DNA of 43,522 nt from Promethearchaeota archaeon (lineage in GTDB: Archaea > Asgardarchaeota > Lokiarchaeia > Sigyniarchaeales > SOKP01). Where the stretch lies: NCBI GenBank assembly GCA_048938445.1, contig JBHLME010000022.1:1-43522 (forward strand), in the 5' to 3' direction. The notes beneath the pieces were generated by a model. That model made no database searches. It was not told the DNA's origin and worked only from the letters and a program-made list of their open reading frames with translations. The position numbers were made by a program, and so were the translations under genes. Every line of letters begins with the position of its first letter. Position 1 is the first letter of the stretch. This document shows positions 1 through 43,522 of the stretch, in pieces.

Positions 1-24
1 GGGCTGAGAAGGTGTTTAGATTTT

Positions 25-345
25 TTAATCCTTTATCATTATATTATCTTCTGAAAACCCTTCTTCAATTAATAGTTGTTTTAATTTAAAGCGATGATCT
101 CCCATTAATTCTACTTCATTACCTCTAATTGTACCTCCTGAGGCAACTTTTCTTTTTGCTTTTTTTAAGAAATCCTGCAAATTCTCACTAAACGCTCCTT
201 CAAATTTAATGAGGGTAACCGTTTTACCCCATTTTCTTTTATCAAGATAAATGGTTATTTGAAGTTCATCAAGAAAAAGACCATCACAGACGCATAACTC
301 TTTTGGGTTGCTACACTTTGGACAAATTTCAGTATTATTATTAAT
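25..345 (-). CDS. sui1: Translation initiation factor aIF1 (SUI1/eIF1 family), probable AUU start
   Basis: Not in the ORF track. My translation is (I)NNNTEICPKCSNPKELCVCDG...ITIYLDKRKWGKTVTLIKFEG...KRKVASGGTIRGNEVELMGDHRFKLKQLLIEEGFSEDNIMIKD*, i.e. the archaeal SUI1 N-terminal Cys cluster plus the GGT and GDHR motifs. There is no in-frame ATG/GTG/TTG between the upstream in-frame TAA and the Cys cluster. Confidence 0.93.
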   Translation of the reverse strand: MNNNTEICPKCSNPKELCVCDGLFLDELQITIYLDKRKWGKTVTLIKFEGAFSENLQDFLKKAKRKVASGGTIRGNEVELMGDHRFKLKQLLIEEGFSEDNIMIKD

Positions 346-525
346 AAGTTTTATTCCCGTATTTTTTAATTATTAATATATTATACTTTCTCAAATCAAT
401 ATAAATAACTTTCTCATAAAAACCTTAGCTATTCTTCATGAGTATTAAATCATTCAAATTGGGATAATAATGATAATTAATACAATGATTTAAAGAAAAT
501 TGTGATAATATCTAGATTTTTAATA

Positions 526-1986
526 TTATATTTTATCAGAATTGTCCCAAAAAACGGGATATTTTTCTTTTTTTAAATTATAAATTCTAGTTCGCATTTT
601 TAGAGCCGAGACCGCTTGAACAGATTCTTTTATACTATGAAATACGGGAATATTCGAGAGTTCCAAAGCTTCAATGATTAAACCATACTTTTTGATATAT
701 GGAATAAAGCATATTATTGGTTTTTTTTCTTGAGAAGTAACATTAGCAATTCTCCTCCCTATTTGAAATGAGATTGAAGGGGTATAGGGAAGAATGAGTA
801 GGATAATGCATTCAATGCGCTCGATTTTTGAAAGATATCGTATAATATTTTCAATATCTTCATCTTGGGCTGAACCCGTGAGATCAATTGGGTCATTAAA
901 TGAAGCTATAGGACGGGCAACTGGATTGACTAACTCTTTCATATCTTTTTGTTCTTTTTCAGTAAATTTTACAGAACTTAATCCATACTTTTTAAGAAGA
1001 TCCGCACATATAACACCATGCCCCCCTGAAATAGAAAGAATTGCTACTTTACCATAAATTACTTTATTATCTCCAAAGGGTTTCAACTTATGACTTAATA
1101 TATCATATAATTTTAAATATGTAAGTAATAAATTTTCTGAACTTGGTTGTATTACTAAATTTTGTTTTAAAGCACCAGCTAACACTTTATTATTCGCAGA
1201 TAAACTAGCAGTATGAGATTTAGTTGCTTCTTTTCCTGCATCTGTAATCCCACCAAAAAAAGCAACCACGAGATCATCTGATTCTCTTGCAACTTTTAAA
1301 AAATCTCTCGCTCTATTATCTTTAAAACCTTCAAGATAGAATGCAATATTTTTTGTTTCTTTATCCTGTTTACTAAAGTATTTTAAAAGCATTGTTTCAT
1401 CAACTACAGCACGATTTCCTATGGAAACAGCTGTTGAGACTCCAATATTAATTTCTTTAAACTTGTGGAAAAATTGATCGACAAGCACACCTCCAGACTG
1501 ACTTATAAGCGCCACGGATCCTTTTGGTGGACGAGTTATTCGTTCTGTAGGCATGAAAATCGTATCCAATAGTGGTGGAGAATATATTCCAATACAATTG
1601 GGACCTAATACAGCAATATCATTATCCAATGAAATTTTTTCTAGCTTTTCTTGGCGTTTAATACCTTCATTTCCTATTTCTGCAAAACCACCACTGATGA
1701 TTATGCAAGCCGGAATGTTTAGATCAGCACATTGACTGACATACTGCAAGGTTGCTTCAGCAGGAATTGCAATAACTAAAAGATCTGGAATTTCTGGTAA
1801 TTCATCTAATCGCTTATATAGTGTTACTCCATCGACTTCACCCCCTTCAGGATGAATACCATACACTTTTACGTTCATTTCAAATTCATTTTTTACAAAA
1901 ACAATTCTGCCCGGACTTGTAGGATTCCTTTTGCTTATCCCTACTACAGCCATCGATTTTGGTTTAAATAACTTTTCTAGATTCAT
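526..1986 (-). CDS. Acyl-CoA synthetase (NDP-forming) alpha-type subunit
   Basis: CoA-binding start LFKPKSMAVVGIS, LGPNCIG, ISQSGG, SIGNR, YLEG and phospho-His motif SHTASL. No ATP-grasp domain. Confidence 0.88.
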   Translation of the reverse strand: MNLEKLFKPKSMAVVGISKRNPTSPGRIVFVKNEFEMNVKVYGIHPEGGEVDGVTLYKRLDELPEIPDLLVIAIPAEATLQYVSQCADLNIPACIIISGGFAEIGNEGIKRQEKLEKISLDNDIAVLGPNCIGIYSPPLLDTIFMPTERITRPPKGSVALISQSGGVLVDQFFHKFKEINIGVSTAVSIGNRAVVDETMLLKYFSKQDKETKNIAFYLEGFKDNRARDFLKVARESDDLVVAFFGGITDAGKEATKSHTASLSANNKVLAGALKQNLVIQPSSENLLLTYLKLYDILSHKLKPFGDNKVIYGKVAILSISGGHGVICADLLKKYGLSSVKFTEKEQKDMKELVNPVARPIASFNDPIDLTGSAQDEDIENIIRYLSKIERIECIILLILPYTPSISFQIGRRIANVTSQEKKPIICFIPYIKKYGLIIEALELSNIPVFHSIKESVQAVSALKMRTRIYNLKKEKYPVFWDNSDKI

Positions 1987-2358
1987 TTTTCATCGGTCTC
2001 TATTGATTTGTATGACTTAAATTAAAAGATATTTTAGAATTTAAACGTGACATAAATAATTTTTCTTGATAGCTTTAATTTTTAAATTATCTTTTATTTT
2101 CTCCATATTTTAAATTATTTAAAGATGAGTATTTTAGACTATAAAAGATAAAATGAAATTATGTTATTTAAGAAAAAAATGAAAAAATAATAACTTGTTT
2201 ATGTAATATCTTCTTGTATGAAGTAATTCGTGGAGATTTCCATAGCTATCTTTAATTTTAATTTTTTTAAAGAATTTAGTAGTTCTTACACGATGACTAA
2301 GTTCACTTGTCTTATTCTTTTGATATTTTTAAACATATTAGTTTTTGAACTGGTATAA

Positions 2359-3147
2359 TCATGGATATTTCATTAATAAATTTTCAATGAAGTCATCCCA
2401 TTCTTTAAAAGATCTCTTTTTTAACACGGCATTACTACAATCCTCTTCCATTTTAGCCCAGGTTTCAATATATTTATTATGCATTAAAGTTAAACTGGAT
2501 TTAATAAGAAACATGATTGAATCTTTGTATTTAACAAAATCTTTCAAAAATTCTTCAGTTTTGCTATCTAACTCATCAGGAGGGAATACGCGTGTAGGAA
2601 AATTCAAGTTTTTTAAATGCTCTAATCCAAATTTGTCTGAAGTTAATAGAATATTTTTAGCAAAAGTCAAACCAAAATTTCTTAGACACATAAATGTTGC
2701 TAAAGCTCGCGGAAACATGGAAATAGCAATCTCTGGCATCCTAAAATACATTTCTGGAAATGGACGATCAGCAAAAATCCTTAAATCAGAAGCCATAATA
2801 ACCATCATACCATAACCTATTGCAGTACCTTGAACCTGAACAATAATAGGTTTTTTCATAAGGAGCATCTTTTGAGTATTGAGTTTTGTATATTTTAATA
2901 CATCTTTAATATTAACTGATGTCTCGTCCCCTGGTTTAATTTTCATGTCAAAACCTGCGCTAAAAAACTTTTTATCCGTACTTTTTATTAGCAAACATTT
3001 TGCTTTATCATCATTCTCCGCCTCTACAAGTCGTTCGTGAAATCTCTTAAATAGGTCTAAATTAAAAGCATGAACAGGAGGTCGATTTAAAGTGATTCTA
3101 GCTACTTTTCTTTTTATCTCGTATAAAACAATATCATCTTGCGACAT
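2359..3147 (-). CDS. Crotonase-superfamily protein (enoyl-CoA hydratase/isomerase)
   Basis: ITLNRPP-HAFN, FSAGFD, KPIIVQVQG-AIGYG, ASDLRI, MPE. Confidence 0.88.
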   Translation of the reverse strand: MSQDDIVLYEIKRKVARITLNRPPVHAFNLDLFKRFHERLVEAENDDKAKCLLIKSTDKKFFSAGFDMKIKPGDETSVNIKDVLKYTKLNTQKMLLMKKPIIVQVQGTAIGYGMMVIMASDLRIFADRPFPEMYFRMPEIAISMFPRALATFMCLRNFGLTFAKNILLTSDKFGLEHLKNLNFPTRVFPPDELDSKTEEFLKDFVKYKDSIMFLIKSSLTLMHNKYIETWAKMEEDCSNAVLKKRSFKEWDDFIENLLMKYP

Positions 3148-3324
3148 ATATCCATACCTTTTTTCGCTCTCTTGATTGAATATTTTTAAATCTACGATAA
3201 CCCATTACAGGTTAATTAAATGCTAACCCACAATAATATATAAATCTTCATTCCTGATGAAAACTTTGCTACACGTTATTATATTTAAAAAAAGTAATGA
3301 AAAAAGAAAAAATTTAAGAATTTA

Positions 3325-4410
3325 TCATTTCTGATTTAAATATTCGTTCATTTCAACGAAAGAACTCGTCCTTATCAAGGCAGCTTTAAGAAATTGGAAT
3401 CCTATATCATATGTAGAACCATCTCCACCTATATGAATGACATAAGGGATATCATTCTTGTATAATCCTTTTGATTTGAGGATTTTTTTTGACGTGGAAA
3501 TGGCATCCGCAATAGTTGCCCCTGATTCGAAGAGGTGGTGAACCCACGGAACTTTCCAAGAAGTGACAAAATCTTTTGATGTGGATACTTCAGAACAACT
3601 CGTATTATTTACATAAACAATGTTTGTTCCTGCTGCAGCAAAAGCACCAGTCGCCAATTGATTAAGTGCCATTCCTGCACCACACCCAGGGCATAAACCA
3701 TGTCCAGGTAATAAATGTTGTTGATGCTCGAGTGATTTTCGGTCGACTTTATAAAAATCTATCGGTTTTTCCGCTCCAAATTTGTCAATTAAGTCTTTTA
3801 TTTTATTATTTCGTTGTTCTGTATAATAAATTATCTCGTCAATGTTTCTTTCTAAGAATTTTGGCTTAAAAAGGTGCCTAAATCGACCCATTGACTTGAG
3901 ATAATCAACAAATTTATCTTTATCAATGTCCAATCCTCGATAATAGCTAAAAATGGGTAGACCATCTTCTACTCTTACCGTATAGAGAGGCCAATAACCG
4001 CAATCAGTCGCTAATTTTGAAATTTTTAGGGCATCCTTCGCTTCATGACGCCAGCCTCTCATACAATCTGAATAGGCTTGAATGAAAGCTGAGCCATTAG
4101 ATTTTAAAGCATCTGCTACTTTTCCTATAAAATCTGCAGGATACGCAGGATTCGTTGTTGCCAAAAACAACTTCTTAGTTCCGTAGAAAGCGAAAGGGGT
4201 CACGAGATCTTGCTTGACACCTATTTTTCCGGGTATTTTTTCACCAGCAGGACCTGTTGTCGTACTCGCGAAAGGAGGAGTCCCTCCTGATTCTTGAATC
4301 CCAGTGTTCATAAACGCTTCATTATCATAATTGAAAAATAATACGTTGCTTTTTTCTTTCCTTTTAAGAATATCTTCAAAATTTATTACATTTCTTTCTG
4401 GTTTGCTCAT
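3325..4410 (-). CDS. porB: 2-oxoacid:ferredoxin oxidoreductase beta subunit, circularly permuted
   Basis: All PorB motifs are present but in swapped order. YDNEAFMNTGIQES/TTTGP/DCMRGW/GRFRHL lie in aa 28-180; PGHGLCPGCG/TSCSEV/WKVPWVH/GGDGSTYDIG lie in aa 235-337. Directly downstream of porA. Confidence 0.92.
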   Translation of the reverse strand: MSKPERNVINFEDILKRKEKSNVLFFNYDNEAFMNTGIQESGGTPPFASTTTGPAGEKIPGKIGVKQDLVTPFAFYGTKKLFLATTNPAYPADFIGKVADALKSNGSAFIQAYSDCMRGWRHEAKDALKISKLATDCGYWPLYTVRVEDGLPIFSYYRGLDIDKDKFVDYLKSMGRFRHLFKPKFLERNIDEIIYYTEQRNNKIKDLIDKFGAEKPIDFYKVDRKSLEHQQHLLPGHGLCPGCGAGMALNQLATGAFAAAGTNIVYVNNTSCSEVSTSKDFVTSWKVPWVHHLFESGATIADAISTSKKILKSKGLYKNDIPYVIHIGGDGSTYDIGFQFLKAALIRTSSFVEMNEYLNQK

Positions 4411-4412
4411 TT

Positions 4413-5636
4413 TTACATTTCCACCTCGTATAATTTATTAGCTGATTCTCTAGCCCCTAGATATGTATATAATTGTCCTTTCATATCTATCGTGTATTTT
4501 ATTTTCTTCTTTGCAATATCCAATTCATCTCTAGTTACATCTCTTCCTCCTAATCCAACAATGAAACTTCGGAACAATGTCCCTAAAGGATATAACGCTG
4601 TAGCTATAGACATTGAAAATGGTGGTAAGAGATTATTGAGTGAATCAGATTTTTCTAAGATAATTAATTTTTCGATGTCATGTTCTTGAACAATTCTTTG
4701 CAGCTCTTCAAAAGGAAATGGCCTATAAGTTCGAATTTTAATTAACCCGATATCTTTATTTTTAGTCATCCAGCTTATAATGTTTCCACACATTGATCCC
4801 ATCGTGATAAAAGCGGTCTTTGAAGAATTATCGAGATTGAAAGTTTCGATTGATTGATATTCTCTTCCTGTCGCATCTTTGAAGCGCTTGTATACGTCAT
4901 CAATCATTCCTAAAACAGGTTTTTTTGCTATATCTAAACCTAATCTCCCCTCCATAAAGAAGTCAGGAGTCACAATTCCACCCCACGTACCAGGATGTTC
5001 AGGATCTATAGTTGGTCTCTTTTTCTTAGGAGTCAACTTTCTTACCGTTTCATCAGGTATTAGTGTCAGTTGTTGGACTGAATGTGAAATGATGAAACCA
5101 TCATGAACAAACATGGTTGGAAATAATGATTCTTCAGAAATCATGACAGACAAGATAGCAGCATCATATGTTTCCTGAACGTTCTCAGAAACTATACAAT
5201 TCCATCCAAAATCAGTCAACACAAATTCCCAAGAATTCCAGATTGATAAATTAGGTGCGTTAAAGGCTCGTGCGGAGATCATCATCGTCAAAGGAAGTCG
5301 CCACCCAACAGCCATCGGTAAGGCTTCTGCCATGAGAAGATATCCTTGAGAAGCGGTTGCCGTAAAAGTTCGAGCTCCAGCAGCACATGCTGCGGTAGAA
5401 TAACTCATCGCTGCAAGTTCTGATTCTACATTTACAAAAGCAGCTTTAAGCCTTCCCTGATGGACTACATCGGATAAGCCTTCAACGGATTGGGTTTGAG
5501 GTGTTATTGGAAAAGCGCAAATGACATCTGGATCCGTTTGTGTTACACCCCCTGCAACAGCATAATTTCCAATCATTGCAGTTTTGATTGGCTTTTTAAT
5601 TTCCTTGAAAAATAATTTCATTGGTTCAATACTCAT
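4413..5636 (-). CDS. porA: 2-oxoacid:ferredoxin oxidoreductase alpha subunit
   Basis: GNYAVA, AFPITPQT, VESE, RTFTATASQG, DGFIISH, YRPFP, GLGGRD. Confidence 0.93.
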   Translation of the reverse strand: MSIEPMKLFFKEIKKPIKTAMIGNYAVAGGVTQTDPDVICAFPITPQTQSVEGLSDVVHQGRLKAAFVNVESELAAMSYSTAACAAGARTFTATASQGYLLMAEALPMAVGWRLPLTMMISARAFNAPNLSIWNSWEFVLTDFGWNCIVSENVQETYDAAILSVMISEESLFPTMFVHDGFIISHSVQQLTLIPDETVRKLTPKKKRPTIDPEHPGTWGGIVTPDFFMEGRLGLDIAKKPVLGMIDDVYKRFKDATGREYQSIETFNLDNSSKTAFITMGSMCGNIISWMTKNKDIGLIKIRTYRPFPFEELQRIVQEHDIEKLIILEKSDSLNNLLPPFSMSIATALYPLGTLFRSFIVGLGGRDVTRDELDIAKKKIKYTIDMKGQLYTYLGARESANKLYEVEM

Positions 5637-5647
5637 CTCTAATCACC

Positions 5648-6640
5648 TCAAGTTTCAGGAACGGCACATGAACCCGGCCCCTGTTTTAATTCTTTACTTA
5701 TCGCATTCACTGGACAGACTTCTAAGCAATTTTGACAGGACTTACAATGAAGCATATCAATTCCTTTCATATGAAATTTACCATCTTCTCCCTTCTCAGT
5801 TATTATCGCAAAATCCGGACAAATAAACCAACATTGAGCACAATCAGTGCATTTTTCTTCGTCCCAAATCATATTCCATTCTCCCCAAGAACCCGTATTA
5901 ACCTGATCGCTTCCAACCTGTATGATTTTATTATCACAATACCATACTCCCGCAGGATCGAGTTCTTTATACCCAGGTAAGCTTAAATTAACTTGATGCC
6001 AAGGGACTTTCGTGTCCTTCGTAAAGTCAATTTCAACACCCGCAGGGTTTTCATAAATGCAAGTCTCTTCAAATGCTCTTTTTATTGCTTTCACATTTTT
6101 TCCGGCAATTTCACCCTTAAAACGCATCATTATTGCATCAGCCAATTGATCAATAGTAAATAGATGAGAGACCCTTATTAACGCACCAAGGATAATGGTG
6201 TTAGTAATGTTTCTTCCTAAGACTTCCATTGCAATATTCGTTGCATCAATTGTCGCAATGTTTAGGTTTTTATTCGCAATCGTCATTCCAATTTCATTTT
6301 GATTCATTGTCGTATTTACGATCAACCACCCACCATCGGGCATTCCATTAGTCACATCAACTTCCGTCAACAAGGACTCATCTAATACTGACACAAAATG
6401 AGGTACGTATACTTGCTCATTAGACCTGACCAAGTCATAATTAGCACTCAAGCGAACATAACTTTCGGTAGGGGATCCCATTCGTTCAGCACCAAATTTA
6501 GGTTGACAAACACCATAACCATCAAAACTTTCAACACATAAATTGCTAGCGGTTACACCTCCTTGCCCGCCTCTTGCGTGAAACCGTAGATTAATGCAAT
6601 TCTCCTTTAAAATTTCTTTTACATGTTTTTCTGTTAACAT
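5648..6640 (-). CDS. porC: 2-oxoacid:ferredoxin oxidoreductase gamma-delta fusion subunit
   Basis: Gamma domain RFHARGGQGGVT, FGAERMGSP, NTIILGA. It is followed by a delta-type NTGSW segment and two 4Fe-4S motifs (CTDCAQCWFICP, CKSCQNCLEVCP). Confidence 0.92.
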   Translation of the reverse strand: MLTEKHVKEILKENCINLRFHARGGQGGVTASNLCVESFDGYGVCQPKFGAERMGSPTESYVRLSANYDLVRSNEQVYVPHFVSVLDESLLTEVDVTNGMPDGGWLIVNTTMNQNEIGMTIANKNLNIATIDATNIAMEVLGRNITNTIILGALIRVSHLFTIDQLADAIMMRFKGEIAGKNVKAIKRAFEETCIYENPAGVEIDFTKDTKVPWHQVNLSLPGYKELDPAGVWYCDNKIIQVGSDQVNTGSWGEWNMIWDEEKCTDCAQCWFICPDFAIITEKGEDGKFHMKGIDMLHCKSCQNCLEVCPVNAISKELKQGPGSCAVPET

Positions 6641-6789
6641 TTTATATCATCAAATTGAATTATGTTCGAAAATGTTTATGTTATAACATAAATGCTATTA
6701 AAAAATTTAAGTTTTATACTTAAATTTTATACAATCTATGAAAAAGAAATTAGCAAGATGAACAGATTTAAAAAATAATTAATTTTATC

Positions 6790-7299
6790 CTAAAATTGTT
6801 CATCTTTATCTACATTTTTTACATAATCAGGAGTATATTGTGTTTTTAAAAGGTTCGAGTTTCCTGTAGCAATTAAATTACCTTCCGCATCACAGATTTC
6901 ACAATAAAAATTCACAATATTTCGTCCTTCCCTGATTAATCTTGCTTTAGTCCGAACTATCTCTCCAACCTTAACTTTTCCAAGATAATTTAATTGAGAA
7001 TCAATCGAAATTAAAAATCCTTTATATCCAAGCGTAGCTGTTGTTATTCCTATCGTGTCATCAATGAGAGCACCTTGCATTCCTCCGTGTAATAACCCCG
7101 TAGGATTTGCCCATTCCTCCCTTACCTTGAATTCTAACTCTACTTCCCCCCTTTTCGCATTTAACAATTTACCATTCAAGTATTTTGAAAATGGAGGGAT
7201 TGTTCCTGGAAAATCTCCAATATTTCTTCCCTTGGCGGCATTAAATAATTTAATGATGCGATTAGATCTTTTTTCGATATCTTGATTAATATCTTTCAT
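6790..7299 (-). CDS. PaaI-family hotdog-fold acyl-CoA thioesterase
   Basis: WANPTGLLHGG-QGALIDDTIG motif. Start placed at ATG 7299 because the track's GTG at 7308 looks like part of the SD. Confidence 0.88.
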   Translation of the reverse strand: MKDINQDIEKRSNRIIKLFNAAKGRNIGDFPGTIPPFSKYLNGKLLNAKRGEVELEFKVREEWANPTGLLHGGMQGALIDDTIGITTATLGYKGFLISIDSQLNYLGKVKVGEIVRTKARLIREGRNIVNFYCEICDAEGNLIATGNSNLLKTQYTPDYVKNVDKDEQF

Positions 7300-7424
7300 A
7301 TCGATCACTGTAAAAATACAATAAAATTAAATTTTTAACCTTAATAAATTAATTTCTTTAAAAATAAAAGAAAGAAAATGTTAATTTTGAAAGATAAATA
7401 TCATATTAAATTTTAAGAACTATT

Positions 7425-9122
7425 TCAAGGTTTAATCTCATATTTATCTATTGGAATTGGTTCGGTAGAAGTTATCATTTTTCCATCTTTTTGTTTAACT
7501 ATAACCCATTTGAGCCAATTCTTATCATCACGTTCAGGATAATCCTCTCTCACGTGCCAACCTCTAGTTTCTGTTCTCATCAAGGCAGCCCTAAAGGTCA
7601 TTTCAGCACATAAGGTCATGCTCTTTATTTCATTCACGTTGAGCAAACCATGTCCATCTTTTGCAGATAAGTTGGGCAATTTTCGTTTTATATATTCAAT
7701 TTTAGAGAGAGCTTCTTCTAATCGATCTTTACTCCTGCGTATTTGATACTTAAAAGGAGTCACTACATCCTGAATTTCATAAAGGATTTCCTTAGGTTTT
7801 ACTCCATTGGTTAAATCCAGGGGTGCAAACATCTGCTTTTTAAATCGTTCGACTTGAGCGAGATCAGGATCAAGTAGCTCTGCTTTTGAAGCATAAATAC
7901 CTGCGGATGATCCTCCTCTAAGCGAGCTAAGAATAGCATTCATCAAACCAGATCCTCTTAGTCCACCTGGAGGGGGTCTTGCACCGATCCAACCTGAACC
8001 TGCCCAGCTAGTATCTCCAACAGCCCATAAACCAGTAAGAGTAGTTCTCATATTATGGTCTACTTTAATGGGTGTAAGTTCCCCTACAAAACTAGGTGTT
8101 CCCTCAGGTTTATCTCCAACTTTACCATGGTTAAGATCTTTAGCAAAATTATATACCAAGGAACCTTTAACCCATTCCAATTTTCTCCAATTTTTATTTT
8201 TCATATTATGTTCAAGAAGAATTTTATCATAATGCATAAGAGATTGATCGATATAGATTGGTCCCCTTCCTTCCATTACTTCTTTCTCCATGGCTAATAA
8301 CGCAGATATGCTCTCATCGGGTTCACCTTCGGGAAAGTTATATTTTTCAGCGAGTAATTCACCATTTTTATTACGAATCGCATACATGGAATGTATTGCT
8401 TCATTCAAATTGGCTTTATACCTTATTTCAGTCCAATTTGCATATTCTGCATTTCTCATCTCGGCCCCGGCTCTATAAGCTGCTGCAATCCCATCTCCGC
8501 GTCCAGCAGACCACATTTTAGTCACTACATAATTACATCCTCCATTGGCTAATATCGTGGATTTTGCGTTAAATATATAAAATTTTTTATCAATGATGTT
8601 AAATCCAACCGCACCTACAACCCGATCATCTTGTTTCAAGAGGTCGACTACTTGAATCTTGTTCATTATCTTCACGCCCATCTTGCGTGCCTTTTTTCGT
8701 AATTGGATGTTCATGTTCAAGCTAATACCAACTGCTGACCACTTATCTGAGAGATAATAAAAGGTGTCTAGTTTTCCCTCCTTATCCCTTGCTACTTGAA
8801 CACCCCATTCAGTTATCTCGTCAATTGCTCCACGTGTTTCTTGAGCATAGGCACGTAAAAGTTCTTGGTCTTCCAGATATATTCCCATATGTTTCACGTG
8901 ATATTCAACAAACTTATCAATATCGTCCTGTGGCATCATTACCCATAAAAAACCTCCGGTTTTTGGGGCTTTTCCGGACCAGCCAGTAGTTTGTTTTTCC
9001 ACTATGAGCACTTTAACGGGATTTTCTTTAGCTTTAATTGCTGTAATAAGACCCCCAATACCACCACCAACAACGAGCACGTCTGTAGTGATTACTTCTC
9101 CTAAACTTTCTAAATCAACCAT
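7425..9122 (-). CDS. FAD-dependent oxidoreductase, AprA/SdhA/NadB superfamily, substrate unknown
   Basis: DVLVVGGGIGG, ILANGG, GDGIAAAYRAGA, GLWAVGD and C-terminal RTETRGWHVREDYP. Confidence 0.85.
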   Translation of the reverse strand: MVDLESLGEVITTDVLVVGGGIGGLITAIKAKENPVKVLIVEKQTTGWSGKAPKTGGFLWVMMPQDDIDKFVEYHVKHMGIYLEDQELLRAYAQETRGAIDEITEWGVQVARDKEGKLDTFYYLSDKWSAVGISLNMNIQLRKKARKMGVKIMNKIQVVDLLKQDDRVVGAVGFNIIDKKFYIFNAKSTILANGGCNYVVTKMWSAGRGDGIAAAYRAGAEMRNAEYANWTEIRYKANLNEAIHSMYAIRNKNGELLAEKYNFPEGEPDESISALLAMEKEVMEGRGPIYIDQSLMHYDKILLEHNMKNKNWRKLEWVKGSLVYNFAKDLNHGKVGDKPEGTPSFVGELTPIKVDHNMRTTLTGLWAVGDTSWAGSGWIGARPPPGGLRGSGLMNAILSSLRGGSSAGIYASKAELLDPDLAQVERFKKQMFAPLDLTNGVKPKEILYEIQDVVTPFKYQIRRSKDRLEEALSKIEYIKRKLPNLSAKDGHGLLNVNEIKSMTLCAEMTFRAALMRTETRGWHVREDYPERDDKNWLKWVIVKQKDGKMITSTEPIPIDKYEIKP

Positions 9123-9161
9123 TTAATTGAACACTTCCATATTTTTGGATAGTAATGTTTC

Positions 9162-9380
9162 CTAATAGTATACAGGTATGTGATCTCTTTCTCCATACTC
9201 AACTTTAATGGATTTTTCTGTACATTCCATTTCACATTGATTGCATGCTACACAATCTTCTTCATAAGCTACAACTGGCTTCTTTTCAATTTCATCCCAT
9301 CGAAGCACGTCAAGAAAACATACATTCACACACGTCTTGCAGCCAGTACATTTATCATAGTCGATTATTATACTATTCAT
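9162..9380 (-). CDS. 2x[4Fe-4S] ferredoxin, AprB-like partner of the downstream flavoprotein
   Basis: CTGCKTCVNVC and CVACNQCEMEC; 39 nt upstream of the flavoprotein on the same strand. Confidence 0.9.
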   Translation of the reverse strand: MNSIIIDYDKCTGCKTCVNVCFLDVLRWDEIEKKPVVAYEEDCVACNQCEMECTEKSIKVEYGERDHIPVYY

Positions 9381-9497
9381 AAATTACACTTATTGCTTAT
9401 TGGTGTAAAATTAAATTCCATGTTAAAAATTTTATTATAATTGTTAACTGAGCATTACTCCTATAAAAAGATTTTGAATATTAAAGAAAACAAAGAA

Positions 9498-10091
9498 TCA
9501 TTTTATATTCCTTTTTAATAATTCTATTGCGTCTAATCTTGCTTTTAATAGATTTTTTTCTTTAATACCTTTCATTTCCTTAGAAGGAAGGATTTTTTCT
9601 TTTAATATTTTCTTCAATATAAGATATTCATCTTTTCTACTAATAAATGGCATTACTTTCTGCGTGTGAATGAATTCTTCAATAGATGTATTCTTTCCAT
9701 TATTATTGCCTTCAGTCAAGTCAAACCTATAGTTTTCAAAAACTAAAAAGCAGTGAACCATGGGTACATATGGAACTGAATATTTTTTCAAAATCTCATC
9801 AGTCCCCGTGGAAATTTCTTCCGTGAATTTATAAACTCCAACATTTTTATGTAATGGAATGCCAAGTTCTTCTGCAAGTCCTGCGATTACTCCATGTTTA
9901 GTCGTGCAGGTTCCTTTATTTTCTTTAAATAATATCAATTCATCATCATAATTTGAATTATATCCATATTCCATTTCATGGATATACATGCAGGCTTCTT
10001 TAAATGAGGTTATACCTAATCCTAAGAAATATTTCGAAATTTCACCTGAATCTTTTATTTCCGCATCAGGTAATTTCTCGTAGCTATCCAT
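9498..10091 (-). CDS. Hypothetical protein, possible transglutaminase-like Cys-His-Asp fold
   Basis: GTCTTKH...LAEELG, HCFLVF and RFDLT occur in the order typical of transglutaminase-like cores. Confidence 0.6.
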   Translation of the reverse strand: MDSYEKLPDAEIKDSGEISKYFLGLGITSFKEACMYIHEMEYGYNSNYDDELILFKENKGTCTTKHGVIAGLAEELGIPLHKNVGVYKFTEEISTGTDEILKKYSVPYVPMVHCFLVFENYRFDLTEGNNNGKNTSIEEFIHTQKVMPFISRKDEYLILKKILKEKILPSKEMKGIKEKNLLKARLDAIELLKRNIK

Positions 10092-10251
10092 ATTTAATGA
10101 TTAATTTGATTTAAGTATTAAAACTGATGTTTATTAAATATATAAACTATATATATGCTTTTAATTGGTAAAAATTACTGTTAAATTAGCCTAGAATCAT
10201 TTGAAATTCTTTCTCCAAAATTTTAATAATTTAAAATGATTTTTCCCCTTA

Positions 10252-11700
10252 ATGCCAACGCAAGAAATGTCCCGTTTGAATATTAAAGATATATCTTTCA
10301 TAAGTCAGATTAAATCAATGGCCGTCATCGGTCCTTCAAAAGGACGAGATTTTATTTTTTTAAGGAGTCATCAAGAGAATTTTAAAGGAGAATTATATGC
10401 GGTCCATCCTACTTTAAAGGAGATACCTGGTTTTGATGATGGTACTCAAGGAAAGATTTATCCATCACTTAAAGACATTCCCAATGATGTTGATTTTGTT
10501 TTTATTGCCGTACCCTCTTCTCAGGTATTAAGTGTAATGAAAGATTGCGTTGATAAAGGCGTCAAGTTAGCCAGTATTTTTACTGCTGAATTTTCAGATT
10601 CAGGTACCGAGGAGGGAGAAGCACTCGAGAAGGAGTTGTTGAAGGTTGCACAAAATAAAGTTCGTATTTTAGGGCCCAATGGGATGGGATTGACTTATCC
10701 ACGTTTAGGAATTGCATGGAGACCAAAATTTCCTACCAATCCTGGAAATCTTTCGTTCATATCTCAATCTGGAGGAATAAGCAACATTGCAGTTTACATG
10801 TCAACACGATTAGGAATCAATTTTTCAAAAGTATTTTCATTTGGTAATGGAAATGATATCGATTTTGTCGATTTATTATATTATCTTAGTAATGATCCTG
10901 AAACGGATATAATATTATGTTATTTAGAAGGCATTAAAAAGAATCGAGGAAAGGATTTAAAGGCAGTCCTCGCACAAAATTCAAAGCCTATTATCATGGT
11001 TAAAGGGGGGGTTTCTAATTCTGGTTCATTCGCTGCTCAAACACATACTGCAGCTATTACTGGGGAGCATCGAATCTGGAAGGCTATTTTTGAGCAATTT
11101 GGTGTGATTGAAGTAGAATCTATAGAGCAAATGATGCATACGGCTAAACTAATTGATTTTCATGGCCTTGTTAAAGTAAAAAATGTAGCAGTTTTTAGTA
11201 TTAGCGGAGGCTATGGTGTAATCCTTGTTGACTTGCTTGAAAAGCATGGAATTAACGTTCCACCCTTTAGTCCACACATTCAAAAAGAAATTGATTCCAG
11301 GTTCTTTGTTCATGGAACAAGTTCAAAAAATCCTTTAGATGTTTCTGCTCAAATTTTTGCAAGTCGAATAATTTATGAAATAATGGATCTCGCTCTCTCG
11401 GATGACAATCTCGATGGATTGGTAATGGACATTCCTCCATGGTATTTTTCTCAAGACTTTCATATAATAAAAAATAAAGGTTTTGAACGACACATGATCA
11501 AAGCATTTTCTTTGGGTAAGAAACACCATAAATTATTAATTCCAATTATTCAAAATGTTAATTGTCCAGAGGATCGAGCTCGAATTGATAAACTATTAAC
11601 GGAAAAAAAGATACCGGTATTTGCTGATCCTTTAGAATTCATTCCTTTACTTCAAAAAATTTCGAAATTAGCAAATTATAGTCAAGAAAGGGTTATCTGA
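10252..11700 (+). CDS. Acyl-CoA synthetase (NDP-forming) alpha-type subunit
   Basis: KSMAVIGPS, RILGPNGMG, ISQSGG, SFGNG, CYLEG, THTAAITG (phospho-His), NPLDV. Confidence 0.88.
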   Translation: MPTQEMSRLNIKDISFISQIKSMAVIGPSKGRDFIFLRSHQENFKGELYAVHPTLKEIPGFDDGTQGKIYPSLKDIPNDVDFVFIAVPSSQVLSVMKDCVDKGVKLASIFTAEFSDSGTEEGEALEKELLKVAQNKVRILGPNGMGLTYPRLGIAWRPKFPTNPGNLSFISQSGGISNIAVYMSTRLGINFSKVFSFGNGNDIDFVDLLYYLSNDPETDIILCYLEGIKKNRGKDLKAVLAQNSKPIIMVKGGVSNSGSFAAQTHTAAITGEHRIWKAIFEQFGVIEVESIEQMMHTAKLIDFHGLVKVKNVAVFSISGGYGVILVDLLEKHGINVPPFSPHIQKEIDSRFFVHGTSSKNPLDVSAQIFASRIIYEIMDLALSDDNLDGLVMDIPPWYFSQDFHIIKNKGFERHMIKAFSLGKKHHKLLIPIIQNVNCPEDRARIDKLLTEKKIPVFADPLEFIPLLQKISKLANYSQERVI

Positions 11701-12123
11701 AAAAGAATGATTAAAAATAATCGATTAGGAATTAATAATGATAACTTATAATGGAAATAATTAAAAATTTGGGAGGTCCCATATCAAAATTAATTTATAT
11801 CAATCCTATAGAATCAAAGGAATTGATAGAATCTTAATCTCTCATTTCTATCAAAGAAATTTAATCAGTTTGTTTATAAATCTTATAAATATTTATAATA
11901 CTCTATTGAGAAAAATTTAGATATCAATTGGATATTACAGTTAATAAATTATATTTTAGAAAATTATTGCTATAGTAAATCATATATATTAAAATATCCA
12001 TTTATTAAATGAATTAATTTTTTGACAAGTTGAGATTAAAAGAATTGGGCAATTTACTTATCATTTAATTTTACTTTAAAATAAAAAGGATTTTTGTAAT
12101 CTTATTAAAGTATAGTAGGAATT

Positions 12124-13524
12124 ATGAAGATTAAAGCGAAAAAAAAAAAAGACAACTTAAAAAATCTTAAAATAGTAATCATAGGGATTTTTATTTCCAT
12201 TGGATATTGGTTGCTTGAAGCTATATTCCATACATTTTATTTTAATATAGGAGAAAATTTTCTTCAATGTTTGTTCCCTGTTGATCTTCATGAAATATGG
12301 ATGCGATTTATGGCTATAAGTTTTATTATAGGTTTAAGTATAATTATTCAAATCACCATCATTAAAAGAAGAAAAATAGACCTTGAATTAGAGGAGAATA
12401 GCATATTTTTACAAAATCTTTTTGATGCAATTCAAGATGGAATAAGTGTATTGGATCGTAATCTTAACATTATTAGAGTTAATTCATGGATGGAAAAGAT
12501 GTATTCTTCAGAAATGCCTTTAATCGGAAAGAAATGTTATAGTGCATATCAACAAAGATCTTCACCATGTCTATGGTGTCCTTCTATCAAAACCATAGAA
12601 ACGGGCCAAATGCATAGTGAAATTGTGCCATATCCTTCTGAAGAAAATCCAATTGGATGGATTGATCTCAGTGCGTTTCCTCTTAAAGATGGAGATATCA
12701 ATGTAAAAAATGTAATTGAATACGTTAAAGATATCACGAAACAAATCGAATTCCAAAATAAATTGCAAAAATCAGAGCAACAGCATCGCGAAGCTTTTAA
12801 TCGAGCTGAATTTTACAAAGATTTGTTCGCTCATGATATGAGTAATATATTGCAGCATCTACTATTATCTATAGATCTTTTTAAATTATATCAAAATAAA
12901 CCTGGAAATCAAAAAAAAATAGAGGATGTTATGAGAATTGCGAAAAATCAGGTAATAAGAGGCGCGAAATTAGTTAATAATGTTCGTAAGCTTTCTAAAA
13001 TTGAAGACACTGAAATAATTACACACCCTATTGAGATTTATAATATCATAAAGAAATCAACAAAAAATTTAAAAAACAATTATCAAGAGAGAAATATTAA
13101 CATTCAAATTGATTCTGCTAATAATGATTTGTATGTTCAAGCAAATAGTCTTTTAAATGATATTTTTGAAAACATCTTAAATAACGCCGTCCAACATAAT
13201 GACCACCCAATAATACATATTAATATAAAATTATCTGAAGAGCAAAAAGATGATGTAAATTATTTAAAAATGGAATTTATTGATAATGGTATTGGAATAA
13301 AGGATGAATGGAAAGAAAAAATTTTCCAAAGAGGGTATATGGAAGGGAATAGTATTAGAGGAATGGGGTTAGGGTTATCACTTGTAAAAAGAATAGTAGA
13401 ATGTTATCATGGTCATATTTGGGTTGAAGATAATATCCCAGGAGAATATTCAAAAGGAAGTAAATTTGTTCTTTTAATTCCAATAGCGCAATACAAATTT
13501 GATAGTATTATTTGTGATGTCTAA
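12124..13524 (+). CDS. Membrane-bound PAS sensor histidine kinase
   Basis: Two N-terminal TM helices, a PAS domain, H-box FAHDMSNILQ, N-box ENILNNAVQH, DNGIGI and GMGLGL. Confidence 0.92.
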   Translation: MKIKAKKKKDNLKNLKIVIIGIFISIGYWLLEAIFHTFYFNIGENFLQCLFPVDLHEIWMRFMAISFIIGLSIIIQITIIKRRKIDLELEENSIFLQNLFDAIQDGISVLDRNLNIIRVNSWMEKMYSSEMPLIGKKCYSAYQQRSSPCLWCPSIKTIETGQMHSEIVPYPSEENPIGWIDLSAFPLKDGDINVKNVIEYVKDITKQIEFQNKLQKSEQQHREAFNRAEFYKDLFAHDMSNILQHLLLSIDLFKLYQNKPGNQKKIEDVMRIAKNQVIRGAKLVNNVRKLSKIEDTEIITHPIEIYNIIKKSTKNLKNNYQERNINIQIDSANNDLYVQANSLLNDIFENILNNAVQHNDHPIIHINIKLSEEQKDDVNYLKMEFIDNGIGIKDEWKEKIFQRGYMEGNSIRGMGLGLSLVKRIVECYHGHIWVEDNIPGEYSKGSKFVLLIPIAQYKFDSIICDV

Positions 13525-13926
13525 GTATCTCTTTAACTATTTTATGCAGAGATATTAAAAATAATTGATTTTGATATAATATATTTTGTTAAAAAAGAAG
13601 AAATAAGTTCTATATATAACTTTTTATTTGTTAAACCAGAATTTCATTCAATAAATTATCGAATACCTATAAATAATGAAAATGATGCATGAAAATAAAT
13701 TTTATAAAATATGATTGTCTCCAAAATAAATTTTATAATGCTTGATAAAAGTATTAGACCAGTGATATTGTCTATTAGAATCGTTAGATTCAAGGATAAA
13801 AACGAATTTTTAATAATATTAAAGAAAAAACGTTTCATTTTTTGCTGATCCTTTAGAATAAATATCATTTTTTTAAAGAATTTTAAAATTAGCAAAAATT
13901 AAAAAAAATCTTAAATTTGAAATATT

Positions 13927-14691
13927 ATGGACTTTTGGAAGCATTACGACATTACTCATAAAGACCATACGATTTGTAATCCCATGAGTAGTGAAAAATT
14001 GGACGAATTAGTTGAATTATTGCAATTATCTCCACAATCTAGGGCTCTGGACATAGCATCAGGAAAAGCAGAATTTCTCATTCGATTGGTTAAAAGATAT
14101 AATATATCTGCTATAGGAATTGATTTATCTCCATATTATATAATTGAATCGAAAAGCAGGATTGAAGAATTTGTTCCTGATGCAGATATTCAATTATTTG
14201 AGATGGATGGTGCACAGTATAAACCAGAAAAAATAGAGAGCTTTGATGTAGCCTCTTGTCTGGGAGCTAGCTGGATATATGGTGATCATGAAGGAACCTT
14301 AAAATATTTGATAGAACAGGTTAAACCGGAAGGTTTCGTTATAGTAGGAGAACCATATTGGAAAATCCAACCTCCAAAAGAATATCTAGAAAAAGCAAAA
14401 GTGGTGTATGGTTCTGGAGAATTTGGAAACTATGGTTCCCATTATGAAAATGTGAGAACTGGTGAAAAATTAGGATTATCTCTTGTATATTGTCTAGTGA
14501 GTAATGGGGATGATTGGGATAAATACATTAATCTTCAATGGAGTGCTGTTGATAACTATATTAGATCAAATCCTGATGATCTTGATATTCGCGATATTTT
14601 AGATAAATTGAACAAGGAGAAAGAACTTTATCTCAAGTGGGAACGTGAATTATTCGGATGGGCTATATATGTATTCAGGAAGAGATCATAA
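13927..14691 (+). CDS. Class I SAM-dependent methyltransferase
   Basis: ICNP N-terminus, ALDIASGKAE motif I, GIDLS, FDVASCLGASW, VGEPYW. Confidence 0.88.
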   Translation: MDFWKHYDITHKDHTICNPMSSEKLDELVELLQLSPQSRALDIASGKAEFLIRLVKRYNISAIGIDLSPYYIIESKSRIEEFVPDADIQLFEMDGAQYKPEKIESFDVASCLGASWIYGDHEGTLKYLIEQVKPEGFVIVGEPYWKIQPPKEYLEKAKVVYGSGEFGNYGSHYENVRTGEKLGLSLVYCLVSNGDDWDKYINLQWSAVDNYIRSNPDDLDIRDILDKLNKEKELYLKWERELFGWAIYVFRKRS

Positions 14692-14837
14692 AGCAGAAAT
14701 AAATCCTAATTACCTTTATTATTTCTTATATTTTATATTTCACATTAAATTGTATTCTACACAAGAAGTTATTATTTTCATTAATCGATTTATAAAAAAC
14801 AGTTAATTTTATTTAAAATCTTTTTTTCTATTAGTGC

Positions 14838-15665
14838 ATGACTGAAACCAGAATTGAAAGTTGGAATCAATTAAATGCTGAACTATTTCGGGATTGGTGG
14901 ACACCCAAAATAAAGCGATATCGTGCGCCATTAGCTTTTCGAGGTGTTTCAGATTGTAATTACAAATTGGAAACCTCTTTGATGAGAATGGGGGGAAATT
15001 ATAAAAAATTAGAACCACATTTACTGAGAAATTTTAAAAAATATGCAGGGAAAGACATTGCAAAGTATTCCAGACAAGAAGTAGCTCGATTTAACTCGAT
15101 TTGGCATTGGATGGTTGTTGGTCAACATCATGGATTACCCACTCGATTATTAGATTGGACATATTCACCTCTCATCGCTTTATATTTTGCTGTAAATGAT
15201 ATTGAAAGAGTCAATGAAGATGGTGTTGTGTGGATCATAAATTTTATTGAATCGAGTAAATACTTACCTGATAAAGTAAAAAAACCATTATTAAGAGATG
15301 ATGCACGAGTTTTTTCTATTGAACTGCTTGAAGAAGTTTTTACAGGAAATTTAAATGCCTTACAAAATCTCGAAACTGCTTCTGATGAAGAATATGTAAT
15401 ATTTCTTGAACCATTATCTCTTGATGATCGAATTGTAAATCAATTTGCCATGTTTTCAATGTTATCTAATCCCGAACGAACCTTGGATGATTGGCTTGAT
15501 AAGAATAAGGATCCAAAATTATGGAGGAAAATTATCATTCCCTCTGAATTAAAGGTAGAAGTTAGAGATAAACTTGCCCAATCAAATATTAATGAAAGAA
15601 CAATGTTTCCAGGATTGGATGGCATTTGTCGATGGTTAAAAATGTATTATAGTCCTGGTTTTTAG
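14838..15665 (+). CDS. FRG-domain protein
   Basis: AFRG, [33 protein letters not shown]. Confidence 0.92.
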   Translation: [275 protein letters not shown]

Positions 15666-15852
15666 GGAAAAAGATCCAAGAAACGATGGGTATGATGCCA
15701 AATGTTTTGTTTCTTATAATTAGAAATTGACAGAATATTTTAATGGTGAAATTCTTTAAGACTGGGGAAGAGATATTTTCATTTTTATCAATAAAACTTA
15801 CAGATGGCAAGAAGTCTGGAATATGCTAATGCCTGTCACTAATAAAGAATAA
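15661..15852 (+). pseudogene. Possible decayed gene 3' fragment
   Basis: One frame reads FREKDPRNDGYDAKCFVSYN*KLTEYFNGEIL*DWGRDIFIFINKTYRWQEVWNMLMPVTNKE*. It looks protein-like and less AT-rich than the other spacers, but has two internal stops and no start. Confidence 0.3.
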
Positions 15853-15854
15853 AG

Positions 15855-15995
15855 TTATTTATCTTTAAGAATTCGTTCCTTTTTAAACTTTAAATACATG
15901 TCCATGAATAAATGGGCATATTCAATTAAATCTTTATTAGTTTGGTCCTTCTCCTTAACTTTTTCAGTTTCGACTAAATTGACATTCATAATCAT
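15855..15995 (-). CDS. Small hypothetical protein (46 aa)
   Basis: My translation, below the track cut-off, is MIMNVNLVETEKVKEKDQTNKDLIEYAHLFMDMYLKFKKERILKDK*. It has an amphipathic-helix pattern and fills an intergenic gap. Confidence 0.45.
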   Translation of the reverse strand: MIMNVNLVETEKVKEKDQTNKDLIEYAHLFMDMYLKFKKERILKDK

Positions 15996-16113
15996 ACAAG
16001 AAAGTTAATTATTAGGAGTATCTTCTATTTTCTTAGTTTTAAAAGAAAGTAATATCACTATAATACCAATATATTATCTTTTTGATTATAAATAAAAATT
16101 TTAATGATTTCAG

Positions 16114-17256
16114 ATGGATGGATTTCAAATTGCTAGTGTTCGACCGCCCACAGAGAATTTTAGTTTGGCAATTAGCACTCATTTTTATTGCCCTCACGGA
16201 AAATGTGCATTTTGCCCCAGTCAATTATTTAGTCAGACTCCAAAATTTCAAAGAAGGACATTAGATGAAATATTAAATGACATTGATAATGCTGCGCGAT
16301 TAGATCAAATGCTCTTACAGTCTGATGGCACTATTGAAACATCCATTTTACATGCAATATCACGATTTCCAGCCTTAAGGGATTGTATAATTCACCTTGC
16401 ATACTGGCATGCTTATTCTAATGGAACAACCGCATTTTTAGGGGGAGCTAATCCCCTTTTATATAAGAAGGAGTTTTTAAAAGACGTGATGACACACTTA
16501 AAAATTAAGTTTCCCTCAATTAATCGCATTACAAGTTATGGTAGGACTCGGACAGCCGCTAAAAAAGGGTCTTCATTTTTTAAAACACTTCAGGAAGCAG
16601 GACTTGATCGAATACATGTAGGGCTCGAGTCAGGTTCTAATAAAGTCTTGGAGTTAATGAATAAAGGCACGACCAGTGAATATCATATTCTTGGAGGGAT
16701 TAACATTAAAGAGGGCGAGATATCGTTATGTACTTACGTGATGCCCGGATTGGGCGGTAAAAAATGGAGTAAAGAGCATGCCTTAGAAACCGCACGTGTA
16801 ATAAATGAAATCGAACCTGATTTCGTGCGATTAAGGACGTTAGAAATCTTCCCTGCAACCCCTCTATATTTAAAATTAAAATCTGGAGACTTTGTGGAAT
16901 TAACCGAAGAAGAAGTAGTCAAGGAGGAAAAGATTTTAGTTGAAAATATTAACTGCAATACAACCATAACCAGTGATTCTGCTGCTAATTTATTGATAGA
17001 GATCTGGGGAGATTTACCGAAGGATAAAGAAAAAATTCTAAGGGCTATTGATCGATATTTGGATTTAAGTGTGACTGAGAAAGTAGAATTTAGTTTAAAA
17101 AGACGATTAGAAGCTTTCAGTAGCCAATATGGTGGACTTTCAGAGGAGATACAAAGAAAAATGCAAAGATTATCAAATTTATCTAAAAATGACGAGAAGT
17201 ATTATGAAAAAATGGAAAAACTAATAAAATTCATTCGGAAAAGACTAATTCCTTAA
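16114..17256 (+). CDS. Radical SAM protein
   Basis: VRPPTE, CPHGKCAFC cluster motif, RITSYGR, RIHVGLESG, YVMPGLGG, PDFVRLRTL. Confidence 0.9.
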   Translation: MDGFQIASVRPPTENFSLAISTHFYCPHGKCAFCPSQLFSQTPKFQRRTLDEILNDIDNAARLDQMLLQSDGTIETSILHAISRFPALRDCIIHLAYWHAYSNGTTAFLGGANPLLYKKEFLKDVMTHLKIKFPSINRITSYGRTRTAAKKGSSFFKTLQEAGLDRIHVGLESGSNKVLELMNKGTTSEYHILGGINIKEGEISLCTYVMPGLGGKKWSKEHALETARVINEIEPDFVRLRTLEIFPATPLYLKLKSGDFVELTEEEVVKEEKILVENINCNTTITSDSAANLLIEIWGDLPKDKEKILRAIDRYLDLSVTEKVEFSLKRRLEAFSSQYGGLSEEIQRKMQRLSNLSKNDEKYYEKMEKLIKFIRKRLIP

Positions 17257-17265
17257 AAATAAATT

Positions 17266-17940
17266 TTATTTCTTGGATGTTGATTTATTGTATATTTTAT
17301 TATAAATTATTCTAGATAGATGATTTATGAAGATATAAAAAATACTTAATAAGATAACAAAAATAGTCAAACCTACAATAAAAATTAATAATCCACCAAT
17401 ACCAAGCATATTCACGTCAAAAAAGGGGTAAATGGCATCATTAAAAATCCATCCAATAATTAAAGCGTAAATGAGATATCCCAACGGATAAATTAACCAA
17501 TATAATATATAGATCCATTCATAATTATTTATGAATTCTGTTATTAACCAATCAAGGATAAAAGCTACTGGAATCAAGTAATGATGCATGAGATTTGTAA
17601 AAGCATATACTGGATCTGTTGGAGGTGGACTTAATGGGGCTAATAAAATGGCAAAAATTAAAAAGGTCATACTAATATAAAGTGTTATAGCCCCGTGTAC
17701 ACCATAATGAAGTAGTTTAGGTTTACTTTCCTTTTTATAATATAATAAAGTCATCGTAAGCCATAAAGCAACTAAGAGATTAGATTGAAAGGTAAAAAAA
17801 CTAAAAGTTTTATAAGATAATGATTGTTCAAGTATATTCTTTATAAACATTATTACAAGCGCAGTCCATTCTAAAACACAAAGAATAAGGCGGTATATAT
17901 TGACATATTTTTGATATATGATATTTTTCATTTCATTCAT
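17266..17940 (-). CDS. Pr6Pr / FAR-17a/AIG1-like 6-TM membrane protein
   Basis: FSFFTFQSN, MHHYLIP...DWL, YPLGY, YPFFDV; six hydrophobic segments. Confidence 0.8.
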   Translation of the reverse strand: MNEMKNIIYQKYVNIYRLILCVLEWTALVIMFIKNILEQSLSYKTFSFFTFQSNLLVALWLTMTLLYYKKESKPKLLHYGVHGAITLYISMTFLIFAILLAPLSPPPTDPVYAFTNLMHHYLIPVAFILDWLITEFINNYEWIYILYWLIYPLGYLIYALIIGWIFNDAIYPFFDVNMLGIGGLLIFIVGLTIFVILLSIFYIFINHLSRIIYNKIYNKSTSKK

Positions 17941-18059
17941 GTGATTTCACTAATTATATTCAATGAGATACTACCTGAGTAAAAAAATGTGGTTTTGAAG
18001 GTAATTCATTATACATTGTATAAAAGTTTATCTTAACTATTCAAGATGATAATGATTTT

Positions 18060-18707
18060 TTATTGATTCAAATAAAATGTATCATATAATCTTCGATTCA
18101 TGAATATATAGAGAGAAGCAAGAATTATGAAAAAAATTGTTAGCCCTAAAATCGCTATAGCAACTCCTCCAATACTTAATAAATTCACATCAAAAAAGGG
18201 ATAAATAGGATCATTAAATATTATTCCAGAAATTAAACAAAATATTATATAACATATTGGATAAATTGCCCAATACAAGCTATAAACCCATTTGTACTTT
18301 ATTTTATTACTAGTCAAGAGCCAATCAATAAATACTGCTATTGGAATTATGATATGAACAGTAAGACTTGTGAAAAAATGTATTCCAACCGCATTTGAAT
18401 CACGGGGAGCTAAAAAAATGATGTATGTTAATAATGCAATTGTATTATAGGAAGTAACGGCACCATTGACTCCCAGATGGAGAATTTTTGGTTTCTCATC
18501 TTTTTTATAAAAGATTAAAGATATCGTGAGCCATAATATCGCCAAAAAGTTTGCTTGAAAAGCATATAAACGGTATATTCTTCCATTTTCAGTTATTTCA
18601 TTTGTAAAAACCATAAGGAGGATTAAATTGGTCCATCCTAACAAGCATACAATAAGACGATATATAGTAATAGATTTTTGATTTAAACTATTAATATTTA
18701 TTTTCAT
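18060..18707 (-). CDS. Pr6Pr / FAR-17a/AIG1-like 6-TM membrane protein (tandem paralog)
   Basis: Clear paralog of the neighbour (KPKILHLGVNGAVTSY, VHIIIP...DWL, IYPFFDV). Confidence 0.8.
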   Translation of the reverse strand: MKININSLNQKSITIYRLIVCLLGWTNLILLMVFTNEITENGRIYRLYAFQANFLAILWLTISLIFYKKDEKPKILHLGVNGAVTSYNTIALLTYIIFLAPRDSNAVGIHFFTSLTVHIIIPIAVFIDWLLTSNKIKYKWVYSLYWAIYPICYIIFCLISGIIFNDPIYPFFDVNLLSIGGVAIAILGLTIFFIILASLYIFMNRRLYDTFYLNQ

Positions 18708-19003
18708 AATAATTTAACCAATCTCTTATTTAGGCTAAAGTAAAAAATTAACCATTCAAATTAAAGTAAAATTCATACTTCTTTATTTAATAGTATTTTC
18801 TTGATAAAAAATTAATTAATAAGATTATATACATGATTTAATAAAAATTTACAATGTGAATAACATTTCACCTAATGTATTTATCGCACTAGTGTTTAAT
18901 ATCAAAAATATTCATTTATAATGTTATTAAAACTCGATGAGAAATAATTATATATGAATCTTATTTTCCTATTATTTAATTAAACACATTTAGAGGTTGA
19001 ATC

Positions 19004-19744
19004 ATGGAATTTGAAACAATAATTTATGAAATTGAAAAGAAGGTCGCCACTATTACGATCAACAGACCCGAAAAACTTAATGCGTTAAATTTCCAATTAC
19101 TTGATGAACTTGATGATGCCTTCAATGAAGCAAAAGAGAATAAAAGCGTAAAGGTTGTAATTCTCAAGGGTAATGGTAAATCATTCTGTTCAGGATACGA
19201 TCTCAATGATAGTCCTTATTTACGAATGCCTGAGGAAGGATGGAATTATGAAAATACTCTATTATTATTACGGAAATTTGAGGAAAAATACATGCGGATT
19301 TGGAATTTTCCAAAACCTACAATTGCTCAGATTCATGGACATGCCCTTGCTGCAGGGTGTTATTTACAACTCCTATGTGATATAAGCGTTGCCGCCGAAG
19401 ATGCCATATTGGGTCATCCTGCAATGAAATGGGGAGGCGTAACAAGCATGCCACTGTGGCAAGTATATTTAGGAGTTAAAAAGGCAAGATACCTTCTTTT
19501 TACAGGTAGGACAATAAGTGGAAAAGAAGCCGAACAGATTGGTTTAGTGAGTTTATCTGTTCCTCTTGACAAGCTTGATGAAACCGTTAATACTATAGCA
19601 TCTGAATTAAAGAGCATTCCACATGAAGGAATATTACATAGCAAGGAAATATTAAACACGGACCTTGAAATAATGGGAACTGGGGCACTTTTTCGTTATC
19701 ATGGACAAAATAATGCTATAGGAAGGCTTCTAAGGTATAAATAA
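19004..19744 (+). CDS. Crotonase-superfamily protein
   Basis: ITINRPEKLNAL, FCSGYDL, PKPTIAQIHGHALAAG. SD GAGGT upstream. Confidence 0.9.
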   Translation: MEFETIIYEIEKKVATITINRPEKLNALNFQLLDELDDAFNEAKENKSVKVVILKGNGKSFCSGYDLNDSPYLRMPEEGWNYENTLLLLRKFEEKYMRIWNFPKPTIAQIHGHALAAGCYLQLLCDISVAAEDAILGHPAMKWGGVTSMPLWQVYLGVKKARYLLFTGRTISGKEAEQIGLVSLSVPLDKLDETVNTIASELKSIPHEGILHSKEILNTDLEIMGTGALFRYHGQNNAIGRLLRYK

Positions 19745-19842
19745 ATTTGATGTTAGTATCTATCAAGAATTTTTTTCTCTCTTGATATTTATATACTCCA
19801 CTATTTTTTATCTGATTAACCCAAAAAAATGAGGTGAATAAA

Positions 19843-20304
19843 ATGATATCATATAATTGTGAAATTAAAGAAAGAGCTGATCAACCCACGATAACCATTC
19901 GTAAGAGAGCAGCAGTACAATATTTACCACAAGTGCTTGGTGAATCATATAAAACTTTAATGCAATACATGGGAGAAATAGGAGCATTTCCTATCGGGGC
20001 ACCATTTGTAATATATTATAACATAGACATGCAAGATTTAGACCTTGAAATTGGATTTCCTGTTTCAAAAAAACTTCAAGATAAAGAGGATATGAAGGCA
20101 AGCCGAATTCAAGCAGGAAAATATGCGACGTGTATTCATATTGGACCTTATAATGAAATATCATTGGCCTATAATGCATTAAATGAATGGATGAAAAATA
20201 ATGGTTATGAAGGAATAGGTAGAGCTATTGAAATATATTTAAATGACCCAAGTGAAACTCCATCAGAAGAGCTAAAAACTGAAATCCAATTTCCATTAAA
20301 ATAA
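19843..20304 (+). CDS. GyrI-like small-molecule-binding protein
   Basis: GAPFVIYY, EIGFPV, HIGPYNEI-AYNAL, EIYLNDP...LKTEIQFPL. ATG follows SD GAGGTG. Confidence 0.9.
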   Translation: MISYNCEIKERADQPTITIRKRAAVQYLPQVLGESYKTLMQYMGEIGAFPIGAPFVIYYNIDMQDLDLEIGFPVSKKLQDKEDMKASRIQAGKYATCIHIGPYNEISLAYNALNEWMKNNGYEGIGRAIEIYLNDPSETPSEELKTEIQFPLK

Positions 20305-20502
20305 ATTTATTATTTATTAATTTAGTCAAATTATTTTTAAAGAATATTCTTTTATAGTGGAATGCAGAACAGAAAAATATAGCTATCACATACATATTAT
20401 TTGTTTTTTTTTAAATATAAAAAAAAGATTTATAAAGAAGTTTTTTTTTGTTTTTAGAAGAAAACTCTTTAGTTACTTGCACGAATAATATAAAAAAAAA
20501 AG

Positions 20503-20826
20503 GTGTTTCTCATACCTGATTTAGAAGTAGATGAAATGATAATTTTAATAATGACGATTTTTCCTTTGATGGCTTTATTGGGCACAGTATGGAAGAACAA
20601 GACAGTGGCAAAATGGATTCCAGGTTTTTTTTGCCTTTTCATGACTTTTGTCTGTACCAATGCAGAAGCTTTAATCCTACCAGACACTTTCAATTTTTTT
20701 GAACACTTTTTTTCAATGATGATTGGAATAACTATGGCCGGGGCTGCGATTTTAGAATTATATAATATTTTCAATAAAAGTAAATATAGAAGAATAAGTC
20801 CAATAAAAAAAGAGGTAGTGGAATAA
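20503..20826 (+). CDS. Small 3-TM membrane protein (partner of the downstream MCP-like receptor)
   Basis: Three hydrophobic helices and motif TNAEALILPDTFNFFEH; its stop abuts the next start (TAA-ATG). The true start may be ATA 20512. Confidence 0.75.
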   Translation: MFLIPDLEVDEMIILIMTIFPLMALLGTVWKNKTVAKWIPGFFCLFMTFVCTNAEALILPDTFNFFEHFFSMMIGITMAGAAILELYNIFNKSKYRRISPIKKEVVE

Positions 20827-21645
20827 ATGGTTGAATTAGCAGATCTTATAGATGGTGGTTTCAATTTAACGGGATTTATCTTTCTAATCATTGCGATTGG
20901 GGTATTAGCTGTCATTTTTGTAAAAAAAAGAAAAATATCAAGTATTATTATCTTAATTATAGCTATGGGTGGAATGTTATATACGATTGCTAATGTTCTT
21001 GATAAATGGCAATTAGCTGATTCGGATATAGCAGACGGTCTCTCAGGCTCTTTTGCGCTGATAATGGCCACTGTTGCTTTTATTTATGCTTTTCTACCTG
21101 CTTTAGAGGGACGACTTGAACGAACAAACTTTGGTTTAAAGAAAGTTCTTAAAACTGCGACAGATGCAAGTATTAATATTGCAAATATTGCGACAGAACT
21201 TGCGGCTAGTGCCAGTGAAGTGAATGCTTCTTCAGAAGAAATCGCAGCTACTACTCAAGAGGTGACTGTTGTGACACAAGATATTCGTGAATCTTCGAAT
21301 GATATTGAGAACATAATGAATGTTGTCACTTCAATTTCAGATCAGACAAATCTTTTAGCGCTCAATGCTAGCATAGAAGCAGGACGAGCAGGAGAACATG
21401 GTCGAGGTTTTGCCGTCGTGGCAGAAGAAGTAAGGAAACTTGCAGAGGAATCGAGAAATTCTGTTAAAGAATCTAAAGAAAAGATTTCCGAGATTTTAGA
21501 AAAGATTCACATTGCTTATTCTAGCATGGAAGGTATAAACGCTTCTACAGAAGAACAATCCTCCTCGATGGAAGAAATTGCTGCAACAGCTCAAAGATTG
21601 GGGGCTCTAGCAGAACAGTTAAAAACTTCATTAAAGAAATTCTAA
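20827..21645 (+). CDS. Short methyl-accepting chemotaxis-like receptor (3 TM + MCP signalling hairpin)
   Basis: [40 protein letters not shown]. Confidence 0.9.
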
Positions 21646-21841
21646 GGAAATATTTCAAGCATGATTATTTTTTATACTATTTTTTTTTAATATAACTTAA
21701 CTTATGATTACATTTAATTTCATTAATATCCTGAATATTAAATAATAGGTAAAGGTTTAAAACTAAATTTGATCAATATTGAATTATTAAGAACAAGCAT
21801 TATCCAATTCCAAGTCAATATATTTTTGGAGATAGTTTAAC

Positions 21842-22135
21842 TTGATTCAAGAAAATGAAGTGATAACATTCTTTCTTTGTTTAGGAGCGCTCAGTTTTGT
21901 TGTTATTACCTATGTAAGATTAAAGACTTTTCCAAAATTAAGAGTAATCATTGTATCTTTCATTCTATTTTCATTAGGATGGTTTTTTACGATAATCGAA
22001 GGGATTTTTTTTGAGGAAATCTCTAATATTATTGAACATCTCTGTTATTTGAGTAGTTCAATAATATTAGGATTATGGACATTATTAGCAATTCAAAAAA
22101 AGAGGGATGAAGATGAATCCGATAGGAATTCTTGA
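21842..22135 (+). CDS. Small 3-TM membrane protein (partner of the downstream histidine kinase)
   Basis: Three hydrophobic helices and motif TIIEGIFFEEISNIIEH, similar to 20503-20826; overlaps the kinase start. Confidence 0.75.
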   Translation: MIQENEVITFFLCLGALSFVVITYVRLKTFPKLRVIIVSFILFSLGWFFTIIEGIFFEEISNIIEHLCYLSSSIILGLWTLLAIQKKRDEDESDRNS

Positions 22136-24641
22136 TTTGATTACTCTTCTAATCACATTTTTCACAATCATTTATTTTTTAATATATTGGAAAAATCAAT
22201 TTTCCTTCATAGTTAAACTTGCGTTTATCTCTTTTCTATTAATTATATCATTTTATTATTTGAGTAACTTTTTAGAATGGTCTGAAATTAGTGATATTTT
22301 CGTAGTTCTTGAAGATTATATCGCACTTCTCGCTCCACTATTCTTTATTTTCATGTTATACATGTATATTCAGAAAAAATCAAAGGAAGAAATAAGTAGG
22401 AAAGAAAAAAAATTTCGAATCTTATTTGATAGTGCTGGAGATGCTATTTTTTTTCATGACTTTAATGGAAAAATACTTGAAGTGAATAGAACGGCATGTT
22501 TTTTATTAGGTCATTCGAAAGAAGAATTATTAAAAATGAATTTAAACGAATTTGAGAATTTTAGACATCCTTTTTTAGAGGCAAGTGGTCTTAAAGAATT
22601 ACTTCAAAAAGAAAGTACTTTCTACAGAACAGAATATATTTCTAAAGAAGGGTCTTCCATACCAATCGAATTAAGCAGTAAAATTATTAATTATGAGGGA
22701 AAAAAAGCAATATTAAGTATAGCTCGGGATGTTTCAGCCCGTAAAAAAACTAAAAGTAAATTAAAAAGAGAAAGGGAGAAATCTCAATTATATTTAGATT
22801 TAGTGGGAGTCATGATCGTTGCTTTAAATACAAAAGGTGAGATTACGCTAGTAAACAAAAAAGGTTGTGAGATCTTGGAATATGATGAAGAAGAATTAAT
22901 CGGTAAAAACTATTTTGAAACTTGCATGCCTAGTGACATAAAGGACAAGTTTTTTAGCGGTTTTAAGAAATTATTGCTCGGAGAGAGGGAACTAACAGAA
23001 TTTTATATAAATCCTATAATAACTAAAGATGGAAAAAAAAAGATAATAGCATGGCATAATGCAATTATATATGACATTAGGGATAATATTATAGGAACAA
23101 TAAGTTCGGGAAATGATATAACCGAACAGAAAGAATTTGAAAAAAAATTGAGAGAATCGGAAGAAAAATTTAGAAACATTGCTGAACAGACACATATCGG
23201 GATAGCAATTATACAGGATGATGTGATAAAATATGTAAATCAAAGAATGGCAGATTTATTTGGTTATTCAGTTGAAGAAGCATTGGTTTGGAAACCTAGA
23301 GAATTTTTAAAATTATTTGCCCCTGATTCATTGGAAATGGTGATTGACCAGGTTAAAAGGAAACAATCTGGAGATCCAAGACAATTTCCTCAATATCCTG
23401 TACATTGTGTTAAAAAATCAGGGGAACTTTTCTGGGTTGATAATATTTCTAAAACAATAACATATCAAGGTCTACCAGCCGATTTTGTAACTGTGATTGA
23501 CATAACCGAAAGAATGAGAGCAGAACAAGAATTAATAGAATCTGAACAAAGGTTTAGAAGTATTACCGAACAATCTGCCGTTGGAATAGGTATAATTCAA
23601 AATGAGATATTAGTTTACCTTAATGATAAATTAGAGGAATTATTAAGTTATCCTAAAGAAGAGTTACTTACATTAGAACCTGGAATAATATATGATATAA
23701 TTCATCCCGATGATAGAGAAAAAATCATAATAATGTCTCAAGGGCATCAATCTAATTCTCCACTTTCTGAACGTGAATCGCAACTTAGAATAATTCAAAA
23801 AGATAAAAACATAATAACATTGGAAGTACATGCAAAACAAATTTTATATAGAGGTGAACCCGCTGCTTTGGGTATGTTTGTTGATATTACCGAAAGAGAA
23901 AAAGCAGAAAACATCATTAAAAACGAATTGAACAGACTCAAAGAAATTGACCAAATCAAGGACGACCTCATCCGTCGAATATCTCATGAGTTAAATACAC
24001 CATTAGTCTCAATTTATAGTACTGTAAATTTAATCCTGAACAATTTTTCAAATCAATTTGGAGATGAAATGTTAGATTTGATTAAAATTATTGATAAGGG
24101 GGGCCAAAGATTAAAAATTTTATTTGATAATTTATTAGATGTGTATAATTTAGAATCTAATCAATTAGAAATACATAAAAAAACAACTAATCTCATTGAC
24201 ATAATAAATAATGCTATTAAAAATATTGATGAATCATTGGTTGAACGAGAGCATAAACTTAATGTAATTTTACCAGATAAAATAATGATAGATATAGATT
24301 CAAAAAGGATTAATCAAGTATTAACCAATCTTTTATCAAATGCTCTTAAATATACTCCCCCAAAGGGTATAATTTTCGTGAAAGCAAATGAAAATCAAGA
24401 CCAAGTAGAAATTATTATTCAAGACAGTGGAATTGGATTTACAGAGGAAGAAAAACAAAAATTATTTACGAAGTTTGGAAAAATTGAACGATATGGAAAA
24501 GGTTTAGATGTGGATATCGAAGGTCCTGGACTAGGATTGTATATATCGAATGAAATCATACAACTTCATGGAGGTGAACTTTTCTTTAATTCGGAAGGCC
24601 GGGATAAGGGCAGTATTTTTATAATAAAACTAAAAAAATAA
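22107..24641 (+). CDS. Multi-PAS sensor histidine kinase (3 TM, 4 PAS, HisKA, HATPase)
   Basis: Four PAS repeats ending DVS/DIT, ISHELNTPL, NLLSNALKY, DSGIG, GLGL. Confidence 0.93.
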   Translation: MKMNPIGILDLITLLITFFTIIYFLIYWKNQFSFIVKLAFISFLLIISFYYLSNFLEWSEISDIFVVLEDYIALLAPLFFIFMLYMYIQKKSKEEISRKEKKFRILFDSAGDAIFFHDFNGKILEVNRTACFLLGHSKEELLKMNLNEFENFRHPFLEASGLKELLQKESTFYRTEYISKEGSSIPIELSSKIINYEGKKAILSIARDVSARKKTKSKLKREREKSQLYLDLVGVMIVALNTKGEITLVNKKGCEILEYDEEELIGKNYFETCMPSDIKDKFFSGFKKLLLGERELTEFYINPIITKDGKKKIIAWHNAIIYDIRDNIIGTISSGNDITEQKEFEKKLRESEEKFRNIAEQTHIGIAIIQDDVIKYVNQRMADLFGYSVEEALVWKPREFLKLFAPDSLEMVIDQVKRKQSGDPRQFPQYPVHCVKKSGELFWVDNISKTITYQGLPADFVTVIDITERMRAEQELIESEQRFRSITEQSAVGIGIIQNEILVYLNDKLEELLSYPKEELLTLEPGIIYDIIHPDDREKIIIMSQGHQSNSPLSERESQLRIIQKDKNIITLEVHAKQILYRGEPAALGMFVDITEREKAENIIKNELNRLKEIDQIKDDLIRRISHELNTPLVSIYSTVNLILNNFSNQFGDEMLDLIKIIDKGGQRLKILFDNLLDVYNLESNQLEIHKKTTNLIDIINNAIKNIDESLVEREHKLNVILPDKIMIDIDSKRINQVLTNLLSNALKYTPPKGIIFVKANENQDQVEIIIQDSGIGFTEEEKQKLFTKFGKIERYGKGLDVDIEGPGLGLYISNEIIQLHGGELFFNSEGRDKGSIFIIKLKK

Positions 24642-24750
24642 AAATTATTTATTAGAAGAGGAAATACTCAAATTTGCTTAATATAAATTCATTAATCAAC
24701 ATTTAATTAATTAAAATCATTAGAATTAAAGATTTAAAAACTATTTTTTA

Positions 24751-25602
24751 ATGATATCTATGAAGAAGAAATATAGAGAGGAATATAAAGAGGAAAGATT
24801 ATCAATTGAATCAACTATGGGAGGCCCTTTGTGGGCGCGTGCAACATATAGCCCTACAAATCCAGACATATTAAAAGATTCTCAAGCTTCTGAAATAATT
24901 AAGAAAATTGATGTAGATTTTTCAGTAGCGCAAGAATTTTGTGGAGAATATCTCGGGATTAATTTCATTGTAAGAGCAAGAAAGTTTGACGATGCTATAA
25001 AAAGATTTATCAAAGAATTTCCAAATGCGACCGTAGTCAATATAGGATGTGGTCTCGATACGACTTTTTCTCGAATAGACAATGGTACAATCAAGTGGTA
25101 TGATCTAGATTTACCTTCTGCGATTGAATATCGTTTAAAATTAATACCTGAAACTAAAAGGAGTTTCTGCATTTCAAAATCCATGTTTGATTATAGCTGG
25201 TTTGATGATATTGAATATGATAAAAAGAACGGTATTTTCTTTTTTGCAGCTGGTGTATTTAACTATTTTGAAGAAAACGAAATTTCAAAATTATGCATTG
25301 AAATAGCTAATAGATTTCCCGGAGGTGAACTAATGTTTGACGTGCCCTCAAAATTAGGATTAATGATTTTAAATAGAAGAATAAAAAAGATGGGATTAGA
25401 TGGAATGGAAATGCATTTTGGATTAGGCAGTCCCGTAAGACAAATCTCAAAATGGTCGGATAAAATAAAAGTCATTGAATGGTATACTTTATTTGATCGT
25501 ATCCCTCGCAATTTGAATTGGGAAAAAAATACAATCAGATTAATGAATTTAAGCGATAAGTTTAAAATTGGAAAGTATGTTTTGTTACGTTTTTTAAATT
25601 AA
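24751..25602 (+). CDS. SAM-dependent methyltransferase, LCM/TcmP-like
   Basis: PLWARA, VRARKFDD, VVNIGCGLDTTFSR, WYDLDLP, AAGVFNYF. Confidence 0.88.
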   Translation: MISMKKKYREEYKEERLSIESTMGGPLWARATYSPTNPDILKDSQASEIIKKIDVDFSVAQEFCGEYLGINFIVRARKFDDAIKRFIKEFPNATVVNIGCGLDTTFSRIDNGTIKWYDLDLPSAIEYRLKLIPETKRSFCISKSMFDYSWFDDIEYDKKNGIFFFAAGVFNYFEENEISKLCIEIANRFPGGELMFDVPSKLGLMILNRRIKKMGLDGMEMHFGLGSPVRQISKWSDKIKVIEWYTLFDRIPRNLNWEKNTIRLMNLSDKFKIGKYVLLRFLN

Positions 25603-25624
25603 AACCTAAACAATTAAAAAAAAA

Positions 25625-26029
25625 TCAATCGCAATAAGGATTAAACAAGCACATTTCTTTAACTATTGGAATGAAGGATTGAAATTGAGAGATATTATTA
25701 GGATCGAAATTATTAGAAAACTGTTTTAAAAATTTATCTGCTAATATAGCTCCTTGTTCTCTCCAAATTTCGATGGGATCTGATCGGTCCACTAAAATAA
25801 TTATGTTTATAGGAGGTTTTGGAACGATTATACAATTATGACCTTTCGAACCTTTCGTAGAAATTAATACTACGGTACCTATATCTAATTCGTGAGAAAT
25901 GCTCTGAATAGCTGTGAGAAATCCCGTGAAAATATCCGAATGCTCCGATTTAAATTGGGTATCTTCTTGACGATACTCCAATAAGTTTATTCCAGTTTCT
26001 GCGTGTTGAATTAAAATAATATCTAACAT
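25625..26029 (-). CDS. Stand-alone longin-like domain protein
   Basis: Pattern IILIQH-ETGINLLEY...IFTGFLTAIQSISHEL...IIILVD...LADKFLKQF...FQSF fits the longin alpha/beta fold common in Asgard archaea. Confidence 0.7.
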   Translation of the reverse strand: MLDIILIQHAETGINLLEYRQEDTQFKSEHSDIFTGFLTAIQSISHELDIGTVVLISTKGSKGHNCIIVPKPPINIIILVDRSDPIEIWREQGAILADKFLKQFSNNFDPNNISQFQSFIPIVKEMCLFNPYCD

Positions 26030-26180
26030 TTTTTCTTAATTAATATAATAATAGGATCTAATTATAATATTAACATGAAATTACTGAAATTATTTAACTA
26101 GTATTAGATTAACATAATGAAAACTTTAATTTTAATGATGATTTTAATAATCTAAGGTAAAATTTTAAGAAGCTGCGAAA

Positions 26181-27104
26181 ATGGAGTTTAAAACTATCTG
26201 GATATGCGGTATTGGTGGAGTTGGAGGATATTTTGGAGGAAAAATTGCACATCATATTACCAAATTAGGCAGTAATGACCATAAGATATATTTTTTAGCT
26301 CGAGGACCACATTTAAAGGAAATTAAAAAAAATGGATTGATACTTCATACTTCTAAAGGTGAAGAATTAATATGTACCCCCACTCTCGCAACAGATAATA
26401 TTTTAGAATTACCATCTCCAGATTTATGCGTGATTTGTGTTAAAAGTTATGATTTAGATGATTTGATCTTATCCATAGAAGCAAAATTAAGGGATGATAC
26501 AATTATCATTCCATTAATGAATGGATTTGATATTTATGAGAGAATTAGAAAGAATCTAGTAAAGTGTATCGTGCTTCCTACTTGCGTGTATGTTGGGTCC
26601 TACATAGATAAACCTGGAGTGGTAATACAGAGCGGTAATGCAGGTTTCTTTTGTAGTGGTCCTGATCCAAAATATCCCATATATAATCCTCAATCAATCA
26701 TTAAATTCTTTAATAACATGGAAATTGAATTAAAATGGAAAGAAAATCCTCATCCTGCTATTTGGGAGAAATATTTATTAGTAGCATCATTCGCATTGGT
26801 ATGTACATATACAGGTCAGACGTTAGGTGGTGTTATTAATGATAATATATCCAATAAAATGTTGAGAGATGTCATGAGTGAAATTATATCTATATCTAAA
26901 AAAATTGGTATCAGTCTTCCAGAGAATATAATTGACAATATAATTGAATTTTGTAGTGACTATCCCGATATAAAACCCTCATATATGAGAGATGTAGAAA
27001 AAGGAGGAAAAAATGAGGGAGATTTATTTGGAGGTGCGATAATCAGAATGGGAAAGGAGCATAATATCCCCACTCCCGTGACTTCTTCTGTTTATAAAAA
27101 TTAA
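26181..27104 (+). CDS. panE: Ketopantoate reductase family (ApbA/PanE)
   Basis: GIGGVGGYFGG, LARG, CVKSYD, PLMNG, WEKY, SYMRDVE. Confidence 0.85.
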   Translation: MEFKTIWICGIGGVGGYFGGKIAHHITKLGSNDHKIYFLARGPHLKEIKKNGLILHTSKGEELICTPTLATDNILELPSPDLCVICVKSYDLDDLILSIEAKLRDDTIIIPLMNGFDIYERIRKNLVKCIVLPTCVYVGSYIDKPGVVIQSGNAGFFCSGPDPKYPIYNPQSIIKFFNNMEIELKWKENPHPAIWEKYLLVASFALVCTYTGQTLGGVINDNISNKMLRDVMSEIISISKKIGISLPENIIDNIIEFCSDYPDIKPSYMRDVEKGGKNEGDLFGGAIIRMGKEHNIPTPVTSSVYKN

Positions 27105-27277
27105 TTCGAATCAACTAATTCTTAAATCTAGGGTGATCTCGAAGATTTGATGATTCTTTTTAAGTAGAAACTAATTTTTCAAAAATTTCTTTCAATGTTT
27201 TCTTTAAATACCAAAATAGACAAATATTCGAATAATGCATGCTGAATGCTTAAATATGATAATGATGCATTCTAATT

Positions 27278-28264
27278 ATGAATGATCAAGAATCATATAC
27301 TTTAATTACTGGAGGAAGTGGACAATTAGGTAGTGCTCTTGTTGAACTTTTACTACAAAAAAGAAAAAAAATTAGGATTCTTGATAAAATCATCTTCCCA
27401 AATGATGATGTTGAATCAATAATAGGAGATATACGAGATAAAGAAGTAGTGAAAAAAGCGTGCATATCAGTTAATACCGTTTTCCATTGTACTGCGATTG
27501 TTGAAGAAAATGATGTAAAATTGCAATATCAAGTCAATGTTGAGGGTACACGAAATATAATTAATGCCTGTAGAGAAATGAAAATTCCAAAATTGATATT
27601 CGTTAGTTCTTTTGATGTAGTTCTTGATGGTCGAAAACCGCTAGTTGATGGTGATGAATCCTTGCCGTATCCTAAAAAATATTTAGATCGCGGTTATTCT
27701 TTATCAAAAAAGATTTCAGAAATAGATATAATTAAAGCTAATGGTCCAAATTTATCAACATGCATCATAAGACCTGCGGGAATTTATGGGCCATATGATA
27801 AATACCACTTACCTAATATCATCAAATTAGCAAAAAGTAAGTTTAAATTAAAAATAGGAAATGGGAAAGCCAAATTCAGCCATGTTTTTTCTGGAAATGT
27901 GGCTCACGCCTTAATATTAGCTTCTGAACAACTTAATCCGGACTCTCCAATAGCAGGTCAATATTATTTCATTGGAGATCATGAAGCTATTAATTATTTT
28001 GATTTCATGAGCCCATTTTTAAATGAATTGAATTTATCATTACCAAAAAAAGCGATTCCTTTCTGGTTCATATATTTTATTGGATGGGCATGTGACATAC
28101 TGAAAATTAATAGTAAAGTCACCCGATTTTCTGTAGCTTCCTTGTGTGTAGATAGAACAATTTCTTACTTAAAAGCTACTAAAGATTTTGGATATAAACC
28201 CATTTTCTCAAGAGAAGAAGCATTTGAAAAAACTTTAAATTGGTTAAAGCAAATATACATGTAA
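27278..28264 (+). CDS. Extended SDR, 3-beta-hydroxysteroid dehydrogenase/NSDHL-like
   Basis: ITGGSGQLG, VNVEGT-NII, FVSSFDVV, GDESLPYP, YSLSK, RPAGIYGP, NVAHALILA, AGQYYFI. Confidence 0.8.
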   Translation: MNDQESYTLITGGSGQLGSALVELLLQKRKKIRILDKIIFPNDDVESIIGDIRDKEVVKKACISVNTVFHCTAIVEENDVKLQYQVNVEGTRNIINACREMKIPKLIFVSSFDVVLDGRKPLVDGDESLPYPKKYLDRGYSLSKKISEIDIIKANGPNLSTCIIRPAGIYGPYDKYHLPNIIKLAKSKFKLKIGNGKAKFSHVFSGNVAHALILASEQLNPDSPIAGQYYFIGDHEAINYFDFMSPFLNELNLSLPKKAIPFWFIYFIGWACDILKINSKVTRFSVASLCVDRTISYLKATKDFGYKPIFSREEAFEKTLNWLKQIYM

Positions 28265-28291
28265 TCATAATTCATAAAAATAAAATAAGGA

Positions 28292-29176
28292 GTGATTTTT
28301 ATCGCATTTAATCCACTAAATTTCTTATATATTGCTGTTGGTGCTCTGATTACTATTTCTATTTTCTGGTATTTTGTTTTAAAAAAAACTAGTATTAAGT
28401 CCTTAGAATTTAAAATAGTAATAATTTATGCTATTTCAATAGGTCTGTCGATGGGTTTAGCCCCAGACCTCTTTTCTGGAGATCTTATTACAATTCTCAT
28501 TACTTTTCCCATTTCTTACGTGATTCAAATGTGTCTCGTGTATTATATTACTAAAACGCTAATTAACTATAGAAAAAAAATAAAAGGTCAAAATGAAACA
28601 TTATCTCAAATCATACAATCAAGCTCTGAAACATCAGTCACCGTTGCTAATAATGCGACAATGTTAGCTTCAAGTGCAAATCTAATAAATGAATCAGCTC
28701 AAGAGATTTCTTCTACAACGCATTTAATTGCTCAAAAAACTACTAAAAATGCAGAAACCTTTAGTAAAATGAGTGAATTAGCACAAAATTTTAAAAATAT
28801 AGCTAATTTGATTACAAATTTATCAACACAAACAAATTTGCTAGCTTTGAATGCCAGTATAGAAGCGGGACGTGCTGGAGAACATGGTAAAGGATTTGCT
28901 GTTGTAGCTGAAAGAGTTCAACAATTATCAGAAGAATCTAAAAATTCTGTGGGGAAGACTGTTGAAATCATTGAGTCCATTGTTTCTAAAGTTGAACAAT
29001 CTGCTATAGAAACTAGAGACATCTCGTTATCGATGGAAACCATTTCTGCGGCTACAGAAGACCAAACATCTTCAATGGAAGAAATTACGAAGATTGCAGC
29101 AACTTTAGGAAGTGAAGCAGAAAAATTAAAAAATAGCTTGAATATTATATCATCAAAAGAACGTAAATTATTTTAG
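28292..29176 (+). CDS. Short methyl-accepting chemotaxis-like receptor
   Basis: Three N-terminal TMs and [28 protein letters not shown]. The true start may be ATC 28301. Confidence 0.88.
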
Positions 29177-29217
29177 AAATTCCTATTAACTTGTTTTCTT
29201 ATTTTTTCTGATATTTA

Positions 29218-30153
29218 TTATTTATTTAATTCATTTATCCACGGGAGAATATTCTCTAAAGCAGCTTCAATATTTTCCTGAAAAATCAAATGAGATGTAT
29301 TTTCGAGAATTACCAAGTTCTTATTTTTACAAGTCAATCTCTGATAAATTTCTTTCATGTAATCAACAGAAAATAATACATCTTCATCTCCATTAATTAT
29401 CATTACTGGCGTTTCAATCTTTTCAACGGGTCTTTTCATTGGCTCCCTCATTTGTGTTCGAAGTGATTTCAAAGTGTATTTTAAGGCAAGAATCTCGTCT
29501 TTTAACACCAAATCAATTCTTTTAATGTATTCTTCTCCTTTTGCTAATTTATAAAAGTCCAAATATAGGAGAGTACTGAGTCTAAAAGTCGGTAATATTT
29601 TTGCCAAGAAAGGAACTGCTCCTTTTAAGTAATTTAGAATCCCCTTTATGTTTATGATTTTCTTATACGCATTTTCATTAAAAATAGCCGCATTATGACA
29701 AATTGCTCCCTTTAATCGATTATCGTTTGCAGCGCTATAAAGTGCTGTAATACCTCCAAGACTGGACCCTATAACAAATACATTAGCTCCATGCTTTTCT
29801 ATTACATAAGAAGTAACATCATAAATTGTCTGAGTAAACTCCTTCATCGTAAAATGTCCTCTTTTCCCCTCACTCATACCGTGACCAATTAAATCAGGAG
29901 CAATTATGCGATATCCTTTCTTAAACAGAGTATAACAGAATTCAGCATAGAATCGGCTATACACAGTAGTTCCATGAATAAAAATAATTGTCTTGTCGTA
30001 TTCTTTTCCATCATCATATATATCTATGTGTATTTTTAATCCTTGTGATATGATATAATCTTCCTTGATCTCACTTTTAATTTTATTTGGATCTTCATTT
30101 ATAACGTAGTTAAACCAATAATCCTTATACTCTAACTTCTTATTTTTGTTCAT
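29218..30153 (-). CDS. Alpha/beta hydrolase, monoacylglycerol lipase/lysophospholipase-like
   Basis: FIHG, DLIGHGMSEGKRG, nucleophile elbow GSSLGG, GDEDV, TSHL. Confidence 0.87.
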   Translation of the reverse strand: MNKNKKLEYKDYWFNYVINEDPNKIKSEIKEDYIISQGLKIHIDIYDDGKEYDKTIIFIHGTTVYSRFYAEFCYTLFKKGYRIIAPDLIGHGMSEGKRGHFTMKEFTQTIYDVTSYVIEKHGANVFVIGSSLGGITALYSAANDNRLKGAICHNAAIFNENAYKKIINIKGILNYLKGAVPFLAKILPTFRLSTLLYLDFYKLAKGEEYIKRIDLVLKDEILALKYTLKSLRTQMREPMKRPVEKIETPVMIINGDEDVLFSVDYMKEIYQRLTCKNKNLVILENTSHLIFQENIEAALENILPWINELNK

Positions 30154-30318
30154 TTTTCCCAAATCATCATAATTTTTATTTTTAACATTATTTAAACTAT
30201 TATTTATACTTTTTATGTAAAATATGCATTCTCTTCAAAAAATAACTTAAATGAATTTGAATGAAATAAAGGTCATTTAAAAGTAATAGTAAAAAATAGT
30301 AATATAAAAATTGGTTAT

Positions 30319-30615
30319 TTAAAACTCTTCCTCATCGTCTTCTTCAAGCAAGCCTCCTTGCTTTAACATATCCTCTATGGAATCCCTGAGCTTCATGACT
30401 TGCTCATTTTCCTTAAGATTTAAGTTTTCAAGGATGCTATCTGAAAATTCCATGAATTTTTTTATTGATGAAGATGAGAATTCCTTTACTTTCTGAGCAG
30501 TTTCTTCAACCCACTCCTTACCCGATTCACCAAATGTTTTCTCGACGAAGTCAGTAAAACTTTGATTAAGTTTGTCTAAAAAATTTCCACTTTCTTCTTT
30601 ACTCATATTTAACAT
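30319..30615 (-). CDS. Small acidic helical hypothetical protein
   Basis: 98-aa ORF with amphipathic helices and an acidic tail, co-oriented with its neighbours. Confidence 0.7.
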   Translation of the reverse strand: MLNMSKEESGNFLDKLNQSFTDFVEKTFGESGKEWVEETAQKVKEFSSSSIKKFMEFSDSILENLNLKENEQVMKLRDSIEDMLKQGGLLEEDDEEEF

Positions 30616-30772
30616 TTCCCTTAAAATATAAAATTATAATAGCTGAAGAAATGTTCAACATATTAAATATTTTATGATAGTACGTAAATAATCGTTTTGA
30701 TTCAGTTTTACTAGCACTTAATATTCATATATTTCTTTTTAAGAAAACTTAAACAATAAATAATGAAATATT

Positions 30773-31549
30773 TTAACCTAAAATCTTTTCTACTAATTTA
30801 TCCATTCCCAACTCGCGCATAATTTCATCTGGGAGTTCAATAATAGGTTTTCCTTCCAAATCATATTCTATTATTTTCTCTACTTCAGGAATTTCTAACC
30901 ACACTGCTAAGTCCAATTCTTTTAATTTTTTTAAAAGAATTTCAATATTGCCTTTTACCTTGTTAATAATTACTCCTAGTTCCGTGTAATTAGTAAACTT
31001 CTTAGCACTTTTTCTAATGGAATCTGCTGTTTCTATGCTTCGCATTGATAGATCTGTAACTATTAAAAGAATATCAATTGAATTAATTACCATCCTATTA
31101 ATTTGTTCAAGCCCGGCTTCACAATCAATTAAAATAAGGTCAAAATCTTTCGATATTGATTCAATTACTTTTCTTAGAAGTAAATTAGATGGACAAAAAC
31201 ATCCTGGTCCTTCAGGTTGGCCAATTGAGAATAAGCAAAACTTTTTACTTTCTGCTAATCCCTCATAAACGTTAAAATCAATGTTTTCTGCGAGAGATTG
31301 AGCATCAATTTTACTTTCAGCAGCATTTTTCACGGCATTTAACCTGATTTCTTCAAGTGATTTATTAGGGTGTAAATTAACCATATTACTTAGATGAGGA
31401 TGGGTAGGGTCAGCATCAATTAGAAGCATTTTATAATTTGAAAAGTCTGAAATAGATCTTGCCAATAAGGAAGTTATAATGGTCTTACCTACACCTCCCT
31501 TTCCAACGATTGCAATTATTAATGGCTTTTTGCTAAGTCTTAAAGTAAT
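30773..31549 (-). CDS. cooC: CooC/AcsF-type nickel-insertion ATPase (MinD superfamily)
   Basis: IDADP, GPGCFCP (CxC), IDCEAGLEQINR. The deviant Walker A IAIVGKGGVGKT lies in frame upstream of the track's TTG (31465), so the gene must start earlier; ATT 31549 is the candidate. Confidence 0.87.
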   Translation of the reverse strand: MTLRLSKKPLIIAIVGKGGVGKTIITSLLARSISDFSNYKMLLIDADPTHPHLSNMVNLHPNKSLEEIRLNAVKNAAESKIDAQSLAENIDFNVYEGLAESKKFCLFSIGQPEGPGCFCPSNLLLRKVIESISKDFDLILIDCEAGLEQINRMVINSIDILLIVTDLSMRSIETADSIRKSAKKFTNYTELGVIINKVKGNIEILLKKLKELDLAVWLEIPEVEKIIEYDLEGKPIIELPDEIMRELGMDKLVEKILG

Positions 31550-31551
31550 CT

Positions 31552-32319
31552 TTAATCATCCTCCATTTTTTTTCTTTCCTCTAATACATCTCTAATTTTA
31601 TCACAAGTTTCGATGTATGGGCAGTCTTCACAGTTCCAGTCGTATTCGCAATCTATACGTTTTTTCCATATTTCTATTTTTTTGCTCCATTTTGAATTAA
31701 TATAATTATATAGTTCTGATGTTAATTCTTTAAAATTATCAATTAAATCTGGTTTTGAACATAACATTATAATTTCTACATCTTGAACCAAGTCTTTAAA
31801 TTGTTGCTTATATAAATATTGTATGGCATTTCCTAAAAACTCGAATGAAAATTTAGGAAGGATATTAGAGTTTATTCGACACCAAAATCGACGAGGGATG
31901 GTACGAATCATGAATCCTTCAATGCTATTAGAAATAAAGCTGAATTGCCTTAAATTATCAAAATCTTCTTCCGTGATTTTCTTACAACCTAATAAGATAA
32001 AAAGTCCAAAATCTACTGAATTTCCTTTAATATCTTTAATTTCAGGACCGATAAGCGTTATTCGTCCATTATTTACGAGACTTTCTTCTTTAGTAGGAAA
32101 GATTAATAAAAAAGATTCCCTATTTACTCCACCTAATTCTAGTAAAGTCTCTTCTTGAAGGATGATTTCCTTATGATTTTCAAGTTGGACATTAAGTTCT
32201 AATTTATTGAAAAAAGATAGAGGGTCATTGCTGATATTATACAATGTGAAATTAGTATTATTGAATTTTTGTTTTTCCAAGAAATCCCTAATTTTTAAGA
32301 TTATATTTTCAATTTGCAC
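31552..32319 (-). CDS. Truncated acetyl-CoA synthase beta (CdhC/AcsB)-like domain protein with Cys-rich tail
   Basis: ELGG...SF, GRITLIGPEI, FGLFILL and IEGFMIR...WCRI resemble the CdhC N-terminal region. C-terminal CEYDWNCEDCPYIETC; 2 nt from the proposed cooC start. Confidence 0.65.
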   Translation of the reverse strand: MQIENIILKIRDFLEKQKFNNTNFTLYNISNDPLSFFNKLELNVQLENHKEIILQEETLLELGGVNRESFLLIFPTKEESLVNNGRITLIGPEIKDIKGNSVDFGLFILLGCKKITEEDFDNLRQFSFISNSIEGFMIRTIPRRFWCRINSNILPKFSFEFLGNAIQYLYKQQFKDLVQDVEIIMLCSKPDLIDNFKELTSELYNYINSKWSKKIEIWKKRIDCEYDWNCEDCPYIETCDKIRDVLEERKKMEDD

Positions 32320-32635
32320 TATAGTTATTATATTTTATTTTGAAATATTAAATTTAATTTTTTAATCTATAACAAAAAAATTTTGCTTCAGATTATTATT
32401 ATTTCATTTGGTAATGCTATCATCGTTAAAAAAAACTGAAAAATTCATTTAATTGATTAATATTTATTAAGAGAATTTCAATGGTAGCTTGTATACTTGT
32501 GTAAATCTCTCTAATGCTCCTTAACATTATTGTATAGAAATTATTAGTACTATTATTAAAACTATTTATATTATGTCGACAAAATATGATTAATAATTTT
32601 AAATTAGAAAAAAAATAAAAATGTGAATACTTTTT

Positions 32636-33058
32636 ATGCCAGAAATAAAGATTTCACCTCCAAGAGATTTAATCTCTATAGCATTAGAAAATATTTTGAG
32701 TTATAGAAAAGATGATAAGTTTTATGCCTTAATAAAAGATTGGAATAAAACAATTGTTATTAATGTTAAAGAATTTTATCCTGTTACTGTGATATTTCAA
32801 GAAGATACGATAAATTTTAAAATTGGTGATACTAAGAAAGCAGATTTTAAAGTTACTATGGGAGTTCACACCATGTTAGATTTAGCGTACGGTAGAACAG
32901 GTCCAATTAGAGCTGTTCTTTCAAGAAAACTTAAAATTAAAGGTCTTCTAAAATTAGGAATATTATTGAAATTTCAAAATATACTCTTAAAGTCAATGAA
33001 AATGGTAGTTGCTGAACCTAATATTAATTATTTTGAATTAGAAAAAACTACTAAATAG
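32636..33058 (+). CDS. SCP2 (sterol carrier protein 2) lipid-binding domain protein
   Basis: KADFKVTM...LDLAYGRTGPIRAVLSRKLKIKG. Confidence 0.8.
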   Translation: MPEIKISPPRDLISIALENILSYRKDDKFYALIKDWNKTIVINVKEFYPVTVIFQEDTINFKIGDTKKADFKVTMGVHTMLDLAYGRTGPIRAVLSRKLKIKGLLKLGILLKFQNILLKSMKMVVAEPNINYFELEKTTK

Positions 33059-33071
33059 GAGGATAAAATAA

Positions 33072-34553
33072 ATGACAGTTATAAACGAAAGAAATATATT
33101 TCAAAAGGTTAGTAAGGAAGAAGTAAAACAAAAATTAATCAAAATCTTTGGGGAAAATAGTGTTACTGATAAAACTGTTGACAGGTATCCTTATTCTTAT
33201 GATATGACAGAATGTGCACCAAAAATGCCTGATTTCATAGTAATCCCGGAAAATTCTGGTCAGTTGATTGAACTCGTAAAATATTGTAATTCTAATCTCA
33301 TTCCAATTGTTCCTTATATTACAGGAAATAATGTTGGGGGACTTACAATCCCAGAACAAGGAGGAATCATTGTTGATTTTGGAAAAAAGATGAATAAAAT
33401 ACTTCACGTGAATGATGAAATGATGTATGCTATTCTGGAGCCGGGTGTTACTTTTGGTCAATTAAAAAAATACCTCGATGATAATTATCCTCATCTTAGA
33501 TATAGTTATCCTTATGCACCACCCTATGCCGGTGTTGTAGGCAATGTACTTCTCAGTGGCATGAATAATATGTCAAATAAAATTGGTTCAATGGGAGATT
33601 CTGTAAATGGATTGGAAGTCATAACAGCGGAAGGAGAATTAGTAAGGATTGGATCTTGTTTTTATGGTAAGGATGATGCAGATCAAGATAGTTGGTGGTC
33701 AAGATATCCCATGCCTGATTTAATGGGATTATTTATTAATTGGCAAGGAATGACAGGATTAGTAACAAAATGTGCTGTACAATTATGGCCAAAAAATCCA
33801 TATGAGGCAGCATATGTTGCGATTGCTCATGAGGCTTCTGATCTTGTAAATATTCTAAGAGAAGTTGGACGGACAGAAACAGTTGAGGACATGTCTGTAT
33901 TTTCTGCGCAAGCTATAAAATTAGTTGTAAATATTGAGCACCCGAAAAGATTACCAGAGGAACCAGGATATTCTGTGGTAATGTCAATGTCTGCAAAAAC
34001 AGAGGATTTAATGAAAGCAAAGATTAAATTAATGAAAGAAACTATTGAAAAATTGAAAAAAGATGGAAATAGAATCATACTTTTAGACTTCAATGAATTT
34101 GCCAAAATATTTAATTTGAGAGTGAGATGCGCTTATGATCTCCCTTCAGTTATTCTTCCAACTGTTTTAAAGTCTGGTCTAACTTGGTTTGGTAGCTATG
34201 CTCCAACTCATAGACTTGAAAAACTTTATGAGGGAGTTGCAGATATATTTGAAAAACATAATTTTGAAAGCCCCATACTTTATGGAAAAATAATGAAAGC
34301 TAGCCATTACGGAATTTTTAGACCAATTTTACCTTATAATAAATTCAAGGATGAGGAGGAAACTCATCAAATCATGGAGGAAATTGCGGATCTTGCCATT
34401 GGAGAAGGTTGTATCCCCTATAAAACACCAACTTGGTTAACTGCTAAAATGCGGAAGAAAATAAACCCTGGTTGGATAAAGTTATTTGAAAAGATTAAAC
34501 TTTGCATGGATCCTAATAATATTTTTAATCCAGGAAGGTGGAATATAGAATGA
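33072..34553 (+). CDS. FAD-binding oxidoreductase, VAO/PCMH/GlcD superfamily
   Basis: YSYD, PDFIVIP, GNNVGGL, MNKIL, EPGVTF, GLEV, GLVTK, DPNNIFNPG. SD GGAGG upstream. Confidence 0.9.
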   Translation: MTVINERNIFQKVSKEEVKQKLIKIFGENSVTDKTVDRYPYSYDMTECAPKMPDFIVIPENSGQLIELVKYCNSNLIPIVPYITGNNVGGLTIPEQGGIIVDFGKKMNKILHVNDEMMYAILEPGVTFGQLKKYLDDNYPHLRYSYPYAPPYAGVVGNVLLSGMNNMSNKIGSMGDSVNGLEVITAEGELVRIGSCFYGKDDADQDSWWSRYPMPDLMGLFINWQGMTGLVTKCAVQLWPKNPYEAAYVAIAHEASDLVNILREVGRTETVEDMSVFSAQAIKLVVNIEHPKRLPEEPGYSVVMSMSAKTEDLMKAKIKLMKETIEKLKKDGNRIILLDFNEFAKIFNLRVRCAYDLPSVILPTVLKSGLTWFGSYAPTHRLEKLYEGVADIFEKHNFESPILYGKIMKASHYGIFRPILPYNKFKDEEETHQIMEEIADLAIGEGCIPYKTPTWLTAKMRKKINPGWIKLFEKIKLCMDPNNIFNPGRWNIE

Positions 34554-35749
34554 CTGAAATTAAAATACCTAATGATTTAGCAGGAAAAGACTTTTTACAG
34601 ATGGCTCTTGATAACTGTATTAAGTGTAGTACATGCAAATATGGATTTAAAAATTTTGAATCTTCATGTCCATCGGGGGAAAAATTTCTTTTTGAATCCT
34701 ATTGGGCGTCAGGGAGGATTAGGATAGTAAGAGGTTTGTTGAATGGAGATTTAGAATGGAATGATGATTTAAAAGATCCTATCTTTGCTTGTACGACTTG
34801 TGGAAATTGTATAGATAGTTGTCAAGCACCTCATGCTGATTATATCGTAGATATAATTGAATCTTTACGAGAACTAGCAGTTAAACATATAGGTCCGGGA
34901 AATAACCAAGAAAAATTAGTTCAGTTAGCGTGTAATCCAGAGATGTATAATCCATATGGGGAGATGAATTCTACAAATGAAGAGTTAAAGAGAGAATATA
35001 AACTACCTGATAATGCAGAATGGGTATACTTCATAGGTTGCACTTCAAATTACCGTCAACAACAGATTAGAGATGCTACCTTAAAATTGATGAAAAAAGC
35101 GGGAATAGACTTTACCTTAATTGATGAACATTGTTGTTCAAGCCCCATGTTAAGAACGGGTCAAAATAACGTTGTTAATGATTTCATGAAATATAATATC
35201 GAGAAAATAAAAAATGTGGGTGCTACAAAAGTCTTTACTTCTTGTGCTGGTTGTTATAGAACTTTATTAAAGGACTATGAAAAATTTGGAGCAAAATTGG
35301 ATTTTGAAGTATTTCATACAACTGAAGTAATTAAAAGAATGTTAGATGATGGTAAAATTAAAATTAAATCAAAATATAACAAAACAGTGACGTATCATGA
35401 CCCTTGCCATCTTGGTAGGCATATGGGCGTCTATGAAATTCCGCGGGAGATCTACAAGCAAATTCCTGGAATTAATTTCGTAGAAATGGGAAGAAATAGG
35501 AATCATGCATGGTGTTGTGGTGCGGGGGGTGGTGTTAAGATTGCTTATCCAGATTGGTCCGTTGATATATCAAAAGAAAGATTAAAAGAAGCCAGAGAAA
35601 CAGGAGCTAAAGTAATTTCATCAACTTGTCCATTTTGTAAGACGAATTTATCTGATGCAAATGAAAAATTTGATATGGGTTTTGAAGTTGTTGATTTAAT
35701 TGAACTTTTATCCCAACTAGATATCGAAGTAGTGGAGAATGATTCTTAA
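34550..35749 (+). CDS. Fe-S/CCG-domain oxidoreductase subunit (GlcF/HdrD-like)
   Basis: CIKCSTC...CP, CTTCGNCIDSC, then two CCG domains (GCT, CCSSP, CAGC; HDPCHL, CCGAGGG, CPFC). ATGA overlap with the upstream gene. Confidence 0.9.
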   Translation: MTEIKIPNDLAGKDFLQMALDNCIKCSTCKYGFKNFESSCPSGEKFLFESYWASGRIRIVRGLLNGDLEWNDDLKDPIFACTTCGNCIDSCQAPHADYIVDIIESLRELAVKHIGPGNNQEKLVQLACNPEMYNPYGEMNSTNEELKREYKLPDNAEWVYFIGCTSNYRQQQIRDATLKLMKKAGIDFTLIDEHCCSSPMLRTGQNNVVNDFMKYNIEKIKNVGATKVFTSCAGCYRTLLKDYEKFGAKLDFEVFHTTEVIKRMLDDGKIKIKSKYNKTVTYHDPCHLGRHMGVYEIPREIYKQIPGINFVEMGRNRNHAWCCGAGGGVKIAYPDWSVDISKERLKEARETGAKVISSTCPFCKTNLSDANEKFDMGFEVVDLIELLSQLDIEVVENDS

Positions 35750-35800
35750 TTATTTGTTTTTTAATTTTTTTAAATCAAAACATATTAAATGGTGATTTAA

Positions 35801-36280
35801 ATAAAAGTATCTAAAGATTCTAACGCAATTGAAAGAAATACAAGGGCAAAAGAATTATTAACGGAAACAATGTTGCTTCAAATTACTCGATCAGCAGAAA
35901 TGTTGATAGATTTATTTGGATTTGATAAAGCATTTAAGAGGATTAAGGCCAAACGGGAAGGAAAACAAGTTGAAATGTACTTTCCAAGTCTAGATGGGTC
36001 AATTACTCTTCCACTCGTATCAAAAATTGAAAATTTTAAACCAATATACGGAAAAACGAATAATCCTGTTACAAAAATCATATTTAATGTTAAGGCTGAT
36101 AATGTGCTCAAAACTATTAGTGAAATTTTAGCTTTAAAAGACAATCTTTTTGGTTTAATGAAAATAGTTCCAAAATTAATAACAGGGAAACTTAAAATTA
36201 AGGGTTCGTTAATCTCAGCGATATTGATGGTGAGATGTCTAATGATGGGAAAGCATGAAATGTACAAGGGGCAATTATGA
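35801..36280 (+). CDS. Divergent SCP2-like protein
   Basis: NPVTKIIF...PKLITGKLKIKGSL resembles the SCP2 C-terminus and the 32636 protein. The frame is open from ATA 35801, just after SD GGTGA; the track start is ATG 35870. Confidence 0.65.
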   Translation: MKVSKDSNAIERNTRAKELLTETMLLQITRSAEMLIDLFGFDKAFKRIKAKREGKQVEMYFPSLDGSITLPLVSKIENFKPIYGKTNNPVTKIIFNVKADNVLKTISEILALKDNLFGLMKIVPKLITGKLKIKGSLISAILMVRCLMMGKHEMYKGQL

Positions 36281-36292
36281 GGTTTTTTTAAA

Positions 36293-37444
36293 ATGAGTCT
36301 AGAAAATGATAAATTTTTCCAAATTTCAAATTCAATACTCAATCCCTACATTGAGGAGTGGAAGAAAGATAACAAAAAAGTAATGGGTTATTATTGTACC
36401 TATCTCCCTGAAGAATTGATACATGCCGCAGGTTTTCTTCCATTTCGAATAAGAGCAACTGGTAGTCAAGACACGGATCTTGGTGATGTTTACATGGTAA
36501 GATTCACTTGTAGTTTCGTGAGGATGACTCTTAATGTGGCTCTAAATGGTGGATTTGATTTTTTGGATGGTTTAATAATGTCTAATTGTTGCGATCACGC
36601 AAGAAGAATGCATGAAGTCTTTGATTTGAAAGTCTTTAGTAGAAAAGAATTTAAACAGAAACCATCTCAATTTTATACTGTCATACCTCATGTAATTACT
36701 GAAGCAGGTTTTGATTATTTTAAAAATAAAATCCTCAAATTAAAGGAAGAAATAGAGAAAAAATATAATTTGGAACCTATTTCAGATGAAAAACTTAATT
36801 TAGCTATTGAAATTTATAATGAAAATAGAAAATTGTTAAGAGAAATTTATGAACTAAGAACTATCGATTCTCCTAAACTTACTGGGAGTGAAGCTTTACA
36901 AATTTCTATGGCAAATTCTTCTATTCCAAAAGAAATTGCGAATAACGAATTAAAGAGAGTTCTTAATATTTTAAGAGAACGAGAGGGTCTTAAATCAAAT
37001 AAAAAACGTATAATGTTAATTGGGAGTGTACTTGACAATACATACTTTACAAAAACGATTGAAAATGCAGGTGGTGAAATCGTTGCGGATTTCATATGCT
37101 TTGGAACAAGAAATATCTTTGATGATATAGAATTAAAAGGCGGAAGTAATCCAATGGAAGAAATCACGAAACGTGTTTATTACCGAATTTCTTGCCCTAG
37201 GATGATGGATGATCATCCTAGAAGATTGAAGTTTATTGAAGAACGAATAAAAGAAGCAAAAGTTGATGGTGTAATTGTTCAGAGGATAAACAATTGTGAT
37301 CTTCATGGATGTGAAAACATGAATTTACAATACGATTTAAAAGAACTCGACATACCTGTTTTTAATATAGATAGAGAAAACTTCCAAAAAGATACTAGTC
37401 GAATGCAAAATAGAATTGAAGCTTTTATAGAAATGATGAAGTGA
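36293..37444 (+). CDS. 2-hydroxyacyl-CoA dehydratase family subunit (HgdB/FldC/BcrC-like)
   Basis: GYYCTYLPEELIHAAG-LPFRI, CSFVR, NCCDH, CPRM, VDGVI...CD, RIEAFIEM. Confidence 0.9.
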   Translation: MSLENDKFFQISNSILNPYIEEWKKDNKKVMGYYCTYLPEELIHAAGFLPFRIRATGSQDTDLGDVYMVRFTCSFVRMTLNVALNGGFDFLDGLIMSNCCDHARRMHEVFDLKVFSRKEFKQKPSQFYTVIPHVITEAGFDYFKNKILKLKEEIEKKYNLEPISDEKLNLAIEIYNENRKLLREIYELRTIDSPKLTGSEALQISMANSSIPKEIANNELKRVLNILREREGLKSNKKRIMLIGSVLDNTYFTKTIENAGGEIVADFICFGTRNIFDDIELKGGSNPMEEITKRVYYRISCPRMMDDHPRRLKFIEERIKEAKVDGVIVQRINNCDLHGCENMNLQYDLKELDIPVFNIDRENFQKDTSRMQNRIEAFIEMMK

Positions 37445-38745
37445 GAAATGAAATTATGGTGAATAAGATCGAGTTAGAAAATAGAATTATACCCTATAAG
37501 ATGTTGTTAAGATCAACATCTACAATGTTGGAACTTGCAGATAGGATCCTTTCAGATACTGCAATGCCCTCTTTAATATCCGGACTAAAAGGATTAGAAA
37601 CTACTTTACAGGATGTTATCGAACGAGCCGGAGAAGGTCTTCCTATAGTAGGTTATCATTTTGCCCTTCCATCAGAGTATCTTACTGCTTTTGACTGTGT
37701 TCCTATTTGTATTGAATCAGTTTCATTCATGTTGGCCTCAATGCTCCCTGAAGGAGGAATACATAAATATTTTGATATGATAACTAACTATGGCCACCCT
37801 TATCATAGTTGTTCGGCACAAAAGGGAATTATGGGCATGACGCTTGATGATTTAATCCAGTTTGACGCAATTATTACACCTACGGCCCCTTGTGATAACA
37901 CTTGTGCTTCATATCCTTTCTTTGAATTACAAAAAAAATTTCCTGTTGTTGTAATAGACATGCCTTTTATGCATGATGAAGAAAGTTTTAGATATTGCGG
38001 TGATGAAGTAAGACGTGGTTTAGAAGAATTAGGAGGAATACTTAAACAAGATCCCGATTATGAAAAAATGAAACAATATATCAGAATAGAAAATAAAGTA
38101 AATAATGCAATGATGGAAATTTTTGAATTAAAAAAAGCTATTCCTTGTCCTGTTGATAACATGAGTAATGCTCTCAGTGCGGCGGCTCAAATATTTATGG
38201 CAGGAAGACAAGAAAAGATAGATTTTTACAATGATGTTTTAGAGAGTTCCAAAAAGAGATTAAAAGAGGGAATCCATCATGGTGGTGAAGAAAAGATACG
38301 AAGTATATGGCCTTACATGCTTACTTTTTTTTCATTAGACATGTGCGAATGGTTTGATAGGCATCTTGGAATGAGTATTTTATTTGATGTGTTTAATTAT
38401 AATTTTACAGAATCAATTGAACTTTCTAATGAGGATAAAATGTTTTATGGCATGGGTAAAAAAATCATGCAATTTCCAATGACAAGACAATCCTCACAAT
38501 TTTATTATCCTTTTCTTGAAGAGTGCGTTCAATATGCTAAAGAATTCAGCGCTGATTGCTTCATTTATACTAGCTCTATCGCTTGTAAACAATTTGGTTC
38601 AATACCACAAATCTTAAGAGAAGCTTTAAAGGAAGAAGTGGGAATTCCAATGCTTATAATTGATTTAGATGTTGCCGATCCTAGGATTACTAATGCCATG
38701 AAAGTAAAGGAGAAAATATTGACATTCACTCAAACGTTATTATAA
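37441..38745 (+). CDS. 2-hydroxyacyl-CoA dehydratase family subunit (HgdA/FldB/BcrB-like)
   Basis: CIES, SCSAQKG, APCD, IDMPF, ACKQ, GIPMLIIDLDVADPR. GTGA overlap with the upstream gene; alternative ATG at 37456. Confidence 0.88.
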   Translation: MRNEIMVNKIELENRIIPYKMLLRSTSTMLELADRILSDTAMPSLISGLKGLETTLQDVIERAGEGLPIVGYHFALPSEYLTAFDCVPICIESVSFMLASMLPEGGIHKYFDMITNYGHPYHSCSAQKGIMGMTLDDLIQFDAIITPTAPCDNTCASYPFFELQKKFPVVVIDMPFMHDEESFRYCGDEVRRGLEELGGILKQDPDYEKMKQYIRIENKVNNAMMEIFELKKAIPCPVDNMSNALSAAAQIFMAGRQEKIDFYNDVLESSKKRLKEGIHHGGEEKIRSIWPYMLTFFSLDMCEWFDRHLGMSILFDVFNYNFTESIELSNEDKMFYGMGKKIMQFPMTRQSSQFYYPFLEECVQYAKEFSADCFIYTSSIACKQFGSIPQILREALKEEVGIPMLIIDLDVADPRITNAMKVKEKILTFTQTLL

Positions 38746-38765
38746 AATAGAGTTTAAGTTTTTCT

Positions 38766-39869
38766 CTAATGTTTTAATAAAACATCTAGAAATTCATCAA
38801 CAACTTCTACAGTTAGATCTTTTCTTCCAGATTTAGGAAAACTTTTACCAAGCAAATGAATATCAATTTCCATTACATCAAGACCAATTAATTCGCATTT
38901 TTTTAGCATTATGAATTTCTTTAATATTTTAACAATATTTAATATCTCACTTTTTGCCATTCCAATGGCGTTTCTAAACCGAGCAGCTATAATGTCTTTT
39001 AATCCACCAACATCTACATCTAAAGAAATGTAAATGTAAGGATTATCTACAGTGTCTAATTTAGCTTTTAATTTTTCTTGCATTTCAACGCTTTCCATTT
39101 TTCTAATGAATGTAACTCCATTTTCCTCCATTAAATTAAAATAATTAACATATTTTTTAATTCTGGGATCTTCAATTGTTCTTATTTTTTGATTGGGATA
39201 ATCTTGATTGCCTAAAATTATCAAGTTTTCGGGTAAAATAATATTTTCTTCTAATAAATAATAAAGAAATGAAGCGCACGTGTAGGTATCTTTAATATTA
39301 AAATTGTCATTTGTTGATATCAATTGTTCGGAAACTAATGAATTAAAATCATCTGGATGGTCTTTTAAATAGTTAGCAATGTTTAATGAGATTCTTGCAG
39401 GAATTCCATCAAAATGGGCATCTAAAACAACAATTAATATATTTTGGGCACCATATTTCTTAGATAATGCGGAAAGAACCCCACCTGTTAGAGAGTGGTC
39501 TACACCTATCATTAAAGGTATTCCTGGAAATATGGTTGCTTTTACATATTCTGCTAATTTATTCGAATATTTTTTTATTGTACCATCATAAGTTGCTTTT
39601 TGAAAATCAACTTGGTTAATTTTTGAATAATCTTCTAAAGTTGGTTTAGGAGTTAGCCATGAGTCAATAAAAAACTTACCACTTTTAATATATTTATCAT
39701 TACTCAAAATATTAGAATGGAATAGCATTCCATCATATGGATCCAGCAAATCTTGTTCTTCAATTAATTCATTATGTAAACGATGTAAATAGGCTTGTTT
39801 CATTTGGATATTTAATGGAAAATCAGATGCGTCTAACGCAGCCCCAAATATTATAATTTCTTTATCCAT
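38766..39869 (-). CDS. Ureohydrolase (arginase/agmatinase) family protein
   Basis: GVDHS, DAHFD, SLDVD and DVME metal-binding motifs. Confidence 0.85.
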   Translation of the reverse strand: MDKEIIIFGAALDASDFPLNIQMKQAYLHRLHNELIEEQDLLDPYDGMLFHSNILSNDKYIKSGKFFIDSWLTPKPTLEDYSKINQVDFQKATYDGTIKKYSNKLAEYVKATIFPGIPLMIGVDHSLTGGVLSALSKKYGAQNILIVVLDAHFDGIPARISLNIANYLKDHPDDFNSLVSEQLISTNDNFNIKDTYTCASFLYYLLEENIILPENLIILGNQDYPNQKIRTIEDPRIKKYVNYFNLMEENGVTFIRKMESVEMQEKLKAKLDTVDNPYIYISLDVDVGGLKDIIAARFRNAIGMAKSEILNIVKILKKFIMLKKCELIGLDVMEIDIHLLGKSFPKSGRKDLTVEVVDEFLDVLLKH

Positions 39870-40093
39870 GTAATTTTATTATTGATGATGAAATGATTGA
39901 GAATTATAATTTTTACATTGATTAAATCTTTATTATTAAGATTTTGTAGAGATCATTTCATTTTTTTAAAAAGAAGTTTCGATTCTTAATTATTTGAAAC
40001 AATTTTACACAATACATATCTTAAAGAATGAAATAATAAGAATTCAATATTTTTTTTTATATTTATAAAAATATAAAAACATAATTTGTTATT

Positions 40094-40199
40094 TTTTGTG
40101 TACAAAAGCGGATTTTTTTATACAAAATCAATAAGTTTATATACAAGCTTTATTATTTGTTATAATAGGGGAGTGTTATATATTAAATTATGTACAAAA
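40094..40199. promoter_or_regulatory. Four imperfect palindromic 14-mers, candidate transcription-factor operator array
   Basis: ttttgtgtacaaaa (40094), ttttttatacaaaa (40114), gtttatatacaagc (40135) and aattatgtacaaaa (40186), all in a divergent intergenic region. Confidence 0.45.
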
Positions 40200-40233
40200 A
40201 AAGTAGTTGAATTTTATAAAGAGGGGTTAATAA

Positions 40234-40425
40234 ATGGAAAATGTAGTTACGTCAAAAACAATCGAACAAACAGAGGAAATCAACAAGATCTATTGTGCAA
40301 AATGCGAAAAAGAATTAATCGATGGGGAAATTGATGATGCCTTTAAAATTACAATGGGATTGATTATAAAAAACGATTTTTTCTCGGCAGCTAAAACTGT
40401 TTATTATCATCGAGAATGTCTCTAA
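40234..40425 (+). CDS. Small zinc-finger protein (CxxC...HxxC)
   Basis: YCAKCEKEL...YYHRECL; SD GAGGGGT upstream. Confidence 0.75.
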   Translation: MENVVTSKTIEQTEEINKIYCAKCEKELIDGEIDDAFKITMGLIIKNDFFSAAKTVYYHRECL

Positions 40426-40692
40426 TTTCACAATCTCTTCAATATTAAATAAAATTATAATCTATTAATGTTAATAACTTAAATTTCTCTCATATTAGAG
40501 AGTGAGTCTTAACAGAATATATTACACTGATACAACTTCTCATTAACTTTTAGTTTTAGAAATATTTGAATGCATTGTCATAAATGTTTTTATATTAACA
40601 TTGATTGATGAAAATATTTTATACAAACGTGTATATTCAACTAGTAATTAAATTCAAAAATATTATAATTACACAATTTTAACTTATTAAAT

Positions 40693-41457
40693 ATGTCCCC
40701 TGAAGAAAATAGATGTGAAAACTGTGGTAGGATCGCAGAAAAAGAAGATAAATATTGTATGGGATGTGGTGCTGAAATAAAACCAATTAAAACGACTGCA
40801 ACTGATATTGAAGCTAAACCTCGCTCTTTAATTTCTGAAAATTATAATAAGCTTAAAAATCTGAAACCAGGTTTCAAAGTGCTAATATTTTTTATCATAG
40901 TTACAATTGCAGATTTAATAACATCTTTAATAGTCACGGTGAGTGCAGGTCTACCTCTAGAGGCTTATTGGATTCTATTTTTTGGACTCTATATATTATT
41001 TTTAATTATTGGAGGTATAATCTTTCGTGCAGTTTCGGTTTCAGATTATAAGAACCATTTAGCTAAAGGAATTGGTTATATGATTCTTGCGGTAATGATC
41101 ATAGTGATAATTGTGTTACCTATCTATTTACTTGCCATTTTCCCATCTATCTTAGGATCAATTTCTATATCAATGCCTACACCACCATGGCTTCAGGCAA
41201 TCTTAGATCAGATAAATAATGCCATAGGTCAAGCCATGTATGGACTTTTAAGAATTATATTTTATCCATTCGTTGCTATGTTTGAAGGTATCGGTCAACA
41301 AATTAGTCAATCAGTAGAGCAAAGTTTAGATGATATAGAAGTTCCCGGTTTTGAACCCATTCTCCTGCTCTCCGTTTTTGTGGTAATATCAATAATAATC
41401 ATTTATAAATATCATTTAAATGTAAAAAAGTCATGTAATAATTCTAAATCAATTTAA
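40693..41457 (+). CDS. Zinc-ribbon membrane protein with PGF/Loki-CTERM-like tail
   Basis: CENCG...YCMGCG, three TM helices, then VPGF + TM helix + basic residues. Confidence 0.75.
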   Translation: MSPEENRCENCGRIAEKEDKYCMGCGAEIKPIKTTATDIEAKPRSLISENYNKLKNLKPGFKVLIFFIIVTIADLITSLIVTVSAGLPLEAYWILFFGLYILFLIIGGIIFRAVSVSDYKNHLAKGIGYMILAVMIIVIIVLPIYLLAIFPSILGSISISMPTPPWLQAILDQINNAIGQAMYGLLRIIFYPFVAMFEGIGQQISQSVEQSLDDIEVPGFEPILLLSVFVVISIIIIYKYHLNVKKSCNNSKSI

Positions 41458-41539
41458 ATGGGATTCATATTTGATTAAATCAATAAAAAGATAAATTAAA
41501 CAACTAAAATTAGGTCTGATCAAAATAATAAAAGAGAGG

Positions 41540-41785
41540 TTAGATAATTTTTTTTGCTTTAAGGAATGATTCGACTTTCTCAGGAGAAGAATTAAATAAT
41601 TCAGCGATAACCATAAAGCATATGGCTTTATCCATTCCCATACCTGAATAATCCTTGAAAAGAGTAATCCACGTTTCATTCTTTTCATATTCTTCTGGAT
41701 GTGCAGATTGTACATGGGCCCAATAGGGATGTTTTAATAAAACGCCACAATACGGACATTTTCGCGCTCCTTCCATGTTATTCAC
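41540..41785 (-). CDS. Small C2H2 zinc-finger protein
   Basis: CPYCG...YWAHVQSAHP followed by a helical, HTH-like C-terminus. Confidence 0.75.
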   Translation of the reverse strand: MNNMEGARKCPYCGVLLKHPYWAHVQSAHPEEYEKNETWITLFKDYSGMGMDKAICFMVIAELFNSSPEKVESFLKAKKII

Positions 41786-42136
41786 AACTTTATAAATTTA
41801 CTAAAATAGTGGTATAAATCATATATATATATCATTTCAATAATAATCTTTGTTTAAAAATTTAGTTTTTATATGAAATTGCAATTTAATTCCAGTATTT
41901 AACTTCTTTTATTAAAATCAAAAAAAAAACTTAGGCTTTTAAATGAAAGAGGATTCAACACGATATATTTATAAACCTTACTTTTCTTTATCATTATCAT
42001 ATATATAATCCAAAAAGGAAAAATATAAAATTCAATAGAAATTAAGATAAGGTAAAGATAATATTTTTATTATTTTTACCTGAAAGGCATAATCGCTGTC
42101 AAATAATCTTAAATTAAAAGTCAACAAAATATTGAA

Positions 42137-42961
42137 ATGAATGCAATTGTAAAATCATTTAATCGAGTATTTTCAGAAAAAAAAAGAGAGATAGCTATAT
42201 TAAGTAAAGATAATACATTTATCGATAAAGATATCCTTATTTCAATAATAATTCCATTATATAATGAAGAACATTCCATAATAAAGGTCCTAAACAGAAT
42301 TCCTAATCATCATCGCTATGAAATCATCATTGTTGATGATGGTTCCACAGACAATAGTGTTAATAAAATAAAAAAAATCAATGATAAAAATATTAAAATC
42401 ATAAAACATTACGAAAATAGAGGGTATGGAGCAGCACTTAAAACTGGAATCACTCATGCTAATGGAGATATCATAGTCACCATGGACTCTGATGGTCAAC
42501 ACGATCCACAGGATATACATCAACTTATTAAACCGATTATAAATAATCAAGCAGATTTATGTATCGGATCAAGATATTTAGGTAAATCTGATTATAAAGT
42601 CCCTGTTTATACTCGCATAGGTGAATTATTCATTAAGGTCATTCTTTGGACTTTATTTAATCAAAAAGTTGGGAATAATCAAAATGGCTTTAGAGCTTTT
42701 AAGAAAGAATTGATTGATACATTTATAAGCATTAAAAATATAGGAATGGGCTTTACAACCGAATTATTATTTGAGTTTGCATTTCAAGGATTCAGAATTA
42801 CTGAAATTCCTATTAATTTGCAAAAAAGAGCACATGGAAGATCAAATGTCAATTTAGTAATGATATTTCGATCCTTATTCTCTTGTATCTTTATATATTT
42901 ATTAAAAAAAATTCAAATTAATAATAGGATAATTAAAACAATAGAAAAGGTTATATATTAA
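42137..42961 (+). CDS. GT2 glycosyltransferase, polyprenol-phosphate glycosyltransferase (DPM1-like)
   Basis: SIIIPLYNEE, VDDGSTD, NRGYGAA, MDSDGQH, IGSR, GFRAF. Confidence 0.9.
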   Translation: MNAIVKSFNRVFSEKKREIAILSKDNTFIDKDILISIIIPLYNEEHSIIKVLNRIPNHHRYEIIIVDDGSTDNSVNKIKKINDKNIKIIKHYENRGYGAALKTGITHANGDIIVTMDSDGQHDPQDIHQLIKPIINNQADLCIGSRYLGKSDYKVPVYTRIGELFIKVILWTLFNQKVGNNQNGFRAFKKELIDTFISIKNIGMGFTTELLFEFAFQGFRITEIPINLQKRAHGRSNVNLVMIFRSLFSCIFIYLLKKIQINNRIIKTIEKVIY

Positions 42962-43479
42962 CTCCATTTCTTATTTAATTCTTTCTCCATCAATTTTCTT
43001 ACTTGGTCAATGGCAAACAATACAAAAAATTGACATTTTTTTGTCCAAATTTCATTTTTTACATATTCTTCCATTCCTTTTGGTGTTCCTAAATCTATTC
43101 CACAGATATCAGCACAACTTACTGAACCATATTCTTTTTCAAAAATCGAGGCGAATTTTATTACTTTCATGTATGTATTTAGTACCTCAGATCCTTTCAT
43201 TTTATCTTTGCCTGCCATTATTACACCAATCGCAGCTATTGCTCCGCTTACAGTACCACATGGTCCTTTCCATCCTGTTTTACTTCTATATGCTCCAAAA
43301 CCACTAAATGGAACTGCAAGATTGCTAAAATAATGACTTTTAAAATCATCTAAACCCAGAACATCTAAAATGCTAGTAAAGACCAATGCAGCACAGCTAG
43401 TTCCAATTTTTTTACCTAATTCAGGCAATTTATCTTCTAATTCTGCTATTTTATTATCAAAATGTTTATTGATATCCAT
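42958..43479 (-). CDS. C-GCAxxG-C-C family putative redox-active protein
   Basis: SCA, GPCGTVSGA, YGSVSCADI and KC cysteine pattern. Start placed at ATG 43479 because the GTG at 43488 looks like the SD. Confidence 0.82.
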   Translation of the reverse strand: MDINKHFDNKIAELEDKLPELGKKIGTSCAALVFTSILDVLGLDDFKSHYFSNLAVPFSGFGAYRSKTGWKGPCGTVSGAIAAIGVIMAGKDKMKGSEVLNTYMKVIKFASIFEKEYGSVSCADICGIDLGTPKGMEEYVKNEIWTKKCQFFVLFAIDQVRKLMEKELNKKWS

Positions 43480-43522
43480 TTTAATCACTAAAATCTAAGA
43501 TTTAATCATTTTAATTAATATA

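Follow-up and report, generated by a model that had tools for sequence, protein, structure and literature searches.

In bacteria, the infC gene, which encodes initiation factor IF3, autoregulates through an AUU start codon. The archaeal aIF1 gene described here resembles infC in being a fidelity-factor gene with a conserved AUU placed behind a Shine-Dalgarno (SD) motif and with a product reported to discriminate against AUU, and the feedback proposed for it would follow identical logic. The two systems differ in that IF3 and aIF1 are described as unrelated in fold (PMC4705826) and in that the aIF1 codon varies by lineage (AUU, AUC, AUA, CUG), with some lineages keeping AUG, and its feedback is only proposed. 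In eukaryotes, eIF1 is described as autoregulating by means of an AUG in a poor context (Ivanov et al. 2010, cited in PMC6237735 and PMC4705826). eIF1 and aIF1 are homologous, sharing the SUI1 domain, and in both the gene's own initiation site is suboptimal and conserved, but eukaryotes keep AUG and weaken its context within a scanning system, whereas the Asgard aIF1 codon is non-AUG and is placed by an SD motif. Within the archaea, the Asgard group is regarded as the one most closely related to eukaryotes (PMC12993045).

For archaeal aIF1 itself, the 30S:aIF1A:aIF2:Met-tRNAi complex of S. solfataricus is described as binding model mRNAs with AUG as well as those with AUU without aIF1, but those with AUG alone when aIF1 is present (PMC4705826), and a role in start-codon fidelity is given for aIF1 of P. 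abyssi (PMC6237735). In H. volcanii, ribosome profiling assigned about 30% of putative alternative initiation sites to near-cognate codons, in a study whose main text does not contain the term aIF1 (PMC7261190). The full-text literature searched, subscription journals lying outside its scope, yielded no account of archaeal aIF1 being autoregulated or having a non-canonical start, and none was found by term look-up in the reviews PMC7531240, PMC6412873, PMC4705826 and PMC8211752.

The features of the aIF1/SUI1 gene found near one end of the whole stretch of DNA analyzed here (43,522 nucleotides, hereafter the window) are collected in Table 1. The minus-strand frame is intact, being open from 369 to the TAA at 27-25, and the 106-aa product matched Pfam SUI1 (PF01253) over residues 29-97 with an E value of 7.8e-15 and 55.5 bits (cut-off 25.5), the genome-level Pfam-model search giving 55.8 bits. 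The solved aIF1 chain 4mo0_A was matched with an E value of 2.6e-24 (query residues 6-104, chain residues 3-101), and the product belongs to the same protein family, with the same architecture, as the aIF1 of M. jannaschii and P. abyssi (PDB 4mo0, 5jb3, 5jbh). Its N-terminal CxxC...CxC cluster, ICPKCSNPKELCVC, aligns with ICPRCGLPKELCVC of 4mo0 and is presumably a zinc-binding zinc knuckle. Two differences were seen: the solved chain begins two residues before EICP where the window product, counted from AUU, begins five before, and the solved chain reads LQGDH where the window product reads LMGDH. The latter substitution had been pointed out in the preliminary description as a departure from the usual motif; it is real but not notable, the residue at this position being Q in 110, M in 7 and R in 7 of 124 Asgard aIF1 sequences. 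The YciH-type model NCBIfam NF002096 scored 97.7 bits, below its threshold of 98; that label is bacterial, and the gene was not filed under YciH. The dN/dS between the window copy and its ortholog in the related genome G002 was 0.126, indicating that the gene is under purifying selection. The upstream neighbor on the same strand encodes an ADP-forming acyl-CoA synthetase-like protein.

Table 1. Positions of the aIF1 gene, its candidate start codons and neighboring features in the window.
Feature	Position	Strand	Remarks
aIF1/SUI1 coding sequence	25..345	minus	from ATT-345 to stop TAA 27-25; 106 codons plus stop
TTG, first canonical in-frame codon	178..180	minus	inside the SUI1 domain; would give a 51-aa fragment
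Out-of-frame 17-codon ORF from TTG-394	341..394	minus	stop TAA (343-341) overlaps ATT-345 by one base
ATT, most likely initiation codon (AUU)	343..345	minus	ATT at the homologous position in 57/68 f1 loci
ATA, minor alternative near-cognate start	352..354	minus	TTA in L124, L125 and L250, hence not conserved
GGGA, weak Shine-Dalgarno-like motif 9 nt before ATT-345	355..358	minus	enrichment and spacing
ACG, alternative near-cognate start	358..360	minus	ATG in L125; ACG in L124/L250; not conserved in L251/L252
In-frame TAA closing the frame upstream	370..372	minus	read from the sequence
Conserved upstream block CTAAGGTTTTTATGAGAAAGTTATTTATATTGATTTGA	391..428	minus	near-identical in L124 and L125, flanks diverge
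CoA-binding / Succ_CoA_lig protein, same-strand upstream neighbor	526..1986	minus	486 aa, ATG start

The 5' end of the frame reads, on the minus strand, TAA(372-370) TTA AAA AAT ACG(360-358) GGA ATA(354-352) AAA CTT ATT(345-343), followed by AAT AAT AAT ACT GAA ATT TGT CCA AAG TGT. The preliminary description had stated that an intact SUI1 gene here lacks any ATG, GTG or TTG ahead of its Cys cluster, and reading of the frame bore this out, with no canonical codon before the mid-domain TTG-180. As the upstream stop lies 9 codons before ATT, ACG-360 and ATA-354 are open too, and every start candidate in the window (AUU, ACG, ATA) is a near-cognate, non-canonical codon; the candidate N-termini are M-NNNTEICPK and M-GIKLINNNTEICPK. 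ATT-345, 9 nt after GGGA, was also supported as the likely start: the spacing was verified, and ATT is conserved across the taxonomic family of the window genome (f1), which makes it the most likely start. The 16S rRNA was not found in the genome itself and the anti-SD was taken from relatives, in which the 16S rRNA 3' end is GGATCACCTCCT; the window GGGA is a poor match to it. Motifs enriched upstream of starts in the genome were GGTG, GTGA, GAGG, GGAG and GGGA, the last of these 5.2-fold with spacers mostly of 6-9 nt, while the GTGA spacers peak at 6-7 nt with 9 nt also common.

Non-canonical initiation at ACG-360 (or ATA-354), with a product 5 (or 3) residues longer, has to be weighed against AUU, and we regard it as unlikely. 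The relative L125 (71% identical) has ATG exactly at the place of the window ACG-360, which weakens the case for AUU as the exact start codon of the window copy; the 13 nt before the ACG/ATG position are identical in the window copy (L001), L124 and L125, and ACG and ATT are not separated by an in-frame stop in the window. However, whereas ATT is retained in all six sequences of the window sub-clade (L001, L124, L250, L125, L251 and L252), the ACG-360 position holds ACG in three and ATG in L125, and the next relatives, the metagenome sequences L251 (71% identity) and L252 (65%), have neither; these two keep ATT TCA GAC GAT... with a stop 6-7 codons upstream. Moreover, it is the window ATT, not ACG, that aligns with the family-wide ATT at an equal 9-nt spacing from the purine motif, L125 has a C-terminal frameshift and may be a damaged copy, and ATA-354 reads TTA in three relatives. 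Of the two alternative codons that had been proposed, ACG is thus kept open by the ATG of L125 and ATA is reduced to a minor candidate. For the window copy, AUU-345 is probably the start, ACG-360 is an appreciable but distinctly less likely choice, and what small likelihood is left falls to ATA-354 or another codon. We infer that AUU rather than ACG is used, with Met-tRNAi initiating there. In the public MAG record of L125, the frame breaks after KKAKKK and the C-terminus is truncated, by a frameshift error or in a decaying copy.

Further upstream, the 38-nt block at 391-428 includes a TATA-like TTATTTAT centered near 404 and is either a BRE/TATA-like promoter or an 8-codon uORF (ATG-417 to TGA-391). 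Read as a uORF it gives MRKLFI[L/M]I, with few and mostly synonymous substitutions among three sequences. By the usual distance between TATA element and transcript start in archaea, the transcript would start near 378, giving a leader of 33 nt before AUU. In the main ortholog group of f1, a conserved TCTATTATTTTTT is found at a distance similar to that of the window's TATA-like element. No conserved RNA structure was detected in the leader, the alifold consensus for 19 group-A loci being empty.

The comparison was extended to aIF1 matches, which were obtained from 36 of 41 genomes of relatives, from 102 of 121 at the family level and from 272 of 301 at the phylum level. In f1, 68 distinct aIF1 loci were read at their 5' ends, and in 54 of these the stretch from the upstream stop to the Cys cluster contains no in-frame ATG, GTG or TTG. 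GTG is present in the remaining 14: in 13 of them it precedes the Cys cluster by 10-11 codons and lies within the SD-like motif or right next to it, and in one (L061) it precedes the cluster by 8 codons. Of the codons at the homologous start position, 57 are ATT, 3 ATC and 7 ATA, L061 not being placeable. A non-AUG codon, noted beforehand for the window alone, is conserved when the 5' ends of the f1 aIF1 loci are aligned. ATT makes up 84% at the start position and 47% elsewhere in the same f1 genes, where the Ile codons ATT/ATC/ATA are used at 47/16/37%; this excess of ATT is modest and, as related genomes are not independent, lends weak support only. In 50 of 67 loci the AT[TCA] codon follows an in-frame stop at a distance of 1-3 codons, AT[TCA] is the only near-cognate or canonical codon on offer in 35 of 67, and GTGA, GGGA or AGGA is found 8-10 nt before it in 60 of 67, at exactly 9 nt in 49. 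The usual f1 form is AAAGGTTGTGA-N9-ATT AAA GAC GAC GAx ATT TGT, and in a second f1 paralog group ATT or ATA is preceded at 8 nt by a perfect GAGGTGA. Upstream of ATT, stops and no coding pattern are seen in f1, and downstream of it the variation is of the coding type, at third positions. Taken together, the alignments indicate that the lack of a canonical aIF1 start is conserved throughout the family and not peculiar to one genome. The GTGA-to-ATT distance in f1 (9 nt) exceeds the 6-7 nt mode of the window genome, and in family f26 (L221-L238), which has an ATG start, the GAGGT-to-start distance is nevertheless about 12 nt; aIF1 genes may thus have, in their long SD spacing, a second feature of weak context.

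Across the phylum, 174 Asgard aIF1 loci were classified, of which 81 have no canonical start, 47 ATG, 38 GTG and 8 TTG; outside f1, 27 of 106 loci lack a canonical start. This count omits the duplicates L190, L191, L219 and L220, L124 and L250 (repeat or near-repeat of the G002 sequence), the fragments L003, L123 and L248, and the distant matches L126 and L253; also left out were L251 and L252, metagenome relatives with no family label, which were read separately. The 5' part of L123 (G106:C1:1384716-1385667) reads as N and is unclassifiable. In families f20, f14 and f7, AGGAGG or AGGAGA is followed at 8-9 nt by ATA where other families have ATG, and genus g17 of f2 has ATA CCA AAA where its relatives have TTG CCA AAA. 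In f19 (L239-L249), ATA or ATT precedes the conserved F-D-D-E in most loci; five of ten loci have no canonical codon, and three more have ATG two codons upstream, only 3 nt after the GAGGT motif. In f12 (L189-L218), CTG (14/30) and GTG (16/30) occupy the same position behind AGGAG, with ATG in none of the 30 loci, and most of the CTG loci have an in-frame stop one codon before CTG. All 18 loci of f26 have ATG. That separate lineages differ in the codon and, slightly, in its position points to repeated independent loss of a strong aIF1 start, and the several Asgard families with plain ATG indicate that aIF1 does not require a weak one. In L031 (G030) and L077 (G034), both of g17, a -1-frame ATG or TTG is followed by a run of six A; the ATA and A run of g17 could reflect either ATA initiation or slippage on the A run.

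Two other initiation factor genes from the same 41 genomes served as controls. For aIF1A and for aIF2-beta alike, 30 of 30 loci open with a canonical codon at the conserved N-terminus, ATG by our count in 27 of 30 for each; specificity rests on these two genes. By this comparison, the non-canonical start is specific to aIF1. A genome-wide scan for long open stretches before the first canonical start was dominated by antisense and low-complexity frames and was too noisy to estimate rarity. It may be mentioned that long frames in the genome, for example C5:11338-13197, C73:873-2024 and C78:6892-8229 (all minus-strand), run stop to stop over 619, 383 and 445 codons with the first ATG, GTG or TTG 103-155 codons in, and are possibly further non-canonical-start genes or just long open leaders.

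In the mechanism that we propose, the AUU at 345-343 would initiate aIF1 synthesis, positioned by the weak SD-like GGGA 9 nt upstream, and aIF1 would destabilize initiation complexes on non-AUG codons. With such a weak start on its own mRNA, aIF1 would be made in smaller amounts when plentiful and in larger amounts when in short supply, which would be a negative feedback like those of infC (AUU) and eIF1 (poor AUG context). Autoregulation of aIF1 in the manner of IF3 and eIF1 is plausible because reviews report that aIF1 rejects AUU in vitro, and on that basis rising aIF1 would be expected to reduce the use of an AUU, AUA or CUG start on its mRNA. This inference draws on the recurrence of the trait, its specificity against the two control genes and the published in vitro discrimination against AUU. 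That Asgard archaea regulate aIF1 abundance through near-cognate starts (AUU, AUA, AUC, CUG) of several independent origins is put forward tentatively, at slightly less than even confidence.

Weak start codons lower expression in general, and the weak start might accordingly do nothing more than set a low constitutive level of aIF1, or of an extra paralog, independent of the aIF1 concentration. The use of GTG, TTG or ATG for aIF1 in some families would fit with this. Low expression could, however, be obtained by a change in promoter or SD motif, yet it is the start codon that has been changed repeatedly, in aIF1 and not in aIF1A or aIF2-beta. In addition, the product of the gene is reported to discriminate against exactly such codons, so that some dependence on its own concentration is hard to avoid, and a purely constitutive role appears improbable.

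The region just upstream of the AUU also bears on how this codon might be reached. An out-of-frame uORF with a canonical start and a stop overlapping ATT is present in 44 of 74 f1-type loci, usually starting at a GTG inside GGTTGTGA and 5 codons long, the window having a 17-codon one from TTG-394; termination-reinitiation could therefore contribute. Translation starting at a canonical codon in another frame, with reinitiation at AUUAA or a +1 frameshift into the aIF1 frame, is nonetheless very improbable as the general route. The -1-frame ATG or TTG before the A6 run in g17 would be in line with it, as would the history of S. solfataricus P2 aIF1, which was formerly annotated as interrupted by a -1 frameshift; resequencing is said to have found that gene full-length, possible sequencing error being the interpretation of the review, and peptides from both readings are reported (PMC8211752). 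Both are aIF1 genes that look non-standard at the annotation level, but the window frame is intact and only its start codon is non-canonical. On the other side, 30 of the 74 f1-type loci have no such uORF, among them L004, L125, L251 and L252, which are nearest to the window copy, and the ATC-start loci: L004 and L125 have no canonical start in the frame of the TTG-394 ORF, and L251 and L252 have no overlapping stop. The uORF GTG has almost no space for an SD motif of its own, the last sense codon of the uORF varies (TAT/CAT/AAT), unlike known shift sites, and reinitiation would use AUU all the same. As a general mechanism, a +1 frameshift at the uORF stop was rejected, since the codon in the P site is not constant and the stop is missing from the ATC loci. 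TGA read-through after an in-frame TTG (AGG TTG TGA) was likewise rejected, further in-frame stops (TGA TAA, TGA..TAG) lying before ATT in many loci.

The preliminary description had held that the case would fall if ATG were found at 345-343 in reads or close relatives, or if the gene were untranslated and an intact ATG-started paralog existed elsewhere. In an independent metagenome from a different study, a contig (run X9, record 7) spanning window 278-373 at a low depth of 2.6 keeps ATT and the upstream sequence, with a 3-nt deletion in the AAT run as its sole difference; among the metagenome runs only X9 covered the start region, X2 giving no match and X3 and X8 not covering 300-400. A search of sequencing runs found none of RNA that contains the locus. 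The deletion, in the region of window 333, removes one of the three AAT codons in-frame, which is consistent with a coding stretch. None of the close relatives shows ATG at this position, and the ortholog in G002, 77% identical, has the same TAA TTA AAA AAT ACG GGA ... CTT ATT layout. In the whole 4.6-Mb bin, a Pfam-model search together with a protein search recovered two SUI1 genes only, the window copy and C131:1047-1352 on the plus strand (locus L002), which is 61% identical to the window copy and whose 5' end, TAG CCT ATT AAA GAC GAC GAC ATT TGT, is without a canonical start as well. Contig C131 carries the genome's single aIF2-beta gene, and linkage of aIF1 with aIF2-beta is also found on single contigs of G005, G006, G010, G018 and G024; the sole aIF2-beta and the synteny with relatives show that C131 belongs to the organism and is not contamination. 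A quick maximum-likelihood tree, with SH-aLRT supports, placed the C131 copy in the main ortholog group of f1 and the window copy with its G002 ortholog in a long-branched sub-clade inside f1. The relatives G018, G053 and G083, each estimated as 100% complete, have a single aIF1 match of the ATT type. An assembly or sequencing error, or a pseudogene replaced by an ATG-started copy, might be suspected from a metagenome bin with 8.2% estimated contamination and a gene at a contig end, but such an origin is of negligible likelihood and is excluded by the conservation evidence, given the identical ATT in the independent metagenome contig, in G002 and in three further public records, the dN/dS of 0.126, the absence of an ATG-started SUI1 gene from the genome and the single, ATT-type aIF1 of the complete relatives G018, G053 and G083. 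As a side observation, C129:1-90 is a copy, but for two mismatches, of window 1-92, where the aIF1 3' end and the adjoining bases lie; contig C129 runs on downstream of the gene, and the overlap probably reflects a break in the assembly or variation between strains.

The explanation that we favor, with slightly better than even confidence as a whole, is that the window gene encodes a functional aIF1 (SUI1), one of two paralogs in the genome, that would be initiated at a near-cognate codon, and that the AUU start is an inherited and selected trait, with AUA, CUG or AUU having been put in place independently in other Asgard families. The protein family is an ordinary one; a conserved and recurrent near-cognate start with the feedback that it implies would be the archaeal counterpart of the infC and eIF1 loops. 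For gene annotation, callers that accept only ATG, GTG and TTG truncate or miss aIF1 in such genomes, yielding here the 51-aa fragment from TTG-180. These starts would also be natural evidence for archaeal initiation at AUU, AUA and CUG on an essential gene. In bacteria (IF3) and eukaryotes (eIF1), a fidelity factor is tuned by its own start site, of a kind that the factor itself disfavors, and a conserved, recurrent non-canonical aIF1 start among the archaea nearest to eukaryotes would close the archaeal gap and offer a directly testable system. If this is true, a self-limiting fidelity factor acting through a poor start site operates in all three domains, and the eIF1 loop of eukaryotes may be derived from an archaeal loop or be a repetition of it.

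Follow-up and report, generated by a model that had tools for sequence, protein, structure and literature searches.

A PorB-type oxidoreductase beta gene with swapped halves and a ThDP motif split between the chain ends, conserved in one class of Asgard archaea

The PorB and VorB beta subunits of the four-subunit 2-oxoacid:ferredoxin oxidoreductases (OFORs) are represented among solved structures by chain C of 9bt4 (PFOR beta, 296 aa) and among curated families by the NCBIfam models NF008819 and NF008818. They correspond to domain VI, that is, the diphosphate-binding PP domain together with the proximal [4Fe-4S] site. The second solved relative of interest here is the beta subunit of oxalate oxidoreductase (5c4i chain C). 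The order of the PYR and PP domains differs between ThDP enzyme families, and to our knowledge the rearrangements known in these enzymes move whole domains or subunits, none having its cut inside the ThDP motif. Natural circular permutants are known among lectins, swaposins and DNA methyltransferases. The article text of PMC7015854 assigns 2-oxoacid:ferredoxin oxidoreductases a central part in the energy gain of the Asgard group considered here.

The window, meaning the whole stretch of 43,522 nucleotides that was analysed (Promethearchaeota archaeon, assembly GCA_048938445.1, contig JBHLME010000022.1), contains at 3325-4410 of the minus strand an open reading frame that had been described, from the letters alone, as one clean frame encoding a PorB with its two halves exchanged. 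The ORF listing of the window gave indeed a single clean frame of 361 aa. The gene and the parts of its chain are as follows.

3325..4410, minus strand: circularly permuted OFOR beta subunit (PorB-type), 361 aa plus stop, from the ORF list, swapped-order matches and family conservation
4357..4410, minus strand: new N-terminal tail, aa 1-18, without canonical counterpart (canonical PorB alignments begin at aa 19-23)
3841..4356, minus strand: aa 19-190, the canonical C-terminal half (9bt4_C 119-279), from PDB-chain, paralogue and profile alignments, with the strand NVLFFNY, YDNEAFMNTGIQ, C116 and GRFRHL all inside it
aa 22-30, minus strand: NVLFFNYDN, near the N-terminus of the permuted PorB
4294-4329, minus strand: YDNEAFMNTGIQ, aa 28-39
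4063-4065, minus strand: C116, in the canonical C-terminal half
aa 175-180, minus strand: GRFRHL, in the canonical C-terminal half
3721..3840, minus strand: aa 191-230, junction of the old termini, unmatched to 9bt4_C, in which the old C-terminal helix is followed by a short linker that is new (about aa 210-226) and by old N-terminal residues
3370..3720, minus strand: aa 231-347, the canonical N-terminal half (9bt4_C 8-115), from PDB-chain, paralogue and profile alignments, with C240/C243, C272, W-VPW-H, GDG and the helix DIGFQFLKAALIR inside it
3682-3693, minus strand: C240/C243
3595-3597, minus strand: C272
3418-3426, minus strand: GDG, aa 329-331
aa 338-347, minus strand: helix FQFLKAALIR, after GDG
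3325..3369, minus strand: new C-terminal tail, aa 348-361, plus stop codon

The swapped order was recovered with four independent references, namely solved chains, the canonical PorB of the source genome, a profile of canonical representatives and the curated PorB model NF008819 (see below). In a phmmer search against all PDB chains, 9bt4_C was the best solved match (3.3e-45) and 5c4i_C the second (1.1e-40), each matching both halves of the query. Residues 231-347 of the query aligned with residues 8-115 of 9bt4_C (i-E 2.8e-17) and residues 23-190 with residues 119-279 (i-E 7.6e-25); for 5c4i_C, query 227-347 fell on 11-127 and query 22-186 on 130-289. The canonical PorB encoded in the same genome (299 aa, contig C172) was covered likewise by BLASTP, with query 21-209 on residues 122-299 and query 227-352 on residues 9-125. 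When the profile of 42 permuted sequences was compared with that of 53 canonical representatives (hhalign), query 19-220 aligned with columns 126-316 (E 5e-48) and columns 11-132 were matched by query 228-353 (E 3e-31), so that of the 349 canonical columns 11-132 and 126-316 were covered, including the old C-terminal helix and the N-terminal residues. The order of the halves is thus swapped far beyond chance, the two matches on 9bt4_C being non-overlapping as the sequence-only reading had predicted, and the motif positions named in that reading (YDNEAFMNTGIQ, C116, GRFRHL, C240/C243, C272, GDG, FQFLKAALIR and NVLFFNYDN) were all confirmed.

Almost the entire canonical sequence is present in the permuted chain, and the sole piece falling at the break is the loop 'GHD'. 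The break lies in the 'RGHD' loop at canonical residues 116-118, between the helix that follows GDG and the strand that precedes DN, which is where the cut had been placed. The GDG and DNEA(Y/F)xNTG parts of the ThDP/Mg motif are found at opposite ends of the chain and not 25-30 residues apart. Between the two halves, a stretch of roughly 50 aa had been proposed; the stretch exists, but against the solved chain its length is about 40 aa (residues 191-230). Most of it is inherited, since residues 191-209 align with the C-terminus of the same-genome canonical PorB (BLASTP), profile columns are matched up to 316 of 349, and the first part of the junction can be aligned to the canonical C-terminal helix as far as about residue 220, leaving only some 7-17 residues of truly new linker. 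The C-terminal tail showed a weak alignment to canonical 'GHDFL' for residues 348-353 only.

The distribution of the gene was followed in proteins, genomes and sequencing runs. A search of 5.8 billion proteins returned 249 homologues. Among the 120 best listed, which were drawn from NCBI, JGI, ENA and Logan, 106 are full length (336-368 aa, at least 93% query coverage, 56-100% identity) and the remaining 14 are pieces of 245-282 aa. Record titles of the holders read Promethearchaeota or Promethearchaeia, with a few other Asgard labels, and several records at 80-85% identity carry the labels of other phyla, one of them bacterial. The phylum was then represented by 400 genomes, made up of the class of the window (160 genomes other than the source) and 239 genomes outside it. 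Within the class, 128 of the 160 hold the permuted gene with a best E of at most 1e-108, the matches listed being single full-length stretches of 53-92% identity, six of them with in-frame stops. Two further class genomes (G243 and G257) gave weak or fragmentary matches only and 30 gave none, several of these being 98-100% complete, which implies that some lineages can do without the gene. Outside the class, 86 of the 239 genomes matched at E of 1e-30 or less. For 85 of these the best E was 1e-38 to 1e-31, and those listed cover the C-terminal half only, in frames of 309-338 aa; the exception, G075, has a 2.8-kb contig, most likely mis-binned, on which the operon is 70-87% identical to that of the window. 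The idea that the order could serve as a lineage marker therefore holds at class level, with 128 of 160 genomes inside the class and one suspect contig among the 239 outside.

Five class genomes consist of a single contig, and each encodes two canonical, co-linear PorB genes and one permuted gene when compared with NF008819. In the permuted gene the profile is matched from about 115 to 297 first and then from about 4 to 120, in one open frame. Since canonical PorB is encoded in these five genomes as well as in the source genome, the permutant is not their sole OFOR. Parts of the stretch were also found in 18 sequencing runs, with no RNA run listed among them. Contigs from X4, X5, X7 and X10 are short, and none covers the whole gene. 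Two of them cross the internal junction, one from run X5 (record 22) over 3711-3881 with one difference and one from run X10 over 3631-3781 with none. Stretches without cover, and three apparent joints in the run contigs (short sides of 23-39 letters, 90% likeness), were attributed to noise from related genes.

Relatives with either order were placed in trees for which each half was aligned on its own before the two alignments were joined. A search of 1.84 billion representatives gave 1298 matches, and among the best 150 there were 131 canonical, 2 permuted and 17 single-half sequences. The two permuted ones are P0121 (labelled Helarchaeota) and a fragment. The 17 single-half representatives were considered as true split forms and dismissed, as they look like fragments or like truncated gene calls beginning at the Met inside 'GAMERGH'. 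In a quick tree of 94 rows, all 16 permuted sequences fell in one clade (SH-aLRT 100), and in a careful tree of 55 rows all 10 did so with support of 100/100 and in 100% of 200 bootstrap trees. The stem of this clade measures 1.40 substitutions per site in the careful tree. Neither the quick nor the careful tree gave it a stable co-linear sister, and the canonical PorB of the source genome lay far from it in both. Since the permuted proteins form one clade, the permutation arose once, with much divergence before or after it, no later than the base of the class named Promethearchaeia or Lokiarchaeia in record titles.

Conservation was examined in an alignment of 42 permuted sequences spanning 55-100% identity. 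Invariant throughout are N27-Y28-D29-N30-E31, N35-T36-G37 and G329-D330-G331, together with C116, C240, C243 and C272, so that the retention of all four 4Fe-4S cysteines noticed in the window extends to the whole set. These cysteines are presumably the ligands of the proximal [4Fe-4S] cluster, a role known from PFOR structures. The frequency of the top residue was 0.79 and 0.81 in the two core halves, 0.66 in the linker, which is free of gaps in all 42, and 0.56-0.57 in the tails (0.57 in the N-terminal one). Against the window gene, 24 ungapped orthologues gave a median dN/dS of about 0.05 for the whole gene, with the cores at 0.04-0.06 and the tails and junction at 0.12-0.26 (about 0.26 in the N-terminal tail), figures that are rough, dS being saturated in 14 of the 24 pairs.

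The gene stands last in a compact operon whose other members, and the genes around it, are these.

4413..5636, minus strand: OFOR alpha subunit (POR_N and PFOR_II), 407 aa, from the ORF list, Pfam and NCBIfam
5648..6640, minus strand: fused gamma-delta subunit, 330 aa, with POR domain III and a two-[4Fe-4S] ferredoxin domain
2359..3147, minus strand: enoyl-CoA hydratase family gene, downstream of beta after a T-rich gap
526..1986, minus strand: CoA-binding and succinyl-CoA-ligase-like flavodoxin domains (ADP-forming acyl-CoA synthetase type)
10252-11700, plus strand: paralogue of the ADP-forming acyl-CoA-synthetase-type gene

Only 2 nt separate the alpha stop codon from the beta ATG, an SD-like GAGGTG is located 11-12 nt upstream of that ATG, and a T-rich tract follows the beta stop. 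Besides this tight spacing, the gamma-delta/alpha/beta order was found in eight of ten distant loci, which bears out the description of the operon as intact; of the other two, one has just the alpha and beta genes, and in the other no partner gene accompanies beta within 6 kb to the left or right. The alpha gene adjoins the permuted beta in 9 of the 10 distant loci and in 28 of 29 close ones, the remaining close locus being cut. No second beta-like gene was found within the window. A thioesterase and a flavoprotein are further neighbours. In the article text of PMC7015854, a route from 2-oxoacid to acyl-CoA and then to acid plus ATP is given for a cultured member of the group, and the acyl-CoA enzymes beside the operon are consistent with such a route.

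Profile searches reported the gene poorly, and the sequence-only reading was right to expect two partial hits from HMM annotation. NF008819 matched the permuted protein in two stretches with 205.3 bits against a cut-off of 405, and as a co-linear single stretch it did not match. Pfam PF02775 (TPP_enzyme_C) gave one partial match of 21.3 bits against a gathering threshold of 21.9, in which residues 19-111 cover profile positions 71-150 only; a precomputed PF02775 match accompanies 34 of the 120 homologues listed (manual count). With the curated models for PorB, VorB and oxalate oxidoreductase, every score was far under the cut-off, and the canonical paralogues of the five single-contig genomes also stayed below that of NF008819, with 332-378 bits. 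In the ESM Atlas, the feature matches of the permuted sequence were ordinary TPP_enzyme_C clusters. Among the 120 homologues listed, all 25 with an NCBI name are called 'hypothetical protein', and 15 JGI names read OFOR beta. The permuted beta is thus routinely under-annotated, and metabolic reconstructions that depend on HMM cut-offs can miss a complete OFOR, given such NCBI names.

Homology over the whole PP domain, the ThDP/Mg motif residues, the four cysteines and partner genes for alpha and gamma-delta are all present, as in a PorB-type beta subunit. The gene product is therefore very likely a natural circular permutant of this subunit (domain VI) that would work in a three-subunit OFOR with its ThDP site rebuilt; its fold, cofactor binding, activity and substrate we infer from sequence. 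The proposal made for the window that the permutant is functional gains indirect support from the invariant catalytic residues, the purifying selection and the conserved, tight operon, and the permuted beta is probably active. The chain begins at the beta-strand bearing the Mg/diphosphate ligand Asn of 'YDNEAF' and runs through the canonical C-terminal half, passes from the old C-terminal helix by the short linker to the old N-terminus, continues through the canonical N-terminal half and ends just past the GDG loop and helix. The predicted fold is that of canonical PorB, in which the first strand would contribute N30 and the last strand-loop-helix D330 to the rebuilt ThDP-Mg site, the two lying side by side. 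If the fold is retained, the residues flanking the three-residue break are by construction neighbours, which would bring the new ends together at the ThDP-Mg site. The ligands of the cluster would be C240, C243, C272 and C116, and the 40-residue junction appears long enough to bridge the old termini anywhere on a domain of 300 residues. The assembled enzyme may convert a 2-oxoacid to acyl-CoA and reduced ferredoxin and so supply the neighbouring acyl-CoA enzymes, although curated-model scores far below cut-off together with the long stem make a changed substrate or role possible. The model scores single out no particular substrate.

Several other explanations were weighed against this functional permutant. 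The source assembly is of metagenome type, with 256 contigs and 8% contamination, and no contig of the other runs, all short, spans the whole gene, so that pieces of a canonical porB could be imagined to have been joined in the wrong order by assembly or binning. This artefact is refuted, with next to no probability left to it, and the permuted order is real. The earlier worries that reads would stop at the junctions or that no other genome would share the order did not come true, since the contigs from other studies in runs X5 and X10 cross the internal junction, 128 of the 160 other class genomes share the order in one open frame, the five single-contig genomes among them, and 106 of the 120 listed database proteins are full length. 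Moreover, with homologue identity reaching down to 53%, a shared misassembly cannot account for the permuted order. An improbable reading of a different kind accepts the gene and makes its product a conserved non-catalytic paralogue, a pseudo-enzyme or scaffold without ThDP that serves electron transfer or assembly. The stem of 1.40, the sub-threshold scores on curated models, the canonical PorB genes coexisting in the same genomes, the loss from some complete genomes and the physical split of the cofactor motif all speak for it. On the other hand, the ThDP/Mg residues and the four cluster cysteines are invariant across 42 sequences of 55-100% identity, and the strongest constraint (dN/dS 0.04-0.06) falls on both core halves; furthermore, the operon contains no canonical beta, and the permuted one is accompanied by its own alpha (9 of 10 distant and 28 of 29 close loci) and gamma-delta (8 of 10 distant loci).

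The remaining explanations concern how the permutation came about and what it may do. For the catalytic permutant, the most likely route is that two copies were fused end to end and the outer parts then lost. The two chain ends overlap by 5-7 profile positions (hhalign and NF008819), and this overlap, together with the old termini being kept, is in line with such a fusion and trimming. No tandem or longer intermediate was found, only four one-chain PFORs of 28-30% identity, which is weak evidence in this matter. The C-terminal tail was considered as a decayed copy of the strand and DNEAY; in a shuffle test on 40 distinct tails it did no better than shuffles (p 0.08-0.93), and for this reason the relic reading was dropped. 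Alternatively, fission at the ThDP motif, through an intein or split-intein stage or a homing-endonuclease cut, could have been followed by reordering and re-fusion of the halves. An insert of 175-546 aa does lie exactly between the halves in 13 of the 131 canonical representatives, Intein_splicing and LAGLIDADG domains were present in all four insert-bearing representatives scanned, and the intein of P0125 begins with C after ...FTYV and ends with N before CYDNEAY, 4-6 residues from the break; the intein-bearing forms were also the nearest neighbours of the permutants in the quick tree, weakly (SH-aLRT 85). That sister relation was gone in the careful tree, however, and of the three intein positions observed (after GDGx, after TYV and after YMN) none is at the 'RGHD' break. 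The N-terminal NVLFF is a canonical strand (compare DVLFI of 5c4i_C) rather than an intein C-terminal block, no Hint or intein Pfam signal was found in the permuted protein even at E of 1 or less, the tails are of 18 and 14 aa only, no permutant with longer ends was found, and the single-half proteins, starting at the internal Met of 'GAMERGH', look like truncated gene calls. As none of these intein positions falls on the break and the sister relation is not stable, the intein link was judged unsupported, and the fission route is rated as highly improbable. The permutation might also be non-neutral, acting as a switch of folding, assembly or activity gated by ThDP/Mg or by the tails, or the break might be an intein-related scar in a motif which in relatives is a hotspot for inteins; jointly, these two ideas are unlikely. 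With both chain ends at the ThDP-Mg site, which lies on the alpha/beta interface, the cofactor would clamp the N-terminal strand to the GDG helix, and if the idea of a switch is true, the new tails or ThDP/Mg would amount to a built-in regulatory switch of the Lokiarchaeial OFOR.

Apart from such a switch, the functional permutant is of interest in that one cofactor motif (GDG-x25-N) has been cut and its parts placed at opposite chain ends, yet it is under strong selection, which offers a test case for the folding of the ThDP site and for protein engineering by permutation. Being a rare genomic change that is restricted to a single class, the permuted order can be used as a marker and as a binning check; the permuted beta, being diagnostic for one Asgard class, is also useful for the annotation of Asgard OFORs. 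In full-text literature searches, no permuted OFOR or ThDP domain was found described, and the papers that use 'circular permutation' near this topic refer to other folds. The terms 'permut', 'Asgard' and 'Loki' are absent from the main text of a 2026 review of PFOR diversity, and 'permut' is absent from the article text of PMC7015854, the 2020 isolation paper, whose supplementary gene tables might list the gene. The statement that no example had been described agrees with these searches and term look-ups, within the texts covered.

Compared with the PorB and VorB beta subunits of four-subunit OFORs, to which both of its halves are homologous, the permutant has the same GDG...DN(E)A(Y/F)xNTG residues, the same four cluster cysteines and the same partner genes. 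It differs from them in the exchange of its halves, in a cofactor motif divided between the chain ends, in new tails of 18 and 14 aa and a junction of the old termini, in scores of about half the curated cut-offs, and in forming a separate clade with a long stem. Oxalate oxidoreductase (5c4i) resembles the window operon in having three subunits with gamma and delta fused, and the 330-aa gamma-delta protein of the window matches OxalOxreddelta over residues 52-315. The window subunits, on the other hand, reach only 178, 135 and 85 bits against oxalate-oxidoreductase cut-offs of 590, 500 and 230, the oxalate oxidoreductase beta is co-linear, unlike the permutant, and nothing in the window suggests oxalate as the substrate. 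Intein-bearing canonical PorB proteins (P0125, P0133, P0140 and P0171, the P0125 cluster being labelled Altiarchaeales) have their chain interrupted in the same region of the ThDP motif and, among the co-linear relatives in the best 150 of 1298 matches, show the highest C-half identity to the permutant (46%). Unlike the permutant, they regain the canonical half order by splicing, and their insertion points differ from the break. Where OFOR subunits are split or fused elsewhere, whole domains or subunits have been moved, whereas the permutant is cut inside the PP domain and the ThDP motif. With other natural permutants it shares a full parental sequence that is swapped and old termini joined by a short linker; it stands apart from them in that the cut runs between the two metal- and diphosphate-binding pieces of a single cofactor motif in a redox enzyme and in that the rearranged form has become fixed across a whole archaeal class.

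A second gamma-delta/alpha/permuted-beta operon was found in the window's own genome (G000:C186:1-2090, locus L002), with protein identity of 78-83%, and is truncated by the end of its contig. Because the bin of this genome has 8% contamination, the operon is either a paralogue or derived from a second strain. At another locus, present in one genome (L046, G258:C34:1148-3229), a 715-aa open frame was observed in which alpha residues 1-317 continue into beta residues 19-361, with an extra beta-like piece of 70 aa downstream of the frame; either alpha and beta are fused in frame here, with a deletion, or the frame is a chimera of the assembly. The permuted beta gene was also recovered from a single-contig genome (L038, G279:C1:1502548-1503603), where neither an alpha nor a gamma-delta gene was found within 6 kb on either side of it.

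As for the acyl-CoA-synthetase-type and enoyl-CoA hydratase genes neighbouring the permuted gene, second members of both families are encoded in the window:
10252-11700, forward strand: acyl-CoA-synthetase-type protein, 28% identical to the 526-1986 protein
19004-19744, forward strand: enoyl-CoA hydratase
The stretch holding these second copies also encodes a PAS histidine kinase, an FRG-domain protein, a radical SAM protein and an MCP-signalling protein.

The 3' end of the permuted gene was found partially duplicated in three related genomes, in which a decayed copy of its last 100-165 nt lies 0.7-1.1 kb downstream:
L014, 2066-2230: decayed 3'-end copy
L018, 3651-3751: decayed 3'-end copy
L025, about 565-720: decayed 3'-end copy
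In L014 and L018 the copy is 76% identical in DNA to the corresponding part of the gene. At all three loci the gene is separated from its decayed copy by an inserted cassette, which contains a gene pair of PIN/VapB-like or DUF3368/UPF0175 type or else an ORF of 204 aa without family. The pattern looks like repeated insertion of cassettes at the 3' end of the permuted gene.

Among the listed matches to the permuted gene, six, spread over five genomes, each carry one in-frame stop, namely TGA (G274, G162 and G273), TAA (G158) or TAG (G123 and G273). These stops could mean that the gene is decaying in some lineages, or they could come from sequencing error or from recoding. In alignment A1, the proteins P0090-P0107, which belong to the deeper subclade of about 60% identity, possess a C-terminal tail ending in SFDIQNKYCKDNYCE, with two conserved cysteines, five residues apart, that are missing from the window's subclade.

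The sole holder among the 239 phylum-scan genomes outside the class is a 2.8-kb contig (L047, G075:C23, 2801 nt), which is 70-87% identical to the operon of the window. In NCBI, several records with the permuted gene at 80-85% identity (L082, L053, L087, L095 and others) are assigned to Hodarchaeota, Hermodarchaeota, Thorarchaeota, Odinarchaeota and even a Nanopelagicaceae bacterium. Both L047 and these records are probably the product of mis-binning or mislabelling, and the permuted gene could aid in flagging such cases.

Outside the window, co-linear PorB proteins, whose halves stand in canonical order, have an intein hotspot in their ThDP motif. An insert of 175-546 aa between the halves was observed in 13 of the 131 co-linear representatives among the best 150 of 1298 matches (P0125, P0133, P0140, P0171 and nine others), and Intein_splicing and LAGLIDADG domains were found in all four of those scanned, which are the four named. 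P0140 carries two inserts, the first after GDGA and the second after YMN.
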